A stretch of 64,000 bases of DNA from the NCBI GenBank assembly GCA_965205945.1, contig CBDBIB010000003.1:704394-768393 (forward strand). Reading direction: 5' to 3'. Of the stretch, positions 1 through 64,000 are shown in pieces. Origin of the DNA: Bdellovibrionales bacterium. GTDB lineage: Bacteria; Bdellovibrionota; Bdellovibrionia; Bdellovibrionales; UBA1609. Positions within the stretch are counted from its first letter, which is position 1. Every line of letters begins with the position of its first letter. The translations under genes were made by a program, and so were the position numbers. The notes under the pieces are model-generated. The model was not told where the DNA came from. It searched no databases and saw nothing but the letters and a program-made list of their open reading frames with translations.

Positions 1-1
1 A

Positions 2-2104
2 AAATTTTCATTTGAAAAATTTCCAGGCTCTAAAGACTTGCTTTCAACACAGATGAAGTCTGTTGGCCAGGTTATGGGAGTGGGTAGAACGTTTAAAGAA
101 TCTTTTATTAAAGCTTTTAGATCAATGGAGTCAAGAGCGTTGTTTGGAAAACTAAGCACATATTCTAAAGAAAAGATTACGTACCCAAATAGTCAAAGAA
201 TGTTTCATATTGTAAAAGCTTTAGAAAGTGGTGTAAGTGTTAAAGAGATCTCTTCTTGGGCTATGATAAGTCCTTGGTTTATTGAGCAACTTAAGGAAGT
301 TGTATCTTTATCTAAAGATTTAAAGGAAAATGTTTTAGAAAATTACCTGAAGGCTAAAAGATTTGGTTTAAGTGATGAGCAGATTAGTTATTTAAGTGGG
401 AAGACAGTAGCTTTTGTTTTAAAAGTGTCGAAAAACTTTAAGCCAGCTTATTTACAGGTAGATACATGCGCTGGAGAGTTTGAATCAAAGACCCCTTATT
501 TTTATTCCACTTATTGGACAAAAGAATGTTCTTTAAACAAATTAGATGACCATATTAAGAATACGTACGTAGTTATTGGGAGTGGTCCAAATAGAATTGG
601 TCAAGGAATTGAATTTGATTATTGTTGTGTAAGGGCTGTTAAAAAACTAAAAGAGCTTGGATGCAGAGTAGTAATGATTAATTCAAACCCTGAGACTGTT
701 TCAACAGATTATGATACATCAGATATTTTATTTTTTGAGCCCTTAGATGAAGAGAGTGTTTTAAATATATTAAAAAAACTTAAACCACTCGGGGTTTTAT
801 GTCAGCTTGGTGGTCAAACACCAATTCATTTGGCAAAATCTATTGAAGAATATGGATTTAAACTTTTAGGAACTCCTATGTCGATTATCGATATGGCTGA
901 GGATAGGTACCAGTTTTCAAAAATTTGTCAAAAGGTTGGTGCAAAGGTTCCAAGTTCTACAGTTGTGAGTAGTGAAGATGAGGCGCAAGAATTTGTAAAT
1001 AAGGTAGGCTTTCCTGTAATTTGTAGACCGAGTTACGTTATTGGAGGTCAAAGAATGGAAGTGATCGAAACTAAATGGGATCTTGAAAAATATTTTAAAA
1101 CTCATTTAAAAATTTTTGGTAAAAGAAATCTATGTTTTGTGGATCAGTTTCTTGAAGGGGCTTTAGAGGCAGATGTAGACTTGATTTGTTTTAAAGATTT
1201 TATTTTTGTAGGAGGTATTGTTGAGCATATTGAGGTTGCAGGGGTTCACTCTGGAGATAGTATGGGTGTTTTTCCTCCACAAAGGCTTCGTGTAACTACA
1301 AAGAAAAAAATTGAAGAAATTTGTATAAAATTGGCTGAAAAAATGGGTATTCTAGGTTTTTTAAATATTCAAATAGCAATTAAAGATGATCAGGTTTATA
1401 TTATTGAGGCAAACCCAAGAGCATCAAGAACAATTCCATTTATAGCAAAAGCACTAGGTGTGCCATTGGTTGATTATGGTGTTCTTGGGATGCTTGCAAA
1501 ACCATGTCCTAAAGAATTAAAGGCATTTAATTGGTTTAAGGCGGAAGGTGTTTTTGTTAAAGGAGTGGTTTTTCCTTTTAATAAGTTTCCTGAATCTGAT
1601 TCTCTTCTTGGTCCTGAAATGAAATCTACAGGTGAGTCAATGGGAAGAGGAAAAACATATTCAAGTGCTCTTTTAAAAGCTTTTCAAGGGACAAATATTA
1701 AAATTCCTATATCAGGAGAAATATTTTTATCTCTTAAGGATAAGGATAAAGTAAAACTGCTACCTTTTATTAAAGAATTTAAAGAGATAGGGTTTAAAAT
1801 TTCAGCTACAGGTGGAACTGCCAGGTTTTTAACTCAACAAGGGGTGGATTGTATTTTGGTGAATAAAGTTTTAGAAGGGCGTCCTCACTGTGTAGACAGA
1901 ATCCGTTCTGGACAGGTAGATCTTGTTGTAAACACAGTCTCTGGGAAGCAAGCTATTGAGGCTAGTTATAGTATACGTAGGAGTTGTTTAGACTTTTTTA
2001 TACCATGTATTACAGAAAGTGAAGCTGCAAAAGCGTATATTTTAGCTTTAAAGCAGAATATCACTGGTAATGTTGATGTGGAGGCGTTAACATTATCTAT
2101 ATGA
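2..2104 (+). CDS. carB: Carbamoyl-phosphate synthase large subunit, 5' part outside the window
   Basis: Frame open from position 2. Motifs GSGPNRIGQGIEFDY, NSNPETVSTDYD, EANPRASRT, LGPEMKSTGE; C-terminal MGS domain. Confidence 0.97.
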   Translation, partial: KFSFEKFPGSKDLLSTQMKSVGQVMGVGRTFKESFIKAFRSMESRALFGKLSTYSKEKITYPNSQRMFHIVKALESGVSVKEISSWAMISPWFIEQLKEVVSLSKDLKENVLENYLKAKRFGLSDEQISYLSGKTVAFVLKVSKNFKPAYLQVDTCAGEFESKTPYFYSTYWTKECSLNKLDDHIKNTYVVIGSGPNRIGQGIEFDYCCVRAVKKLKELGCRVVMINSNPETVSTDYDTSDILFFEPLDEESVLNILKKLKPLGVLCQLGGQTPIHLAKSIEEYGFKLLGTPMSIIDMAEDRYQFSKICQKVGAKVPSSTVVSSEDEAQEFVNKVGFPVICRPSYVIGGQRMEVIETKWDLEKYFKTHLKIFGKRNLCFVDQFLEGALEADVDLICFKDFIFVGGIVEHIEVAGVHSGDSMGVFPPQRLRVTTKKKIEEICIKLAEKMGILGFLNIQIAIKDDQVYIIEANPRASRTIPFIAKALGVPLVDYGVLGMLAKPCPKELKAFNWFKAEGVFVKGVVFPFNKFPESDSLLGPEMKSTGESMGRGKTYSSALLKAFQGTNIKIPISGEIFLSLKDKDKVKLLPFIKEFKEIGFKISATGGTARFLTQQGVDCILVNKVLEGRPHCVDRIRSGQVDLVVNTVSGKQAIEASYSIRRSCLDFFIPCITESEAAKAYILALKQNITGNVDVEALTLSI

Positions 2105-2976
2105 GTAATCAAGCAATAGATTGTGTAAATGTGTCTAAAACATTTAAAACAGGTCTTATATCAAAATCTGTACAGGCATTAAAAAATATTTCTTTCTCCA
2201 TTCCTGAAGAAACTGTGACAGGGTTTTTGGGGCCTAACGGTTCTGGAAAATCTACATTTCTTAAAATTGCCACAGAATTTATAACACCAACCACTGGAGA
2301 GGTTACATTTTTTGGTGGGCAGTCTTTTTCTAAAGTTAAAAAAAATGTGGGCTTTGTTTCTGAAAAACCAAGTTATCCAAAAGGATTTACTGGAATGCAA
2401 ATTTTAAAGTTTCATGCAGCTTTAACAAAAGAAACCTTAAATAGGGTAGATGAGGTTATAGGTTTAGTAGGACTTGATCACGCTGTAGCAAGGACATTTG
2501 GAACTTATTCAAAGGGTATGAGGCAAAGACTTGCTATTGCACAAGCCTTGTTGCCTGATCCAAAACTTTTGATTTTAGATGAGCCTCTTTCAGGGTTAGA
2601 CCCTGATGGACGAGAAGTGCTGATTCAAGTGATTATGAAGTATTCAAAAAAACCTAGAAAAACAGTAATTTTAAGTAGTCATTTATTAGAGGATCTTCAG
2701 CGTATTTGTAACAATTTAGTTGTTATTAATAGAGGAGAACTTTTGTTTTCAGGAGATCCAAGGTCGGTTTTTAATCCAAATAGTTTTACAATTAAGTATA
2801 AAAAAAGTGGTAAGATAAAAGACTGTTCAGTCTTAAAAGAAGGGTTGAATGAAAAACTTAAAGAGCTTATTGAAAATGGAGTAGAGCTTCAATCTGTAGA
2901 GCCTGAGTCAAAAGCGATTAGCTCACTCTATTTTGATCTAACAAGGGATCATAAGGGGAGAGAGTTTAGAGTATGA
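2101..2976 (+). CDS. ABC transporter ATP-binding protein (PilH-like, pilus-associated)
   Basis: Walker A GPNGSGKST, signature YSKGMRQR, Walker B ILDEP; lies upstream of the permease and pilD. Confidence 0.85.
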   Translation: MSNQAIDCVNVSKTFKTGLISKSVQALKNISFSIPEETVTGFLGPNGSGKSTFLKIATEFITPTTGEVTFFGGQSFSKVKKNVGFVSEKPSYPKGFTGMQILKFHAALTKETLNRVDEVIGLVGLDHAVARTFGTYSKGMRQRLAIAQALLPDPKLLILDEPLSGLDPDGREVLIQVIMKYSKKPRKTVILSSHLLEDLQRICNNLVVINRGELLFSGDPRSVFNPNSFTIKYKKSGKIKDCSVLKEGLNEKLKELIENGVELQSVEPESKAISSLYFDLTRDHKGREFRV

Positions 2977-3740
2977 ATGAAGTTTTTTTGCTATCAAAGT
3001 TCTTTTTTAAAGACTTAATTTATAGAAAAATAGTTTTTTTAACCATAGCAATAGGCTTAGTGTTTATAATACTTAGTATGCTTTTAGGGTCACTAAGTTA
3101 TAGTGAAGAGTCAAGATTAGCTATAAATTTTTCATTATCAGGTTCTCAAATAGCTTTAATATTTTTAAGTATTTTAGTTGGAGCAGATTTTGTTAGAGAT
3201 GATATAAAAACTCAATCCATCCATTCTTTTTTAGCAAGACCAATTACAAGATTTCAGTATTATTTTTCAAAATTTTGTACATTTGCTTTTTTTCTTCTTT
3301 TTTTAACATTCTTAATGTGGCTTATGTTCTTTATAATCTCTTTTATGTTAGGAATAAAAGAATCTTTTATATCCATGATTCCTTATTTAGGAATTTATAT
3401 TGAATCCTTGGTGCTTTTTAGCTTTGCACTTATGAGTTCACTTTTTTCATCCTTACTAGTAACTGTTGGTGCGAGTTTTACCCTTTTTTTGGTTGGTCAT
3501 GGGTTAAATATTTTTGAATTTTTGATGGAAAAATCTACTAACTTTATGATTAAAATTCTAGGTTTGCTGCTTTTAAAGGGTATTCCGAATTTAGAGAGTC
3601 TTAATTGGAAATCTCATTTAACTTATGGTGAATGGATGCCTTTTATGAGCTATATAAAATTTTCAGCTTACGGTTTTAGCTGGGCATTTTTTATTTTGTT
3701 AATAGGGTATTTTATTTTTTCTAAAAAAGACTTTTCTTAA
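2973..3740 (+). CDS. ABC-2 type permease (PilI-like)
   Basis: About 6 TM segments, LARPITR motif, ATGA overlap with the ATPase gene. Confidence 0.8.
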   Translation: MNEVFLLSKFFFKDLIYRKIVFLTIAIGLVFIILSMLLGSLSYSEESRLAINFSLSGSQIALIFLSILVGADFVRDDIKTQSIHSFLARPITRFQYYFSKFCTFAFFLLFLTFLMWLMFFIISFMLGIKESFISMIPYLGIYIESLVLFSFALMSSLFSSLLVTVGASFTLFLVGHGLNIFEFLMEKSTNFMIKILGLLLLKGIPNLESLNWKSHLTYGEWMPFMSYIKFSAYGFSWAFFILLIGYFIFSKKDFS

Positions 3741-3754
3741 AGAGAGAGTTTTAG

Positions 3755-4543
3755 ATGCTTTTAGATTTTGAGACTGTAGTGTTTTTATTTTTATTCTTTT
3801 TCTTAGGATCTATGATAGGTAGTTTTTTAAATGTTGTTATTTATCGATGGCCAAGGGAGGAGAGTTTTGTCACTCCTCGTAGTAAATGCCCATGTTGTAA
3901 AGTACCTATTCCAATTTATTTAAATGTTCCTATACTTTCATGGTTAGCTCTGTTTGGAAAGGCTCGTTGTTGTGGTAATAAAATCAGCGTGCATTATCCT
4001 TTAGTCGAGGTTTTAACAGGAACTCTTTTTGCATTTACTTTTTATAAGTTTAGCCTGACTTTTCAGACTTTTGAATATTGTTTATTTTTAGCAATGGCAA
4101 TTCCATGTTTTTTCATAGATCTTAAGCACTACCTTTTACCAGATATTTTTACTATTTCAGGGATTTTTGTGGCATTTGCGGGCAGTTTTTTGTCTATGAC
4201 AAGGACGCCTTTAGATTCTTTTTTAGGTTTGATTTTAGGTGGTGGGTTATTTTGGTTAATAAGCTATTTTTATAAAAAAGTTAGAAAGAAAGAAGGCATG
4301 GGCTTTGGGGATGTAAAGCTTATTGCATGGTTAGGTTCTTTAGGTGGTTTAAGTTCAGTACCCTTTATAATATGGACTTCAGGGCTTACGGGAACTTTAG
4401 TCGGTGTTTTTTTAATACTTTTTAAAGGAGGATCTCGAAATTCAGCATTGCCTTTTGGACCCTTTTTAATCACTTCAGCCTTACTATATTTTTATTTTAT
4501 TAAAAATTTAAAGGAGCTTTTTCCATACTTTGTAGGGTTTTAA
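3755..4543 (+). CDS. pilD: Prepilin peptidase/N-methyltransferase
   Basis: GSFLNVVIYRWP, Zn-binding Cys pairs, DLKHYLLPD, GMGFGDVKL, LPFGPFL. Confidence 0.95.
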   Translation: MLLDFETVVFLFLFFFLGSMIGSFLNVVIYRWPREESFVTPRSKCPCCKVPIPIYLNVPILSWLALFGKARCCGNKISVHYPLVEVLTGTLFAFTFYKFSLTFQTFEYCLFLAMAIPCFFIDLKHYLLPDIFTISGIFVAFAGSFLSMTRTPLDSFLGLILGGGLFWLISYFYKKVRKKEGMGFGDVKLIAWLGSLGGLSSVPFIIWTSGLTGTLVGVFLILFKGGSRNSALPFGPFLITSALLYFYFIKNLKELFPYFVGF

Positions 4544-4558
4544 CTTTAACACATTCTT

Positions 4559-4587
4559 TTGACAGTTTCATTGTATTTAGATCTAAT
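4559..4587 (+). promoter_or_regulatory. Sigma70-type promoter for pilMNOPQ, possibly leaderless
   Basis: TTGACA (4559-4564), 17-nt spacer, TCTAAT (4582-4587), then 6 nt to the GTG at 4594; no Shine-Dalgarno. Confidence 0.55.
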
Positions 4588-4593
4588 AGATAA

Positions 4594-5628
4594 GTGTTTG
4601 GATCTAATAAACTTTTTGGTTTAGATATAGGAAATGGGACTATTAAATCTTGTAAGCTTTCTGTGCGTGGAAAAGCTGCAAAGCTGAATAAAATTTCTTT
4701 TGTTAAGATGGATAAGAGTGTATATAAAAACGGTGAGATTCTTAATCCAAATCTACTCGTTAATTATATAGAAGCTTCTGCTAAAGAAATAAAGATAAAG
4801 AAAGCTGCAATTGGTGTAAGTGGCTCATCTGTTATGGTAAAAAAAATTACAATACCTAAAATGGATGTAGCAGTACTTCCTGAACAAGTAAGGTGGGAAG
4901 CTGAACAATACATTCCTTATAATATAGATGAAGTAAATATTGATTATATTATTTTAGAGAATAAAGATACTATGGATACTATGGATTTATTATTGATTGC
5001 AGCTCAACAGAGTAGAATCTTACAATATGTAAACGTTTTTTCTGATTCAAAAATAAAAGTGAAACTTGTAGATGTATCAAGCTTTGCATTGGCAAATTGC
5101 TTTATGTTTAATTATCCTCAAGCAAAAGGTAGCACGGTAGGTTTAATCGATATAGGTGCTTTTTTTACACACTTTGTAGTTTTACATAAAGGTGAAGTTG
5201 TTTTTTGTAGAGATATTCCATCAGGTGGCGGAGTTTTTGATGAAGGACTTGCTAAAAATTTAGGAATCCCTGAAGAAGAAGCATTACAAATTAAAGAATC
5301 TGGGGAATCTATGCCTGACATTGCAGTGGATACTTTAAAGAGCCTTGGAAAGCAGTACTCTAAGCAACTAGTGGGTGCTGTAGAGTTTTTTACAGAAATA
5401 ACTAAAGAAATTTTGTTAGAAAAGTTTTATCTTACTGGAGGGGCAAGTCTTACCCCAGGACTTTTAGAGTTATTAGCAGAACATCTAAATAAGCCGGTTG
5501 AATTTATGGATGTTTTACAAAAAATTACGCCATCAAGCAGGGTTTTAAAAGAAGTGAATGAAAAAGATTTACAATATAAGGCAGCTGTTACAATAGGGCT
5601 GGCACTTAGAAACCTAGGGGATGCGTAG
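4594..5628 (+). CDS. pilM: Type IV pilus assembly protein PilM
   Basis: Actin-like fold motifs GLDIG, WEAEQYIPY, IDIGA, LTGGAS; C-terminal IGLALR. Confidence 0.93.
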   Translation: MFGSNKLFGLDIGNGTIKSCKLSVRGKAAKLNKISFVKMDKSVYKNGEILNPNLLVNYIEASAKEIKIKKAAIGVSGSSVMVKKITIPKMDVAVLPEQVRWEAEQYIPYNIDEVNIDYIILENKDTMDTMDLLLIAAQQSRILQYVNVFSDSKIKVKLVDVSSFALANCFMFNYPQAKGSTVGLIDIGAFFTHFVVLHKGEVVFCRDIPSGGGVFDEGLAKNLGIPEEEALQIKESGESMPDIAVDTLKSLGKQYSKQLVGAVEFFTEITKEILLEKFYLTGGASLTPGLLELLAEHLNKPVEFMDVLQKITPSSRVLKEVNEKDLQYKAAVTIGLALRNLGDA

Positions 5629-6293
5629 TGATTAGGGTTAATCTTTTAGAAGACAAAGCTGTTGTAGGAGAAAAGAAAAATAGTTTGTCGATGAAAGGAA
5701 ATGTACAAACGCCTGCAATAGAGAACTTTAGTTTTGATACTAACGCTAAAACTTTTGAATATTCTCAAATAGGGCAATTATTAAAAATATTTTTACTCAT
5801 CAGCTTTATTATTCCATTAATATTTTTTGAGAAAGTTAGAAAAAACCAAGATAAGGAGCTAGTGGCTAGAAAAACTGCTGAGGTTCAAGCTATTCAAAAT
5901 ATTAAAATTGAAAAAGAAAAACAAGTTAAAAAATATGTTAATCTTAATAAGAAGAAAAAAGTTTTAGAATTAATAAACTTAGAGTTACAAGAGATGAAAG
6001 GTGAAAGACTTATTGCAGTGCAAAGTCTTAATGCCATACAAACAGCAGTTCCTAAAGATATATGGCTAATAGGAATTACCCTTTCAAAGGGTATTTTACA
6101 AATTAAGGGACAAACTTTGGTGGATACAGGGCTTGATTTATTTGTGAAAAATTTAAAAAAAGAAAATATTTTTATAGATATTAATGTGCTTAAGGATGTT
6201 AAGGTTAAAAATATTGGAGGACAAGTATTAAATGATTTTTTAATTACACTAAATATTAATAAAATATTTAAACCAGTAGTTAAGGAGAGTTGA
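5628..6293 (+). CDS. pilN: Type IV pilus assembly protein PilN
   Basis: N-terminal IRVNLL, one TM segment, coiled coil, VPKDIWL; operon position. Confidence 0.88.
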   Translation: MIRVNLLEDKAVVGEKKNSLSMKGNVQTPAIENFSFDTNAKTFEYSQIGQLLKIFLLISFIIPLIFFEKVRKNQDKELVARKTAEVQAIQNIKIEKEKQVKKYVNLNKKKKVLELINLELQEMKGERLIAVQSLNAIQTAVPKDIWLIGITLSKGILQIKGQTLVDTGLDLFVKNLKKENIFIDINVLKDVKVKNIGGQVLNDFLITLNINKIFKPVVKES

Positions 6294-6886
6294 TGGAAGA
6301 AAAGTTAAATCAACTTGCGTTTATTAATGCTGCTTTATTTGGAATATTAGTGGCGGTGGCTTATTATGTGTTTTTTTATCGCGCCTTAAGTCCCCATAAT
6401 CAAATAGAAAAAATAGAACAAGAGGTTTCAACCATAAAAAAAGATATTTTAAGATTTGATAAAGAACTTAAAGTTGAACAAAAAATTAATCAAGAAGTTA
6501 TTTTTATGCAAGACAAGATTAACAAGGTTTATTCTCAATTGTCTGAAAATTTATCTGTTGAACGTGCTGTTAATATTATTTCTGAAGAGGCTAGATCTAC
6601 AGGAATGTCTATTGAGTCGATTTCTGCAACAAGTGGAGGTTGGCAGGAACAAAAAACCATTGCGATAACCGTTATAGATGTTCGTTTATCTGGAAGCTTT
6701 AATCAGGTAATGGTTTTTTTATCAGAACTTACAAGAAGTAATAGGATATACTCAGTATCAAGTCTTTTATTAAATACTCGTGAAGTAGGTAAGAAAGAAG
6801 CTTTATCCATAACTTTAAAACTTCAAGCTTATAGAAAACTAACTGCAAAAGAGATGAGTCTTAAAAAGGATGGGATTAATGAGTAA
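6293..6886 (+). CDS. pilO: Type IV pilus assembly protein PilO
   Basis: TM segment plus coiled coil, GSFNQVMVFLSELTRSNRI; operon position. Confidence 0.85.
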   Translation: MEEKLNQLAFINAALFGILVAVAYYVFFYRALSPHNQIEKIEQEVSTIKKDILRFDKELKVEQKINQEVIFMQDKINKVYSQLSENLSVERAVNIISEEARSTGMSIESISATSGGWQEQKTIAITVIDVRLSGSFNQVMVFLSELTRSNRIYSVSSLLLNTREVGKKEALSITLKLQAYRKLTAKEMSLKKDGINE

Positions 6887-7412
6887 GTTTATTTTTGTGC
6901 TTCTTTTTTTTGTAAATATAGTTTTTGCTCAAGATAATGATACCTCTTTAGATGAATTTAAAGAGAAGAACTTAGTGGATGAAGATGAGGTTTTAAATCA
7001 ATTAGATAAGTTAAATGAGCTTTCAAATAGAAGCATGGAATTTAAGCCGTTTATATATTCAGGAGGTGGCCGGCGCAGTCCTTTTTTAAAGTCTGGAGAG
7101 GTTAAGAGAGTAGAGTCGGAAAATAAGATAGCGTTTGCAGAAGAGATCTTACAAAGCACAGGGCTTGAAGGTTATGATGTGTCTAGTTTTGAGTTAACAG
7201 CTGTGATGTGGGACATAAAGCATCCAAAAGCCTTGGTTAAGGATTTAGGAAAGGAAATTTATGTTATTGAAGAAGGAACAAGAATTGGCCGTCTTAATGG
7301 TTATGTTGCAAAAATTCGTGAAGGTGAGGTGATCATTGTGGAGCCCAACGTGCTTCTTGGTGAAAAAAAAGCCAGACTTTACAAGACTCAAGTCTTGAAA
7401 TTAGGAAGGTAG
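6879..7412 (+). CDS. pilP: Type IV pilus assembly protein PilP
   Basis: YSGGGRRSPF, LEGYDVSSFELTAV, GTRIGRLNG; immediately before pilQ. Start taken as the ATG at 6879. Confidence 0.85.
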   Translation: MSKFIFVLLFFVNIVFAQDNDTSLDEFKEKNLVDEDEVLNQLDKLNELSNRSMEFKPFIYSGGGRRSPFLKSGEVKRVESENKIAFAEEILQSTGLEGYDVSSFELTAVMWDIKHPKALVKDLGKEIYVIEEGTRIGRLNGYVAKIREGEVIIVEPNVLLGEKKARLYKTQVLKLGR

Positions 7413-7473
7413 TTTTTAAAACTTCTTTTTATTGAGAAACTAATAATAGATAAGTTTATTTAAAAAGGATCTA

Positions 7474-9597
7474 ATGAAAACAAGTTTATATTTTATATGT
7501 ATTTTACTCTTACTTACCTCTTGTAGTAATTTAGAAAAGATTAAGCCTTTAAGTACAGATTTAAATTTTGAGGAAAAGGTTTCTTCTGAACTAGAAGGAA
7601 TTGATTTTAATGAGACCTCTAATGAGTCTGCAGACTTTGAAAGTTTAGATTTAAAAGAAAATAAGGAGGATTTAAACAGTTTAGAATTTGACGTGTTTAA
7701 AGAAGACACCCCATCGACTGCTGTAGAGGATCTAATAATAGAGCCCTCTGCTCAAGAGCCAATTGTAGATACAAATAATGATATTCAAATAGATACCTCT
7801 TTTGATTTACCGTCTAAATTTAAGAATACGCCTAACAAAGATGAACTTATTTTTTCTTCAGAACCTGAAACAAAAGATTTATCACAAGGTGAACAAATAC
7901 AAAATGAAATTTTAAGTATAGATTATAATGCATTTCAAAATGGAGGCTCGTTTATAATTTCGGTTTCTCAAAAAGCAAATTATGTGACAGAGTATATTCC
8001 AGAAACTAATCAGTATATTGTTAAGTTTAAAAATACACGTATTGGAAAGAAACTTGCAAGACCATTTTTAACAAAAGACTTTAGGCAAAGCTTTGAGGCC
8101 ATGAATTCTTATGGTGGAGATGATGGTAGTGTAAGGCTAGTTTTTCAATTAAAAGATAAATCCTTTCCAAGTGTAAACTTTTTAAAAGGTAAATTAATTG
8201 TTGAACCAGGCTTTTTAGAATCAATGAGTGTTAAACAAAACAATCTTTTAAATAAGGACGAAGATAAAGTTTTGTTGTCTGCTTCGTCATTTGAAGATTT
8301 TTTACTTGGCAATTCTAAGTTTATTGGTAAACCAATATCCATACAAGTTAAAGATGAAAGTATCGTTACTATTATACAGTTTATAGCTGAACAAGTGGGG
8401 GCTAACATTGTTTTGTCTTCTAGCGTTCAAGGTAATATTTCTATAAAACTTAAAAAGGTTCCTTGGGATCAGGCTTTGGTGACTATTATGAAGGCTAAGG
8501 GGCTTGGTTATGTAAGAAATGGAAATATTTTAAGAGTTGCTACCTTAGCAGAACTTAAAAAGGAATCTGTAGCAGCAGTTGAAGTTCAAAAGGCAAGAAA
8601 AATATTAGCTCCATTTCATGTAAAAGTATTTCCGTTAAGTTATGCATCTCCAATCAAGCTAGCGGAAAAAATAAAACCTTTTTTAACTCTAGGGGCTCAA
8701 GGAAGCGGTAGATCAGGTCAGGTGCTTTCAGAAGAAAGATCCTCGTCCTTGATTGTAAGAGATACTTTTGAAGTGATTCAAAACGTGGCTACTCTTATAA
8801 AGGAGCTAGATAGTGCTCCTCTTCAGGTTATGATAGAAGCTAAAATTGTTGAGGCAACTAAGAATTTTACAAAAGATTTTAGAGGTAATGGGGTTAATAT
8901 TGGGTTTAATAGTAACACCCTAGGAGGGGCTGTTTCTGGACGTTCAAATTTAAATTATAGAACTGAAAATGGAGTAGGAACTTTTTTTCCAGAGGTTAGC
9001 ATTGGTGGAATTGATTTTTTTGGTTCTTTAAGTGCAAGTTTACGTTTACAAGAAATAGACTCTAAAGTAAAAATTCTAAGCTCTCCCAGTGTTTTAGTGA
9101 TTAATAATCAAACTGCAAAAATAACACAGCAAGATGAGATTTTAAATCAAATTGTAACAATTGGCGAGGGAGGAGTCACCTCTACTTCCACAGAAAGAAG
9201 TCCTGTTGAATTAAGCTTAGAGGTTACACCACAGGTTTCATCTGATAGTAGTGTTATTATGAAAATTGCTGTTAAAAGACAATTTCCAGTGACTCAAAGT
9301 CTTGGTAATGCTTTGAGTAGTAGAGAGGCTAATACAAGAGTTATTATAGAAAATAATAAAACAGCAATGATTGGTGGTATTTACCAAGTTTTAGAGAGAA
9401 AGAGTATTTCTGGTGCTCCGGTTTTGCGTAAATTGCCATTGTTAGGGTGGTTGTTTAGGAGTGACTTAAAGGCTAAAGATGATACGGAGCTTGTAATTTT
9501 TATTACACCTAGGGTGATAAATAAAAACAGTAAAGAAGACCGTTTTGTAGATCGACCCTTAACCCCCTTACAAGGAAATAGGATCTCAAAGTTTTAA
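7474..9597 (+). CDS. pilQ: Type IV pilus secretin PilQ
   Basis: LKKVPWDQAL, QVMIEAKIVEA, GAPVLRKLPLLGWLF, ELVIFITPRVI; lipobox-like LTSC and acidic N-terminal linker. Confidence 0.95.
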   Translation: MKTSLYFICILLLLTSCSNLEKIKPLSTDLNFEEKVSSELEGIDFNETSNESADFESLDLKENKEDLNSLEFDVFKEDTPSTAVEDLIIEPSAQEPIVDTNNDIQIDTSFDLPSKFKNTPNKDELIFSSEPETKDLSQGEQIQNEILSIDYNAFQNGGSFIISVSQKANYVTEYIPETNQYIVKFKNTRIGKKLARPFLTKDFRQSFEAMNSYGGDDGSVRLVFQLKDKSFPSVNFLKGKLIVEPGFLESMSVKQNNLLNKDEDKVLLSASSFEDFLLGNSKFIGKPISIQVKDESIVTIIQFIAEQVGANIVLSSSVQGNISIKLKKVPWDQALVTIMKAKGLGYVRNGNILRVATLAELKKESVAAVEVQKARKILAPFHVKVFPLSYASPIKLAEKIKPFLTLGAQGSGRSGQVLSEERSSSLIVRDTFEVIQNVATLIKELDSAPLQVMIEAKIVEATKNFTKDFRGNGVNIGFNSNTLGGAVSGRSNLNYRTENGVGTFFPEVSIGGIDFFGSLSASLRLQEIDSKVKILSSPSVLVINNQTAKITQQDEILNQIVTIGEGGVTSTSTERSPVELSLEVTPQVSSDSSVIMKIAVKRQFPVTQSLGNALSSREANTRVIIENNKTAMIGGIYQVLERKSISGAPVLRKLPLLGWLFRSDLKAKDDTELVIFITPRVINKNSKEDRFVDRPLTPLQGNRISKF

Positions 9598-10034
9598 TCA
9601 AGGACAATTCTAGGGTGATCTTTGCTTAACATATATAAAATTTCAGCATCTAAATTTGTGGTATAAGCATGAACGTTATGTCCAATAAAGCTACTCATAA
9701 TATGTGATTCTTCTTTAGTAGAGTGAAGAAGACCTAATTCACAGTGACCCAGCTCATGAATAATTAAGGCTTCTCTAGTTTTTTCAGAAAAATCTTTCCA
9801 AAGGTCTTCATTAATATGTATTTGCTTTGTTTCAAGTAAACATCTTGCAGGGACTCCCTTTGACAAAGGTGAAAATTCAATATTTGAAGTTACCTCGATA
9901 TTAAAAAGCTTTTCAAAAATTTGAATATAAGGTTTAAAGTTAGTAGGGTATATATTAACAGGGTCATCTTGTGCTACATGCTCACAAGCGTTTAATAATA
10001 AGGTTAAGAGAAAAAGAGGTATAAGTTTAGTCAT
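9594..10034 (-). CDS. Small lipoprotein zinc metallopeptidase (metzincin/matrixin-like)
   Basis: Lipobox LNAC; HELGHCELGLLH zinc motif followed by HIMS Met-turn. Confidence 0.7.
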   Translation of the reverse strand: MTKLIPLFLLTLLLNACEHVAQDDPVNIYPTNFKPYIQIFEKLFNIEVTSNIEFSPLSKGVPARCLLETKQIHINEDLWKDFSEKTREALIIHELGHCELGLLHSTKEESHIMSSFIGHNVHAYTTNLDAEILYMLSKDHPRIVLD

Positions 10035-10242
10035 ATAAAAGCTAGAGTTATATTTTTTAAAATAAGAAATTCTGCTGGCAAAACTGCAATAAGCAAGAAG
10101 AGCTGGGGTTTAAGGCAAAGTCTTGTTAAATAAGAGAGTTTTCTCATAAAACTAATATATTCAATAAAAGTGCCAACTCTAATTGGATTTAAAATTATTA
10201 AGGGGTATAAGCTGTAAACACTATTGACATAAGGTAAGAATA

Positions 10243-11334
10243 ATGGAGTTATTTAGCGCAATAAATGTAAAAAAGCCCTTGGCTGAAGAGTTAAGACCTT
10301 TATCTTTAAAGAGTATTTTACTCGAGGATGGCCATGAGCTTTTAAGTCTTCATAAGGCATGGTTAAGAGGAAAGAGAGGGAGCTTTCTTATTTATGGACC
10401 TACAGGGTCAGGTAAGACTTCATTTATTAAGACTCTTTATGACTCTTATCAGGGTAGAAGGGAGTTAATAAATGCTGTGGATGTGGGGATTGCCCAGCTT
10501 AGAGAAACTTTAAAAGCTTTAGAGGATCACTTTAGAATCACCGGAGAGCCAACTTTAATGCTTATCGATGAGGCTCATAGGTTAAAAGCTCCACAACAGG
10601 ATATTTTGCTTCCAGTACTTGAATCTGGAGCGGTTTTATTGTTGGCCGCAACTACTCAGAACCCTAGTTTTAAATTTAATAAAGCCTTTTTAAGTAGGCT
10701 TAAGCTTATTAAGCTTAAGCCTCTTTCTGCTAAGCATATGCAAATTCTTTTAGATAGAGGGCTTGAGTATTTAGGGTTTAAAGGGGTGCTTTCTTATGAA
10801 ACTAAAAAGGCTTTGCTCACTAGGGCAGGTGGGGATGGGAGAAGACTCTTAGGTGATTTATCAGGTGTTGTTGATTTGTTTTCTTCTGATAGTGGGCAGA
10901 TAGATGATGTTGCTGCTAGTAAATATCTTGAGGCAGAGGTGTTTTTAGGCTCAAAAGAACTAAGGGTTAATGGCCTATCTGCATTAATTAAATCTATGAG
11001 AGCCTGTGATGAGGGAGCTGCGGTCTATTATATGGGACTGCTTTTAAAAGCAAAAGAAGATCCTGAGGTTTTATTAAGAAGAATGCTAATATTTGCATCA
11101 GAAGATATTGGAAATGCGAACCCTCAAGCAGTTATTTTTATAAATTCTCTTTGGGAGGGGTTTTTAAAGGTAGGAATGCCAGAGGCTGTGTACTCTTTGT
11201 ATCAGGGGTGCGCTTATTTAGCTAAATCTTCTAAGTCAAGAAGACATGTTGATCAGGTAAATTGGGCTGACCAGGTAATAGACAATAATATTGAAGGAAC
11301 TTTTTTTCCTAAGCATTTAAGAAAAAGCTTTTAA
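10243..11334 (+). CDS. rarA: Replication-associated recombination protein A (AAA+), C-terminally short
   Basis: PLAEELRP, GPTGSGKT, IDEAHR, ATTQNPSF, SALIKSMR, ASEDIGNA, VGMPEA. Confidence 0.88.
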   Translation: MELFSAINVKKPLAEELRPLSLKSILLEDGHELLSLHKAWLRGKRGSFLIYGPTGSGKTSFIKTLYDSYQGRRELINAVDVGIAQLRETLKALEDHFRITGEPTLMLIDEAHRLKAPQQDILLPVLESGAVLLLAATTQNPSFKFNKAFLSRLKLIKLKPLSAKHMQILLDRGLEYLGFKGVLSYETKKALLTRAGGDGRRLLGDLSGVVDLFSSDSGQIDDVAASKYLEAEVFLGSKELRVNGLSALIKSMRACDEGAAVYYMGLLLKAKEDPEVLLRRMLIFASEDIGNANPQAVIFINSLWEGFLKVGMPEAVYSLYQGCAYLAKSSKSRRHVDQVNWADQVIDNNIEGTFFPKHLRKSF

Positions 11335-11995
11335 CCTATAAATTACATAAAACAACTTACCTTTTTACTTATTTTTATCCCCTGTGGTATTAGAATTCTG
11401 GCTAAGTTTTTTGATAATTAAATTTCTATGTGTGGGACTAAAAACAATTCTCCAATAGGACCTAGTTTAATGTTTATTCAGCGTGTGAATATGAGGTTGA
11501 AAAATCAAAGAAGTCATCCTTTTTTTTAAAAGAAAATCTTTTCTCCCATGGGGCAGGTATCTGCTGTGAGAGCCTACATTTAAATATTTAAAGAGAGCCT
11601 AAGAATACAAGCTACTTTTTTTAGCTATTAGATTACACCTTTAAGAAGCCAACTTAAGCAGGTCATCCTTTAAAAGCTTTGTTTTAATTAAGGATTTCAT
11701 GGATTTTTAAAATTAAACAGGGCATCAATTATCAAATACCTGCACACATAAGGCATATGAAAGTAGAAATCAGGTTAAAACTAAATGTCATTAAAATACT
11801 TTCCTATATTTGGTTAAGCAATAGTTTAATAGGCATTAGGTATACTTATTTGTCTTACGGTATTAAAATAATGGGTCAATAAGGATGAAATGAAAACCAT
11901 AATGACAAGATTTAGCTGTTTTATAAGGCTTTAAATTTACTGACTTAGATAATATAAAAATAAAGGTAAATATCAAAATATTTAAGCCTAGGCTA

Positions 11996-12023
11996 TTGAC
12001 ATAAGCGTGTTAATTGGTAAGAA
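11996..12023 (+). promoter_or_regulatory. Candidate promoter of the S10 operon
   Basis: TTGACA at 11996-12001 and a TG-N-TAAGAA extended -10-like element at 12015-12023. Confidence 0.4.
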
Positions 12024-12071
12024 CACATATCTTTGCAGTTAGGGCAACCTATTTTAAGGGTGTTTTCATAT

Positions 12072-12114
12072 ATCGAGCACCAACTAATTTAGGACTCTAG
12101 GTGCGATTTTTTTT
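12072..12114 (+). promoter_or_regulatory. Hairpin plus T-tract in the rpsJ leader (possible attenuator)
   Basis: ATCG(AG)CACC pairs with GGTGCGAT, followed by T8. Confidence 0.35.
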
Positions 12115-12194
12115 GTTTCAAGCTTACTTAATTGGGGTAAAATAATTATTTAAAGCGTTTTTAGTTAAGGAACGTTGAGAAACAAGGTGGAACT

Positions 12195-12515
12195 ATGCAG
12201 AGTCAGAAAATTAGAATTCGTCTTAAGGCTTTTGATCATAAGCTACTTGATCAATCCACAAAAGAGATTGTTCAAACGGCCATTAGAACAGGTGCTAAAA
12301 TTGCCGGTCCAGTTCCATTGCCTACTAGAATTAATAAATATACGGTTCTTAGATCTCCCCATGTAGATAAAAAATCTAGAGAACAGTTTGAAATTAGAAC
12401 ACATAAAAGACTATTAGATATTTTAGAGCCAACACAACAAACTGTAGATCAACTCATGAAGTTAGATCTTTCAGCGGGTGTAGATGTTGAAATTAAGCTT
12501 TCAGCAGTTGATTGA
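12195..12515 (+). CDS. rpsJ: 30S ribosomal protein S10
   Basis: [25 protein letters not shown]. Confidence 0.99.
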
Positions 12516-12548
12516 GTCTTTTTTTAAAGCCACCAGAAGGGAATTGTG

Positions 12549-13229
12549 ATGTCAGATCAAGAAAATATAGAGGAAAAAGTAGCTGTAACATCAAATAGTT
12601 TAGCTCTTCCTGTGGTTTATGGGTTTAAAAAAGGAATGACCGCAATTTATAATGATTTAGGAGTGAGGGTTCCTGTAACTATTCTAGACTGCTCTCCATG
12701 GGTTATCACTCAAATTAAAACAAAAGATAACGATGGGTATGATTCAGTACAAGTGAGTTTTGGAATTAAAAAAGCTAAGAACGCAACAAAATCAGAAACT
12801 GGCCACGTTAAAGCGGCAGGTTGTCAAACAGGTTACAGATTATCAAAAGAAGCTTGTAAGGGAGTTTTTAAAGGATGTGAGCCGGGTAAACAGGTTTCTT
12901 CTGCAAGCTTAGTGGTTGGAAAGAAAGTACAAATCACAGCAATATCTAAAGGTCGTGGCTTTTCAGGTGTAATGAAAAGGTATAATTTTAGAGGAGGGCC
13001 CGCTTCACATGGATCTGGTTTTCATAAAAGACCTGGCTCAATGGGGAACTGTACTTTTCCGGGCAGAATTATGCAAGGTAAGAAAATGCCGGGTCAGTAT
13101 GGTAACAAAAAGGTTACTTTAAGAGGGATTGAAATTGTTGGTGTAAATTTAAAAGCAAATATTGTTTTATTAAAAGGTGCTGTTCCAGGTTCTATTAACG
13201 GATTAGTTAAAATAGCAGTAAAAGGTTAA
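12549..13229 (+). CDS. rplC: 50S ribosomal protein L3
   Basis: KKGMT, SKGRGFSGVMKRYNF, GKKMPGQYG. Confidence 0.98.
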   Translation: MSDQENIEEKVAVTSNSLALPVVYGFKKGMTAIYNDLGVRVPVTILDCSPWVITQIKTKDNDGYDSVQVSFGIKKAKNATKSETGHVKAAGCQTGYRLSKEACKGVFKGCEPGKQVSSASLVVGKKVQITAISKGRGFSGVMKRYNFRGGPASHGSGFHKRPGSMGNCTFPGRIMQGKKMPGQYGNKKVTLRGIEIVGVNLKANIVLLKGAVPGSINGLVKIAVKG

Positions 13230-13236
13230 AGGTGTT

Positions 13237-13869
13237 ATGGCTACTATAGAGGTTATAAATTTAGATAGTAAAAAGGTAGGAAGTGTTAAACTTAACACTG
13301 ATCTTTTTGAAAGATCTGTTAGAAAAGATATTTTACAAATTGTTGTTAAATGGCAGTTAGCAAAGAGAAGGCAGGGAACTCACAAAACTAAGACCAGAGC
13401 TGAAGCTTCTGGTGGTGGTGCAAAGCCTTATAAGCAAAAAGGTACTGGTAATGCGCGTAGAGGCTCAACAAGATCTCCATTGATTCGTGGTGGCGGTGTT
13501 ATTTTTGGTCCAAACCCGAAAAGTTATGCCTTTGCTGTTTCTAAAAAGCTTAGAAAAGCGGCTGTAAAGTATGCATTATCTTATTTATATAAAACAGGAA
13601 AGGTTATTGTTGTGGATTCTTTTGTTTCAACTAAAGGTAAAACTAAAGTTTTAGCCGCTCAACTCTCAGGAATGGGTCTTAAGAAATCAGTTTTATTAGG
13701 TGAGAGTCTTAATGATAATTTTGAAAGAGCATCTAGAAATATTCCTAAATTTATTTATCAGCCTGTAGAAGGTGTTAATGTTTATGATCTTCTTAAATAT
13801 GATGGGGTTGTTCTTGAACAAAGTGGCCTTACAAAGTTAGAAAAACGTTTGGGGGAAAGTGTAATATGA
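13237..13869 (+). CDS. rplD: 50S ribosomal protein L4
   Basis: RQGTHKTKTRAE, KPYKQKGTGNARRGS. Confidence 0.98.
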   Translation: MATIEVINLDSKKVGSVKLNTDLFERSVRKDILQIVVKWQLAKRRQGTHKTKTRAEASGGGAKPYKQKGTGNARRGSTRSPLIRGGGVIFGPNPKSYAFAVSKKLRKAAVKYALSYLYKTGKVIVVDSFVSTKGKTKVLAAQLSGMGLKKSVLLGESLNDNFERASRNIPKFIYQPVEGVNVYDLLKYDGVVLEQSGLTKLEKRLGESVI

Positions 13870-14153
13870 TTTTTACAATTAAAAAACCACTTGTTACAGA
13901 AAAATCATCAGGAGCTCAAAATGAACAAGGGTTTTATACTTTTCAAGTTCAAAAAGCTGCAACAAAAATTGAAATTAAAAAAGCTGTTCAAAAACAGTTT
14001 GATGTAAAGGTTAAGAGCATTAAAACTTTAGTATGCAGAGGTAAAGCCAAAAAAACAGCTAAAGGTATCGTGAAACCTAGGTATTGGAAAAAAGCTTTAG
14101 TCAAGCTTAAAACTGGTGAGCAAATTAAAATGTTTGAAGGGGGAGCAAACTAA
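13866..14153 (+). CDS. rplW: 50S ribosomal protein L23
   Basis: [25 protein letters not shown]. Confidence 0.97.
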
Positions 14154-14974
14154 TGGGAATTAAAGCATTAAAACCTTGTTCAAACGGGCAAAGAAATAGA
14201 TCAGGCTTTGATTTTAAAGAAATTACGAAAGCTACTCCGGAAAAAGCTTTAACAAAAGCTTTAAGAAGAACTTCTGCTAGAAATAATTTTGGAAGAATTA
14301 CAATGAGACATCAAGGTGGAGGGCATAAGAAGCGTTATCGTTTAGTAGATTTTAAAAGAAATAAAACAGATATTTTAGCAAACGTATTAGCTATTGAATA
14401 TGATCCGAATAGATCATGTCGTATTGCTTTAATCTGTTATGTAGATGGAGTTAAATCATACATTCTTGCTCCCGCAGGGCTTTATGTGGGTGATACGGTT
14501 ATATCTAGCAATTCTGCGGATATTAAAATTGGAAACTCTTTAGCTTTAACAAGTATTCCAACTGGTACGACTATTCATAATATTGAGCTTAGACCTGGTA
14601 AAGGGGGTCAAATGGTTAGAGGTGCTGGATCATCAGCTTCTTTAGTGGCTAAACTAGGTAAGTATTGTCAAGTCAAGCTTCCTTCAGGGGAGGTACGACA
14701 GGTTCTTGCAACTTGCAGAGCTACAATTGGTCAAGTTGGCAATACGGATAATGAAAATATTAAGATTGGTAAAGCTGGACGTAAGCGTTGGATGGGTATT
14801 AGACCGACAGTTCGTGGTGTAGCAATGAATTCAAACGATCATCCCCTTGGTGGTGGCGAAGCAAAAGGTAAAGGACATCACCCCGTATCTCCTTGGGGGC
14901 AACCGTGTAAGGGGTTTAAAACTAGAAGTAATAAAAGAACTGACAACATGATTGTTAAAAGAAGAGGTAAATAA
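14153..14974 (+). CDS. rplB: 50S ribosomal protein L2
   Basis: [26 protein letters not shown]. Confidence 0.99.
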
Positions 14975-15240
14975 TGGCTCGTTCGTTAAAGAAAGGTCCT
15001 TTTGTTGATCACCATCTTCAAGCTAAAATTAGTAGAGCTTTAGAAGTAGGTGATAAGAAAGTAATTAAAACTTGGTCTAGAAGGTCTATGATTAGTCCTG
15101 AAGCTGCGGGTTTAACATTTGCTGTTCATAATGGTAAAAAATTTGTTCCTGTTTTTATTTCTGATAATATGATTGGCCATAAGTATGGCGAGTTTGCACC
15201 AACTAGAAATTATACAGGTCATGGCAATAAGAAGAAATAG
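14974..15240 (+). CDS. rpsS: 30S ribosomal protein S19
   Basis: [23 protein letters not shown]. Confidence 0.99.
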
Positions 15241-15254
15241 GAGTAAATTGTTAA

Positions 15255-15584
15255 ATGGAAGTTAAAGCATCACTAAAATATGCAAGAATAGGGGCTTTTA
15301 AAGCTAGATTAGTTGCTAATCTAGTTAGAGGGCAGGAAGTTAACAAAGCTATTCGTAATCTTACTTTTTCATCTAAAAAAGCTGGGTTAATGATTAAGAA
15401 ATTAATTGAATCTGCAGCCTCAAATATTCAAAATCAGGTTATGGATGTGGACAATCTTTATGTGAAAACAATTACTGTTGATGAAGGTCCAGTTTTAAAA
15501 AGGTTTCGTCCAAGGGCTCAAGGTAGGGCTTCAGGTATTAAAAAGAAAACAAGTCATATCAACGTAGTATTGGCAGAGAGGTAG
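15255..15584 (+). CDS. rplV: 50S ribosomal protein L22
   Basis: KARLVANLVRG, RPRAQGRA. Confidence 0.98.
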   Translation: MEVKASLKYARIGAFKARLVANLVRGQEVNKAIRNLTFSSKKAGLMIKKLIESAASNIQNQVMDVDNLYVKTITVDEGPVLKRFRPRAQGRASGIKKKTSHINVVLAER

Positions 15585-15588
15585 GGTA

Positions 15589-16254
15589 ATGGGACAAAAG
15601 GTTAATCCAATAGGCTTAAGAGTTGGGGTTATTAGAACATGGGATTCTCGTTGGTTTTCTACTGGAAAACAATATGTTGAAAATATTCATGAAGATTTTA
15701 AAATTAGAAATCATATTAAAAAAATGCCTGTTCTTAAAAGAGCCGGTGTTTCTAAAGTCGAAATTGAAAGAGCGGCTAAAAAAGCGAAAGTTATTATTTC
15801 AACAGCGAGACCGGGTGTTGTTATCGGTAAAAAAGGTGCTGGAATAGATGCTTTAAAAATAGATCTTCAAAAAGTCTCTAAGAATGAGATTTTTGTAAGT
15901 ATTCAAGAGGTTAGAAAGCCTGATTTAGATGCAAATCTTATTGCTCAAAATATTGCTATGCAGTTAGAGAAAAGAATTTCTTGGAGAAGAGCCCTTAAGA
16001 AAGCTATTACGGCTTCGGTAAAAGGTGGGGTAAGAGGAATTAAAATTCAAATTGGTGGACGCCTTGACGGAGCTGAAATTGCAAGAAGCGAGTGGTACAC
16101 AGAAAAATCTGTACCACTACACACATTAAGAGCTGATATTGATTATGGAACTGCAGAAGCATTAACTACATATGGGGTTATTGGATTAAAAGTATGGGTT
16201 TATCGTGGTGATATTTTAACTACTAAAGAAGTTGAGGAGGCCGGTCGTGCTTAG
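15589..16254 (+). CDS. rpsC: 30S ribosomal protein S3
   Basis: [34 protein letters not shown]. Confidence 0.99.
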
Positions 16255-16660
16255 CCCTAAGAAGATAAAGTGGAGAAAGCAACGAAAAGGTCGTATTACT
16301 GGGCAGGCTAAAAGAGGTACTACAGTAGCCTTTGGTGACTTTGCAATTAAAACTTTAGAGCAGGGAAGAATTACAGCTCGTCAAATTGAATCTGCTCGTA
16401 GAGCAATTCAAAGATCTGTGAAAAGAGGGGGAAAACTTTGGATTAGAATTTTTCCAGATAAGCCTCTTACTAAAAAACCTGCTGAAGTAAGAATGGGTAA
16501 AGGTAAGGGCAGTGTGGAATTATGGGTGGCACCTGTAAGACCAGGTAGAATCTTATATGAAATTAACGGAATCACTAAAGAACAGGCTCAAAAAGCATTT
16601 AAACTAGCTGGCTACAAACTTCCTGTTAAAGTTAAATTTATTCAAAGAGAGGGTCTATGA
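16247..16660 (+). CDS. rplP: 50S ribosomal protein L16
   Basis: GTG start at 16247 after [14 protein letters not shown]. Confidence 0.98.
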
Positions 16661-16866
16661 AATTTACAGACGTAAAAGATCTTTCTGTTACTGAATTAGT
16701 AAAAAGAATTAATCTGAAAAAAAATGAACTATTTGAACTTAAAATGAAATCACATATGGGCCAGCTTACAAACCCTGTGCAGGTAAGAACATCGAGAAGG
16801 GAATTGGCAAAAATGTTGACTGCTATAAATAAAAAAGAAACAAGTAAAGGAGGCGTAAATGAGTGA
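16657..16866 (+). CDS. rpmC: 50S ribosomal protein L29
   Basis: ELFELKM...GQLTNP...RRELAKMLT; operon position. Confidence 0.96.
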
Positions 16867-17131
16867 AATAACTGCTGCTACTAGAGGTCGACGTAATGAA
16901 GTTATTGGCGAAGTAATTAGTGATAAAATGAATAAAACAATTTCTGTTAAAATCTTTAGAACTGTTAAGCATCCAAAATATGGTAAATACATTAAGAAAA
17001 CATCTATTTTTAAGGCTCATGATGAATCCAATGAAGCTAAAACCGGTGATATTGTTAAAATTTTTGAAGCTCGTCCTTTTAGTAAATTAAAAAGATGGAA
17101 GCTTTCAAAAGTTATTGAGAAAAGTAAATAG
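16859..17131 (+). CDS. rpsQ: 30S ribosomal protein S17
   Basis: GEVISDKMNKTI, HPKYGK, RPFSKLKRW. Confidence 0.98.
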   Translation: MSEITAATRGRRNEVIGEVISDKMNKTISVKIFRTVKHPKYGKYIKKTSIFKAHDESNEAKTGDIVKIFEARPFSKLKRWKLSKVIEKSK

Positions 17132-17149
17132 GAATTAAAGGGGTTTAAA

Positions 17150-17518
17150 GTGATTCAAATGCAAACAAAACTTTCAGTTGCAGATAATTCAGGAGCAAAA
17201 GAAGTTCAATGTATTAAAGTACTTGGTGGGTCTAAGAGAAGAACAGCCTCAGTGGGAGATATTATTGTTGTATCTGTAAAAGCAGCATTGCCTAATTCAA
17301 AAGTTAAAAAAGGTGATGTAGCAAAGGCTGTTGTTGTTAGAACTATTCATAAGATTAGAAGAGCTGATGGAAGTTATATTAGATTTGATGAAAACTCAGC
17401 AGTTTTGATTAACGCTTCAAAAGAACTCATAGGCACTCGTATTTTTGGTCCTGTTGCTAGAGAGTTAAGAGTTAAGTCATTTATTAAAATTGTTTCATTA
17501 GCTCCAGAGGTAATTTAA
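17150..17518 (+). CDS. rplN: 50S ribosomal protein L14
   Basis: [28 protein letters not shown]. Confidence 0.99.
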
Positions 17519-17519
17519 A

Positions 17520-18062
17520 ATGAGTTTAAGTTTAGATAAATATAAAAATGAAGTGATTCCAGTTTTGAAAAATCAATTAGGTACAGATAATCTAATGAAA
17601 CTTCCAAGGCTTGAGAAAATTGTGATTAATCAGTGTATTAGTGAGGCCGTTCAAAACCCTAAACTTATTAATACTGCAGTTAAAGAGTTAACTGATCTTT
17701 CAGGGCAAAAAGCTGTTCCTACAAAAGCAAAAAAAGCTATTGCAAATTTTAAATTAAGAGAAGGTATGTCTTTAGGTGCTCGTGTAACTCTTCGGCGTGA
17801 AAATATGTGGGCTTTTTATGATAGACTTGTTCATTTGGCTCTTCCACAGGTTAGAGACTTTAGAGGTTTATCTCCAAAAGGATTTGATGGTCGTGGAAAT
17901 TATAATATGGGAGTTAAGGAGCAAATTATTTTTCCTGAAATTTCTTATGATAAAGTAGATAAAGTACGTGGAATGAATATAACGATTTGCACAAGCGCAA
18001 GTAATGACATAGAAGGAAGGGCTCTTTTAACAGAGTTAGGAATGCCCTTTAAAAAGAAGTAG
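17520..18062 (+). CDS. rplE: 50S ribosomal protein L5
   Basis: FKLREGM, RDFRGLS, FDGRGNY, QIIFPEI. Confidence 0.99.
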
Positions 18063-18077
18063 GAGGGAGGTGTAGTT

Positions 18078-18467
18078 ATGGATACAGTTGGAGATTTTCT
18101 TACAAGAATTAGAAACGCAGGTATGGCAAGGCATGAAAAGGTGGATGTTCCTTCGTCAAATTTAAGAAAAGGAATTGCTACAATTTTAAAAGAACATGGT
18201 TATATTAAGAATTTTAGAGAAGCTAAAGATGGCAAACAAGGTATTATGAGAGTTTATTTAAACTACGATGCTAAAGGTAAAACTGCTATTGATACGATCT
18301 CAAGAGTAAGTACGCCAGGTAAAAGAGTTTATGTTAAGGCAACAGAAATCCCTGAAGTTAGATCAGGGTTTGGTGTTTCAGTGGTGAGTACAAGTAAAGG
18401 GGTTTTAAGTGGAAAACAAGCAGCTCAGCAGAATCTGGGTGGCGAGTATCTACTTAAAGTTTGGTAG
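18078..18467 (+). CDS. rpsH: 30S ribosomal protein S8
   Basis: DFLTRIRNA, RVSTPGKRVY, STSKGV. Confidence 0.99.
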   Translation: MDTVGDFLTRIRNAGMARHEKVDVPSSNLRKGIATILKEHGYIKNFREAKDGKQGIMRVYLNYDAKGKTAIDTISRVSTPGKRVYVKATEIPEVRSGFGVSVVSTSKGVLSGKQAAQQNLGGEYLLKVW

Positions 18468-18476
18468 GGTATTAAG

Positions 18477-19019
18477 ATGTCTAGAGTGGGTAAAGCTATA
18501 ATTAATATTCCTGAAAAAGTGACCGTAACAACAGATGATAAAGGCTTAGTTACAGTTAAAGGTGTAAAAGATTTACAGACAGTTCAACTTACAGGTTCTA
18601 TTTCAGTTAAAGTTAAAGGTTCTGAGTTGAGTGTTTGTAGAGGTGATGATGAGACTAAAACAAGAACTCTTCATGGTCTTTATAGAAGTTTAGTTTTTAA
18701 TGCTGTTTATGGGGTTTCAACTGGTTGGTCTAAAACTTTGATTTTAAATGGTGTTGGTTACCGGGCTGCTGCTTCTCAAAAAACATTAGACTTAACATTA
18801 GGGTTCTCTCATCCAATTCAATTTTTAATTCCCAGTGGAATTACTATTAAAGTAGAGAAGCAAACAACTGTTACAATAACAGGAGCTAACAAAGCTTTAG
18901 TTGGTCAAGTTTCAGCAGATATTAGAGCATATAGGCTTCCTGAGCCATATCTTGGAAAAGGAATTAGATACTCTGATGAAGTGATTAGAAGAAAAGCTGG
19001 TAAATCAGGTAGCAAGTAA
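18477..19019 (+). CDS. rplF: 50S ribosomal protein L6
   Basis: [29 protein letters not shown]. Confidence 0.99.
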
Positions 19020-19030
19020 GGAGCTATGAA

Positions 19031-19396
19031 ATGAGATTGAGTTTTAAAAAAAAGACTAATGATAAAACTATTGGTCGACTTAAAAACAGAATGAGAATTA
19101 GGAAAAAAGTAAGTGGCACCATTGAAAAGCCAAGACTTGCTGTTTTTAAGAGTATAAAAAATATATATGTTCAACTTATTGATGATGTCTCAGGTAAGAC
19201 TTTAGCTTCAGTTTCTACTTTAAAAACTTCTGGTAATGGAAATAAAGAAACAGCAAAGGCTGTGGGAAAAGAAATTGCTAAGAAAGCAGCAACTTTAAAA
19301 ATTAAAAAAGTTGTTTTTGATAGAAGTGGTTATGTATACCATGGCAGAGTACAAGCAATCGCAGAGGGTGCTCGTGAAGCTGGATTAAAATTTTAA
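19031..19396 (+). CDS. rplR: 50S ribosomal protein L18
   Basis: [28 protein letters not shown]. Confidence 0.99.
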
Positions 19397-19408
19397 GGGA
19401 GTTAAAAG

Positions 19409-19900
19409 GTGATTGAACAACAAGAATTTGAGGAACGTGTGGTTGCAATTAATAGAGTTGCAAAAGTGGTTAAAGGAGGGCGTAGGTTTTCATTTTCAGC
19501 TCTTGTAGTAGCTGGGTCTGGACAGGGTGAAATTGGCTTTGGTTCTGGTAAGGCAGGAGAAGTTCCAGCTGCAATCGGAAAAGCCAGTCGTCTTGCTAAA
19601 AAAAATGCTACAAAAATTGAAATGAAGGAAAGTAGAACTATTCCTCATAAGGTTGTGGGTGTTTATGGAGCGGCTAAAGTTGTCATGCTTCCAGCTGCTC
19701 CGGGTACAGGTGTTATTGCTGGTGGTGCTGTAAGATCGGTACTTGAAGCTGCAGGTATTAAGGATATTTTAACAAAGTGTATTGGGACAAGAAATCCACA
19801 CAATGCTGTGAGAGCAACATTTCAAGGGCTAAGTCAGTTAACAGATAAAACGTTCTTGGAAAGACAAGAGGCGGAAAAAAGAAATAAGAGAGGGTTATGA
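19409..19900 (+). CDS. rpsE: 30S ribosomal protein S5
   Basis: [27 protein letters not shown]. Confidence 0.99.
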
Positions 19901-20079
19901 AAAGCTTTAAAGTTACATTAAAAAGTAGTGCAATTGGAGCAACTCAAATTCAAAAAGAAACGCTAAGGTGTTTAGGGCTTAAGAAAATAGGTTCTTGTGT
20001 TATTATTAAGGACAATCCTGCACAGAGGGGACAGATTTTTAAAATGCAACAGTGGTTAAAAGTTAAAGTGCACAAGTAG
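19897..20079 (+). CDS. rpmD: 50S ribosomal protein L30
   Basis: [26 protein letters not shown]. Confidence 0.95.
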
Positions 20080-20119
20080 ATTTTAAGCTATGATTAGGAA
20101 AAAGCTTAAGGAGTTAAGA

Positions 20120-20569
20120 ATGAGTTTATTATCAAATTTAAGACCTAAAAAAGGTTCTACACATAATAGAAAAAGAATTGGACGTGGTGATGCGTCTGGA
20201 TCCGGTGGAACAGCTGGAAAAGGTCATAAAGGCCAAAAAGCAAGAGCCGGTGGTGGTATTCGATTAGGGTTTGAAGGTGGTCAAATGCCTTTAGTAAGAA
20301 GACTTCCTAAATTTGGTTTTACAAACTCAAAATTTAAGAAGACATATGATTTAGTGAGTTTAGAGCAATTAAATTATTTTAAGGGTGATATAACAGTTGA
20401 AACTCTAAGAGAAGCTGGCTTGGTTCATAAAAAAGGTAGAGTTAAAGTGTTAGCTAAAGGTGAACTTACTAAGGCTATTAATGTAAGGGTTCATAAAATC
20501 AGTGATTCTGCTAAAAAAATTATTCAAGATAAAGGTGGCAAGGTTGAGGTTATTGAGTGTCAAAAATAG
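20120..20569 (+). CDS. rplO: 50S ribosomal protein L15
   Basis: ATG at 20120 after AGGAG; GKGHKGQKAR, FEGGQMPL, RLPKFGF. Confidence 0.98.
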   Translation: MSLLSNLRPKKGSTHNRKRIGRGDASGSGGTAGKGHKGQKARAGGGIRLGFEGGQMPLVRRLPKFGFTNSKFKKTYDLVSLEQLNYFKGDITVETLREAGLVHKKGRVKVLAKGELTKAINVRVHKISDSAKKIIQDKGGKVEVIECQK

Positions 20570-21882
20570 ATAATTTAGCAAGTAATCAAAAGCTTACAAA
20601 CAAGATTTTATTTACACTAGCCATGCTTGCGATTTATAGAATTGGTGTTCAAATTCCATGCCCTGGTCTTGATGCCAGCGCTGTACAATCCTTCTTTCAA
20701 AACCAAGGGGGTGGATTGTTTGGGATGTTTAATACATTCACAGGTGGAGCTCTTGAAAGGTTTTCTGTATTGGCCTTAGGCGTAATGCCGTATATTTCAG
20801 CTTCGATTATATTTCAGCTCCTTCAATCAGGGGTTCCATATTTAGAACAATTAAAAAAAGAAGGTGAACAGGGACGTAAAAAAATCAATCAATACACAAG
20901 ATATGCCACGGTCCTTTTATGTGTGGTTCAAGGCTATGCAATGTCTAATTGGCTTTTTAAATCAGCAGCTCCGGATGGTTCAACTCTTGTATTATCTAAG
21001 AGTATCGGATTTATTGATTTTAGAATTTTAACTGTAATTACTTTAACAGCAGGTACGTGTTTTATTATGTGGCTTGGTGAGCAAATTACTGAAAGAGGCA
21101 TTGGTAATGGGATTTCTTTAATTATCTTTGCTGGTATCGCCTCAGGTATGCCTGCAGGGGCAGTTTCTATATGGAAACAATTTCAATCTGGTCAATTGTC
21201 ACTACCTTTGGTTTTAGGGTTACTAGGAGGGATGGTTTTTATATTAGGCTTTATAATTTTTATAGAAGTTGCCCAGAGAAGAATCCCTGTTCAATACTCT
21301 CAACGAGGGGCTGGCAAGCAGTCTATGCAGGCTCAAGGTAGTCATTTGCCTTTAAAAATTAACTTTGCCAATGTAATTCCCCCAATTTTTGCATCAAGTA
21401 TTTTAATGTTTCCTGCTACAATGGCGCAATTTTTTGGAGATTCTCAAATTATTAAATTTTTACAAGAGAATTTAATGCCTACAGGCGCCTTATATCAAAT
21501 AATATTTATTGCTCTGGTGGTCTTTTTCTGCTTTTTCTACACAGAAATTGTTTTTAATCCGGAAGAAGTTTCAGATAATCTTAAAAAATATGGTGGATTT
21601 ATTCCAGGGATAAGAGCAGGCAGAAGTACTGCTGAGTATATTAAGCGTGTGTTAGACAGACTTACTGTTGTAGGTGCAGTATACTTAAGTGCTGTTTGTG
21701 TATTGCCAATTATCCTTATGCAGAGTATGAGCTTATCTTTTTATTTTGGTGGAACAAGTCTACTGATTCTAGTAGGTGTTGCTCTAGATTTTATACAACA
21801 GGTTCAATCGCATTTACTGTCTTCAAAATATGAAAATATGATGAAAGGTACTCGTGTTAAGAGTAGGAGGGTTCAGTATTGA
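20557..21882 (+). CDS. secY: Preprotein translocase subunit SecY
   Basis: ALGVMPYISASII, WLGEQITERGIGNGISL, FIPGIRAG, FGGTSLLI. Confidence 0.99.
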   Translation: MSKIDNLASNQKLTNKILFTLAMLAIYRIGVQIPCPGLDASAVQSFFQNQGGGLFGMFNTFTGGALERFSVLALGVMPYISASIIFQLLQSGVPYLEQLKKEGEQGRKKINQYTRYATVLLCVVQGYAMSNWLFKSAAPDGSTLVLSKSIGFIDFRILTVITLTAGTCFIMWLGEQITERGIGNGISLIIFAGIASGMPAGAVSIWKQFQSGQLSLPLVLGLLGGMVFILGFIIFIEVAQRRIPVQYSQRGAGKQSMQAQGSHLPLKINFANVIPPIFASSILMFPATMAQFFGDSQIIKFLQENLMPTGALYQIIFIALVVFFCFFYTEIVFNPEEVSDNLKKYGGFIPGIRAGRSTAEYIKRVLDRLTVVGAVYLSAVCVLPIILMQSMSLSFYFGGTSLLILVGVALDFIQQVQSHLLSSKYENMMKGTRVKSRRVQY

Positions 21883-22511
21883 TCTGGCTACTTTTTGGCC
21901 CTCCAGGTTCAGGTAAAGGAACTCAATCTAAATGTATTCAAGAGTCCTATGGTTTTGATCACTTAAGTACAGGGGATATGTTTAGAAAGCACCTTAAAGA
22001 AAATACCGAGCTTGGAAACAAGGTAAGATCATTTATAGGAGATGGAAATTTAGTTCCTGATGAACTGGTCATTGAAATGGTAGATAGTGAGTTAAATTTT
22101 AAGAAGGATGTGATATTGGATGGATTTCCACGTACCTTTAAGCAAGGTAAGGCCTTAGCAGCTTTTTTATCAAGTAAAGAGGTTGAAATAGGTGGGGTTA
22201 TTTATTTAGATGTGGAAGAAAAGATTTTATTATCAAGGCTTATGGGTCGTAGAGTATGTAAAGACTGTGGAGAAGTTTACCATATAGAAACAACTTTAAC
22301 AAAAATTAATGGAGTCTGTGATAACTGTGGTGGTGATATTGAGCAGCGTAATGATGACTCGTTAAAGGTTATTCAACATAGGCTTTCTGTTTATAATGAG
22401 CAAACTAAACCACTAATGGAGTATTATGATAGTTTAGGGCTTTTAAGACATGTAAATGGTCAAGGGTCTTTAAGAGAAGTATTTAAGCGTATTAGAGAGA
22501 TTTTAGATTAG
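21879..22511 (+). CDS. adk: Adenylate kinase (Zn-lid type)
   Basis: GPPGSGKGTQ, LDGFPRT, lid CKDC...CDNC. Confidence 0.98.
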   Translation: MIWLLFGPPGSGKGTQSKCIQESYGFDHLSTGDMFRKHLKENTELGNKVRSFIGDGNLVPDELVIEMVDSELNFKKDVILDGFPRTFKQGKALAAFLSSKEVEIGGVIYLDVEEKILLSRLMGRRVCKDCGEVYHIETTLTKINGVCDNCGGDIEQRNDDSLKVIQHRLSVYNEQTKPLMEYYDSLGLLRHVNGQGSLREVFKRIREILD

Positions 22512-22604
22512 TTGGTTGAAAAAGTTAAAATTTTGACTTGAGAGCTGGACTTATATTTAATCCAATGTTAGTTTTCGGCATTTTGAGCTTTAAAGAGGTA
22601 GAAG

Positions 22605-22718
22605 ATGAAAGTAAGGCCTTCGGTAAAACCGATTTGTAAAAATTGTAAAGTTATTAAAAGAAAAGGGATAGTAAGAGTGATTTGCACAAACCCTAGGCAT
22701 AAACAGAAGCAGGGATAA
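22605..22718 (+). CDS. rpmJ: 50S ribosomal protein L36 (Zn-binding type; not in the ORF track)
   Basis: Read from sequence: [37 protein letters not shown], preceded by GAGG. Confidence 0.98.
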
Positions 22719-22722
22719 TAAT

Positions 22723-23091
22723 ATGGCTCGTATTGTAGGTGTTGATTTACCTAAAAACAAAAGAATGGAAATTGCTTTAACATATATATATGGTTTGGGT
22801 ACAACTTTAGCTAAGAAAATCTGTAAAAAAGCAAAGTTTTCAGCTTCTTTAAGAACTGATGACTTAACAGATGATCAACTTAAAGTGCTAAGAGAAATTC
22901 TTGATGAAAATTACAAAGTTGAAGGTGATCTAAGGCGTGAGGTTGGTCTTTCAATTAAGAGGCTTATGGATTTAGGTTGTTATAGAGGTTTAAGGCATAG
23001 AAGAGGTCTTCCTGTAAGAGGTCAGTCTACAAGACAGAACGCTCGCACAAGAAAAGGCCCAAAGAAAACAGTTGCTAATAAAAAGAAATAA
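22723..23091 (+). CDS. rpsM: 30S ribosomal protein S13
   Basis: [25 protein letters not shown]. Confidence 0.99.
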
Positions 23092-23105
23092 ATAAAGGTT
23101 AGAAA

Positions 23106-23492
23106 ATGGCTGGAAAGAAAACGACTAAGAAAAAAGTTAAAAAGAATGTGCCTTCAGGCAGGTGCTATATTGCGGCTGGTTTTGGAAATACAATTATCAC
23201 TGTAACCGATCCTGCTGGTAATGCTATTGCATGGTCGAATGCTGGTGGAATGGGATTTAAAGGTAGTCGTAAAGGCACCCCTTATGCAGCACAGGTTACT
23301 ATGGAGGACGCCATTAAAAAAGCTAAAGATCAAGGTCTTAAATCAGTAGATGTTTTCTTGTCTGGTCCCGGTGCAGGTAGAGAGCCTGCTCTTAGAGCCT
23401 TGGGAGCATTAGGAGTTAGAGTTTCTTCTTTTAGAGATACAACTCCGGTTCCACATAATGGATGCCGTCCACCGAAACGTAGAAGAATTTAA
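23106..23492 (+). CDS. rpsK: 30S ribosomal protein S11
   Basis: [26 protein letters not shown]. Confidence 0.99.
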
Positions 23493-23542
23493 GATTATTT
23501 TTTTGATAAAATACAAAAATTGCACTTTAAGGAGAAACTAAG

Positions 23543-24619
23543 ATGCAGCCTCATTATTACAAATTTTGGAGAGATTTAATAGCTCCACAAGGGTTTGAAC
23601 AAACAGGATCAAAAGTAACTGGTGTTTACGGGAAATTTATGATTAAACCTTTAGAAAAAGGTTATGGAGTTACTCTTGGTAATTCTCTTAGAAGAGTTCT
23701 TTTAAGCTCAATGATGGGGTCAGCTGTTAAAGCTGTTAAGTTTGAAGGTGTTCTTCATGAGTTTAGTACAATTCCAGATGTAATGGAAGATGTTACCGAT
23801 ATTATTTTAAATTTTAAAGAACTTAGATTTAAGCAGCATGATGCAGATATAAAATCTTTAAAAATTTTTAAAAAAGGATCAGGTGCTGTTACTGGTGCTG
23901 ATGTTCAAGAAGTTACTGGGATTGAGGTTTTAAACCCAGAGCAACATATTGCTACTTTAGGAAAGAATGCTACTTTTGAAGCTGAAATTTTAGTTGAATT
24001 TGGTAGAGGTTATGTTGCAGCTGAAGCGAATAATAATTTAGACCTTCCAACAGGATTCATTCCAGTAGATTCATTGCATAGCGCTGTTAGGAAAGTAAAC
24101 TACAGAGTTACAGATGCCCGCGTTGGCCAAAGAACTGATTATGACTCTCTTGAAATTGAAGTTTGGACGGATGGATCCTTAAAACCAGATGAAGTTATTT
24201 CTCTGGCTGCAAAAATTTTAAAAGAACAGCTTCAAATTTTTGTTACATTTGATGAAGATATTGAACCTGTAGAGACAAAAGAAACTTCAGCTTCCCCAGA
24301 GTTAAACAATAATCTATTTAGATCTGTAGATGATTTAGAGCTTTCAGTAAGAAGCGCAAACTGTCTTAAGAATGCGAACATTAGATTTATTGGTGAATTG
24401 GTAACTAAGAGTGAAGGCGAAATGTTAAAAACTAAGAATTTTGGTAGAAAATCATTAAATGAAATTAAAGATATTTTAATAAAAATGGGTTTAAATCTTG
24501 GAATGAAAGTTGAAGGGTGGCCGCCTTTAGATTGGGATCCAAATACTGCACAAGCATATGTTCCTCCTCAAATAGATAGTGCTGCTGTAGGCGTGGTTAA
24601 GCCTGAGGAAATGAATTAA
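23543..24619 (+). CDS. rpoA: RNA polymerase subunit alpha
   Basis: [42 protein letters not shown]. Confidence 0.99.
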
Positions 24620-24661
24620 TTAGGTAGATGTTTTTTTAAATATAATTTTTGGAGATTAGTC

Positions 24662-25168
24662 ATGAGACATAAGGTTATGAAGAAACATTTTGGTAGAAGA
24701 AATGGGCCCAAAAAAGCTCTGATTAAAGGCTTAGTAGAGTCTTTAGTTAGAGATGAGAGAATAAAAACTACTCTTTCTAAAGCAAAAGAGCTTAGAAAGC
24801 ATGTTGAAAAAGCTATTACAAAAGGTAAATCAGGAACAGTACATGCAAGGCGTGTAATTCTTAGTAAGTACTCAAATAAAAACACTATGGAAAAAATTGT
24901 AGATGTTTTATCTGTGCGATTTAAGGAGCGCCCAGGCGGGTACACAAGAATTAGAAAACTAGGTAGCAGAGTGGGTGATCAAGCACCGATAGCATATATT
25001 GAGTTTGTTGATTATGTACCTCCGGTTAAAGATGAGAAATGGGTACAGGAGAATGAAAAAAGAGTGCAAGAAGAAAAAGCATTATCAGTGAAAAGAGCGG
25101 ATAAACTTAGATCTAGTAAAAGAAAAATCCAATGTAAAAGTAGAAGTTATAATTTTACTAAAACTTAG
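24662..25168 (+). CDS. rplQ: 50S ribosomal protein L17 with a basic C-terminal extension
   Basis: MRH, IKTTLSKAKELR, RPGGYTRI. Confidence 0.98.
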   Translation: MRHKVMKKHFGRRNGPKKALIKGLVESLVRDERIKTTLSKAKELRKHVEKAITKGKSGTVHARRVILSKYSNKNTMEKIVDVLSVRFKERPGGYTRIRKLGSRVGDQAPIAYIEFVDYVPPVKDEKWVQENEKRVQEEKALSVKRADKLRSSKRKIQCKSRSYNFTKT

Positions 25169-25566
25169 TAAAATTCAGGAGTAAATGAGCTTTATCAATA
25201 AGTGTAGAGTATAACTAAACCTTGTGCTTGGTTTTATGAAAAAACCCGTACTAGGCAGATAATATCAATTTTTTTCGTAATGACTAGAAAGCAGGCTCTA
25301 ATTTTTTGCTACTTTCTGCTTTTTTTAAAAGCTATGAAAAAACTTGCGCTAAACCCTGTTTTCTAGATTAAAACTTAATTCTTTTATCTATTATTTATAC
25401 GTATTCTAAAGGCTATATTAAAGGAAATATTTTAACTCAGAATAAATGGAGTAAATCTAGTATCTTAGGAGTTTATAGTTTAAAACGGTTAAAATAAAAT
25501 ATTGTTTTAAGACAAATTAGAAAGTATTTCTGGCTAAATAGGCTAAGATCAAAGAAAATATAAAGT

Positions 25567-25830
25567 ATGAGTATTAAAAAGCACGGTTTTTTATTTTTTC
25601 TAAAAATATTAAGTATAGTAATATTTTTTGTTATTAATCTAAGTTTTGCTCAAGCTAATAAAGATATTGTTTCTTTATCATTTACAGAGGCAAGACAAAG
25701 TATTGCTGAGCTTAAAAAATCTTTAGCTGCAGCTAAAGGTGATAAAAGAGGTAAAATTATTAAAAAAATTGCTGAACTTGAGAACAAAATTTTAGAAAAA
25801 GATTTAGGTTCTTTTAAGAAACCTTATTAA
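25567..25830 (+). CDS. Small secreted hypothetical protein
   Basis: Signal-peptide-like N-terminus (SFA/Q), helical body. Confidence 0.5.
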   Translation: MSIKKHGFLFFLKILSIVIFFVINLSFAQANKDIVSLSFTEARQSIAELKKSLAAAKGDKRGKIIKKIAELENKILEKDLGSFKKPY

Positions 25831-25909
25831 AAAGGTTTCTTTCCTTTGCTCAAAACCTTATAATTAGATAGTTTAAAGCCTTTTAGGTATTTATAAATAG
25901 GGGTTTTTA

Positions 25910-28441
25910 GTGCTTAAGTCAGGTAGCAATAGTAAAGATTTAGATCAACCAAAGCTGACACCATTAATGAAGCAGTATGGAGCTATTAAAAAACAGCACC
26001 AGGATAAGCTTTTGCTTTTTCGAATGGGTGATTTTTATGAGCTTTTTAATCAAGATGCAAAGATAGCGTCTGAAGTTTTAAATATTACGCTTACAAAAAG
26101 GAATAAAAAAGCAGGGGATGATACGTTTATGTGCGGATTTCCACACCATGCAATGGAATCACCTGTAAATAAACTTCTTAATGCAGGTTACTGTGTAGCT
26201 ATTTGTGATCAGTTAGAAGCCCCCTGTGAAGCAAAGGGTATAGTTAAAAGAGGGGTGACACTATTGTTGTCTCCAGGAGTTGTTTTTAATACCAATTTAT
26301 TAGAGGCAGATGCACATCATTATATTTTATCTTTTGATAGTCAAAGGGCTTGTTGGATAGATTCTTCCACAGGAAAGGCTTATTTTAGAAAAATAAAATC
26401 ACTTTATGAGGTTAAAGATTTAATTTTAAAAATTCAACCGAAAGAAATTTTGTGTTTAGATTCTGATAAATTTAAAGTGTGTTCTTTTTATAAAGGTCTT
26501 AAGCAAAACGTTTCAGGAAGCCCTTTTGAGAAAAAAGTTCTTTCAAAAGACTCTCGAAAAACTCTACTTAACTATTTAGAGTATATGCAAGGTGAAGGGG
26601 CTTCTTTTGGTTTTACTAAATGGATTGAAGTAAAAAATGATGAGAGTCTAGGGCTTAACGTACATTTTTTTAAACATATAGAAGTTTTTAAATCAAATGA
26701 AGGTGATAAGCAAAAAAGTTTATTTAATGCCATTAAAAAAACAAAAACTCCTGGAGGGACAAGGCTTTTAAGACATTGGCTTCAGACACCATTAGTAAAT
26801 CTTGATAAGATTAAGGAGCGTCAAGGATCTATTTATAAATGGAAAGAGGACTATACAAAACTTATGAGCTTTAGAGAGGAGCTTTTTTTTGTTGGTGATA
26901 TTGAAAGACGTGTTGCAAGAGCAGGGCATCCTTTAGGAGCACCACAGGATTTGCTAAGGCTTAGAAGGTCGTTAGAGGCCTTTTTAGAAAGCTTTAAAGA
27001 GCTTTATTTTCAGGGTTTAAATGATGTGGTAGAGGTTAAAAATCTTTTAACCTCCTCTATTGAAGAGGATCCTGTAGGTCAATGGCAAACAAAAGGTGGT
27101 TACCTTAAAAAAGGGTTTTCTAAAGATTTAGATAAATTAATAGATATAGCCTCAGGAGCTCAGAAAGAGGTTAATGATCTTGAAGAAAAAGAAAGAAAAG
27201 CAACTGGAATTTTAAGTCTTAAGATTAGATTTAATAATGTTTTTGGGTTTTATATTGAAATTTCAAAAAGTCATAAAGGGCAGGTTCCCCAATATTATGT
27301 TAGAAAACAAACACTAACTAATGCTGAACGGTATACAACTCAAGATTTATCGATATTAGAAGAAAAAGTTTTATCAGCTAAAACGAAAAGAATTCTTTTA
27401 GAAAAAGAGGTTTATGCTAAGATAAAAGAACAAATTTGTTCTAATTTAAAAGCACTTAAAAGTGCTTGCGATATGTGCAGCCTGGAGGATGTTTATTCTT
27501 CAATGGCTTATCTGTGTTTTGAAAAGAATTATTCTATTCCTGAGTTTAAGGGCTTTAAGAATTTAGAAGTTAAAGGTGGGTTTCATCCTGTTGTTGTTGA
27601 TGAGTTGATTCAGTCTGAAAAACAAGGGTTTATTACAAATGAATTGAGCTTAAATGAGGAAAATAAGTTTTTCTTAATTACAGGCCCTAATATGGCGGGA
27701 AAGAGTACGATGATGAGACAAGTTGTTATTATTGCATATCTTGCTCAATGTGGGTTAGTTGTTCCTGCTGAATCAGCAAGCCTTCCAATTTATGACAGTA
27801 TTTTTACTCGAGTAGGAGCTTCGGATGTTTTATCCGAAGGACTTTCTACTTTTATGGTTGAAATGAAAGAAACTGCAGATATTTTAAAAAATGCTACATC
27901 TAAAAGTTTATTAATTCTTGATGAGATTGGAAGAGGTACAAGTAGTAGTGACGGTTTAGCACTTGCTCAAGGTATAATGAATTATATTGTTTCAAAGATT
28001 AATTGCCATACTTTGTTTGCTACACATTATCATGAGTTAACAGGGGTTTTTTCTAATGAAAAAAAGCTCCATAATATACATATGGGTTATTCTAAAAAAG
28101 ATGATCAGATTGTTTTTACATACAAAATTAAAAAAGGAGCTTCTCAAAAATCTTATGGTATTGAAGTTGCAAGACTTGCAGGGCTTCCTGAAGAGGTTGT
28201 TCTAGAAGCTAAAGAGTTTTCAGGAAAAAATCCTAATTTAGAGTCTTTAAAAATATGCCCTCAAGTTGAAGAAACTCTTTCTACTTCATTTAAAAATAGA
28301 CAGCTTGAGCTCTCATTAGAGACTTCTGAGCAAATAAAAACAAAAAAAGTTATCAAAGAGTTATTAGAAATTGATTCTCTTAAAATGACCCCGCTAGAAG
28401 CTCTAACAAAGATTACTATGTGGAAAGACAATTTTTTATAG
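25910..28441 (+). CDS. mutS: DNA mismatch repair protein MutS
   Basis: TPLMKQY, FRMGDFYELF, TGPNMAGKST, STFMVEM, LDEIGRGT, FATHYHEL, SYGIEVARLAGLP. Confidence 0.98.
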   Translation: MLKSGSNSKDLDQPKLTPLMKQYGAIKKQHQDKLLLFRMGDFYELFNQDAKIASEVLNITLTKRNKKAGDDTFMCGFPHHAMESPVNKLLNAGYCVAICDQLEAPCEAKGIVKRGVTLLLSPGVVFNTNLLEADAHHYILSFDSQRACWIDSSTGKAYFRKIKSLYEVKDLILKIQPKEILCLDSDKFKVCSFYKGLKQNVSGSPFEKKVLSKDSRKTLLNYLEYMQGEGASFGFTKWIEVKNDESLGLNVHFFKHIEVFKSNEGDKQKSLFNAIKKTKTPGGTRLLRHWLQTPLVNLDKIKERQGSIYKWKEDYTKLMSFREELFFVGDIERRVARAGHPLGAPQDLLRLRRSLEAFLESFKELYFQGLNDVVEVKNLLTSSIEEDPVGQWQTKGGYLKKGFSKDLDKLIDIASGAQKEVNDLEEKERKATGILSLKIRFNNVFGFYIEISKSHKGQVPQYYVRKQTLTNAERYTTQDLSILEEKVLSAKTKRILLEKEVYAKIKEQICSNLKALKSACDMCSLEDVYSSMAYLCFEKNYSIPEFKGFKNLEVKGGFHPVVVDELIQSEKQGFITNELSLNEENKFFLITGPNMAGKSTMMRQVVIIAYLAQCGLVVPAESASLPIYDSIFTRVGASDVLSEGLSTFMVEMKETADILKNATSKSLLILDEIGRGTSSSDGLALAQGIMNYIVSKINCHTLFATHYHELTGVFSNEKKLHNIHMGYSKKDDQIVFTYKIKKGASQKSYGIEVARLAGLPEEVVLEAKEFSGKNPNLESLKICPQVEETLSTSFKNRQLELSLETSEQIKTKKVIKELLEIDSLKMTPLEALTKITMWKDNFL

Positions 28442-28669
28442 CAGAGGCCTATTTAGAGTGTTTTTTTAAAAAAAACCAGACTAGCCTGTTTTTTAATTAT
28501 AAACAGGTCATTGTGTAAGTATTTGTAATAATTATAAAAAAATAATTTTTTTTGGCTTCCGTCTAGGTTTTTAAAATAGTCGGATTAAGGGCTTGCAACA
28601 AAACTTAATTCTTGCAAAAATTTATAGTGTAGTTTCAAGGTTGGAACTACACTATACAAGGGAGCAAGG

Positions 28670-29056
28670 ATGCTAAGAGAAGTGTTGTTAAAAGAAGGTT
28701 TGTCAAACCGTGAAACAGAAGTTGCCGAACTAGTTACTCAAGGCCTTTCAAATAAAGAAGTTTCAAATAGATTATTTGTAACTGAAAAAACAGTGAAGTT
28801 TCACCTTACAAATATTTATAAAAAAATGAATGTTAAGTCGCGTGCACAGCTTATTGTTTGGTGCTTACCTAACATGACTTTTGTTGAGAGAAAAGAGCAG
28901 AGCCAGGGTGTACAAGATATTAATTCTAGTAATAAAAGTAGTGGTTTAGGTCCAATTCCTGCAGGGCATGCGCCACTAAATTCTGAAGTAGATACACAAT
29001 CTGAACAAGCTAACAACATTATAGCAGGTCAGTTTAATAATAAATCTACTAAATAA
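28670..29056 (+). CDS. Solo LuxR-family HTH regulator
   Basis: LSNRETEVAELVTQGLSNKEV...VTEKTVKFHLTNIYKK; no receiver domain; low-complexity tail. Confidence 0.9.
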   Translation: MLREVLLKEGLSNRETEVAELVTQGLSNKEVSNRLFVTEKTVKFHLTNIYKKMNVKSRAQLIVWCLPNMTFVERKEQSQGVQDINSSNKSSGLGPIPAGHAPLNSEVDTQSEQANNIIAGQFNNKSTK

Positions 29057-29077
29057 AATATTAATCTAGGAGCTTTG

Positions 29078-29590
29078 ATGTCTCAAAGCATAGGCAAAAG
29101 AGGGACCCCAAAAGCCTCCAGTGTGATAATGACAGAGCTTGTTTTGCCCTACCACACAAACTCTTTAAATAGTGTCTTTGGTGGTACGATCATGTCTTGG
29201 GTTGATATAGCAGCTGCTATATCTGCGGGAAAGCACTGTAAGAAAGATGTTGTGACAGCTAGTATAGACGCCCTACACTTTATTACCCCGGCATATGTTG
29301 GTTGGGTTGTTGAAGTTTATGCACGGGTTAATTATGTTTTTAAAACTTCAGTTGAAGTAGGTGTCAGAGTGGAGTCTATAGCTCCTAAAGCTGGAAGACG
29401 AGTTCATACAGCATCAGCTTATCTAACATTTGTAGCATTGGATGACTTAGGTAAGGCTACGCTTGCCCCAGAATTAAAACTTGAAACAGAGGAAGATAAA
29501 AAAAGAGCTCAAAAAGCAGTTGCTCGTAGAGAGTATAGAATACTTCAAAAACAAGAAATTTTAAAAAAGAATAGGTTTTTAGTAGAATAA
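29078..29590 (+). CDS. Acyl-CoA thioesterase (hot-dog fold, YciA-like)
   Basis: NSLNSVFGGTIMSWVD, VVTASID, TSVEVGV, AYLTFVALD. Confidence 0.9.
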   Translation: MSQSIGKRGTPKASSVIMTELVLPYHTNSLNSVFGGTIMSWVDIAAAISAGKHCKKDVVTASIDALHFITPAYVGWVVEVYARVNYVFKTSVEVGVRVESIAPKAGRRVHTASAYLTFVALDDLGKATLAPELKLETEEDKKRAQKAVARREYRILQKQEILKKNRFLVE

Positions 29591-29686
29591 AAATCTTTCC
29601 AAGTTATTGTACATGAGTGTTTAACCTAGATTAAAGGTTTAAAAAATCATATGTAACAATGCTTTTAAAAAGTGCATACCCAGGTA

Positions 29687-30691
29687 TTATATAAAATCTA
29701 TAAAGGATTTATGAATAGTAGAAGAAGCTGATTGAAGTAGTTTTTCTATAAGTTTTTTCTTCTCTTCATGCTCAAGAAGAAAGATTTCATGGGTTTTATT
29801 AAGGTTTAAAAGATAATCTTCACTTGTTTTAATCTCATCAATAAGGCCTAAGTTTACAGCGTCTTCACCAAACCAATATTCACCAGTGCCAATTTTTTCC
29901 ATATCAAGATTTGGTCTGTATTTATTTACAAACTTTTTAAATAAATTATGAATTTGTTCAAGTTGATCTATAAATTTTTCTCGTCCTTCTTGGGTATTTT
30001 CTCCAAACATAGTTAAAGTACGTTTGTATTTACCAGCTGTTAGAACGTCATAGTCGATGTTATTCTTTTTTAAAAGCTTATTAAAGTTTGGCATTCCAGC
30101 AACAACTCCAATGGAACCTACTATAGCAAAAGGAGCTGCAATGATTTTATTTGCAACACAAGACATCAGGTAGCCACCACTTGCAGCTACTTTGTCAACA
30201 GCAACAGTAAGGTTTAAATTTGCATCTCTAAGTCTTGAAAGTTCGGAAGCAGCTAGTCCGTAGCCAGAAACCATGCCCCCAGGGCTTTCTAGTCTTATAA
30301 GAACATTATCTTTTAAAGGATCTGCAAGATTTATAACTTGTGTTACACATTTTCTTAAAGATTCAGCTGCAGAAGCCTTAATATCACCATTAAAATCAAG
30401 GATAAAAAGTTTTTTATTTTTCTTATTTTTAAATTTCTTTTCGTTTTTTTGTTCAGTTTTAAAAAGCTTTTTAGCGCTCTTATCTGAAAGCATGTCTTTA
30501 TTAAGCTCTTTTCTAAGTTGAGAGGTTACTTTCTTTATACTCTTAGACAAATTAGTAAGCTTAAAATTCTTTTCAGTAAGCTTACCTTTTAAGGCTAAAC
30601 TTGTAAGAACACTTGCAATTATAATGATTGCTGTAACAATAATAATGGCTTTAGCTAAAAAAACAGCTAAATCTAGTAAAATTTCAAGCAT
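29687..30691 (-). CDS. sohB: Protease SohB (S49 family)
   Basis: FNGDIKAS, LESPGGMVSGYGLAA, VDKVAASGGYLM, TAGKYKRTLT. Confidence 0.95.
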   Translation of the reverse strand: MLEILLDLAVFLAKAIIIVTAIIIIASVLTSLALKGKLTEKNFKLTNLSKSIKKVTSQLRKELNKDMLSDKSAKKLFKTEQKNEKKFKNKKNKKLFILDFNGDIKASAAESLRKCVTQVINLADPLKDNVLIRLESPGGMVSGYGLAASELSRLRDANLNLTVAVDKVAASGGYLMSCVANKIIAAPFAIVGSIGVVAGMPNFNKLLKKNNIDYDVLTAGKYKRTLTMFGENTQEGREKFIDQLEQIHNLFKKFVNKYRPNLDMEKIGTGEYWFGEDAVNLGLIDEIKTSEDYLLNLNKTHEIFLLEHEEKKKLIEKLLQSASSTIHKSFIDFI

Positions 30692-30773
30692 ATAAGCTCC
30701 TTTAGTATGGACAAAAGTGGATCAAAATTACCATTAGGCTGGAATCAAAACAAGGTTTGATGTAATATAGGCT

Positions 30774-31187
30774 ATGTTAAGAGTACAAAGTTTTTTCTAT
30801 GTATTTTTTTTCTGTCTATGTTTTCCGCAAAATTCGTGGTCTATTCATTTTGATTTTTATAAACAAAAACAGAAAAAAAAAGAGCTTAAGCTAGAGCGAG
30901 AGTATGGGGCTAAAGCAAAAATAAAAAATAGAAAGAAAACAATTAAGGTGAAAGAAAAAAATAGAGAGGCTTATTCAAAAAAACGTTTAAAAATGACTAA
31001 AGAAAAGACATCTAGAGAAAAGATGTTTAATAAAGATTTAGCTAAAAAAGAAAAGTATAAGAACCTTAAAGTTCATCAAGCAAATGAATATGCAAAAAAA
31101 AGAAGGAGAAAAAAAAATAACTTAAGCTGGAAAGAGCAAAATCTTGAATATGGAATAATTCTTCCAAAACAATCTGACAAGAATTAG
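30774..31187 (+). CDS. Lys-rich secreted hypothetical protein
   Basis: Hydrophobic N-terminus followed by a highly basic coiled-coil-like body. Confidence 0.5.
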   Translation: MLRVQSFFYVFFFCLCFPQNSWSIHFDFYKQKQKKKELKLEREYGAKAKIKNRKKTIKVKEKNREAYSKKRLKMTKEKTSREKMFNKDLAKKEKYKNLKVHQANEYAKKRRRKKNNLSWKEQNLEYGIILPKQSDKN

Positions 31188-31188
31188 C

Positions 31189-31893
31189 TTATTGTTTAAT
31201 GAGTTCTTCTTGGCTTAGGCCTGTGTGTTTTTTTAAGTCTTTAAAGAGCTGAAAGAGTGTAAAAGCTAAAAAGATCATCATAGGAAGTCCAATTGCAACC
31301 ATACCAAGCCATGTCATTTGAGAGATTTGACTGTTTAAAATAATAGCCTTGTCTTCATCTGATGCTTTTAAAGGAGCAGGGGAAAATATATATAAGGCTA
31401 GGACAAAATTTAAAATTGAGCTTAAAAAAAATGAGGCAGCAAAAAAGTTGTTAGCCTTAATATATGAGTTATGAACTTGTGTGGTTTTATTTTGTTCAAA
31501 AGCTTTTGCTTCAATAAGATCCATTTTTAAAAAACCACTCATAGATATAAAAGTTTTAAAAAATGGTTTATTCTTTATAGTGGAAATATAAACACCAATT
31601 CCAAGTATTGCAGGCATAGCAGCTTCTTTTATTGCAAACCAAAACCCATCTAGTTGAAATACTGCCAGTAGTCCTGTTATAAGAGTGTTTGCAATTCCTA
31701 ATATAGAAAAATAATTTGTTTTAGAATTTTTAAAAAAATCCCATAAACCGTAAGTTAAAGGAAATATAAGCGCAGCTAAAAGAGCCCAAAAAGCCTTATT
31801 CTCTCCAGGAAAAAGGCTTGTTTTGTTTAAGATAAATACTGGTATAAGGATATTTGCTAATAGATTTATAAGGGGGTTTTCTTTTTTTTGCAT
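31189..31893 (-). CDS. Membrane protein (VC0807/IspA-like family)
   Basis: NILIPVFILNK, WFAIKEAAMP, SFFLSSILNFVLA; multiple TM segments. Confidence 0.7.
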   Translation of the reverse strand: MQKKENPLINLLANILIPVFILNKTSLFPGENKAFWALLAALIFPLTYGLWDFFKNSKTNYFSILGIANTLITGLLAVFQLDGFWFAIKEAAMPAILGIGVYISTIKNKPFFKTFISMSGFLKMDLIEAKAFEQNKTTQVHNSYIKANNFFAASFFLSSILNFVLALYIFSPAPLKASDEDKAIILNSQISQMTWLGMVAIGLPMMIFLAFTLFQLFKDLKKHTGLSQEELIKQ

Positions 31894-32275
31894 AAGAGGT
31901 TTAAAATCTCAAAAAAAAACAAGACCTGCAATCTAAAAAGGATTTATTTTAAAGCTCAATCTTCTTGCATAAGGCGGTTAAAACTTTAAACAAAAAATAT
32001 GAGTAAGTAGATTATTAAGGCCTTTTTAAATAGAAACAAAGGGAGAAAGAGACTTAATAACAATTTTATAAAAAAAACTTCCTTAAATTAATATGGTTAT
32101 TAAAATAACAAGTGTTTTTAGAGTTTTTTTTATTAGCAAGAGCCCTTTTTTCTGTATGAAGCCTTAATCTAAAAGGCCATCTTTAATTATAATAACGGCT
32201 TTAAATGGTTAATACTTCACAGTTTTAAATACGTTATTGGGATTTAAAGATAGGTGAACTAATGTTTTATACCTT

Positions 32276-34024
32276 TTAAAGGTCTGTATTTGGAGGAATT
32301 TCAGACTGGTTTCCATTATCTCTAGTAATAGTTGGTTTAAACCCACTAGGTACAAATTGAGGGTGAGTAATATTATTTTCCCAATAGCCTATTTTCGTGG
32401 CTGTTTTATCCCATAAACCATATGCAACAAAATCTGTTAGCGCGTCAATACTGTTAGAAATATCTTTTGTTAAGGGTTGATTTTTTTTTGATAATAAATC
32501 TATACGATCAATTGGAATAAGTTTATCTAAGTTAAAGAAGGGATCATTATATTTATATTCAGCAAAGAAACTTTCTTCTTTTCTCCAATTTTTAATCCCT
32601 GTAATATGGTAAGAAATGGCTTGTTTTAAGGCATTAAAGCTTTGTTCTTTGTAGTTTTTAACTAAAGTTCCTTGTCCAAAAAAGCTTCCATGATGCATAT
32701 AAGGAGCTGTTTCTATAACATTTCTAAGGCTTGGAACTCTGAATTTAAAACAATCTTTAATATTATAGGTTGCTAAGGCTCGACCCATATCAGGAGCATA
32801 GGTGTTAGTAGTTGTAACATCTTTTATATGACAACGGGGGTATTTCCCTCTCTGCTTTTGGATACTTGGAAAAAACCCTGATTCACCTAAATCAAAAATT
32901 AAAGAAGGTTTACTAAGAGAGCTTAAAGGGTCACTTTTTACTGCTAAAGACGCAAACTTAATTCCTCCAAAAAGTGTACTTGAGTGGCATTGGACACAAT
33001 TTGCTCCGGTATATTTTTTCTTTTCAATTATAAAACTATTTGAAGAATCACTAAAAAATATGGCAGCACCAATTTTTTGTTTTTTTGTTAGTGCATTAGT
33101 TTTTCCTAAAACGTATTTGTCAAAAGGGGTGTTTATTGCAACATGGGAGGTAACAAATGCAGCTAAAGCTTTTCCAATATTTAAATCATTAACAGGTTCA
33201 TTATAAACTTTATTGAATAAGTTAACGTATTTTTTTATACTTCGAATTTTAGCTACTGCAATGGCAGTGCACTCATTTCTAAGTGGAACAGTTCTAGTCT
33301 TATTTTTTCTATAAGAAGGTACCCCTTCGATTAGTTCGGGAGTAGAGTTAAAGGCATCAAATTGTACTCCTGAGTACCTATTGCCAGCATGACTGTGACG
33401 AATTTTAACGGGAGTTTTAAAAAGAGGCCCTAGTGGGGAAAAAATATTTAATTCTTCATTTGGTAAAGGGTTTGTGCCACACATTTCTTCTTTTGTATGA
33501 ATGGGTAGTAAGGTTTGAAAATTAAGCTTTCCAAATCTTCCATCCCATAATAGGCCACTATCGTTAATAGGGTCAGATCTGTATACTACATTTATAGTAG
33601 AAAGAGCATTTCTAAACATAGGGGATTGACAATTAAAGCCAAAACTATCATTACCACAATGTCTAGAGGTTGAAAGAGTGCCTGAAGCCCATTTGCTGCC
33701 GATATTGTCTCCATGTGGCCCTCCTTTGCCGAGAGCACCAAAATCTAGTCTATTTCCTGTAGCAAAGCCATGGTTGCTTAAATGGCAAGTTGCACAACTA
33801 ACATCGTTATTACGTGATAATACAACATCGTTAAAGAGTAATCGGCCTAGCTTTAATTCTGTTGCAGACGGCTTATAACCAAGAACTTTGTTAAAGTTAG
33901 GTGGGGGCGGGGTGGTTAAGTACTTTGAGTGATTTTTTTGTAAATATAAGTCAGCCTCATCTAATGAATTTTTTTTACAAGCAGAAATAATGAGTATAAT
34001 ATAAATTAAAAATAGCGCCTTCAT
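32276..34024 (-). CDS. Di-heme cytochrome c peroxidase/MauG-family lipoprotein
   Basis: Likely start at 34024 (MKALFLIYIILIISAC lipobox). LGRLLFND..LS..SCATCH, LWDGR, second heme site CVQCH, FRVPSLRNV..TAPYMHHG. Confidence 0.88.
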   Translation of the reverse strand: MKALFLIYIILIISACKKNSLDEADLYLQKNHSKYLTTPPPPNFNKVLGYKPSATELKLGRLLFNDVVLSRNNDVSCATCHLSNHGFATGNRLDFGALGKGGPHGDNIGSKWASGTLSTSRHCGNDSFGFNCQSPMFRNALSTINVVYRSDPINDSGLLWDGRFGKLNFQTLLPIHTKEEMCGTNPLPNEELNIFSPLGPLFKTPVKIRHSHAGNRYSGVQFDAFNSTPELIEGVPSYRKNKTRTVPLRNECTAIAVAKIRSIKKYVNLFNKVYNEPVNDLNIGKALAAFVTSHVAINTPFDKYVLGKTNALTKKQKIGAAIFFSDSSNSFIIEKKKYTGANCVQCHSSTLFGGIKFASLAVKSDPLSSLSKPSLIFDLGESGFFPSIQKQRGKYPRCHIKDVTTTNTYAPDMGRALATYNIKDCFKFRVPSLRNVIETAPYMHHGSFFGQGTLVKNYKEQSFNALKQAISYHITGIKNWRKEESFFAEYKYNDPFFNLDKLIPIDRIDLLSKKNQPLTKDISNSIDALTDFVAYGLWDKTATKIGYWENNITHPQFVPSGFKPTITRDNGNQSEIPPNTDL

Positions 34025-34032
34025 TAGAGTGT

Positions 34033-35028
34033 TTAATATACTACAACATTGCCTGAATCTAAAAGTGTAGAGTATATATTTAAAGGCCATTTTATAGATT
34101 TAAGTCTAATATTAGAGTAAAATTCTTGCTTATTTAGGTTAGAGCTTAAATTTTCATTGGAAAATTTCTTAATTTTACTGCAGGATTTAGAAGGACTAGA
34201 GCTTGTTTTGCATAGGTTTTTATAGGAAAAAAAGTCAATTTCAGCAGAAGTAGGTGTCATACTAGAGGGATCTATTAAAAAGTTAGCATTAAAGCTTAAG
34301 GCATAGATTGTATCCATATCTGCTACGTTAATCAACTTAGTAGACTTAATCAAAGAGTATCCGGTGATATCTTTTTCAACTATTATACTATAAATAGTAG
34401 GCAAAAGATCCTGATCAAGTTTATTGCAAGTGGAGTCAACTTTGTTGTTATTTAATTTTAAAAATTCACAGCAATGAATATCTCCTAAGATATTAACAGG
34501 ATAGACTTTAGTTTCATAAATTTCTTTAAGGGTGGATTCATTGAGTTCTTTTAAAAAATTCTCCTGTGTAATACAACGTGAAAAGATTATTTCTCGATTT
34601 TTTGACATGTTTTTATTAACAGAAGAGGTTTTTAGCGTTTTAAAAAAAGTCCAATTATTAGTTTTTAGTCTTGATTTTAAATTAGAAGTAAAAGATATGT
34701 CCATATCTGGATTTACAGAAAGCCAATTTTTATTGTAAATTTGATAAGCTTCAAGTTTATTGTTAGCTGTAAATTTTAAATGATAGCTAGTTTCTGGATC
34801 AATATTCTCTAATAAAGTACCTTCTATACCATATCTAATTTTTTTAAAATAACTATGATAAATAGAATTATAAGTGGTTTTATTAAGAACAGAGTTATTA
34901 TTTTGAATAAGCATAAGAAAGCTTGATGATATTCCAAGAAAAACAAAACTAAGAACTGTTATTGATATTAATAATTCAATTAAAGAAAATCCACTATTGT
35001 GTGTGTTTATGAATTTAAATTTTTTCAT
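34033..35028 (-). CDS. Prepilin-type N-terminal cleavage/methylation protein, 331 aa
   Basis: Class III signal SG/FSLIELLISI with Glu at +5, hydrophobic helix, Cys-containing C-domain. Confidence 0.8.
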   Translation of the reverse strand: MKKFKFINTHNSGFSLIELLISITVLSFVFLGISSSFLMLIQNNNSVLNKTTYNSIYHSYFKKIRYGIEGTLLENIDPETSYHLKFTANNKLEAYQIYNKNWLSVNPDMDISFTSNLKSRLKTNNWTFFKTLKTSSVNKNMSKNREIIFSRCITQENFLKELNESTLKEIYETKVYPVNILGDIHCCEFLKLNNNKVDSTCNKLDQDLLPTIYSIIVEKDITGYSLIKSTKLINVADMDTIYALSFNANFLIDPSSMTPTSAEIDFFSYKNLCKTSSSPSKSCSKIKKFSNENLSSNLNKQEFYSNIRLKSIKWPLNIYSTLLDSGNVVVY

Positions 35029-37568
35029 TTAGATTTAATAAGATTATCCGCTTCTTTTGTTAAAAGAATTTCAGCGATATTAGTATCGGCTTTAATCAGA
35101 TCATATACAGATTTGTATATATTGTTATTGTTATCTTCTAAAGGAAGTTTAGAAAGTTCTTGGTGAAGCTGATATGATCCTGTGGTATAAGAGGTGCTAC
35201 CACCCCCTACAGGCTCAACAGCAATCCAAGCCGCATTATAGTACTTTTGGGCTGTATCTGGAAAAGGTTTATTATATTCATTACTGCTTAAATTCAGTAA
35301 AATATGACTCCATTGAAGAGGTGTTTGAGGAGGGTAAAAATAAGCAGATTCATTTTTACAAATTAAAACACCGTCCGTGTATTTCTTACCAACACCTGAA
35401 GATATAAAGTACCCAAGGTTTTTGTTAAAGCAAACATATGAGATTGATTTTTCTTGTGTTTCGTCTATAAAAGTCACCCCTTTGTGTTTAATATTATGAA
35501 GAATAATACCAGCTTTCTGAGAGCTCGGTGTAATTAAGAAGTTTTTAGTTGTGTCTGGATGTTTACGAAGATTTACTTCTGAGTTTAAGCCAAAAAATAA
35601 AGAAGATTCTTTAATACTTGGTTGTGTATTTAAATTTACAATTTGAGGAAGAGAAGCTAAGGAGTACCCTGATGCGTTCTGATCATAAGCAGCCCAAAAA
35701 GCAGTTGGTATTAAAGACACTTCTTTTTTGGAATTTCTAGTAGTATCTAAAATCTGCTCATTTGTTTGAGGTGCTATAAAAAGCCCTTGATTTGCTAAGT
35801 TAATAAATTTAAGCTCTGATTCCTGAATATTAAAGTACTCTTTAAGAGTATCTTCATCAAGATTTAACCATTCTGTCAGCTTATCTTTATTTAAAACCTC
35901 TAAACCCTGTTCAAAACAAATTCTTGGAGCATCAAATTTGGTCGCTTTTTTAATGATGCCAGTTTGTATATCTCTAGCAAATCGAAATTTACCGAAAGAA
36001 AAACACATAACAGGAAGTTTATTTGAGCAAAGATTAGGTGTTAATTCTATTTTTCTATTTTTAAAACTTGTACTTAAACAGTTTTTTGATGAAGATCTAA
36101 GTTTATTAACAGTGGTGAATGATTTAATATCAAATTGATTTTTTGATGCGCACTCTGGTATGCCTCCATCAAGAGGTTCTATTGGGTGCCCATCTGAATA
36201 GTTTGTTCTTTGGACAGGACCAAAAGTTCCAAGTCCTAGGCGAGCACAAGATTTCATATAACAAGTAGTACACGCAACCTCACCAGCACTTGAAAAGACT
36301 TCAGGTGTGTCTTTAATAGATTCTTTATTTCTTCCTGATGTGCGGTATAAATCAAATGAAAAGTTTCCTTTATAAAAAAGGCCTTGTTCCACTGATGAGC
36401 AAATATTATTACAAGTGTTTTGTATGTTTTTAATGGAAAATGAGAAATTATTTGTTCCATTTTTTATTGAAATTGCGTTTTGACGGTTCATTTGTGAATT
36501 AATATTTGAATCTTTAATGCGAATATTTGATGAAAGCTTAGAAGAAAAAGATAGATTTAAATCAGCATTGATAGTGTCAGGATATTTTCTATTAGGATTA
36601 TAGTTTAAAATCATATCAATATCTAAAGTATCATCAAACTGTCGACTGTCATCTGAGTTTGAACATTTAAAAGTTTTTTCATTACAAGAGATTTCAACAT
36701 TGTATCTAGAATCAATAGATAGATTTGTTCCATCAATTTTACCAACTTGGATACCTGGCTTTAGTAATTGAAACTCTAAGAGTGTGTTGTTCTCTCTTTC
36801 AAAAGAGGTACTATTGTAAATATTTTCTCCAGAATTATCAACTAAGCCACTTCCAGATGGATATACTTTATAATATTCTTTTTCTGATCTAGAGCCTTTA
36901 GGAGAAGAAAACCATTTTTGTTTTTCTATTTCACAGTATCCAACATTTGAGGCAGGTACAAACAATTTGTTTGACCTTATAGCTTCTTCCTTGTCGTTAA
37001 AAATAAGTGTATTAAAATCAAAAGCAATCTTTTTTATATCTTCTTTTTTTTTGTTTTGAGGAAATACAGACATGGTTATATTTCTTGCATCAATATTAAT
37101 AGGGTTTAGTCCTATTACAGTATAGTAGAGTTGATTTTGTTTAAACATTTTAAAACATTTTTGGTATTTTGAGTTAGTAGTAAGTTTTTTTGAACAGCTA
37201 ATCGAAGTCCAATTACTAGGCAAGTAGTCAGACCATTTTTCTTTGTGTTCAAAAAAACTAAAATCTAATAAAAGCTCTACATAGTTAATTCCAGGTCTTA
37301 TGTTTTCTATTGATATATTTTTACAGATACCGTCAGTTCTTTTTCCAGTTTTTTTAGAGTAAGTTTTAAATAGAATACTTTTTGCAGCACTAAGAGCTGT
37401 TTCTTGCTCATAAAAAGACTCTACCTTACTGCTTTGTTGAGTTTGGTTTTGTGAAATATTTGAATTAATATTTACTATACCTGCAACAACGATTAGTGAA
37501 ATAGTTGAAGCAAGTATCACCTCAACTAATGACATTCCAGATTGAGTTTTAATTTTACTATTGTTCAT
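35025..37568 (-). CDS. Very large prepilin-like protein, 847 aa, Cys-rich
   Basis: QSG/MSLVEVILAS class III signal; many Cys; two similar C-terminal C...F..PQT..Q...W units. Confidence 0.78.
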   Translation of the reverse strand: MNNSKIKTQSGMSLVEVILASTISLIVVAGIVNINSNISQNQTQQSSKVESFYEQETALSAAKSILFKTYSKKTGKRTDGICKNISIENIRPGINYVELLLDFSFFEHKEKWSDYLPSNWTSISCSKKLTTNSKYQKCFKMFKQNQLYYTVIGLNPINIDARNITMSVFPQNKKKEDIKKIAFDFNTLIFNDKEEAIRSNKLFVPASNVGYCEIEKQKWFSSPKGSRSEKEYYKVYPSGSGLVDNSGENIYNSTSFERENNTLLEFQLLKPGIQVGKIDGTNLSIDSRYNVEISCNEKTFKCSNSDDSRQFDDTLDIDMILNYNPNRKYPDTINADLNLSFSSKLSSNIRIKDSNINSQMNRQNAISIKNGTNNFSFSIKNIQNTCNNICSSVEQGLFYKGNFSFDLYRTSGRNKESIKDTPEVFSSAGEVACTTCYMKSCARLGLGTFGPVQRTNYSDGHPIEPLDGGIPECASKNQFDIKSFTTVNKLRSSSKNCLSTSFKNRKIELTPNLCSNKLPVMCFSFGKFRFARDIQTGIIKKATKFDAPRICFEQGLEVLNKDKLTEWLNLDEDTLKEYFNIQESELKFINLANQGLFIAPQTNEQILDTTRNSKKEVSLIPTAFWAAYDQNASGYSLASLPQIVNLNTQPSIKESSLFFGLNSEVNLRKHPDTTKNFLITPSSQKAGIILHNIKHKGVTFIDETQEKSISYVCFNKNLGYFISSGVGKKYTDGVLICKNESAYFYPPQTPLQWSHILLNLSSNEYNKPFPDTAQKYYNAAWIAVEPVGGGSTSYTTGSYQLHQELSKLPLEDNNNNIYKSVYDLIKADTNIAEILLTKEADNLIKSK

Positions 37569-37592
37569 TTTAACTCCATTTCATACTTTGGC

Positions 37593-38816
37593 TTAATGGG
37601 GTGGTGAAACATATTGTATCATTTTAGTGACGCCAATGTCTCTAGTGGTGGAAGAAGTTTCTGTGGTTACTTCTTCTGCTAATCGTCTAGGTATAATGTC
37701 AGAGTTCTCATCTTCAAAGTTAAATCCATAAGAAAGATCCATATAAACTTCTTTATGTACAGAACTTTCAGTTTTTCTGCTGCCAGCACGAGTAGAAGAA
37801 GTGACACGAGTTACGTGAGTTTTCTGAGTTGGAGGTAGGCATGGGATTTTATCTTCATAGGTTATTATTTTTCCAGGCATTAAAACACTTTCACCATTAG
37901 CTAATATATCTATAGTTTCAATTCGATCGCTCATTTCTGGATAGTTTTTCGTGTTAAATTTCATTTTTTTAAAGAAATTTAATTTATATATTGCCCCAGG
38001 ACCTTCGTTTTTTATAGATAGAGTGACATGCTTTTCTCCTTCAATAAGGTCGTCTACTTCTTCAGTACTTCCTCCTTTTTGAATAGTTGAATATGATCTA
38101 GGGACATCATTTTTTGATCGACATTCTTTATTTGGGTTATGAGACTGTCCAGGCGTGCATACAAGATTACAGGCTGCGGAGTTTTCAACGCTAAGAACAG
38201 GAGTAGCAAAAGGCCTTCTAATTAAAGAGTTTTTTTCTCCTATGACTTTATTTTTGTACTGAGCAGTTGCAGTAATAAGAATAACTTTATTGTCTTGATC
38301 TAAGTATTCAAATTGAGAATCTTTAGGGCCAATAATTTTACCTAAAGACTTATCGGTTTTAAAATCTTTAATTTCAAAACTTATCCTTATGCTGTAATTT
38401 TCTTTATTTGTGAATATATTGTGTCCGGATGGAATTTCTAGTAAGTAGTCGTTGCCTTTAGACACGTCGTTAATTCCGTAGAAATTTAAATCAACTGTTC
38501 TCCCATCATTATTTAACGAATATTTCTCACCGCCCCAAATGCATTGTTTTTTAATTGGAGCAGGCCAACTGCCCTCATCAAGATCGCGACATAATATTAG
38601 ATTATTTGTAATAAAATAAGAGGCTAATGATAAAGACTTATCTAAGTATTCTAGTACATTTAAATCTGTCTCGTGACCTATTCTAGCTTCGTTATCTGTA
38701 ATAAGGTTAGAGGTTACTATAACAGTCATAACACCTACCATGGAAAGTGCTCCGATAACTGGTAGTAGAGCTAAACCTTTTTGATACTTTAAACTTTTCA
38801 TTATTAAATTTTTCAT
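37593..38816 (-). CDS. PilX/PilK-like prepilin protein, 407 aa
   Basis: QKG/LALLPVIGALSM signal without Glu5; first gene of the operon. Confidence 0.65.
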   Translation of the reverse strand: MKNLIMKSLKYQKGLALLPVIGALSMVGVMTVIVTSNLITDNEARIGHETDLNVLEYLDKSLSLASYFITNNLILCRDLDEGSWPAPIKKQCIWGGEKYSLNNDGRTVDLNFYGINDVSKGNDYLLEIPSGHNIFTNKENYSIRISFEIKDFKTDKSLGKIIGPKDSQFEYLDQDNKVILITATAQYKNKVIGEKNSLIRRPFATPVLSVENSAACNLVCTPGQSHNPNKECRSKNDVPRSYSTIQKGGSTEEVDDLIEGEKHVTLSIKNEGPGAIYKLNFFKKMKFNTKNYPEMSDRIETIDILANGESVLMPGKIITYEDKIPCLPPTQKTHVTRVTSSTRAGSRKTESSVHKEVYMDLSYGFNFEDENSDIIPRRLAEEVTTETSSTTRDIGVTKMIQYVSPPH

Positions 38817-38823
38817 ACAGTAT

Positions 38824-38851
38824 AAATCGGACAGATTTTAATATTTCTTGA
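38824..38851 (-). promoter_or_regulatory. Possible sigma28 (FliA)-like promoter for the prepilin operon
   Basis: Minus strand TCAA-N16-TCCGATTT (consensus TAAA-N15-GCCGATAA), 7 nt before the ATG. Confidence 0.3.
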
Positions 38852-39126
38852 CCTTTTTCTTGAAAAATATGTCTTAAAATTTTAATAGTGTATAGTTTTG
38901 AATCGCTTTTTATTAAAAGCTGCAGCAATGTTGCTGTACTTGTTTTAAAAAAAGGTTCTAACATTTAAAAAATATTTAAACTAATTTTAATTAGTAGCTA
39001 ATAAGTTGACTTATTAAAACGAATAAACAGAAAGAGGAGAATAAAAAGGCGGCTTTAGATATGTTGACTTCATACCATTTCGGAAAATTTTTGGATAGTT
39101 GGGACCTGAAGGGAAATTTAATTCAG

Positions 39127-40212
39127 TTAAACCACATTCTTCATAACAACTACTTTTTCACTTGGCAAACAATTTAAATACACCACATTCTCTCGCTCCC
39201 AATTCCTAATTCCTCTGCTACTCCAGCGCTCTGGCTTTAACCTTCTTGCTGCTTCATAAACTTCCTTACGCTTTTCTAATATCTCTTTATCTTTTCCTAA
39301 ATGGCGCTCTGATGGCGTCACAAACTTTATTCCACTGTGACGATGCTCTTCATTGTACCAATTAACAAAATTATCAACCCAGTCTCTTGCATCACCTATG
39401 CTTTTAAAAAACTCTGGATAATCCGGCACATACTTTAACGTCTTAAATAAACTTTCTGAATAGGCATTGTCATTACTTACACTCGGCCTACTAAATGAAC
39501 TTGAAACTCCCAACCAATCAAGTGTTGCTAGCATCGTTGCTCCCTTCATTGAGCCGCCATTATCTGAATGTAATACTAGCTCATCTCTTTTTATTTTTTC
39601 TCTCTCACAAATCTCTTTAATTAACTCTGATGATAAATCCATACTTTCTCTAACGTGTACTTTATAACCTACAATCTTTCTACTAAACACATCCATAAAC
39701 ATATATAAATAATAAAACCGACCCCGCACCAAAGTTTTTAAATAAGTAATATCCCAAGAATAAACTTGATTCACTTCCGTTGCAGTCATTCCTTTTGGCT
39801 TTTGTTTAGTTTTTGGTTTTGTTCTTCCTCTATGAACTAAAAGTTTATTCTCTTTTAAAACTTTATAAAAACTTGATTCACTTGCTAAATAAACTCCATC
39901 ATCTGCAAGTTTTGAAACTATCACATGAGGAGAGTCATCAACATACTTTTTTAAAGTACAGGTGTTAATGATCTCATCTTTTTCTTTATCACTTAATTTA
40001 TTTTTTGGAGGCGATAAGGGTCCTTTTCTTTTATCAGTTAAAGAAAGTTTCCAGCGGTTGAAAGTTTTAATATCAATTTCTAAATCGCTGCAGGCAAGTT
40101 TAAGTCTACAGCCATTTTTAGAAGAGGTGTTAATTAATTCAAGACAAACTTCTTTGTCATCAGGACTTAATCTTCGTCCTCTTTGACCCCCCAGATCTCG
40201 TGGCTTTTTTTT
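39127..40212 (-). CDS. IS3-family transposase OrfB (DDE), reached by -1 frameshift
   Basis: SWDITY, LHSDNG, NAYSESLFKTLK; frame open back to the A8G slippery run. Confidence 0.9.
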   Translation of the reverse strand, partial: KKKPRDLGGQRGRRLSPDDKEVCLELINTSSKNGCRLKLACSDLEIDIKTFNRWKLSLTDKRKGPLSPPKNKLSDKEKDEIINTCTLKKYVDDSPHVIVSKLADDGVYLASESSFYKVLKENKLLVHRGRTKPKTKQKPKGMTATEVNQVYSWDITYLKTLVRGRFYYLYMFMDVFSRKIVGYKVHVRESMDLSSELIKEICEREKIKRDELVLHSDNGGSMKGATMLATLDWLGVSSSFSRPSVSNDNAYSESLFKTLKYVPDYPEFFKSIGDARDWVDNFVNWYNEEHRHSGIKFVTPSERHLGKDKEILEKRKEVYEAARRLKPERWSSRGIRNWERENVVYLNCLPSEKVVVMKNVV

Positions 40213-40667
40213 AACAAGATGATTCTAGCAGACTGTTCAGCTAGAGCTTTTTCAGCTCGATTTAAAGATCTTTCTAAGTTTATTTTATCTTTCCTTAAAG
40301 TTTTAATTTCAGGATCAAGTGAAGGTCTTCCAACAGGATTTTGTCCAAGTAATTCTTTTTCAAAATTAATAAGGTCTGAAGAGTTAAGTCCATTTTCTCT
40401 AAGAAATTTTCCAAGTTCGTTTTCATTTAAAGATTGAGTTTTTTTAATAAAGTTAAGTTTGTCTTCAAGAGAGAGTTTTTTATTGCTGTTGCTGTGGGTC
40501 ATAGAATTTAAATTAGCATATTTTTTCTTCCATCCATAGAGGGTTGAAGAGGCAATGTTAAGTTTACTAGCGGTGTAAGTGAGTCCTTTTTTGTCAGCGA
40601 GTAATTTTTTCACAGCGTTGAGTTTAAAGTTTTCATTATAAGTTTTATTGAGGTTATTGTTTTTCAT
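40167..40667 (-). CDS. IS3-family transposase OrfA
   Basis: N-terminal HTH (IASSTLYGWKKK), leucine-zipper-like C-terminus ending LLKKS. Confidence 0.9.
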   Translation of the reverse strand: MKNNNLNKTYNENFKLNAVKKLLADKKGLTYTASKLNIASSTLYGWKKKYANLNSMTHSNSNKKLSLEDKLNFIKKTQSLNENELGKFLRENGLNSSDLINFEKELLGQNPVGRPSLDPEIKTLRKDKINLERSLNRAEKALAEQSARIILLKKSHEIWGVKEDED

Positions 40668-41024
40668 ATGTTTTCCTTTTTAAGCCCCTGATATTGTTTA
40701 AATAAAGTGGATTTCAAAAGTTAAACTGAATTTTAAATAATTAATTTTTCTCTCAGGTCCCAACTATCCAAAAATCGGGGGATTTCGGCATTGAATAAAG
40801 AGCTTAAAGTTTAAGCCTTTTTACTAAAGCAGTCCTAAAGATATTCTCTCCTTATTCATTAAAAAAGGCTGCTAGTAGCGCTCAAGCCCTGTTATTTGTG
40901 GCGCTACAATAAAAACAACAAATATTTTGGAAAAAGAAATTGTAAAAGTAAGAATTTTATAATATTTAAAGCTCTATTTCATAAATAAAAAAGTTTTTTA
41001 ACCCTTAATATTAGGAGAGTAAAT

Positions 41025-41702
41025 ATGAGAAAAATAATGGTATGTATAGCGTTCCTACTGGCTTCATCGTTTTTAGAGGCTAGAGAATCTAGTTTAAATG
41101 GTGTTGTGCTTGAAAATACGTTTGGAGTTGAGAGCTTAAATGAACAAGAGGATAAATATGAGGCTGAATTTTTAGATGAACTTAATTACAATTCAGCTGA
41201 TGAAGATTTTAATTTGTATGTAGACAGTTTTAATGCAGATCTATTAGGTGCAGATGAGTCATTTGATTTACAAGGCTTGGGTTCGTGGATTGAAGATGTA
41301 TTTAGATTTCCTAGAGAAGGCCGCATCGGTAGAGGAGGCCGTAGAGGTGACAGAAATAATCGAGGTATAAGTTGCACATTTGAAGATAAAGGGTGGTTTG
41401 AAGAGCATCGTAATGGACATGGATCTTGTAAAGAGTGCCTTAGGCATCATGGAGAATGTCGTAAGGAGTGTAGCGAAAATCAGTATGTTTGTAGAGCCAT
41501 CTTTATTCATTATTATAGAAGCGGCGAGCGCTCCTATCACGGAAAAGCAGAAAACCGAAGTCGTGCTAAAAGACGAGCTCTTAGAAAGTGTGAAAGAAGA
41601 AATGATCTTACTAGTGGGTATTGTTCGGTTCGTAACTGTAGAAATGAATCAAGGATAATTTCTAGAGATTCATGTAGAAGAAGGAGGGGCGGGAGAAGAT
41701 AA
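41025..41702 (+). CDS. Secreted protein with acidic pro-like region and Arg/Cys-rich C-domain
   Basis: AGGAG RBS; signal peptide LEA/R; D/E-rich segment; G/R linker; 10 Cys in the basic C-domain. Confidence 0.75.
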   Translation: MRKIMVCIAFLLASSFLEARESSLNGVVLENTFGVESLNEQEDKYEAEFLDELNYNSADEDFNLYVDSFNADLLGADESFDLQGLGSWIEDVFRFPREGRIGRGGRRGDRNNRGISCTFEDKGWFEEHRNGHGSCKECLRHHGECRKECSENQYVCRAIFIHYYRSGERSYHGKAENRSRAKRRALRKCERRNDLTSGYCSVRNCRNESRIISRDSCRRRRGGRR

Positions 41703-41750
41703 AATCCCCAAAATCCGAGTTTTATTTATTAATTTTTAATTTAAATTTAC

Positions 41751-41780
41751 AAAACCCACTTTTGAGAGGGTTTTTTGTTT
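41751..41780 (+). terminator. Probable intrinsic terminator
   Basis: AAAACCC...GGGTTTT stem followed by T-rich sequence, downstream of 41702. Confidence 0.5.
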
Positions 41781-42049
41781 AAGCTTAGGCTTAAGCTCCA
41801 CTTGCATTTCTGGCTCTTAAAATCCGAACCACATTTTCCACCCTTTAGATAGAGAGTGGAAAGGGTATAGATTCTTAGAGCGTATTCTATAGCTGGTGTT
41901 AGGGTAAAAGTCAGAATTAGATTTTATGATTTAAGAGGGAACTAAAGTCTTTAAACCTCATACTTTTAATCTGATTTCTTAATTTAGAGGTTCATCTTTG
42001 AGATTATATTTCTAAGTATAACCTAAGGTTTAATTTAAAGCCATGAGAG

Positions 42050-43000
42050 TTAATTATTCTTAATTTCTAGAACAAGCTTTCCGGCAACTTTGCTTTTTTC
42101 ACTCATTAAGTGAGCGTTTTTAATCTGATGGAATGGAAAGATTTTTGCAATTACTGGTTTAAGTACTTCGGCTTCAACAAATTTTTTGAGTGTATTAAGA
42201 TCCTGACTATTGGGTTTAACAATGACTGCATATGCTTTTTGTTTTCTAAATATATTAAGCAGTGGCATACCCAGAACGGAGCTAAAGGTTACACGGGTAG
42301 TAACATAGGTTCCTGAGGGCTTTAAACATTGGCCGATAGTATGGTACTTTTGGTTACCAACCGCATCAAGAAAGACATCATAGGTCGTAAGGCCTGTTAA
42401 AAAATTTCCTGCAGTATAGTCGATGACATGATCGCATCCTAATTGTGTGGCCAATTTAATATTTCGGGAACTGCATACGCCAGTAACCATACACCCTAAG
42501 GCTTTTGCAATTTGTATTGCAGCACTACCAACACCGCCTGAGCAACCATTGACAAGAACATGATGATCTGGTCTTACACCTGCCTTATTAATCAGTAACT
42601 GTAAAGCAGTCAAACCAACTAATGGTATGGATGCAGCTTCGACATCATTTAAATTCCATGGGGCGTATGTAATATTATTTTCTTTAGTCAGCAGGTATTC
42701 AGCGTATGCACCACCCTTGACAGGGTCAAGGGAACCCCAAACTCGATCCCCCTTCTTAAATTGCAAACAATTTGCTCCAACATCAGCAACTACACCAGAA
42801 AAATCACAACCTAATACCTTTGGAGGTTTTTTTTTCCCTAAGGGTTTAATATCGCCTTTTCGTATTTTCCAATCGATGGGATTGATCGAACACGCATGAA
42901 CTTTAACAAGTAGTTGATCATTTTTAGGAACAGGATCTTTTAGGCTTTTTATTTTAAGGCAACTTACTTCACCATATCCAGTTGTGTAGATTGTTTTCAT
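42050..43000 (-). CDS. NAD(P)-dependent MDR/quinone oxidoreductase-like protein
   Basis: SINPIDWKIRKG, LGCDFSG, GAYAEY, NGCSGGVG, GKLVL. Confidence 0.9.
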   Translation of the reverse strand: MKTIYTTGYGEVSCLKIKSLKDPVPKNDQLLVKVHACSINPIDWKIRKGDIKPLGKKKPPKVLGCDFSGVVADVGANCLQFKKGDRVWGSLDPVKGGAYAEYLLTKENNITYAPWNLNDVEAASIPLVGLTALQLLINKAGVRPDHHVLVNGCSGGVGSAAIQIAKALGCMVTGVCSSRNIKLATQLGCDHVIDYTAGNFLTGLTTYDVFLDAVGNQKYHTIGQCLKPSGTYVTTRVTFSSVLGMPLLNIFRKQKAYAVIVKPNSQDLNTLKKFVEAEVLKPVIAKIFPFHQIKNAHLMSEKSKVAGKLVLEIKNN

Positions 43001-43134
43001 GATTTACCCCGTCTATTTATGTTAATATAAAACTTAGAGTTTTTATTTTTCTTGGAAAAAAACAAACACTCTACTCATATAACTAAATTGATTCTTTTTT
43101 CATATTTCAATGGATTTTTATAATCAATTAAGGA

Positions 43135-43400
43135 GTGCAATTTTTCTGTATTACTCTAAACTTTAATGTATTTAAGACATTTTACAATTCATAAAAAATA
43201 TAATGCATCGTTATGCAAATAAATTTAAAGAAACTGGTGTTTTAGTGGTAACAGAGTTTGGAGGATTAAGGGGCTTTAAGTTTAACCCGAAGGTATTTAC
43301 TTTTGTTATAATTAAAAAATCTTTTAAGAGTGATTTTAGATTTTTAATTTAAAGAATACACATTTGTTTTTAGAAAGAGATTTTGATTGGAGCAAAACAT
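43135..43400 (+). pseudogene. Degenerate paralog of the winged-HTH gene at 53018
   Basis: From 43221 reads KFKETGVLVVTEFGGLRGFKFNPK, then after a frameshift YLLLL*LKNLLRVILDF*FKE..FRKR. Aligns with KFEGAGVLVAVEVGRSRVFEFNPRYPLLSELKGLLSGLLELQSKE..FRKR. Ends approximate. Confidence 0.7.
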
Positions 43401-43462
43401 TAAAAAATCTATTTCTCATTAATTTAATGAAACTTTATTCCTTAAATCTAATTTTTTCTGAT

Positions 43463-44989
43463 TTATTTTAAGTATTTTTTTTCAGATTCTTTAACTATAG
43501 AGTTCATCATCCAAAAAACTTTATGAGTTCCGTAACAAATATACAAAAGTATGGGGCCTGTAAATAAAATAACAAGGTTCTTAATAAGTAAAGCTCCTCC
43601 GAAAAAAAGAAGAACCGCAGCTAAAGCCCCTTCCATAATAGACCAATAAATTTTAAGGTACTTATGGGGGGCAAGCTTCCCACCTGAGGTAATCATGTCC
43701 ACAACAAAAGAGCTGGAATCAGAAGAGGTGACGTAAAAAATAAGAATACTAATAACAGCAAGAATAGAACCTACTAGCGGAAAGGCTCCAAAATTTAAAA
43801 CAGTAAAGAGAGAATTTTGTGGTGCCACCTGTACTAAAGGCTCCATGTCAACAGAGCCACTTTGATGTAATTCGTATCCAGCATAGCCAAATACAGTGAA
43901 CCAGATAAGGCAAATCATAGAAGGAATAAGTATAGTGCAAAGAATATACTCTCGTACAGTACGTCCTTTTGATATACGGGCAATAAAAAGTCCAACAAAA
44001 GGGGTCCATGAGGCCCACCAAGCCCAGTATAAAATAGTCCAATTCTGAATCCATGTTTTATCTTCAAAGGCTGCTGTATAGGTCAGATTTTTAAAAAAAT
44101 CAGAAATATGTAAGCCTACAGCTTGAATGTTAGCCCCCATAAGTTTAGCTAGAGGTAAGGTTGCTATAATTAATATAAAAAGACTTAGGGCTATATAGAT
44201 ATTAATTTGACTTAAGTACTTGATGCCTTTTTTTAAACCAGAAAAAACAGATATTGTAGCCAATACTGTTATAAGTAGAATAATAATAACTTGGATGTTT
44301 TTATTTACCGGAAGAGCAGGGAAAACTTTCTGGAGTCCTGCATTGATTTGAGCAACTCCTAAAGTAAAAGCGATGATAATTCCTATTAAAATTGAAAATA
44401 CGGCAAAAACATCTAAAGAATTTTTAAGATAAGAAAGCTTTTTAGGAATCAACTCAGAAAATATCATGGGCCGCTCTTGGTTGAATGTTACAAACGCAAA
44501 AATTAGTCCTGTAGAGCTATAGATAAGCCAGGCGGGAGCTCCCCAATGAAAATAAGTAATTTTTAAAGCGTGTAAAAAGCGCTCATTATCTGGAAAGTTA
44601 GAAATTTGAGGAGCATTAAAATAGTGAAACATAGGCTCATAAACTCCAGAGTAAAGTAGACCAATTCCAAGGCCTGCACTAAACAACATGGAAATCCAAC
44701 TCAATAAAGAAAATTCAGGTTGATCTGTTTTTTTTCCTAATTTTACATCACCAAATTTATATAAAATAAGAAAGATATAATATATCAGCCACAAAATAGA
44801 AAAAATGAAAAGCCAACCGAAATTATTTAAAAAAATATTTTTAACAATACCGGAACCCTTAGAGAAGCGTCCTCCATCCCACACAGTAAAAACTATAATG
44901 GAAAATAATAAAAGATTTGAATACCAGAAAACCTGAGGGTTTGTGATAGAATGAATAGTGTTTAGGAATGAGGATAATTTTTTTTTCAT
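43463..44989 (-). CDS. BCCT-family (betaine/carnitine/choline) transporter
   Basis: SWISMLFSAGLGIGL, FHWG, WTILYWAWWASWTPFVGLFIARISKGRT, TSSDS. Confidence 0.95.
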   Translation of the reverse strand: MKKKLSSFLNTIHSITNPQVFWYSNLLLFSIIVFTVWDGGRFSKGSGIVKNIFLNNFGWLFIFSILWLIYYIFLILYKFGDVKLGKKTDQPEFSLLSWISMLFSAGLGIGLLYSGVYEPMFHYFNAPQISNFPDNERFLHALKITYFHWGAPAWLIYSSTGLIFAFVTFNQERPMIFSELIPKKLSYLKNSLDVFAVFSILIGIIIAFTLGVAQINAGLQKVFPALPVNKNIQVIIILLITVLATISVFSGLKKGIKYLSQINIYIALSLFILIIATLPLAKLMGANIQAVGLHISDFFKNLTYTAAFEDKTWIQNWTILYWAWWASWTPFVGLFIARISKGRTVREYILCTILIPSMICLIWFTVFGYAGYELHQSGSVDMEPLVQVAPQNSLFTVLNFGAFPLVGSILAVISILIFYVTSSDSSSFVVDMITSGGKLAPHKYLKIYWSIMEGALAAVLLFFGGALLIKNLVILFTGPILLYICYGTHKVFWMMNSIVKESEKKYLK

Positions 44990-45038
44990 AAGTGTTTTTA
45001 TGTTAATATTTGATTAAATCATACATCCCTGCTATATG

Positions 45039-45055
45039 ATTCGGAAAAGGCGAAT
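45039..45055. promoter_or_regulatory. Palindromic LysR-type operator ATTCG-N7-CGAAT, upstream copy
   Basis: Between the divergent BCCT and LysR genes; contains T-N11-A. Confidence 0.55.
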
Positions 45056-45058
45056 TAT

Positions 45059-45970
45059 ATGGAATTTAAAGCAAATTGGAATCACCTGTACTGTTTTTAT
45101 GAAGTGGCTAAAACAAGCTCTTTACAGGTTGGAGCTTGTAATTTGGGTATATCATCAGCCACGGCAAGTGAAAAGATTAAAAGGCTTGAAGCAAGCTTGA
45201 AGCAAAAGTTGTTTGACCGTTCTCAAAAGAAAATGAATTTAACTAAAGAGGGCGTGTTCATGTTTGAAAATTGTAAAGAAATTTTTGAAATGGGTAAGCG
45301 TTTAATTGACGCTAGTATTAAGAAAAAGGTTGTTGGGTATTCTGTTCGTGTTGGAATACAAGATTCAGTGTTAGGAAAGATTAGTATAAACTTTTTATCT
45401 CATTATTGGGATATTTTTAAGCCTTATGGAAGTGTCAATACACAGGCTTTTAAGTCTGCTGAAACCTTATTTCAAAATTTAATTAATTATCAGCTAGACT
45501 GGGTTATAACGGTGAGCCCTGCTTTAGAAAAAGAAAGTAGTTTAAATTGTCTGGAAATAGGAGCTTTTAAGGTTATTTTGTGTGGTTCCCAAAAGTTATT
45601 AAGAGAACAAAATATTTCTAGCCAAGATTTAATTTATAATTACCCTTTGGTTCGCCTTAATGATGATTATGCTGTAAATAACTCAATTAATAGCTTATTT
45701 AATGGTTTAAATATTCCTCTTAAAGGTATTATTGAAACAGATCATTTTGATTTAATGGTTAATCTTATTTTTAGAGGAAGAGCCTTAGGTTTTCTCCCCC
45801 AAGTATACGTTAAGGAAAATATCATAGTCTATGATATAGCTCCATTATCAGATATACCTGCTTTTAAAGTGCCTCTTTATCTAACCTATAGACTCAGAGA
45901 TGACAATATGGTGGCTGTAAAGGAGGCTCATAATCTTGCAATTTCTTTTTTAAAGCGCCTTCCTTTTTAA
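45059..45970 (+). CDS. LysR-family regulator (NhaR-like N-terminus)
   Basis: NWNHLYCFYEVAK...SEKIKRLE.SL...LFDR...LTKEG HTH; about 300 aa. Confidence 0.92.
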   Translation: MEFKANWNHLYCFYEVAKTSSLQVGACNLGISSATASEKIKRLEASLKQKLFDRSQKKMNLTKEGVFMFENCKEIFEMGKRLIDASIKKKVVGYSVRVGIQDSVLGKISINFLSHYWDIFKPYGSVNTQAFKSAETLFQNLINYQLDWVITVSPALEKESSLNCLEIGAFKVILCGSQKLLREQNISSQDLIYNYPLVRLNDDYAVNNSINSLFNGLNIPLKGIIETDHFDLMVNLIFRGRALGFLPQVYVKENIIVYDIAPLSDIPAFKVPLYLTYRLRDDNMVAVKEAHNLAISFLKRLPF

Positions 45971-45987
45971 ATTCGGTTTATACGAAT
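45971..45987. promoter_or_regulatory. Second ATTCG-N7-CGAAT operator, directly after the LysR stop
   Basis: Same arms and spacing as 45039-45055. Confidence 0.55.
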
Positions 45988-46063
45988 ACAGGTGTTCTTT
46001 CTGACACAGTTTAGACTTTCTTAGAAAGAAGGCAATTAAAATGCCTTAAAAGGAAAGTAGTAA

Positions 46064-46144
46064 ATGAAAGCTAAAAATAAGACTGTAAAAATTTCAACGC
46101 TTTTTGGATATGCTAAGCAATTAAGAAACGTAACTACCGTTTAA
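46064..46144 (+). CDS. Putative 26-aa small protein MKAKNKTVKISTLFGYAKQLRNVTTV
   Basis: AAGGAAAG RBS-like sequence upstream; downstream of the second LysR box. Could be a truncated gene. Confidence 0.35.
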   Translation: MKAKNKTVKISTLFGYAKQLRNVTTV

Positions 46145-46250
46145 AAATTTAGGTTACGATTAATGCTAGCCTAACTGCCTGAAAATAAAAAACATACTGA
46201 GAGTGACGACGTGCGGAGAGTTTGTAGTTTATACTGCTGAATTTTACAAT

Positions 46251-46515
46251 CTAGTAAACAGGTGTAATGCTAAAGTCTCTTTGCTTTAAAAGCTCAAGGG
46301 TGCTGTCTTCAACGATTAGGTGTTCTGCTCCAACTGCAATAAAAGTTTGTCCTTTTGTTACACTATCCTTAATTTTTGGAATTCAAGTGATATTTCTCTG
46401 TTTTAAAAGAAGATCGTATTGCCAAATTTCCATTAAACCGTTATTTCCTTTTGTTCTAAGCTTTTGTTCTAAGCAAACTAAATTAGAAATTTGATAGCAG
46501 TCATAGAGGCCTGGT
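46251..46515 (-). pseudogene. TraB/GumN-family remnant
   Basis: Minus strand reads LLLKQRNIT*IPKIKDSVTKGQTFIAVGAEHL...LELLKQRDFSITPVY*. This matches the family C-terminal RNxxW and FxAVGAxHL motifs, with the Trp codon now TGA (46383-46385). Confidence 0.7.
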
Positions 46516-47183
46516 TAATTTTAATATTTTTGTACTTTAGAGTAATCTTTTAGATTGCTAAAGATTTTTGTCATTTTGATAACGTTTCTTCTAGTAAGTA
46601 ACTCTAGAGCTATTTTAATAACTAGTGTTGTTTAAGCCATGTCACCAGGCATTAAAGTATTGAGGTTAGTTTTAGGGTCTTTGTCTTTTACTTTTATAAA
46701 AGGATCCTTGCTAATTTTTTAAATGTTGACACAATTATTTTTTTAAAGGCGCCATTAAGAGAATCACTATTGAGCTGGTTTTTAGAAACAATCGTTAGTG
46801 ATCTAATTTTTTTAAGTTAAGAGTATAAAAAATATTTTTTAAATTTAAAAACTCATATTGAGTCGAAAGATATTTTTATATGAGCTGTCTCATTGCGAGT
46901 AAAATATAAATGACTAAAAACACAAAGATGATTTTTGAAAGTTGGGTTATGTTTAAACCATATTATTTAAACTTTGAGGGTGTTGATCTTAAAAAATTAT
47001 TAAGTGTACCATTTTTATAGGCTTAATTAGAGACAAAACACATAGAACATGCGGTTTAAATGTTAGGCTGTATTGTGGCTTTAATGAAATATATGAATAA
47101 AAAAATATTTAAAAAATAAAGCACTAGGAGTTTTGCCTTCTATAAATATTTTTAAGTTGGCTGTAATTTAACAGGGAGAAAGT

Positions 47184-50100
47184 ATGAAGATAGCAAATGT
47201 AATCTTAATAACCATTGGATTGACTTTAGCTTTATTAGGGTGCAATCAAAACCTTCTTACTAATGAAGAAAACTCTTTAATTGGAAATATTTTTGATAAT
47301 GATACGATACTTAATCTTTCTTTTAGCTCTTCTCTTCCTGATATCACATCAAAAAACTCAGAGGTTTACCCATTAAGTGGTATATGTGATCCTGCTTCTG
47401 GGAGCGTAACTATTGTTGTAGACTCTTCTAATATTACAAAAAAATTTCCGTGTAATTTAAAAGGATTCTTTTCAGGGGTAATAGATTTAAGAAAAGTAGT
47501 TTCGACTACCCCTAAAATTTTAGCAACTCAAGGAGAATTAAAAACTTCAGATTCAGTGCTAAATGATCAAACTGGCCCAGCATCAGCTCCTATAGCAATT
47601 GCGCCAGGAAGATACGTTGGAGGCGACTATTATAATTTATCTATTTTATGCAATGAGCCTGGAGAAGTAGTGAGTATTAGTGGGGAAGGTATCGATCCAG
47701 ACACACAAGTCTATACTTGTACTAATAGTGGAGCAGAAGATTTTCCGTTAATGTTAGCAAATCTAATACAGACTAGTAACCCTAATAACTTAATAACCTC
47801 ATCAACTGATGAATATAAAAACCCCTCATCTGCAACAACAATAGTAAATGTTCCAATAGATAATGTAGCACCTATAGTAGCTATACAAGAAGGTGCCAAT
47901 ATAATTCAAGGGCAAGCAGCAAACTTTACTATTACAATTACTGATCAAAATATTTCAACACTTAATTATACTGTAAACACATCTGGTGCAGAACAAAGAT
48001 CTTATTCTTGTACTTTAAACCCTTGTTTTATAACTACAGGAATAATCTCATCAGTGGGTCAACTAACATTAACTGTAGCAGCCAATGCTGTAACAGATGA
48101 TGTTAACAATACAGGCGACAGTGTTTTAAAATCAAAAAGTCTTACAGTAATTGCAGCAGGAGATTTAAGCTTTAATAACCCACTTGATACAATCAATACT
48201 CTAAATGCGAGCTCTTATCCTGTAACAGGAGTTTGTGATGACGATTTAGGTGATGTTATAGTAACAGTAGGTCCAACAATAAGTGAAAGTATTTCATGTG
48301 ATTCTCCAGGAGTATTTAATGGGAATATTAATCTAAGCGGTGTAGCTTTAAACCCAGCACCAATTCATGTAACTCAAGGTGTAAAAACTGCGGATACTAA
48401 TTCAGTAAATGATCAAACTCCTCTTTCTAGTGCTCCAACAGTAGCAGATCAAACTTATAAAAATGGAGAAGATATAACACTAGCTTTAAATTGTAATGAA
48501 GCTGGAGAGATGGTGACATTTACAAGTGTATCATTAATGCCAAATCCACAAATGCACACTTGTTTAACTCCAGGATCTGAAAATGTAACATTTTATTTTG
48601 TAGCAGGGCAAGAAACCTTAAATCCAAATAATGTTATAGTAAGTTCTGTAGATGTAAATGGTAACCCAACAACAAACTCCACTGAGTTTAACTTACCAAT
48701 AGATAATGTAGCACCTACAGTCGCTATACAAGAAGGTGCCAATATAATTCAAGGGCAAGCAGCAAACTTTACTATTACAATTACTGATCAAAATATTTCA
48801 ACACTTAATTATACTGTAAACACATCTGGTGCAGAACAAAGATCTTATTCTTGTACTTTAAACCCTTGTTTTATAACTACAGGAATAATCTCATCAGTGG
48901 GTCAACTAACATTAACTGTAGCAGCCAATGCTGTAACAGATGATGTTAACAATACAGGCGACAGTGTTTTAAAATCAAAAAGCCTTACAGTAATTGCAGC
49001 AGGAGATTTAAGCTTTAATAACCCACTTGATACAATCAATACTCTAAATGCGAGCTCTTATCCTGTAACAGGAGTTTGTGATGGAGCTTTAGGTGATGTT
49101 ATAGTAACAGTAGGTCCAACAATAAGTGAAGATATTCCATGTAATTCTGGAACATTTAGTATTGATCTTAATCTAAGCAGTGTGACTTTAAACCCAGCAC
49201 CAATTCATATAACTCAAGGTGTAAACACTGCTAATGCTAATCCAGTAAATGATCAAACTCCTCTTTCTAGTGCTCCAACAGTAGCAGATCAAACTTATAA
49301 AAATGGAGAAGATATAACACTAGCTCTAAATTGTAATGAAGCTGGAGAGATGGTGACATTTACAAGTATATCATTAATGCCAAACCCACAAATGCACACT
49401 TGTCAAAGTCAGGGGCCTGAAAATGTAACATTTTATTTTGTAGCAGGGCAAGAAACCTTAAATCCAAATAATGTTATAGTAAGTTCTGTAGATGTAAATG
49501 GTAACCCAACAACAAACTCCACTGAGTTTAACTTACCAATAGATAATGTAGCACCTACAGTCGCTATACAAGAAGGTGCCAATATAATTCAAGGGCAAGC
49601 AGCAAACTTTACTATTACAATTACTGATCAAAATATTTCAACACTTAATTATACTGTAAACACATCTGGTGCAGAACAAAGATCTTATTCTTGTACTTTA
49701 AACCCTTGTTTTATAACTACAGGAATAATCTCATCAGTGGGTCAACTAACATTAACTGTAGCAGCCAATGCTGTAACAGATGATGTTAACAATACAGGCG
49801 ACAGTGTTTTAAAATCAAAAAGTCTTACAGTAATTGCAGCAGGAGATTTAAGCTTTAATAACCCACTTGATACAATCAATACTCTAAATGCGAGCTCTTA
49901 TCCTGTAACAGGAGTTTGTGATGGAGCTTTAGGTGATGTTACAGTAACAGTAGGTCTAACAATAAGCGAAGATATTCCATGTAATTCTGGAACATTTAGT
50001 ATTGATCTTAATCTAAGCAGTGTGACTTTAAACCCAGCATCAATTCATGTAATTCAAGGTGTAAAAACTGCTAATGCTAATCCAGTAAATGATCAAACTC

Positions 50101-52106
50101 CTCTTTCTAGTGCTCCAACAGTAGCAGATCAAACTTATAAAAATGGAGAAGATATAACACTAGCTTTAAATTGTAATGAAGCTGGAGAGATGGTGACATT
50201 TACAAGTGTATCATTAATGCCAAATCCACAAATGCACACTTGTTTAACTCCAGGATCTGAAAATGTAACATTTTATTTTGTAGCAGGGCAAGAAACCTTA
50301 AATCCAAATAATGTTATAGTAAGTTCTGTAGATGTAAATGGTAACCCAACAACAAACTCCACTGAGTTTAACTTACCAATAGATAATGTGGCACCTACAG
50401 TAACTGTAGCAGCAGAAGGAAATATTGTAGAAGGAAATAGTGCAAACTTTACAATAACAGTAAGTGATGGAACCGATTTTATAGCATTTACACCTACACC
50501 AAGCTCAGGAACGATAAGTTCTGGTGTTTGTTCTCAAACGCCATGTCAAGTAACTGTAGATGGGGCAACTGTAGGTACGCTTATTTTAACGGTAAATGCA
50601 GGTGATGTGGTAGATGCGGCAGGAAACACAAACGCCGCACCTACAAGTGATAACTTGGCAGTGAGTATTCCACAAATACTAGGGGTCATAGTGTCGTCAA
50701 CTGATGGGGATAGTGATACATGGTACGAAGATTTAGATACAGTTTCTATTCAGGTACAATATGATGCCGACGTTGTGCTTGACACTTCCAGTGGAACACC
50801 AATTATCCAGGTTACCTTATCTAGTGGAACTAAAACAGCTATATATTCTCAAGGCTCAGGCTCTCGGAATTTAGATTTTACAATACCTGTTGTAAATAAC
50901 GATTATCAATGCAGTGGGATTTTAGCTTTAGGGGGTATGAATTTAAATGGTGGTATAATTAAAAGTAGTCTAGGTGGAACTGTCAACAATTCTGGTTTAC
51001 CGTCTTCTGTGAGTGGAGCAAAGATAGATGCTAAGAGCCCTACTGCTCCAAGTGCGCTATCCAATGATCCGACTAATGCGTTTAACAATTTTTCTAGTGA
51101 GTTAAGTTGGGTTCAAGGCACTGATGAATGTGAGCTTTCAGTTGAATATGGATTTGGAACTAGCCCAGGAGCATTGGATGCTCAAAACTATATAAATATA
51201 GGTTCAGTAGAAGCCTACCAAGCACAAAGTGGTAATAATTCAGCTTTATTTAATTTACTTGCAAATACTAATTATTACACATCGATTAGATCTGTAGATG
51301 ATGCTGGAAATATGTCACAAGAAGAAAATAGTTTAGCATGGAGTTTTGCATGCTTAGAGCCATGGGGGGGTATAAGTAGACTTGTTTCTCTAGACAGTTC
51401 AAATGAAGAGTCTATTTTTGATATAAATAATATAGACGCATCAGATACTAGTTTTGATGGTTTGGTTAATAGGTGGGAAGATCAAAGTGGAAACAACAAC
51501 CATCTAGAAGCACCTTCGCTTTCAGCAAGACCAAGTTATAACTATGACGGTTTAAGTTCAGGATTAGATTCCTATGTTCAAGGTGATGGAGAAGATGATA
51601 CCTTAGTAAAAGATATTGATGATATTTCAACAGACTTTACATTTTATTATGTATTAAATGCGTTAAGCACAGGGCCTCGTGAATTTGAAAGTTATTTTAG
51701 TAATACTGATAACAAAGAAAGCACTGGAAGTTTTCAATTAGATATTGGTGGATCAACGAGAGGGTGTAGCAATAAATTTAGAGTACTTTTAAGGCACACT
51801 TTTGGAGTTCTTCCTGTTAGTATTTGTGGCGCTGACTACACTACAGGAAAACATGTATTTGTAGTTGACTATAACTCTGCAAATACCTCAATGTCTTTCT
51901 CTATAGATGGAGTAGAATATGGCAGTTATAACAGCCTTATAAGTGCTCCAATTTTTAGATGGTTGAGGCTGTTTCAGAATAGAGAAGGGATGCAGTTTCA
52001 AGAAGCTCAGGTGCTAGAGTTAAATCTAGTAACTCAAGGTTTAAATAGTAGTCAACGGGATGCAATATCTGAGTACTTAGTTTGTAAGTGGAATGTGCAG
52101 TTATAA
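47184..52106 (+). CDS. Large surface lipoprotein/adhesin with tandem Ig-like repeats and a C-terminal LamG/ConA-like domain
   Basis: GGGAG RBS; lipobox LLGC; repeated IDNVAP.V units with paired Cys; SVDDAGN; C-terminal WEDQSGNNNH...EYLVCKW. Confidence 0.8.
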   Translation: MKIANVILITIGLTLALLGCNQNLLTNEENSLIGNIFDNDTILNLSFSSSLPDITSKNSEVYPLSGICDPASGSVTIVVDSSNITKKFPCNLKGFFSGVIDLRKVVSTTPKILATQGELKTSDSVLNDQTGPASAPIAIAPGRYVGGDYYNLSILCNEPGEVVSISGEGIDPDTQVYTCTNSGAEDFPLMLANLIQTSNPNNLITSSTDEYKNPSSATTIVNVPIDNVAPIVAIQEGANIIQGQAANFTITITDQNISTLNYTVNTSGAEQRSYSCTLNPCFITTGIISSVGQLTLTVAANAVTDDVNNTGDSVLKSKSLTVIAAGDLSFNNPLDTINTLNASSYPVTGVCDDDLGDVIVTVGPTISESISCDSPGVFNGNINLSGVALNPAPIHVTQGVKTADTNSVNDQTPLSSAPTVADQTYKNGEDITLALNCNEAGEMVTFTSVSLMPNPQMHTCLTPGSENVTFYFVAGQETLNPNNVIVSSVDVNGNPTTNSTEFNLPIDNVAPTVAIQEGANIIQGQAANFTITITDQNISTLNYTVNTSGAEQRSYSCTLNPCFITTGIISSVGQLTLTVAANAVTDDVNNTGDSVLKSKSLTVIAAGDLSFNNPLDTINTLNASSYPVTGVCDGALGDVIVTVGPTISEDIPCNSGTFSIDLNLSSVTLNPAPIHITQGVNTANANPVNDQTPLSSAPTVADQTYKNGEDITLALNCNEAGEMVTFTSISLMPNPQMHTCQSQGPENVTFYFVAGQETLNPNNVIVSSVDVNGNPTTNSTEFNLPIDNVAPTVAIQEGANIIQGQAANFTITITDQNISTLNYTVNTSGAEQRSYSCTLNPCFITTGIISSVGQLTLTVAANAVTDDVNNTGDSVLKSKSLTVIAAGDLSFNNPLDTINTLNASSYPVTGVCDGALGDVTVTVGLTISEDIPCNSGTFSIDLNLSSVTLNPASIHVIQGVKTANANPVNDQTPLSSAPTVADQTYKNGEDITLALNCNEAGEMVTFTSVSLMPNPQMHTCLTPGSENVTFYFVAGQETLNPNNVIVSSVDVNGNPTTNSTEFNLPIDNVAPTVTVAAEGNIVEGNSANFTITVSDGTDFIAFTPTPSSGTISSGVCSQTPCQVTVDGATVGTLILTVNAGDVVDAAGNTNAAPTSDNLAVSIPQILGVIVSSTDGDSDTWYEDLDTVSIQVQYDADVVLDTSSGTPIIQVTLSSGTKTAIYSQGSGSRNLDFTIPVVNNDYQCSGILALGGMNLNGGIIKSSLGGTVNNSGLPSSVSGAKIDAKSPTAPSALSNDPTNAFNNFSSELSWVQGTDECELSVEYGFGTSPGALDAQNYINIGSVEAYQAQSGNNSALFNLLANTNYYTSIRSVDDAGNMSQEENSLAWSFACLEPWGGISRLVSLDSSNEESIFDINNIDASDTSFDGLVNRWEDQSGNNNHLEAPSLSARPSYNYDGLSSGLDSYVQGDGEDDTLVKDIDDISTDFTFYYVLNALSTGPREFESYFSNTDNKESTGSFQLDIGGSTRGCSNKFRVLLRHTFGVLPVSICGADYTTGKHVFVVDYNSANTSMSFSIDGVEYGSYNSLISAPIFRWLRLFQNREGMQFQEAQVLELNLVTQGLNSSQRDAISEYLVCKWNVQL
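47853..50397 (+). repeat. Three near-identical intragenic tandem repeats (843, 840, 840 bp)
   Basis: CCAATAGATAATGT(A/G)GCACCTA recurs at 47853, 48696, 49536 and 50376. Confidence 0.95.
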
Positions 52107-52432
52107 CTTGATACTTGTTTGAGGCAGTGTCCGTCTTGATATATAGTTTACAAAAATTATACTGGAGACAAAGAGTCTTTTTAGTGGTTTTAGTAAGGGT
52201 GTTAAGTTTAAAGACATTTAAGCCTGAAGAGGTTTAAATTGTGGATTACTACTAATGGGGTATAAAAGAACTTGCCGTTCCATTTTTTTTTATTATTATC
52301 TATTTTAGAAACTTTAGAAAAGGTGCAAAATTTGCATTTTTATTTTTTTCAGACTTTCCGAAAAGAAAATATGAGTACTCCGGTCCATATCGGAGACATC
52401 GGTGGATTTAGTTTTATAATGACTGGTTTTAA

Positions 52433-52693
52433 TCTGTTAAGTCTATCGCAGAAGACTTAGAGGTTGATTTAAAAACTGCAAAGAGGTGGATAGGTATATT
52501 AGACTTACTTTATTATTGTTTTGAAATTCCATCTTATGGGGCCTCAAAAATTAGAGCTGTTAAAAAGGAGCAAAAACTTTATATGTGGGACTGGAGTCAA
52601 ATCAAGGAGCTTGGGATTCGCTTTGAAAACATGGTGGCTTGTCAGCTCTTAAAATACTGTCAACCAAAGTGGCCCGAAAATGGCTCGAAGTAA
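52433..52693 (+). pseudogene. Fragment of an AAA ATPase/DUF4143-family gene
   Basis: SVKSIAEDLEVDLKTAKRWIGIL..LYYCF...IRAVKKEQKLYMWDWS...RFENMVACQLLK; no proper start, and similarity stops near 52663. Confidence 0.72.
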
Positions 52694-52773
52694 ATCTTAC
52701 TAAAATCAAGAAATTAGATTTAGTTTTACTTTGTTATTTTCTCTAATAATTTTAGTACTTTAGAGCCGATAAA

Positions 52774-52789
52774 TGGTCGGGGAGACAGG
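52774..52789 (-). other. att-like site 1: 3'-end fragment of tRNA-Pro
   Basis: TGGTCGGGGAGACAGG is the reverse complement of CCTGTCTCCCCGACCA (T-stem, acceptor 3' strand, CCA). IHF-consensus AATCAAGAAATTA nearby at 52704-52716. Confidence 0.7.
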
Positions 52790-52829
52790 TCGGATTGTGG
52801 CTTAGACCTAAGTATTTGAAAAAAATTAA

Positions 52830-52931
52830 ATAATTTAACGATAACAACAACTTAAAGTCTTTCTGACTTGGAGTGAATTAGAATAGTTTGGTAGGAATTG
52901 GAGTGTATTCTGGGGGTGGTGTTAGGAAGTT
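52830..52931 (+). repeat. ~100-bp direct repeat, copy 1
   Basis: Aligns without gaps to 56272-56373 with about 9 mismatches. Confidence 0.9.
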
Positions 52932-52968
52932 AGAGCTATTTTTCTCAAATTAAGCTATAAAAATAAAA

Positions 52969-53010
52969 AACTACTTAGTAGTTGATAAAAACTATAAAGT
53001 AGTTGATAAT
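52969..53010 (+). promoter_or_regulatory. Promoter with tandem palindromic operators
   Basis: TTGATA (52982)-N17-GATAAT (53005)-N7-ATG. Boxes AACTAC-tta-GTAGTT (52969) and AACTAT-aaa-GTAGTT (52990), 21 bp apart. Confidence 0.65.
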
Positions 53011-53017
53011 TAAGTAT

Positions 53018-53350
53018 ATGGATTTTTCTGCACTATTCGGATCAGAAGCAGCAAAAAAAACGCTTCTTTATATTCAAAACTATGAAAAAGGTTACGCTGC
53101 TGAGATAGCTAAAACTTTTGAGGTTTCAAATAGTATGATCAAAAAGCAGTTAGAGAAGTTTGAAGGAGCAGGAGTTCTGGTGGCAGTTGAAGTGGGTCGC
53201 AGCAGGGTATTTGAATTCAATCCGAGATATCCCCTTCTATCAGAGCTTAAAGGACTGCTTAGTGGTCTCTTAGAGCTTCAATCAAAAGAAGATATAAAAA
53301 AGTACTTTAGAAAAAGATCAAGGCCTAGGCGAAAAGGAAAACCTCTTTGA
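53018..53350 (+). CDS. Winged-HTH protein, putative antitoxin/regulator
   Basis: LFGS, GYAAEIA, QLEKFE.AGVL, FNPRYP; likely start ATG 53018; overlaps the next gene. Confidence 0.8.
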   Translation: MDFSALFGSEAAKKTLLYIQNYEKGYAAEIAKTFEVSNSMIKKQLEKFEGAGVLVAVEVGRSRVFEFNPRYPLLSELKGLLSGLLELQSKEDIKKYFRKRSRPRRKGKPL

Positions 53351-53892
53351 TTGATAAGAATACAACACTTAAAGAGTTGGCTTTTGTAGTTTCAAGCCAA
53401 TTAGAAAAACATGACGTATCAGCAATTCTTGTAGGAGGTGCTGTGGTTTCAATATATACAGAGAATGAATACCAGTCTTACGATTTAGATTTTTGTTCAG
53501 TGGACTCAGTTAAAAAAATTGATGAAGCTCTTTTTCAAATTGGATTTAAGAAAGAGGGGCGGCGCTATAAACATTCTAATTCTGATTACTTTGTCGAGTT
53601 TCCTGGTGCTGTTGTGGTGCTAGGAAATGAGCATCAGACAGATTATGATCAATTGTCTGTTGATGGCAGAATACTAAAACTCCTTTCTCCCACACAATCT
53701 ATTAAAGACAGATTAGCAGCCTATTACTACTGGAAAGACTTGCAGTCTTTGGATCAGGCCTTGATGATTGCTAAAAATCAAAAATTTAGCATGGCAAGTG
53801 TTAAAAAATGGTCTGTTGCTGAGGGCGAACTTAGCAAGTTTGAAGAGTTTGAGAAAAAGTTTAAGCAGCTTACTTTGGGAAATAGAGATTAA
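53347..53892 (+). CDS. Pol-beta-superfamily nucleotidyltransferase (AbiEii/DUF6036-like), putative toxin
   Basis: LVGGAVVSIY...SYDLDF (GG and DxD motif); translationally coupled to the wHTH gene. Confidence 0.72.
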   Translation: MIDKNTTLKELAFVVSSQLEKHDVSAILVGGAVVSIYTENEYQSYDLDFCSVDSVKKIDEALFQIGFKKEGRRYKHSNSDYFVEFPGAVVVLGNEHQTDYDQLSVDGRILKLLSPTQSIKDRLAAYYYWKDLQSLDQALMIAKNQKFSMASVKKWSVAEGELSKFEEFEKKFKQLTLGNRD

Positions 53893-54059
53893 ACCCTAAT
53901 GAGTTTTATCTTTAGAGAAGTGTGGCACTTTTGTCATTACCAAGGGAAATTGACGTTTTAACTACCAAGGGATTATGTTGGTATCGGTGTGTTAAAAAAA
54001 ATACTTAACTTAACCAGTAATCTATGCAGCCTTTAAATTACCTTTTCTGGGCCCATCCT

Positions 54060-54383
54060 TTTCCTTGGTAGAATTCCCCTTAGTATTTAGGACCAATACC
54101 CCTGTGAAGCTTATAGACCGTATGGAAACCGAGTATTTGGGAAGAGTATCTTGAGCGTCTAGAGAGACATCAAGAAGAACTGACACTTAAACCTAGTACA
54201 CTTGAAGGGGCCATGGAAAAACTTGATCTAAAAGATCTAGCAAAAGGCATTTTTGGTCATGCCGAAAAAGATAATCTTGATTGTTTTAAACCATTTGTTG
54301 CTCGTGCTGTAAGAAAGTTAACTCAAAGACAGTATCTCGTCCTTAAAAAAATATATTGGTATCAGTGCACACTTTCTCAAAAT
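54060..54383 (+). pseudogene. Disrupted sigma70 region-4-like HTH gene
   Basis: WEEYLERLE...KLTQRQYLVLKKIYWYQCTLSQ; in-frame stops upstream; cut by the IS at 54384. Start approximate. Confidence 0.5.
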
Positions 54384-54452
54384 TGGGCCTCCCCAAAAAT
54401 ACTGGACAGTTTTCTAAGTGCGAACTAAACCTAAAAGGAGAGGTAAAAAGGC

Positions 54453-54793
54453 ATGGAGAAGAAGAAAGAGGCTACAGAGTCTAAAAAAAAGTACAATACT
54501 TTTTCAGAAGAATTTAAAGAAGAAGCTGTTGAATTGGCAAAGAGAGTTGGAAACAGCCAGGCATCAAGAGATCTAGGAACTACTGAAACCAGCATTAGAA
54601 ATTGGAGAAAAAAGCTAAATCTAAAACTCCTGAAAGCTTATTAAAAGAGGAAAATAAGAAGTCATATAGAGAGCTTGAGAAAGAAAATAAGCGTTTAAAA
54701 AAAGAGCTTGGCTGGATGCAAGAAATTAATACAGTGTTAAAAAAAAGCACAGCGATTTTCTCCTCAGATCAGATCAAAAAGTCAAAATCATGA
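54453..54793 (+). CDS. IS3 OrfA, split by a frameshift at A6G (54608-54614)
   Basis: HTH half (FSEEFKEEAV..SIRNWRKK) and zipper half (ELEKENKRLKKEL..LKKS) lie in different frames. Confidence 0.75.
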
Positions 54794-55656
54794 AAGAGCT
54801 AAGTTTAACAATTCCCGTCTATTTTTTATGCATTTTTTTTGGAGTAAGTAAGAGTACTTTTTATTATTTAAATAATAAAAAAAGCTCAAAGTCGTTTCAA
54901 AGGAAAACAAAAATAAAGGAAAGAATTAAGAGCATTTTTGAATCATCGTATAAAACTTATGGTTCACCACGTATTTATGAGGAGTTAAAAGATAAAGAGA
55001 TTTTCGTGAGTGAGAATACAGTTGCAAAATACATGAAGGAGTTGGGCTTAGATGCCCGTCATAAGAAGACTTTTAAAGTTTTAACGACTGACTCCAATCA
55101 TAAGTTTAAAGTGGTACCAAGGCTTTTTAAAGTTGAAGAAGAGCACTCCTTACCAACAGGGCCAGGAAGAGTTTTAGCAGGAGATATCACTTATTTAAGA
55201 TTAGGAACAGGCAGGAATTTTTTATACTTAGCCGTAGTAATTGATTTATTTAACCGTGAAGTTGTTGGTTGGAGTATAGGTAAAAGCTTAGAGACAAGAT
55301 TGGTGTTAAAAGCACTTGAAATGGCCATAAAAAAAGTTGGCCCAAGTGCTGAAGTGATTTTTCATTCAGATCGTGGGTCTCAATACGCTAGTGATGCTTA
55401 TAGACAGTTTTTAAAAAACAAAAAGATAAGACCAAGTATGAGTAGAAAAGGAAATTGCTATGATAATGCATATACTGAAAGTTGGTTTTCAAGTTTTAAA
55501 AAAGAATTTTTATATAGAAAAAGCTATACTGGAGAAAGAGAATTAAGATCGTTAGTATTTGAATATATTGAAGTTTGGTATAACAAGAAAAGAAGGCATT
55601 CTTCTCTTGATTATCAAAGCCCTAAAGGGTATGCAATTAAACACAACCTCGCATAG
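54790..55656 (+). CDS. IS3-family transposase OrfB
   Basis: YGSPRI, GDITY, FHSDRGSQY, SMSRKGNCYDNA.TESWF, RRHSSLDYQSP. Confidence 0.95.
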   Translation: MKELSLTIPVYFLCIFFGVSKSTFYYLNNKKSSKSFQRKTKIKERIKSIFESSYKTYGSPRIYEELKDKEIFVSENTVAKYMKELGLDARHKKTFKVLTTDSNHKFKVVPRLFKVEEEHSLPTGPGRVLAGDITYLRLGTGRNFLYLAVVIDLFNREVVGWSIGKSLETRLVLKALEMAIKKVGPSAEVIFHSDRGSQYASDAYRQFLKNKKIRPSMSRKGNCYDNAYTESWFSSFKKEFLYRKSYTGERELRSLVFEYIEVWYNKKRRHSSLDYQSPKGYAIKHNLA

Positions 55657-55689
55657 GAAAAAGTGTCCTATTTCTTTGGGGAAGTCCAA

Positions 55690-56244
55690 ATTGAGGAACT
55701 CAAACAGGTTGAGGTAAGGTTTAGTGACTCCATCCGCTCTCTTGCATTACAAGGTACGGATAGCCTCGAAACGGCCATTGCGCTTCTGGTTGAAGACAAA
55801 AAGAAGGCCAACAAAGAAATAAATGAGCTGAACGATGAGTTGAATAAAATCATTGAAAAAGAAAAATCACACAAACGAGGTTACGAAGGTCACGATTTAA
55901 AACGCTTTTTAAGCATGGCCTTTAGAGACTTTGATAAAATGTATGACATAGAGAAAAAAACGCTACTACAGGCCGTTTTTTCTCAAATCCTAGTACACAC
56001 AACTGATGATGGTGTCGATCTTGAGATCGTGACCTCATTAGATCCCTTCCAATCACCTGCCCCTGCCTCTAGCACTAGGGGCAAGGGTGAAGGTTTCGCA
56101 AAAATACTTAAATTCCCTTCTATTAAAAATCAAAAAACAGAAATAAAAAAAGGCCATTTTCTATCATCCAAACCCGTTCGGGGTGTGGAGGGCACAAAGT
56201 GGCCTTTTGTCGTAAATGATCGGGGAGACAGGTGGCACTTTTGA
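55690..56244 (+). pseudogene. C-terminal remnant of a large serine recombinase/integrase reading into att-like site 2
   Basis: Coiled coil, then EKKTLLQAVFSQILV...LEI; the last codons NDRGDR are encoded by the tRNA fragment; no catalytic domain. Confidence 0.55.
56217..56232 (-). other. att-like site 2: 3'-end fragment of tRNA-Pro
   Basis: TGATCGGGGAGACAGG, one mismatch to site 1. Confidence 0.68.
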
Positions 56245-56271
56245 AATTCCACAAGCACCCGAAAACACTAT

Positions 56272-56373
56272 ATAATTTAACAATAACAACAACTTAAAGT
56301 CTTTCTGACTTGGAACGAATTGGAATATTTTGGTAGGAATTAGAGTGTATTCTGGGCTTGGTGTTAGGAAATT
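56272..56373 (+). repeat. ~100-bp direct repeat, copy 2
   Basis: Matches 52830-52931; similar offset (~40 bp) from its att-like site. Confidence 0.9.
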
Positions 56374-56407
56374 TGGGATCAATTGATGAGTGAAGGGCCT
56401 CTTTTGG

Positions 56408-56436
56408 TTGCAATTCCCTTAATATAGGTTTATATT
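56408..56436 (+). promoter_or_regulatory. Sigma70 promoter, probably leaderless
   Basis: TTGCAA-N17-TATATT-N7-ATG (56444); no Shine-Dalgarno. Confidence 0.6.
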
Positions 56437-56443
56437 TACCAAT

Positions 56444-56743
56444 ATGAAGAAAGCCTCACTCATTTTTACAGAAAAATATCTTGTAGGAAGTGATGTTGTT
56501 GTGGAGATCAAGGTTTGGCAGTTGCCTAAATCTGATTGGAAGAGGTATCCAGATAAGATCAAATACCGCTTGGTGTGTATCAACACCAGGACTGGTAAAA
56601 GGGTCTTGATGGACAACCACTCTCCTAAAGGACACCACGTTCACTTAGATGATGTGGAAAAAGACTATGAGTTCTGCACGGTGGAAGCACTCTTCAGTGA
56701 TTTTAAAAAATTTGTTCTAAACTATATGGAGGTGAAATTATGA
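56444..56743 (+). CDS. DUF6516/TumE-like putative toxin
   Basis: YPDKIKYRL...RVLMDNHSPKGHHVH motif pattern. Confidence 0.75.
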   Translation: MKKASLIFTEKYLVGSDVVVEIKVWQLPKSDWKRYPDKIKYRLVCINTRTGKRVLMDNHSPKGHHVHLDDVEKDYEFCTVEALFSDFKKFVLNYMEVKL

Positions 56744-57108
56744 AAACACTCACTATCGCTTTAAAAACCAGTGATGATCTTTTTGATGACGCTATTCAGT
56801 CCATGAAAGAAGCTATGAAAAAAGAAGTTAAAAAAGCGCCTCAATATATGATCACATTCACAAGCCCAAAGGAATTTGATAAGTTTTTAAAACACATCAA
56901 ACTTATTCGAGTGATTAAATATCTTAAACCAGAATCTGTTTACGAACTGGCTAAGGTGATGAAAGTAGATGTCTCAAACCTTAATAAGTCCATTCAGTTT
57001 CTAGAAGACTTTGAGGTCATCACGGTTAAAACAACTAAAAAGAATGGCAGGACTCTTAAAAAACCTATTTTTGAATTTGATGACATTCGGATTAAGATGG
57101 CGGCTTAA
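56740..57108 (+). CDS. HTH putative antitoxin (HVO_A0114-like)
   Basis: PESVYELAKVM..DVSNL...LE, RTLKKP..FDDIRI; GGAGG RBS and ATGA overlap. Confidence 0.75.
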   Translation: MKTLTIALKTSDDLFDDAIQSMKEAMKKEVKKAPQYMITFTSPKEFDKFLKHIKLIRVIKYLKPESVYELAKVMKVDVSNLNKSIQFLEDFEVITVKTTKKNGRTLKKPIFEFDDIRIKMAA

Positions 57109-57152
57109 GCTGTTATCTTTATGGCTTAAAGAAAAACGAAAGGGGTTAGTGG

Positions 57153-57162
57153 ATGGCTAAAG
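57153..57162 (+). pseudogene. Original 5' end (ATG GCT AAA G) of the radical SAM gene, separated by the IS
   Basis: AGGGG RBS at 57141-57145. Joining 57162 to 58865 gives in-frame MAKAPLTDK-MILASEK. Confidence 0.75.
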
Positions 57163-57276
57163 CCCCCGATTTTTGGATAGTTGGGACCTGAGAGAAAAAT
57201 TAATTATTTAAAATTCAGTTTAACTTTTGAAATCCACTTTATTTAAACAATATCAGGGGCTTAAAAAGGAAAACAT

Positions 57277-57777
57277 ATGAAAAACAATAACCTCAATAAA
57301 ACTTATAATGAAAACTTTAAACTCAACGCTGTGAAAAAATTACTCGCTGACAAAAAAGGACTCACTTACACCGCTAGTAAACTTAACATTGCCTCTTCAA
57401 CCCTCTATGGATGGAAGAAAAAATATGCTAATTTAAATTCTATGACCCACAGCAACAGCAATAAAAAACTCTCTCTTGAAGACAAACTTAACTTTATTAA
57501 AAAAACTCAATCTTTAAATGAAAACGAACTTGGAAAATTTCTTAGAGAAAATGGACTTAACTCTTCAGACCTTATTAATTTTGAAAAAGAATTACTTGGA
57601 CAAAATCCTGTTGGAAGACCTTCACTTGATCCTGAAATTAAAACTTTAAGGAAAGATAAAATAAACTTAGAAAGATCTTTAAATCGAGCTGAAAAAGCTC
57701 TAGCTGAACAGTCTGCTAGAATCATCTTGTTAAAAAAAAGCCACGAGATCTGGGGGGTCAAAGAGGACGAAGATTAA
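57277..57777 (+). CDS. IS3-family transposase OrfA
   Basis: Translation identical to 40167-40667. Confidence 0.9.
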   Translation: MKNNNLNKTYNENFKLNAVKKLLADKKGLTYTASKLNIASSTLYGWKKKYANLNSMTHSNSNKKLSLEDKLNFIKKTQSLNENELGKFLRENGLNSSDLINFEKELLGQNPVGRPSLDPEIKTLRKDKINLERSLNRAEKALAEQSARIILLKKSHEIWGVKEDED

Positions 57778-58817
57778 GTCCTGATGACAAAGAAGTTTGT
57801 CTTGAATTAATTAACACCTCTTCTAAAAATGGCTGTAGACTTAAACTTGCCTGCAGCGATTTAGAAATTGATATTAAAACTTTCAACCGCTGGAAACTTT
57901 CTTTAACTGATAAAAGAAAAGGACCCTTATCGCCTCCAAAAAATAAATTAAGTGATAAAGAAAAAGATGAGATCATTAACACCTGTACTTTAAAAAAGTA
58001 TGTTGATGACTCTCCTCATGTGATAGTTTCAAAACTTGCAGATGATGGAGTTTATTTAGCAAGTGAATCAAGTTTTTATAAAGTTTTAAAAGAGAATAAA
58101 CTTTTAGTTCATAGAGGAAGAACAAAACCAAAAACTAAACAAAAGCCAAAAGGAATGACTGCAACGGAAGTGAATCAAGTTTATTCTTGGGATATTACTT
58201 ATTTAAAAACTTTGGTGCGGGGTCGGTTTTATTATTTATATATGTTTATGGATGTGTTTAGTAGAAAGATTGTAGGTTATAAAGTACACGTTAGAGAAAG
58301 TATGGATTTATCATCAGAGTTAATTAAAGAGATTTGTGAGAGAGAAAAAATAAAAAGAGATGAGCTAGTATTACATTCAGATAATGGCGGCTCAATGAAG
58401 GGAGCAACGATGCTAGCAACACTTGATTGGTTGGGAGTTTCAAGTTCATTTAGTAGGCCGAGTGTAAGTAATGACAATGCCTATTCAGAAAGTTTATTTA
58501 AGACGTTAAAGTATGTGCCGGATTATCCAGAGTTTTTTAAAAGCATAGGTGATGCAAGAGACTGGGTTGATAATTTTGTTAATTGGTACAATGAAGAGCA
58601 TCGTCACAGTGGAATAAAGTTTGTGACGCCATCAGAGCGCCATTTAGGAAAAGATAAAGAGATATTAGAAAAGCGTAAGGAAGTTTATGAAGCAGCAAGA
58701 AGGTTAAAGCCAGAGCGCTGGAGTAGCAGAGGAATTAGGAATTGGGAGCGAGAGAATGTGGTGTATTTAAATTGTTTGCCAAGTGAAAAAGTAGTTGTTA
58801 TGAAGAATGTGGTTTAA
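57732..58817 (+). CDS. IS3-family transposase OrfB (DDE), reached by -1 frameshift
   Basis: The -1 frame is open from the slippery run through SWDITY, HSDNG and SESLF. Confidence 0.9.
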   Translation, partial: KKKPRDLGGQRGRRLSPDDKEVCLELINTSSKNGCRLKLACSDLEIDIKTFNRWKLSLTDKRKGPLSPPKNKLSDKEKDEIINTCTLKKYVDDSPHVIVSKLADDGVYLASESSFYKVLKENKLLVHRGRTKPKTKQKPKGMTATEVNQVYSWDITYLKTLVRGRFYYLYMFMDVFSRKIVGYKVHVRESMDLSSELIKEICEREKIKRDELVLHSDNGGSMKGATMLATLDWLGVSSSFSRPSVSNDNAYSESLFKTLKYVPDYPEFFKSIGDARDWVDNFVNWYNEEHRHSGIKFVTPSERHLGKDKEILEKRKEVYEAARRLKPERWSSRGIRNWERENVVYLNCLPSEKVVVMKNVV

Positions 58818-58881
58818 CTGAATTAAATTTCCCTTCAGGTCCCAACTATCCAAAAATTTTCCGACCCCACTTACAGACAAA

Positions 58882-60177
58882 ATGATTTTGGCTTCTGAAA
58901 AAATTGATTCGAATTCAGCTTATAAGTCTCAACTGGACTGGGGGCCTTTTAAAAAAGCTGAGCTTCGAGCTCAGAAAAAGCCTATTCGTGGAGGTTTTAC
59001 TTTTGGTTCACCTTTCAAACTTGTGAACTCGCATTCTACTTGTCAGCAGTGTCTCTACTCTTTTGAGGTAGACACCTATGGTCGTGGTTGCGTTCATAAT
59101 TGTGTTTATTGCTATGCAAAGGCTGAGCTTACAGTTCATGGTTACTGGAACAATCCATATCCAGCTCCTGTAAACATCAATGAAATTAGAAAAGTATTTC
59201 ACACTGTTTTTGAAACAGATAGAAAATCTAAGTTTCGTGAAGTGATGGAAAAAAGAATCCCTATTCGTATTGGGTCTATGAGTGACTCGCTCATGCATAT
59301 GGACAGCAAATATGGTGTTACAAAAGAACTCTTAAGAATTTTAAAGCATTATAAATACCCATATGTGATTTTCACTAGGTCAGACTTGGTGGCCCAAGAT
59401 GACTATATGGAGCTTATTGAGCCAAACCTGGCCTCTGTTCAGTTTTCCATATCGTCAACAAACGATAAACTGAACAAACTCATTGAGCCAGGTGCGCCCA
59501 GTGCCAAGCGTAGGTTATCAGCTCTTACGAAACTCAACAAAGCAGGGTTTTGGACCACAGTAAGGATCAACCCGCTTTTCCCAATTATGCCTGATGGTTA
59601 CTTTACTGATCCAAATTTTGAATGGTGGGGTGAGGGTGAAGTTCCAAAATTTGATTACTCTTCATTCGATATGGTTGATGAAATTGCTGCAACAGGCACC
59701 CCCTCAATTTTAGCTGGCTTTGGTAGATTTAGTTCATTCTCACTAAATCAAATCGAAAAGGCTGTAGATTTTGATCTTCGTCAGTTCTACAACCCTGGCG
59801 AGGGTGGAGTCAAAAAATCAAAACGTGATTTTCACTTTTCAGACAAAGAGATTCGGTACTACTACGAACAGATTAAAGAGCGTTGCTATAAAAACGCCAT
59901 GGAATTTACAACATGCTATATTGGTAATGGTGAAGAGCACTTTTGGAAAGATCAGGATTTATGGTCTAACAAAAAAGACTGCTGTAATGTGAAGGGCCGG
60001 GTTGAAGCTTTTAAAACCGACTCTCGTGAAATACCTTTTGAAACAAGGTTGAGGTTCACAAATCATAAAAAAGCAGAGCCTATCAACGCCGAAACTCTGC
60101 ACAAACCTCTAGGTGGTCTTGAAACTATTGATCTGCCTAAAAAAGAAAAATCTAAGTCGCCAGAGGCTACACTTTAG
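58882..60177 (+). CDS. Radical SAM protein, spore-photoproduct-lyase-like, with extra Cys motifs
   Basis: DTYGRGCVHNCVYCYA (CxxxCxxC), IGSMSD, IFTRS, IEPGAPS..RRL.AL, VRINPLFP; extra CQQC and C-terminal TTCY...DCC. Confidence 0.88.
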   Translation: MILASEKIDSNSAYKSQLDWGPFKKAELRAQKKPIRGGFTFGSPFKLVNSHSTCQQCLYSFEVDTYGRGCVHNCVYCYAKAELTVHGYWNNPYPAPVNINEIRKVFHTVFETDRKSKFREVMEKRIPIRIGSMSDSLMHMDSKYGVTKELLRILKHYKYPYVIFTRSDLVAQDDYMELIEPNLASVQFSISSTNDKLNKLIEPGAPSAKRRLSALTKLNKAGFWTTVRINPLFPIMPDGYFTDPNFEWWGEGEVPKFDYSSFDMVDEIAATGTPSILAGFGRFSSFSLNQIEKAVDFDLRQFYNPGEGGVKKSKRDFHFSDKEIRYYYEQIKERCYKNAMEFTTCYIGNGEEHFWKDQDLWSNKKDCCNVKGRVEAFKTDSREIPFETRLRFTNHKKAEPINAETLHKPLGGLETIDLPKKEKSKSPEATL

Positions 60178-60182
60178 TTGTT

Positions 60183-60572
60183 ATGGCTAAAAAGACTTTC
60201 ACAGGCGTAAACATTCAGTGGCCCATCTCTGAGCTTATTGTAAGCGGTGAGAAGACTGTGGAGACTAGAACTTACGCTCTGCCTGAAAAGCACTTAAACC
60301 AAGCAATGGTCTTGATCGAAACGCCAGGAAAGCAGGGTAAGTTTAAGGCTCGTATGGTGGCCGTGATTAAATTTACAGACTCTTTTAAATACAAAAGCAA
60401 AACAGCTTTTTATAAAGATATCGACCGCCATAAAGTCACTAAAGACTCTTTATGGGCCTGGTCAGATGAAAAACCTAAATGGGGGTGGGAAGTCACAGTT
60501 TTGAAGACTTTTAAGGCTAAAGAAGCTCCCAAGAAAAAAGGAATTGTTTTTACAAAAGACATCAGTCTTTGA
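60183..60572 (+). CDS. ASCH-domain protein
   Basis: NIQWPISELIVSGEKTVETR (GxKxxExR motif), WGWEV; 5 nt after the radical SAM stop. Confidence 0.85.
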   Translation: MAKKTFTGVNIQWPISELIVSGEKTVETRTYALPEKHLNQAMVLIETPGKQGKFKARMVAVIKFTDSFKYKSKTAFYKDIDRHKVTKDSLWAWSDEKPKWGWEVTVLKTFKAKEAPKKKGIVFTKDISL

Positions 60573-60652
60573 TGTTACACATTTGTTTTCACCCGACCAG
60601 CTTATCTGGTTTATGAATGATTTTGACTACTTAGGTTTTGAATTGGAAAGTC

Positions 60653-60674
60653 TGCTGTTAGGTTCCTAACAGCA
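60653..60674. terminator. Perfect hairpin between convergent genes
   Basis: TGCTGTTAGG-TT-CCTAACAGCA; no strong T-tract. Confidence 0.45.
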
Positions 60675-60680
60675 ACACTA

Positions 60681-61499
60681 TCAAGCCTTCTTTTTAAGGA
60701 GCTCTTCTCCAATTAATGCAGACCCTAATGAATTAGCCACCAGAAATGCGTTGTCGTCCATGAGCGTTCCTCTAACGAACGTATTCGAAAAGGGTGTAGT
60801 CACGGCTTTGTGCCCTTCGAGAGTGCCATCTAACCCTAAGTGGTATGAAACTCCCACAGCGCCTCCGAAGGCTATGCATTTTAGGTTTGTAATTAAGAAA
60901 CCAATACTCTGGTGTTCAGCAGTTTGTGGGTCTAAGTAAGACTGGGCTGCTTCAAAGTAGCGAATTAGAAATCTGCTCACTAATCCTATCCCTATAGTAG
61001 GAATAATAGAATGGGTAAGTGCACTTCTATGTTTACCGATCCCCAACCAGCTAATGTCTTTGTCTGGTATAGCATTTCCTGCTTTGGCTCCAGCATAAGC
61101 CCCTAAACCTGTAGAGATAATATAAGCTGTTGCTTTAAGAGCGAACACGGCTCTTCCTTCTGGTGATAAACTTTTAAAGTGTGAATTTAGAGCTCTACTA
61201 TTTTTCCATGTTGAAACACTAGTGTTTTTAATTCTAGAGGGAAGCTTTTTAAGCTCGCTTGCTGTTTGTTTGGCATCTGTCCCAATGCAGTGGAGAGCCT
61301 GTTTAGGGCCTTCTTCTCGAGATATTTTTATGAAGTTTGTAGAGTATTTACCTGCGGCTATGAATGGTCTAGCAGCGGCCTTACCCATTTCAGGGAGGTC
61401 TTCTTTAATTACGCCTTTACAAACTGCTTTGTAATCATTCCTAGCAGCAAGCGTGAGGGCGGAAATAATACCTTTGTCTTGATCTAGTGTGCGATCCAT
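60681..61499 (-). CDS. Membrane metal-dependent hydrolase, YdjM-like, with soluble N-terminal extension
   Basis: IPDKD, HRSALTHS and SYHLGLD match the PDxD / HRxxTHS / HxxxD pattern; GGAGG RBS. Confidence 0.65.
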   Translation of the reverse strand: MDRTLDQDKGIISALTLAARNDYKAVCKGVIKEDLPEMGKAAARPFIAAGKYSTNFIKISREEGPKQALHCIGTDAKQTASELKKLPSRIKNTSVSTWKNSRALNSHFKSLSPEGRAVFALKATAYIISTGLGAYAGAKAGNAIPDKDISWLGIGKHRSALTHSIIPTIGIGLVSRFLIRYFEAAQSYLDPQTAEHQSIGFLITNLKCIAFGGAVGVSYHLGLDGTLEGHKAVTTPFSNTFVRGTLMDDNAFLVANSLGSALIGEELLKKKA

Positions 61500-61509
61500 A
61501 TGTCCTCCT

Positions 61510-61545
61510 GTTCGCCATAACGAATAGTTCGCTTAACCGAACTAT
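61510..61545. promoter_or_regulatory. Tandem palindromic operators GTTCG-N6-CGAA(T/C)
   Basis: Boxes at 61510-61525 and 61527-61542; the second extends to ATAGTTCG/CGAACTAT. Confidence 0.6.
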
Positions 61546-61576
61546 AAGTGGTGAATGATCTTTAAACTATATTATA

Positions 61577-61804
61577 ATGGAAAATTATGAATTAGATGAA
61601 AAAATTACTTTATTAGGGCAGAGAATCTCTAAATTGAGACGTCGAAAGGGTTTAACTGTAGAGAAGTTAGCATATGAGTCGGGAGTCTCAAAAGGGAATT
61701 TATCTGATCTAGAAAACGGTAAAGTAAACCCTAGGTTCACAACACTTTTATTGCTTTCTGAGGGGCTAGAAGTCTCTCTGTCAGCACTTGTTAAAATTTA
61801 CTAG
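61577..61804 (+). CDS. XRE-family HTH regulator (controller-protein-like)
   Basis: LGQRISKLRRRKGLT.EKLA.ESGVS...SDLENGKVNP. Confidence 0.9.
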   Translation: MENYELDEKITLLGQRISKLRRRKGLTVEKLAYESGVSKGNLSDLENGKVNPRFTTLLLLSEGLEVSLSALVKIY

Positions 61805-62310
61805 GTGTTTCGCTCTAAAACTTGCATCAATTTTTCTCTAATGGAGCTACTTTTTATTTTTTGACGATTTGTTTTTTCATTAAATATTCCGAGATGCCTG
61901 CCAAGTAGTTCAAGAGCCTTAAGGCTGTCTTTGAGTTTAATGCTTATTTCTGGACCCAACTTCCTCTGTTTAACTTTTATTAATTCTATAGCGGATGCTG
62001 ATGTTGTTAAAGAGTTTGAAGGGATTAAATAAATTCCTTTTTCATTCAATGTCACAAAGTTATCAATTGATGCAAAGGCGATTTTAGCTAGTTCCTGCAC
62101 TACTGCATCAGCATTTATCTTTAGGCGTAGAGAGCGTTCTTTTTTGAGTTCTGAAATATAAGTTTGAATGTCAGGTTTTGTAAGGTTCTCTTGGCCAATA
62201 GACCTAGCTGTTTTGTGCGAATAGCCTGCTCTAATGGCCGACTTAGTGGCGCAAAGGTCAACGAGGTACTCTGCACAGAAAATTCTTTGTTTTTCAGTTA
62301 ATACAGCCAT
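61801..62310 (-). CDS. terS: Phage terminase small subunit
   Basis: LTEKQRIFCAEYLVDLCATKSAIRAGYS.KTA..IGQENLTKP, ELAKIAFA, KALELLGRHLG. Confidence 0.92.
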   Translation of the reverse strand: MAVLTEKQRIFCAEYLVDLCATKSAIRAGYSHKTARSIGQENLTKPDIQTYISELKKERSLRLKINADAVVQELAKIAFASIDNFVTLNEKGIYLIPSNSLTTSASAIELIKVKQRKLGPEISIKLKDSLKALELLGRHLGIFNEKTNRQKIKSSSIREKLMQVLERNT

Positions 62311-62409
62311 ATCTATATTTTATGATAGGTATGACTTTTGTGATAGTGAAAAGGCGCCGCCTTTTCTTTAAGGGCTAAATATCTTAAACAAAATACTCAT
62401 TGAACTTTT

Positions 62410-64000
62410 CTAAAAATCATCAAATTCATCAGAACCTTCAGAAAAACCGATTCCAACAAAAACATCTCCGTTAGACCTATGAATTCGCTTAAATCCCTTA
62501 TTATACATTTGCTTATAAAACTCATTTCTGGTGATAGGTGTAAACCTAGCTCCAAAAGATTCAGACCAAAACTTGAATTCATCATAAAGGTCTTTGGGCT
62601 TTATATAAGACTTTCTATCTAAACTGATTAAGCGAGTATTATTACTAAAGGCCTGGACCTCTTTATTCTCGATATCTTGAATAAACTGAGAGACCCAATC
62701 ATGGCTTGTTTGCCATTTTGAAAGCTCAGATTTCCCAGACTTCGGATTGATGAAGTGCCCCTGTGAAAGCATAAGGGATTTTATACCTTCTAAAGCAAAG
62801 TTAATGATTCCCTCAGGTGAGTGTTCAAACACTTTATCAGAAAAGTCTTTGTCGAATTCAGTTTTAGTAAAACAATTTTCAAATTTTAAAATGCTCCAGC
62901 GTCTAGTGTGTGCTCCGCTGATTCCATCTCCTAATTTTGGTAAGTGGTTTCCTGCAAAAATATGAATTGCTGGAAGTGGAGCGTAAATAGGTGCTTGGAA
63001 CTTCCTATCAATCCTAACGGCTACTCTGTCTTCAATCTTCTTTAAATTGCCATCAGACATTTCTTTTTTACAATCTATATCAGTAACTATGTTAATTAGT
63101 TTGCCAACCATTGATTCCATTAAAAAGCCTTTGAATTCATGTGGTTCAACAGAGCTCAAATTGTCTTTTTGAAGAAGTTTGGTGATTGGCAGTAAGCATG
63201 ATGGCTTCCCTGACCCTGCGGCTCCAACCATAAGAAATAGACGTGGATAAACTGGGAATAGACAAGCTCCGAACATCTGTTTCACAGCTTCAATTTTTTC
63301 AGTTTTATCTGAGTCTCCTTGAAAAGTAGAATTTAGCATCTCTAGAAACAGCTGGTTTTCAACTTTAGGGTTATTAGGGTAATTAAATTGAATGATATTC
63401 GTCAGGTAGTCTTTAGCGGAGTGTCCTCTAAAATCAAACTTGAAATTTTTACCTTTGCCACTTAGATGTAACGTGCCATTCTTAAAATTAACTTTCGTTG
63501 GCACAGGTCTAAATAAGTCTATGGATTGAGGCGGTGTTGGTGTGAATGTCACAAGCATTTTAAAAGCTTTTTCTAATGCTGTTCCTGATATTTTATTCTT
63601 TTTTGTTTTTGCTATTTGCTGTTTAATCTCGTCGATAGCGTCATTGTCTGCTAAGTTCCATTTTAGTGAGTCATATAAGAATAAACTTCTATTCTGCTTT
63701 ACTATTTTTCCATCAAAGAATTTATTATTCTTTCTATCATAGGAACAACCATAAACCTCTTTGAGTGTGGTCATAACTATTGAAAAGTCTTTACTTCCCT
63801 GATTACTGGTGGATACCAATTGGTCTAGATCTAATTTATTCTGTTTGCCATACTCTAAAGAGTTTTTAAGTTTTTCCTCTAGCTCACTTTCTCTCCAAGG
63901 TGGCTCACAGGAATGATTCCACTCCTTGAATATAGGTAGAGCAGCATTTGCGCTCAAACCAAAGCCTTTTGTTAGGAGGCAGGCTACGTGGAATGTCTGC
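62410..64000 (-). CDS. P4/D5-family primase-helicase (PriCT + D5_N + SF3 helicase), 5' part outside the window
   Basis: EWN..CEPPW...EL (PriCT-like), VNFKNG, Walker A-like GAAGSGKPS, IDRKFQ, AGNHLP, RRW; frame open to the window end. Confidence 0.85.
   Translation of the reverse strand, partial: QTFHVACLLTKGFGLSANAALPIFKEWNHSCEPPWRESELEEKLKNSLEYGKQNKLDLDQLVSTSNQGSKDFSIVMTTLKEVYGCSYDRKNNKFFDGKIVKQNRSLFLYDSLKWNLADNDAIDEIKQQIAKTKKNKISGTALEKAFKMLVTFTPTPPQSIDLFRPVPTKVNFKNGTLHLSGKGKNFKFDFRGHSAKDYLTNIIQFNYPNNPKVENQLFLEMLNSTFQGDSDKTEKIEAVKQMFGACLFPVYPRLFLMVGAAGSGKPSCLLPITKLLQKDNLSSVEPHEFKGFLMESMVGKLINIVTDIDCKKEMSDGNLKKIEDRVAVRIDRKFQAPIYAPLPAIHIFAGNHLPKLGDGISGAHTRRWSILKFENCFTKTEFDKDFSDKVFEHSPEGIINFALEGIKSLMLSQGHFINPKSGKSELSKWQTSHDWVSQFIQDIENKEVQAFSNNTRLISLDRKSYIKPKDLYDEFKFWSESFGARFTPITRNEFYKQMYNKGFKRIHRSNGDVFVGIGFSEGSDEFDDF

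Follow-up and report, generated by a model that had tools for sequence, protein, structure and literature searches.

Among solved structures, spore photoproduct lyase (SPL; PDB 4FHC/4FHF) comes closest (Foldseek E 1e-9, TM 0.43-0.58) to a radical SAM enzyme encoded in the 64,000-nucleotide stretch of Bdellovibrionales DNA analysed here (the window). SPL chains hold Foldseek PDB ranks 1-6 (E 1e-9 to 9e-9), and the next family follows at 2.4e-6. The two proteins have in common a C-x3-C-x-Y-C-Y cluster motif and an EPG..S..RL motif. Their sequence similarity is marginal (E 0.17), and the HMM alignment to SPL chains spans only the cluster motif and profile residues 227-274. An equivalent of the catalytic H-donor cysteine of SPL (Cys140 in the PDB titles of the solved Geobacillus enzyme) is therefore putative. 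The SPL family cut-offs were missed in both Pfam (PF20903, 18.2 vs 27 bits) and NCBIfam (TIGR04070, 18.3 vs 400; TIGR03886, 18.4 vs 437.55 bits). The best sub-threshold NCBIfam matches, PA0069 (E 6.6e-24, 84.6 vs 360 bits) and Rv2578c (E 6.2e-20, 71.5 vs 430), as well as radical SAM mobile pair protein B (45.6 vs 410 bits), also miss their cut-offs and cover residues ~48-238 only. All three belong to the wider COG1533-type 'DNA repair photolyase' radical SAM group. Unlike SPL, the protein has an invariant CQQC and a C-terminal region of ~190 residues with C345/C367/C368, and its gene is paired with an ASCH gene beside restriction systems, with no spore or UV-repair context. Judged by its predicted structure, the protein resembles SPL but is not a member of that family.

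The ASCH protein shares its fold and a G-x-K-x-x-E-x-R motif with GKER-type ASCH proteins (Thermus TTHA0113 = 2DP9, human EOLA1 and TRIP4-ASCH), whereas E. coli YqfB is of the GKTR type. According to the available text of the preprint from which we took the motif definition (bioRxiv 10.64898/2026.02.27.708502), TthASCH (2DP9) is an ac4C amidohydrolase that requires Lys23 and Glu26, and the Lys/Glu/Arg residues of GKER are essential for its ac4C hydrolysis. In contrast to known GKER-type proteins, the local protein is missed by the Pfam ASCH model, and the ASCH gene of the cassette always follows a radical SAM gene. Bacterial ASCH domains have been described as fused to, or in operons with, N6A-methyltransferases, and were predicted to be m6A readers (Iyer, Zhang and Aravind 2016, PMC4738411). 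The proximity of ASCH to N6A-type DNA methyltransferases is common to those systems and ours, but the available text of that paper does not mention a radical SAM partner, and the cassette ASCH is translationally close to its radical SAM gene.

Z1 ATPases and large methyltransferases, which belong to the commonest neighbour set of the cassette, are also components of the ATP-dependent three-gene restriction systems CglI/NgoAVII and of the PADLOC system 'Mza'. CglI/NgoAVII comprise M, R and N proteins, with DEAD and Z1 domains in N, and N.CglI dimerises through Z1 (PMC4267653). Unlike the cassette, these systems lack a radical SAM or ASCH component, and the cassette neighbourhood has DUF2779 and a cold-shock-domain protein in addition; the window contains none of these neighbours. 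Prokaryotic viperins (pVip) are likewise radical SAM enzymes in defence islands. A search of PADLOC-DB v2.0.0, including PDC candidates, gave only pVip (E 0.003) and BilB (E 0.005) for the window proteins and 0 families for the intact L002 homologues, and we found no description of the radical SAM/ASCH cassette in the literature searched. This agrees with the original prediction that the system is undescribed.

The local copy and its truncation

The gene pair lies in an integrated element of ~14.7 kb (Table 1), as originally predicted. The 16-bp repeat at 52774, which copies the 3′ end of a tRNA-Pro gene, marks the left end of the element; no other 16-mer is shared by the tRNA region and the 42 kb left of it. 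The tRNA-Pro gene is located just outside the window (L054:5825-5901), 14.7 kb from the repeat, and is adjoined by a tyrosine integrase gene (L054:4485-5777; PF00589 at 2.2e-25). With its tRNA-side integrase, direct repeats, own primase and terS without structural genes, the element is integrative and phage-satellite-like by gene content, and satellite behaviour (helper dependence) is putative. The predicted position between a toxin-antitoxin-like pair and a terS/primase module also holds, the former being a TumE/HVO_A0114 pair that is upstream of the insertion sequence (IS) and outside the cassette. A predicted membrane protein of 272 aa, without a match in the NCBIfam, PADLOC and PHROGs searches, occupies the slot where relatives have a DNA methyltransferase.

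Table 1. Features of the integrated element within the window
Feature	Position	Strand	Evidence or remark
attL-like 16-bp direct repeat TGGTCGGGGAGACAGG	52774..52789	.	copy of tRNA-Pro 3′ end
TumE toxin	56444..56743	+	PF20126 at 5.7e-9
HVO_A0114-type wHTH partner	56740..57108	+	PF25212 at 5.8e-13
IS3-family element	57163..58863	+	HTH_Tnp_1 and rve domains (Pfam); genome copies
IS3 orfA	57277..57777	+	within the IS3-family element
IS3 orfB	58020..58817	+	within the IS3-family element
5′-truncated SPL-like radical SAM gene	58864..60177	+	Pfam, NCBIfam, homologue comparison
Stand-alone ASCH-fold protein, 129 aa	60183..60572	+	predicted fold and GxKxxExR ('GKER') motif
272-aa predicted membrane protein of the element	60681..61499	-	sub-threshold YdjM/GDT1 matches only (Pfam)
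HTH_3 regulator	61577..61804	+	replication and packaging module of the element, with the next two rows
Small terminase (terS)	61801..62310	-	Terminase_2 at 1.3e-41
Prim-Pol/D5-type primase	62410..>64000	-	Prim-Pol, D5_N, DUF5906; 741 aa in genome

The radical SAM gene was initially thought to start at 57141, but most of the sequence up to 58863 is an IS3-family element. This element is bordered by imperfect terminal inverted repeats around TGGATAGTTGGGACCTGA, and the genome has, among the matches listed, eight full-length copies of it that are 100% identical; its ends were set from seven of these. It is not part of the radical SAM gene. There is no target-site duplication at this copy (AAAG vs ACCC), and 4-bp duplications flank two other copies of the genome. 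Assembly contigs break at 57163-57170 and 58856-58863, i.e. at both ends of the element.

The radical SAM gene has its 5′ breakpoint at this IS. It becomes homologous to intact relatives at the first base 3′ of the element, with the codon for T of the conserved motif TPLTDKM, and ~29 N-terminal codons are absent. The missing N-terminus is encoded neither in the left flank of the IS nor anywhere else in the genome, and the supposed N-terminus MAKAPDF is in part IS sequence. The 'restored 440-aa gene' that had been proposed is therefore wrong, since the IS cuts the gene and the upstream gene is gone as well. The local copy is thus 5′-truncated by an IS-linked deletion. Its earliest usable start codon is an ATG at 58882, which opens a 431-aa ORF (58882..60177).

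The local cassette is a remnant that is probably inactive: it lacks a native start, the small upstream gene of the intact cassette, a promoter-like site and a partner methyltransferase. It is also orphaned, since homologues of the methyltransferase, Z1, DUF2779 and Res partners are all missing from this genome. Nucleotide homology to the closest relative (L075) spans exactly 58864 to 60562, and dN/dS in this comparison is 0.038 for the radical SAM gene and 0.086 for the ASCH gene.

The 431-aa ORF matches the radical SAM superfamily (PF04055, 44.2 bits vs a gathering cut-off of 29.5; Pfam). The cysteines noted originally, namely C70-x3-C74-x2-C77, the N-terminal CQQC (C54/C57) and C345...C367C368 in the C-terminal region, are invariant in 50 homologues, and the extra ones could form a putative second, Cys-ligated metal site.

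The second ORF begins 5 nt past the radical SAM stop and contains SGEKTVETR, as had been noted. Its assignment to ASCH stands on the predicted fold, but not on sequence families: none in Pfam, NCBIfam or PHROGs reached E <= 0.01, and its profile reaches PDB sequences only at E 0.2 (1wk2 and 2dp9). In a model with a pLDDT of 93.3, the best Foldseek match is 2dp9 (E 2.7e-5, TM 0.68/0.71), followed by EOLA1, ZmASCH, TRIP4-ASCH and YqfB, which points to the ASCH beta-barrel although these matches have only 11-20% sequence identity. We collected 173 homologues; G22, K24, E27 and R29 of the GKER octapeptide are invariant in 45 sequences. The label 'ASCH' is therefore a fold-based one.

Linkage, distribution and neighbours of the cassette

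The intact cassette consists of a small upstream ORF, the SPL-like radical SAM enzyme and the ASCH protein. The predicted linkage of the two latter genes is borne out: ASCH follows radical SAM in 36/38 genome loci (the exceptions being one gene fragment and one contig end), in 33/34 metagenome loci (one miss, at a contig end) and in all 11 further loci having an ASCH-type radical SAM gene. Together they form a tightly linked operon, on which purifying selection is strong. The radical SAM gene occurs in 51 of 401 genomes and 40 of 203 genera of the phylum, and in 0/2 other genomes of the same genus, and one genome of 2.18 Mb has it at six loci. The cassette is accessory and patchy in Bdellovibrionota, and is carried by mobile elements and defence islands.

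The original prediction placed the pair in the cargo of a mobile element. Mobile elements and defence islands are indeed its context, but a stronger signal than satellite cargo itself is a near-obligate adjacency to amino-methyltransferases and restriction genes. A DNA amino-methyltransferase (N6/N4) is encoded within about three genes of the cassette in 34/38 genome loci: a ~1100-aa Eco57I/N6_Mtase protein in 18, an N6_N4_Mtase in 11, and other Eco57I, N6 or N6_N4 methyltransferases in five. Three of the four loci without one end at a contig edge. Partner architectures comprise type IIG/DrmMI-like systems that include a Z1 ATPase and DUF2779; type III-like systems, either Mod/Res or MTase-HNH; LlaJI-like McrBC together with a TaqI-like MTase; and large helicases (DEAD/MZB or SNF2) accompanied by Eco57I-like MTases. 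L075, for example, has Z1, CSD, methyltransferase, small ORF, radical SAM and ASCH genes. PADLOC matches of the neighbours include MzaC (5e-114), DrmMI, type IIG and type II/III methyltransferases, and further defence neighbours are AbiE, ThsB-TIR, AbiJ, RhuM, Mrr, HNH, WYL and HerA. Along the radical SAM phylogeny, the cassette has changed its type of partner several times; a quick tree requires at least seven label changes for the type IIG partner. The methyltransferase is usually convergent with the cassette or on another transcript.

Three of the 11 further loci (L066, L067 and L068) have McrBC-type genes and no recognisable methyltransferase in the stretch examined, and some loci border housekeeping genes, as in L022 with RNase G, DNA ligase and arginase. 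Since defence genes cluster anyway, adjacency alone does not prove functional coupling. In related predatory bacteria, the pair is nearly constant in its place beside DNA-methylating restriction systems, which makes it probable that the cassette acts on modified bases.

Radical SAM paralogues without ASCH (35-41% identity) have the same five extra cysteines and occur in glycan-type operons, with Aminotran_5, a PP-loop protein, GDSL lipases, a carbamoyltransferase, DegT and FdtA. The radical SAM fold is thus not DNA-specific and may act on nucleotide-linked small molecules, so the radical chemistry on DNA bases that was originally assumed is not assured and the chemistry of the cassette is unproven. 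Four viral contigs encode ASCH homologues (45-48% identity) without a radical SAM gene. Their neighbours, which are phosphoribosyltransferase, metallophosphatase and QueC-like genes, hint at nucleotide metabolism.

Possible functions of the cassette

We tentatively favour the reading that 58864..60572 is an orphaned, IS-truncated copy of a cassette that, when intact, helps restriction systems by editing a modified base. Such a helper would be generic with regard to the restriction system. The ASCH protein would flip out and bind, or hydrolyse, a base modified on its exocyclic N (m6A, m4C or an acylated base); it keeps the Lys/Glu/Arg that make the Thermus GKER-type ASCH an N-acyl amidohydrolase. 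From this substituent, the radical SAM enzyme would abstract a hydrogen, its extra cluster serving as electron sink, and the mark would thereby be removed or rewritten. The two proteins might have the writer/reader or sensor/effector roles originally suggested. To a more definite proposal, that the intact cassette erases or rewrites, independently of oxygen, methyl or acyl marks on the exocyclic N of DNA bases, such as N6-methyladenine, we give little weight. Here, the SPL-like enzyme would take the substituent hydrogen, the five-cysteine metal site would take an electron and ASCH would hydrolyse the imine or amide.

It is unlikely, although worth weighing, that the cassette is instead a self-contained, viperin-like anti-phage system acting on free nucleotides, whose adjacency to restriction genes merely reflects the clustering of defence genes. 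The radical SAM enzyme would make an antiviral analogue from a (deoxy)nucleotide, and ASCH, as an amidohydrolase, would provide or process a substrate of the cytidine type. The clear defence-island context would fit, as would the ASCH-less paralogues in small-molecule or glycan operons, the phosphoribosyltransferase beside the phage ASCH homologues and the hydrolysis of free N4-acylcytidines by characterised ASCH enzymes, as stated in the available text of PMC6972931. However, the methyltransferase adjacency (34/38) is far tighter than that of any other defence gene at the same loci, and nucleotide kinases and similar genes are not among the conserved neighbours. There are weak viperin matches (PADLOC pVip E 0.003, NCBIfam viperin E 0.0078), but these are at chance level and far under the family cut-offs, and SPL structures (1e-9) lie well ahead of those of viperins (about 1e-4) in the Foldseek ranking.

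The pair could also act on RNA such as tRNA and serve as a switch in stress or abortive infection, with ASCH erasing an ac4C-type acyl mark and the radical SAM enzyme modifying or repairing the same RNA. According to the available text of bioRxiv 10.64898/2026.02.27.708502, ac4C was removed from tRNA by all 19 of the ASCH proteins assayed. In addition, the catalytic K/E/R residues are kept in the local protein, and RNA modifiers such as RlmN are among the structural matches of the radical SAM enzyme. We nevertheless consider this improbable: the genes conserved beside the pair are those of DNA methyltransferases and restriction ATPases, not tRNA, rRNA or translation genes, and the patchy, mobile distribution is unlike that of core RNA metabolism. 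Already disfavoured, and hardly credible to us, is a housekeeping SPL-type DNA-repair lyase with ASCH as a damage-recognition helper. Its appeal lies in SPL being the closest solved structure and in homologues being named 'DNA repair photolyase' or 'SPL family radical SAM protein' by their sources. Housekeeping is at odds with a gene found in 51/401 phylum genomes and neither of the two congeneric ones, with integrative elements, defence islands and six loci in one small genome, with scores of 18 bits against SPL cut-offs of 27 (Pfam) and 400 (TIGR04070), and with the lack of repair genes as conserved neighbours.

Restriction systems are classically made up of two parts, a methylating and a cutting enzyme. 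The radical SAM/ASCH pair accompanies at least five restriction architectures that are unrelated to each other, and it has swapped partners repeatedly. This suggests that there is a third function, which is reusable and has to do with base modification. The local copy is a dated example of decay, in which an IS that is identical in the eight full copies listed cut a cassette from its partners. If the pair does edit DNA marks, this would bear on how bacteria handle phages with modified DNA, on enzymatic removal of m6A or m4C in prokaryotes and on the roles of ASCH proteins on DNA. Should the marks be erased in the manner outlined above, restriction systems could strip protective marks off incoming DNA or reset their own, and the cassette would be the first case of DNA demodification by a radical SAM enzyme and of an ASCH protein with an enzymatic role on DNA.

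A radical SAM-ASCH operon beside restriction systems

The radical SAM gene and the ASCH gene that follows it form a two-gene operon that is strongly constrained, accessory and mobile, and that lies beside DNA-methylating restriction systems of whatever architecture. At E ≤ 0.001, homologues fall into 937 clusters for the radical SAM protein and 173 for the ASCH protein, mainly in Bdellovibrionota; identities are 63-90% in the best 120 of the 937 and 51-86% in the best 120 of the 173. The linkage of the two genes, on which the original prediction was built, holds among these homologues. Of 38 loci from species-representative genomes, 36 have ASCH behind the radical SAM gene, and the two misses are a gene fragment and a contig end. 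The same order holds for 33 of the 34 metagenome loci, and a contig end accounts for the sole miss. Comparison with L075, the closest relative of the window copy, gave a dN/dS of 0.038 (radical SAM gene) and 0.086 (ASCH); synonymous sites in this comparison are close to saturation. No fused ASCH forms were found at 227-2000 aa, which is weak evidence.

A conserved ORF of ~70-86 aa lies 5′ of the radical SAM gene and overlaps it in 11 of the 38 loci, as it does in the majority of those metagenome loci that have upstream sequence; together with the pair it makes up the cassette. Its sequence pattern makes it a candidate "Ribbon-helix-helix" protein. This label is not family-backed, since a Pfam search with seven members gave nothing significant (best DUF6290, E 0.022).

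ORFs of the 38 loci were clustered and representatives scanned. In 18 loci, a ~1100-aa Eco57I/N6_Mtase protein, whose PADLOC matches are DrmMI (6.8e-33) and type IIG models, is convergent with the pair and directly 3′ of it. Frequent companions of this methyltransferase are a Z1-domain ATPase (10 loci; PADLOC MzaC, 5e-114), a 672-aa DUF2779 protein (16 loci) and a cold-shock-domain protein (12 loci). Z1-domain ATPases are described as the motor of the CglI/NgoAVII restriction systems (PMC4267653). An N6_N4_Mtase, either HNH-fused or beside a ResIII helicase, is the neighbour in 11 of the 38 loci, and another Eco57I-type, N6-type or N6_N4-type methyltransferase in five. A DNA amino-methyltransferase is thus at most ~3 genes from the pair in 34 of 38 loci, and three of the four exceptions stop at a contig edge. 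PMC4738411 describes ASCH domains that share a polypeptide or an operon with N6A-methyltransferases, and predicts that they read m6A.

Twenty extra loci were hand-picked, across the identity range, from 59 places of a phylum survey, and 11 of them are of the ASCH-coupled type. These adjoin the same two methyltransferase types, or McrB/McrC-like pairs, some of which come with a TaqI-like methyltransferase. Also among their neighbours is a DEAD/MZB helicase of 2000 aa, accompanied by a WYL regulator. In three (L066, L067 and L068), the scanned stretch holds no recognisable methyltransferase. Further neighbours are typical defence genes (AbiE, ThsB-TIR, AbiJ, RhuM, Mrr, HNH, HerA and nSTAND). Housekeeping genes occur as well, such as RNase G, DNA ligase and arginase in L022.

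The type of methyltransferase switches many times on a quick maximum-likelihood tree of 35 full-length radical SAM proteins (SH-aLRT support only). The starred branches require the type IIG label to change at least 7 times, and type IIG clades contain nested N6_N4-type loci. These repeated partner changes argue that the cassette moves between restriction architectures.

The phylum survey sampled 401 genomes, with a match defined as E ≤ 1e-30 and a count that takes in ASCH-less paralogues. Radical SAM matches occur in 51 of the 401 genomes and 40 of 203 genera, in 4 of 26 genomes of the window's family (its own genome excluded) and in neither of the two other genomes of its genus. A plasmid search had no hits at E ≤ 1e-20. 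Phage records matched the radical SAM core only distantly (8 records, 22-32% identity) and ASCH not at all, and a scan of viral contigs with two peptide patterns only found no radical SAM relatives. Four viral contigs (L050-L053, IMG/VR) carry ASCH homologues, 45-48% identical, with no radical SAM gene. These viral ASCH genes belong to what resembles a run of early genes, with a phosphoribosyltransferase, two metallophosphatases and a QueC-like protein as neighbours.

One 2.18-Mb Oligoflexales chromosome holds six cassette loci (L020, L026, L027, L028, L032 and L038), three full-length and three partial. Each is among AbiE, ThsB-TIR, recombinase or transposase genes and N6_N4 methyltransferase-HNH genes, a pattern suggestive of defence islets that were repeatedly acquired or duplicated.

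The truncated copy in the window and its element

The window copy lies in an integrated element, as originally proposed. The 16-bp word at its left end recurs at the 3′ end of a tRNA-Pro that is 14.7 kb away on the right, just beyond the window, and a tyrosine integrase adjoins that tRNA; the repeats, the integrase and the gene content between the repeats together confirm the element. In L004 and L030, loci from elsewhere, the pair likewise adjoins a small terminase and an integrase.

Features of the element, from left to right, and of its surroundings (window coordinates)
Feature	Position	Strand	Details
Additional full-length copy of the IS	~39080..40791	-	
Predicted lipoprotein, 1640 aa	47184..52106	+	Directly left of the att-like repeat
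16-bp att-like repeat	52774..52789		
115-aa wHTH-like and 181-aa DUF2204-like proteins	53003..53892	+	First in element; overlapping pair
Different IS3-family element and abutting ORF	54213..56244		Second; orfA ~54453..54644, orfB 54790..55656
193-aa ORF	55663..56244		Abuts second IS3 element; weakly like C-terminal part of large serine recombinases
TumE/HVO_A0114 pair			Third, followed by the IS and the truncated radical SAM-ASCH pair
IS3-family insertion sequence (the IS)	57163..58863		orfA HTH_Tnp_1, orfB rve domains
Radical SAM ORF, 431 aa	58882..60177	+	PF04055, 44.2 bits against a cut-off of 29.5
129-aa ORF	60183..60572	+	Contains SGEKTVETR; begins 5 nt past the radical SAM stop
272-aa membrane protein, then HTH regulator			Fourth
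Small terminase, 741-aa Prim-Pol/D5 primase, integrase			Fifth

The interval originally assigned to the gene pair (57141..60572) has to be revised at its start, where the initial 1.7 kb is the IS and belongs to neither gene. Similarly, the "MAKAPDF" N-terminus proposed for a restored 440-aa protein is in part IS sequence, and the true left flank does not code for the N-terminus of the homologues. The first base block to the right of the IS is the T codon of TPLTDKM, a position that lies ~30-35 residues from the N-terminus in the 460-470-aa homologues, and the earliest in-frame start past the IS is the ATG at 58882. Nucleotide homology to L075 (89% amino-acid and 79% nucleotide identity) spans exactly 58864 to 60562, reaching from the border of the IS to where the ASCH gene ends. 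A whole-genome search for the lost N-terminus, for which residues 1-48 of four close homologues were the queries, matched only the retained TPLTDKM... stretch. The radical SAM gene is truncated rather than merely interrupted by the IS. A simple excisable insertion, from which the gene could be restored, was rejected because the IS lacks a target duplication and the N-terminus is not encoded in the flank. Among contigs assembled from four runs, which are unable to prove absence, none spans the IS, nor does any show the two flanks joined without it.

The IS is recently active, given its eight full-length copies at 100% identity among the matches listed in this 1.87-Mb genome. Because the copies are still identical, the break of the radical SAM gene is also recent. 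Full-length copies lie elsewhere in the window and on contigs C1 and C3, and an alignment of seven places the ends at CCCCCGATTTTTGGATAG... to ...CTATCCAAAAATTTTCCG. Word depth in the likely source runs is ~330 over the IS versus 4-6 on its flanks. Two copies have 4-bp target duplications (AAAT, ATAT). No duplication flanks the copy at the radical SAM gene (left AAAG, right ACCC), an absence that points to an IS-mediated deletion or rearrangement that took away everything upstream of the remnant. Several IS copies are without target duplications, suggesting IS-mediated rearrangements elsewhere in the genome also.

Its start aside, the local radical SAM copy is intact, with all columns that are invariant across 50 homologues kept. 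We found no promoter-like sites on the + strand at 58500-58882, where the scan yielded fewer sites than shuffled sequence did. The genome is 97% complete, in 5 contigs, and its radical SAM gene is single-copy. It lacks homologues of the type IIG-like methyltransferase and of the Z1, DUF2779 and Res proteins. The N6_N4 methyltransferase-HNH fusion has only a 48-residue match there, in the HNH region (E 2.7e-4). L075 holds the full set of Z1, CSD, methyltransferase, small ORF, radical SAM and ASCH genes. The window copy is a degraded instance of the cassette, and the remnant is probably silent.

Some other genes in and near the element have properties of their own. The 115-aa wHTH-like protein matches the PADLOC candidate PDC-M05A (5e-9), and its 181-aa partner is of the nucleotidyltransferase fold, with homologues that recur near the cassette in L013; the two may be a small defence or toxin-antitoxin-type pair. 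The 193-aa ORF (CcrB, E 0.0069; phrog_95 integrase, E 0.0014) resembles a recombinase gene that an IS has cut short. The 1640-aa predicted lipoprotein (N-terminal ...LALLGC) has three near-identical repeats of roughly 280-300 residues, then a distinct C-terminal region.

Predicted folds and possible functions

The 129-aa protein has no match in Pfam, NCBIfam or PHROG. In the PDB, its AlphaFold model (pLDDT 93.3, 45 homologues in the alignment) best matches TTHA0113 (2dp9; E 2.7e-5, TM 0.68/0.71), then EOLA1, ZmASCH, TRIP4-ASCH and YqfB, and its predicted fold is that of an ASCH domain. The residues G22, K24, E27 and R29, invariant in its alignment, make up the "GKER" octapeptide. GKER-type ASCH proteins are described as amidohydrolases, and Lys23 and Glu26 of the motif in TthASCH as essential to N4-acetylcytidine hydrolysis (bioRxiv 10.64898/2026.02.27.708502). 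YqfB has the related K/T/E triad (PMC6972931).

The matches of the radical SAM protein to spore photoproduct lyase (SPL), DUF1848, NCBIfam PA0069, Rv2578c and "mobile pair protein B" are all below threshold. The six best structural matches of its model (pLDDT 81.8) are SPL chains (E 1e-9 to 9e-9, TM 0.43-0.58). Sequence similarity to SPL is marginal (E 0.17), yet the C-x3-C-x-Y-C-Y and EPG..S..RL motifs align. Five extra cysteines (C54, C57, C345, C367 and C368) are invariant in 50 homologues, consistent with a second metal site. A complex prediction for the two proteins scored 0.00, which weighs neither for nor against binding.

We tentatively suggest, at slightly under an even chance, that the pair acts on a modified-base mark. 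The ASCH protein would bind or hydrolyse an exocyclic-N-modified base, and the radical SAM enzyme would abstract a hydrogen from that modifying substituent, its putative second metal site serving as the electron sink. The mark would thereby be removed or rewritten, in support of restriction.

Paralogues of the radical SAM protein call for caution. Nine of the 20 extra loci (L055-L059, L061-L064) encode radical SAM paralogues, 33-47% identical to the window protein (tblastn), with neither an ASCH nor a methyltransferase neighbour; the five that were aligned (35-41% identity) keep all five extra cysteines. In the six of these loci with neighbours scanned, the conserved paralogue operon includes a class-V aminotransferase, a ~120-aa protein and a PP-loop DUF7411 protein, along with GDSL lipases, a carbamoyltransferase, DegT and FdtA. 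This context looks like an uncharacterised glycan or small-molecule biosynthesis pathway and, judging from such operons, the radical SAM fold is not tied to DNA. Viperins follow SPL in the fold search, at ~1e-4 and after pyruvate formate-lyase activase (2.4e-6). We consider it unlikely that the pair is a small-molecule defence system of the viperin type whose location beside restriction genes is incidental. A function directed at RNA is less probable again. Housekeeping repair of the SPL type would suit the best structural matches. However, the distribution and context of the pair do not match it, and we rejected this very improbable explanation.

The claim that the pair belongs to no named system agrees with PADLOC v2.0.0, which has no model for either protein; this version takes in PDC candidate models, one of which matched another window protein. 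A radical SAM-ASCH cassette is not described in the portions of the published literature available to us, including those of PMC7641849 and PMC10853773; it may be listed in supplementary tables of defence-candidate surveys. The cassette is a restriction-associated accessory with a PUA-like domain.
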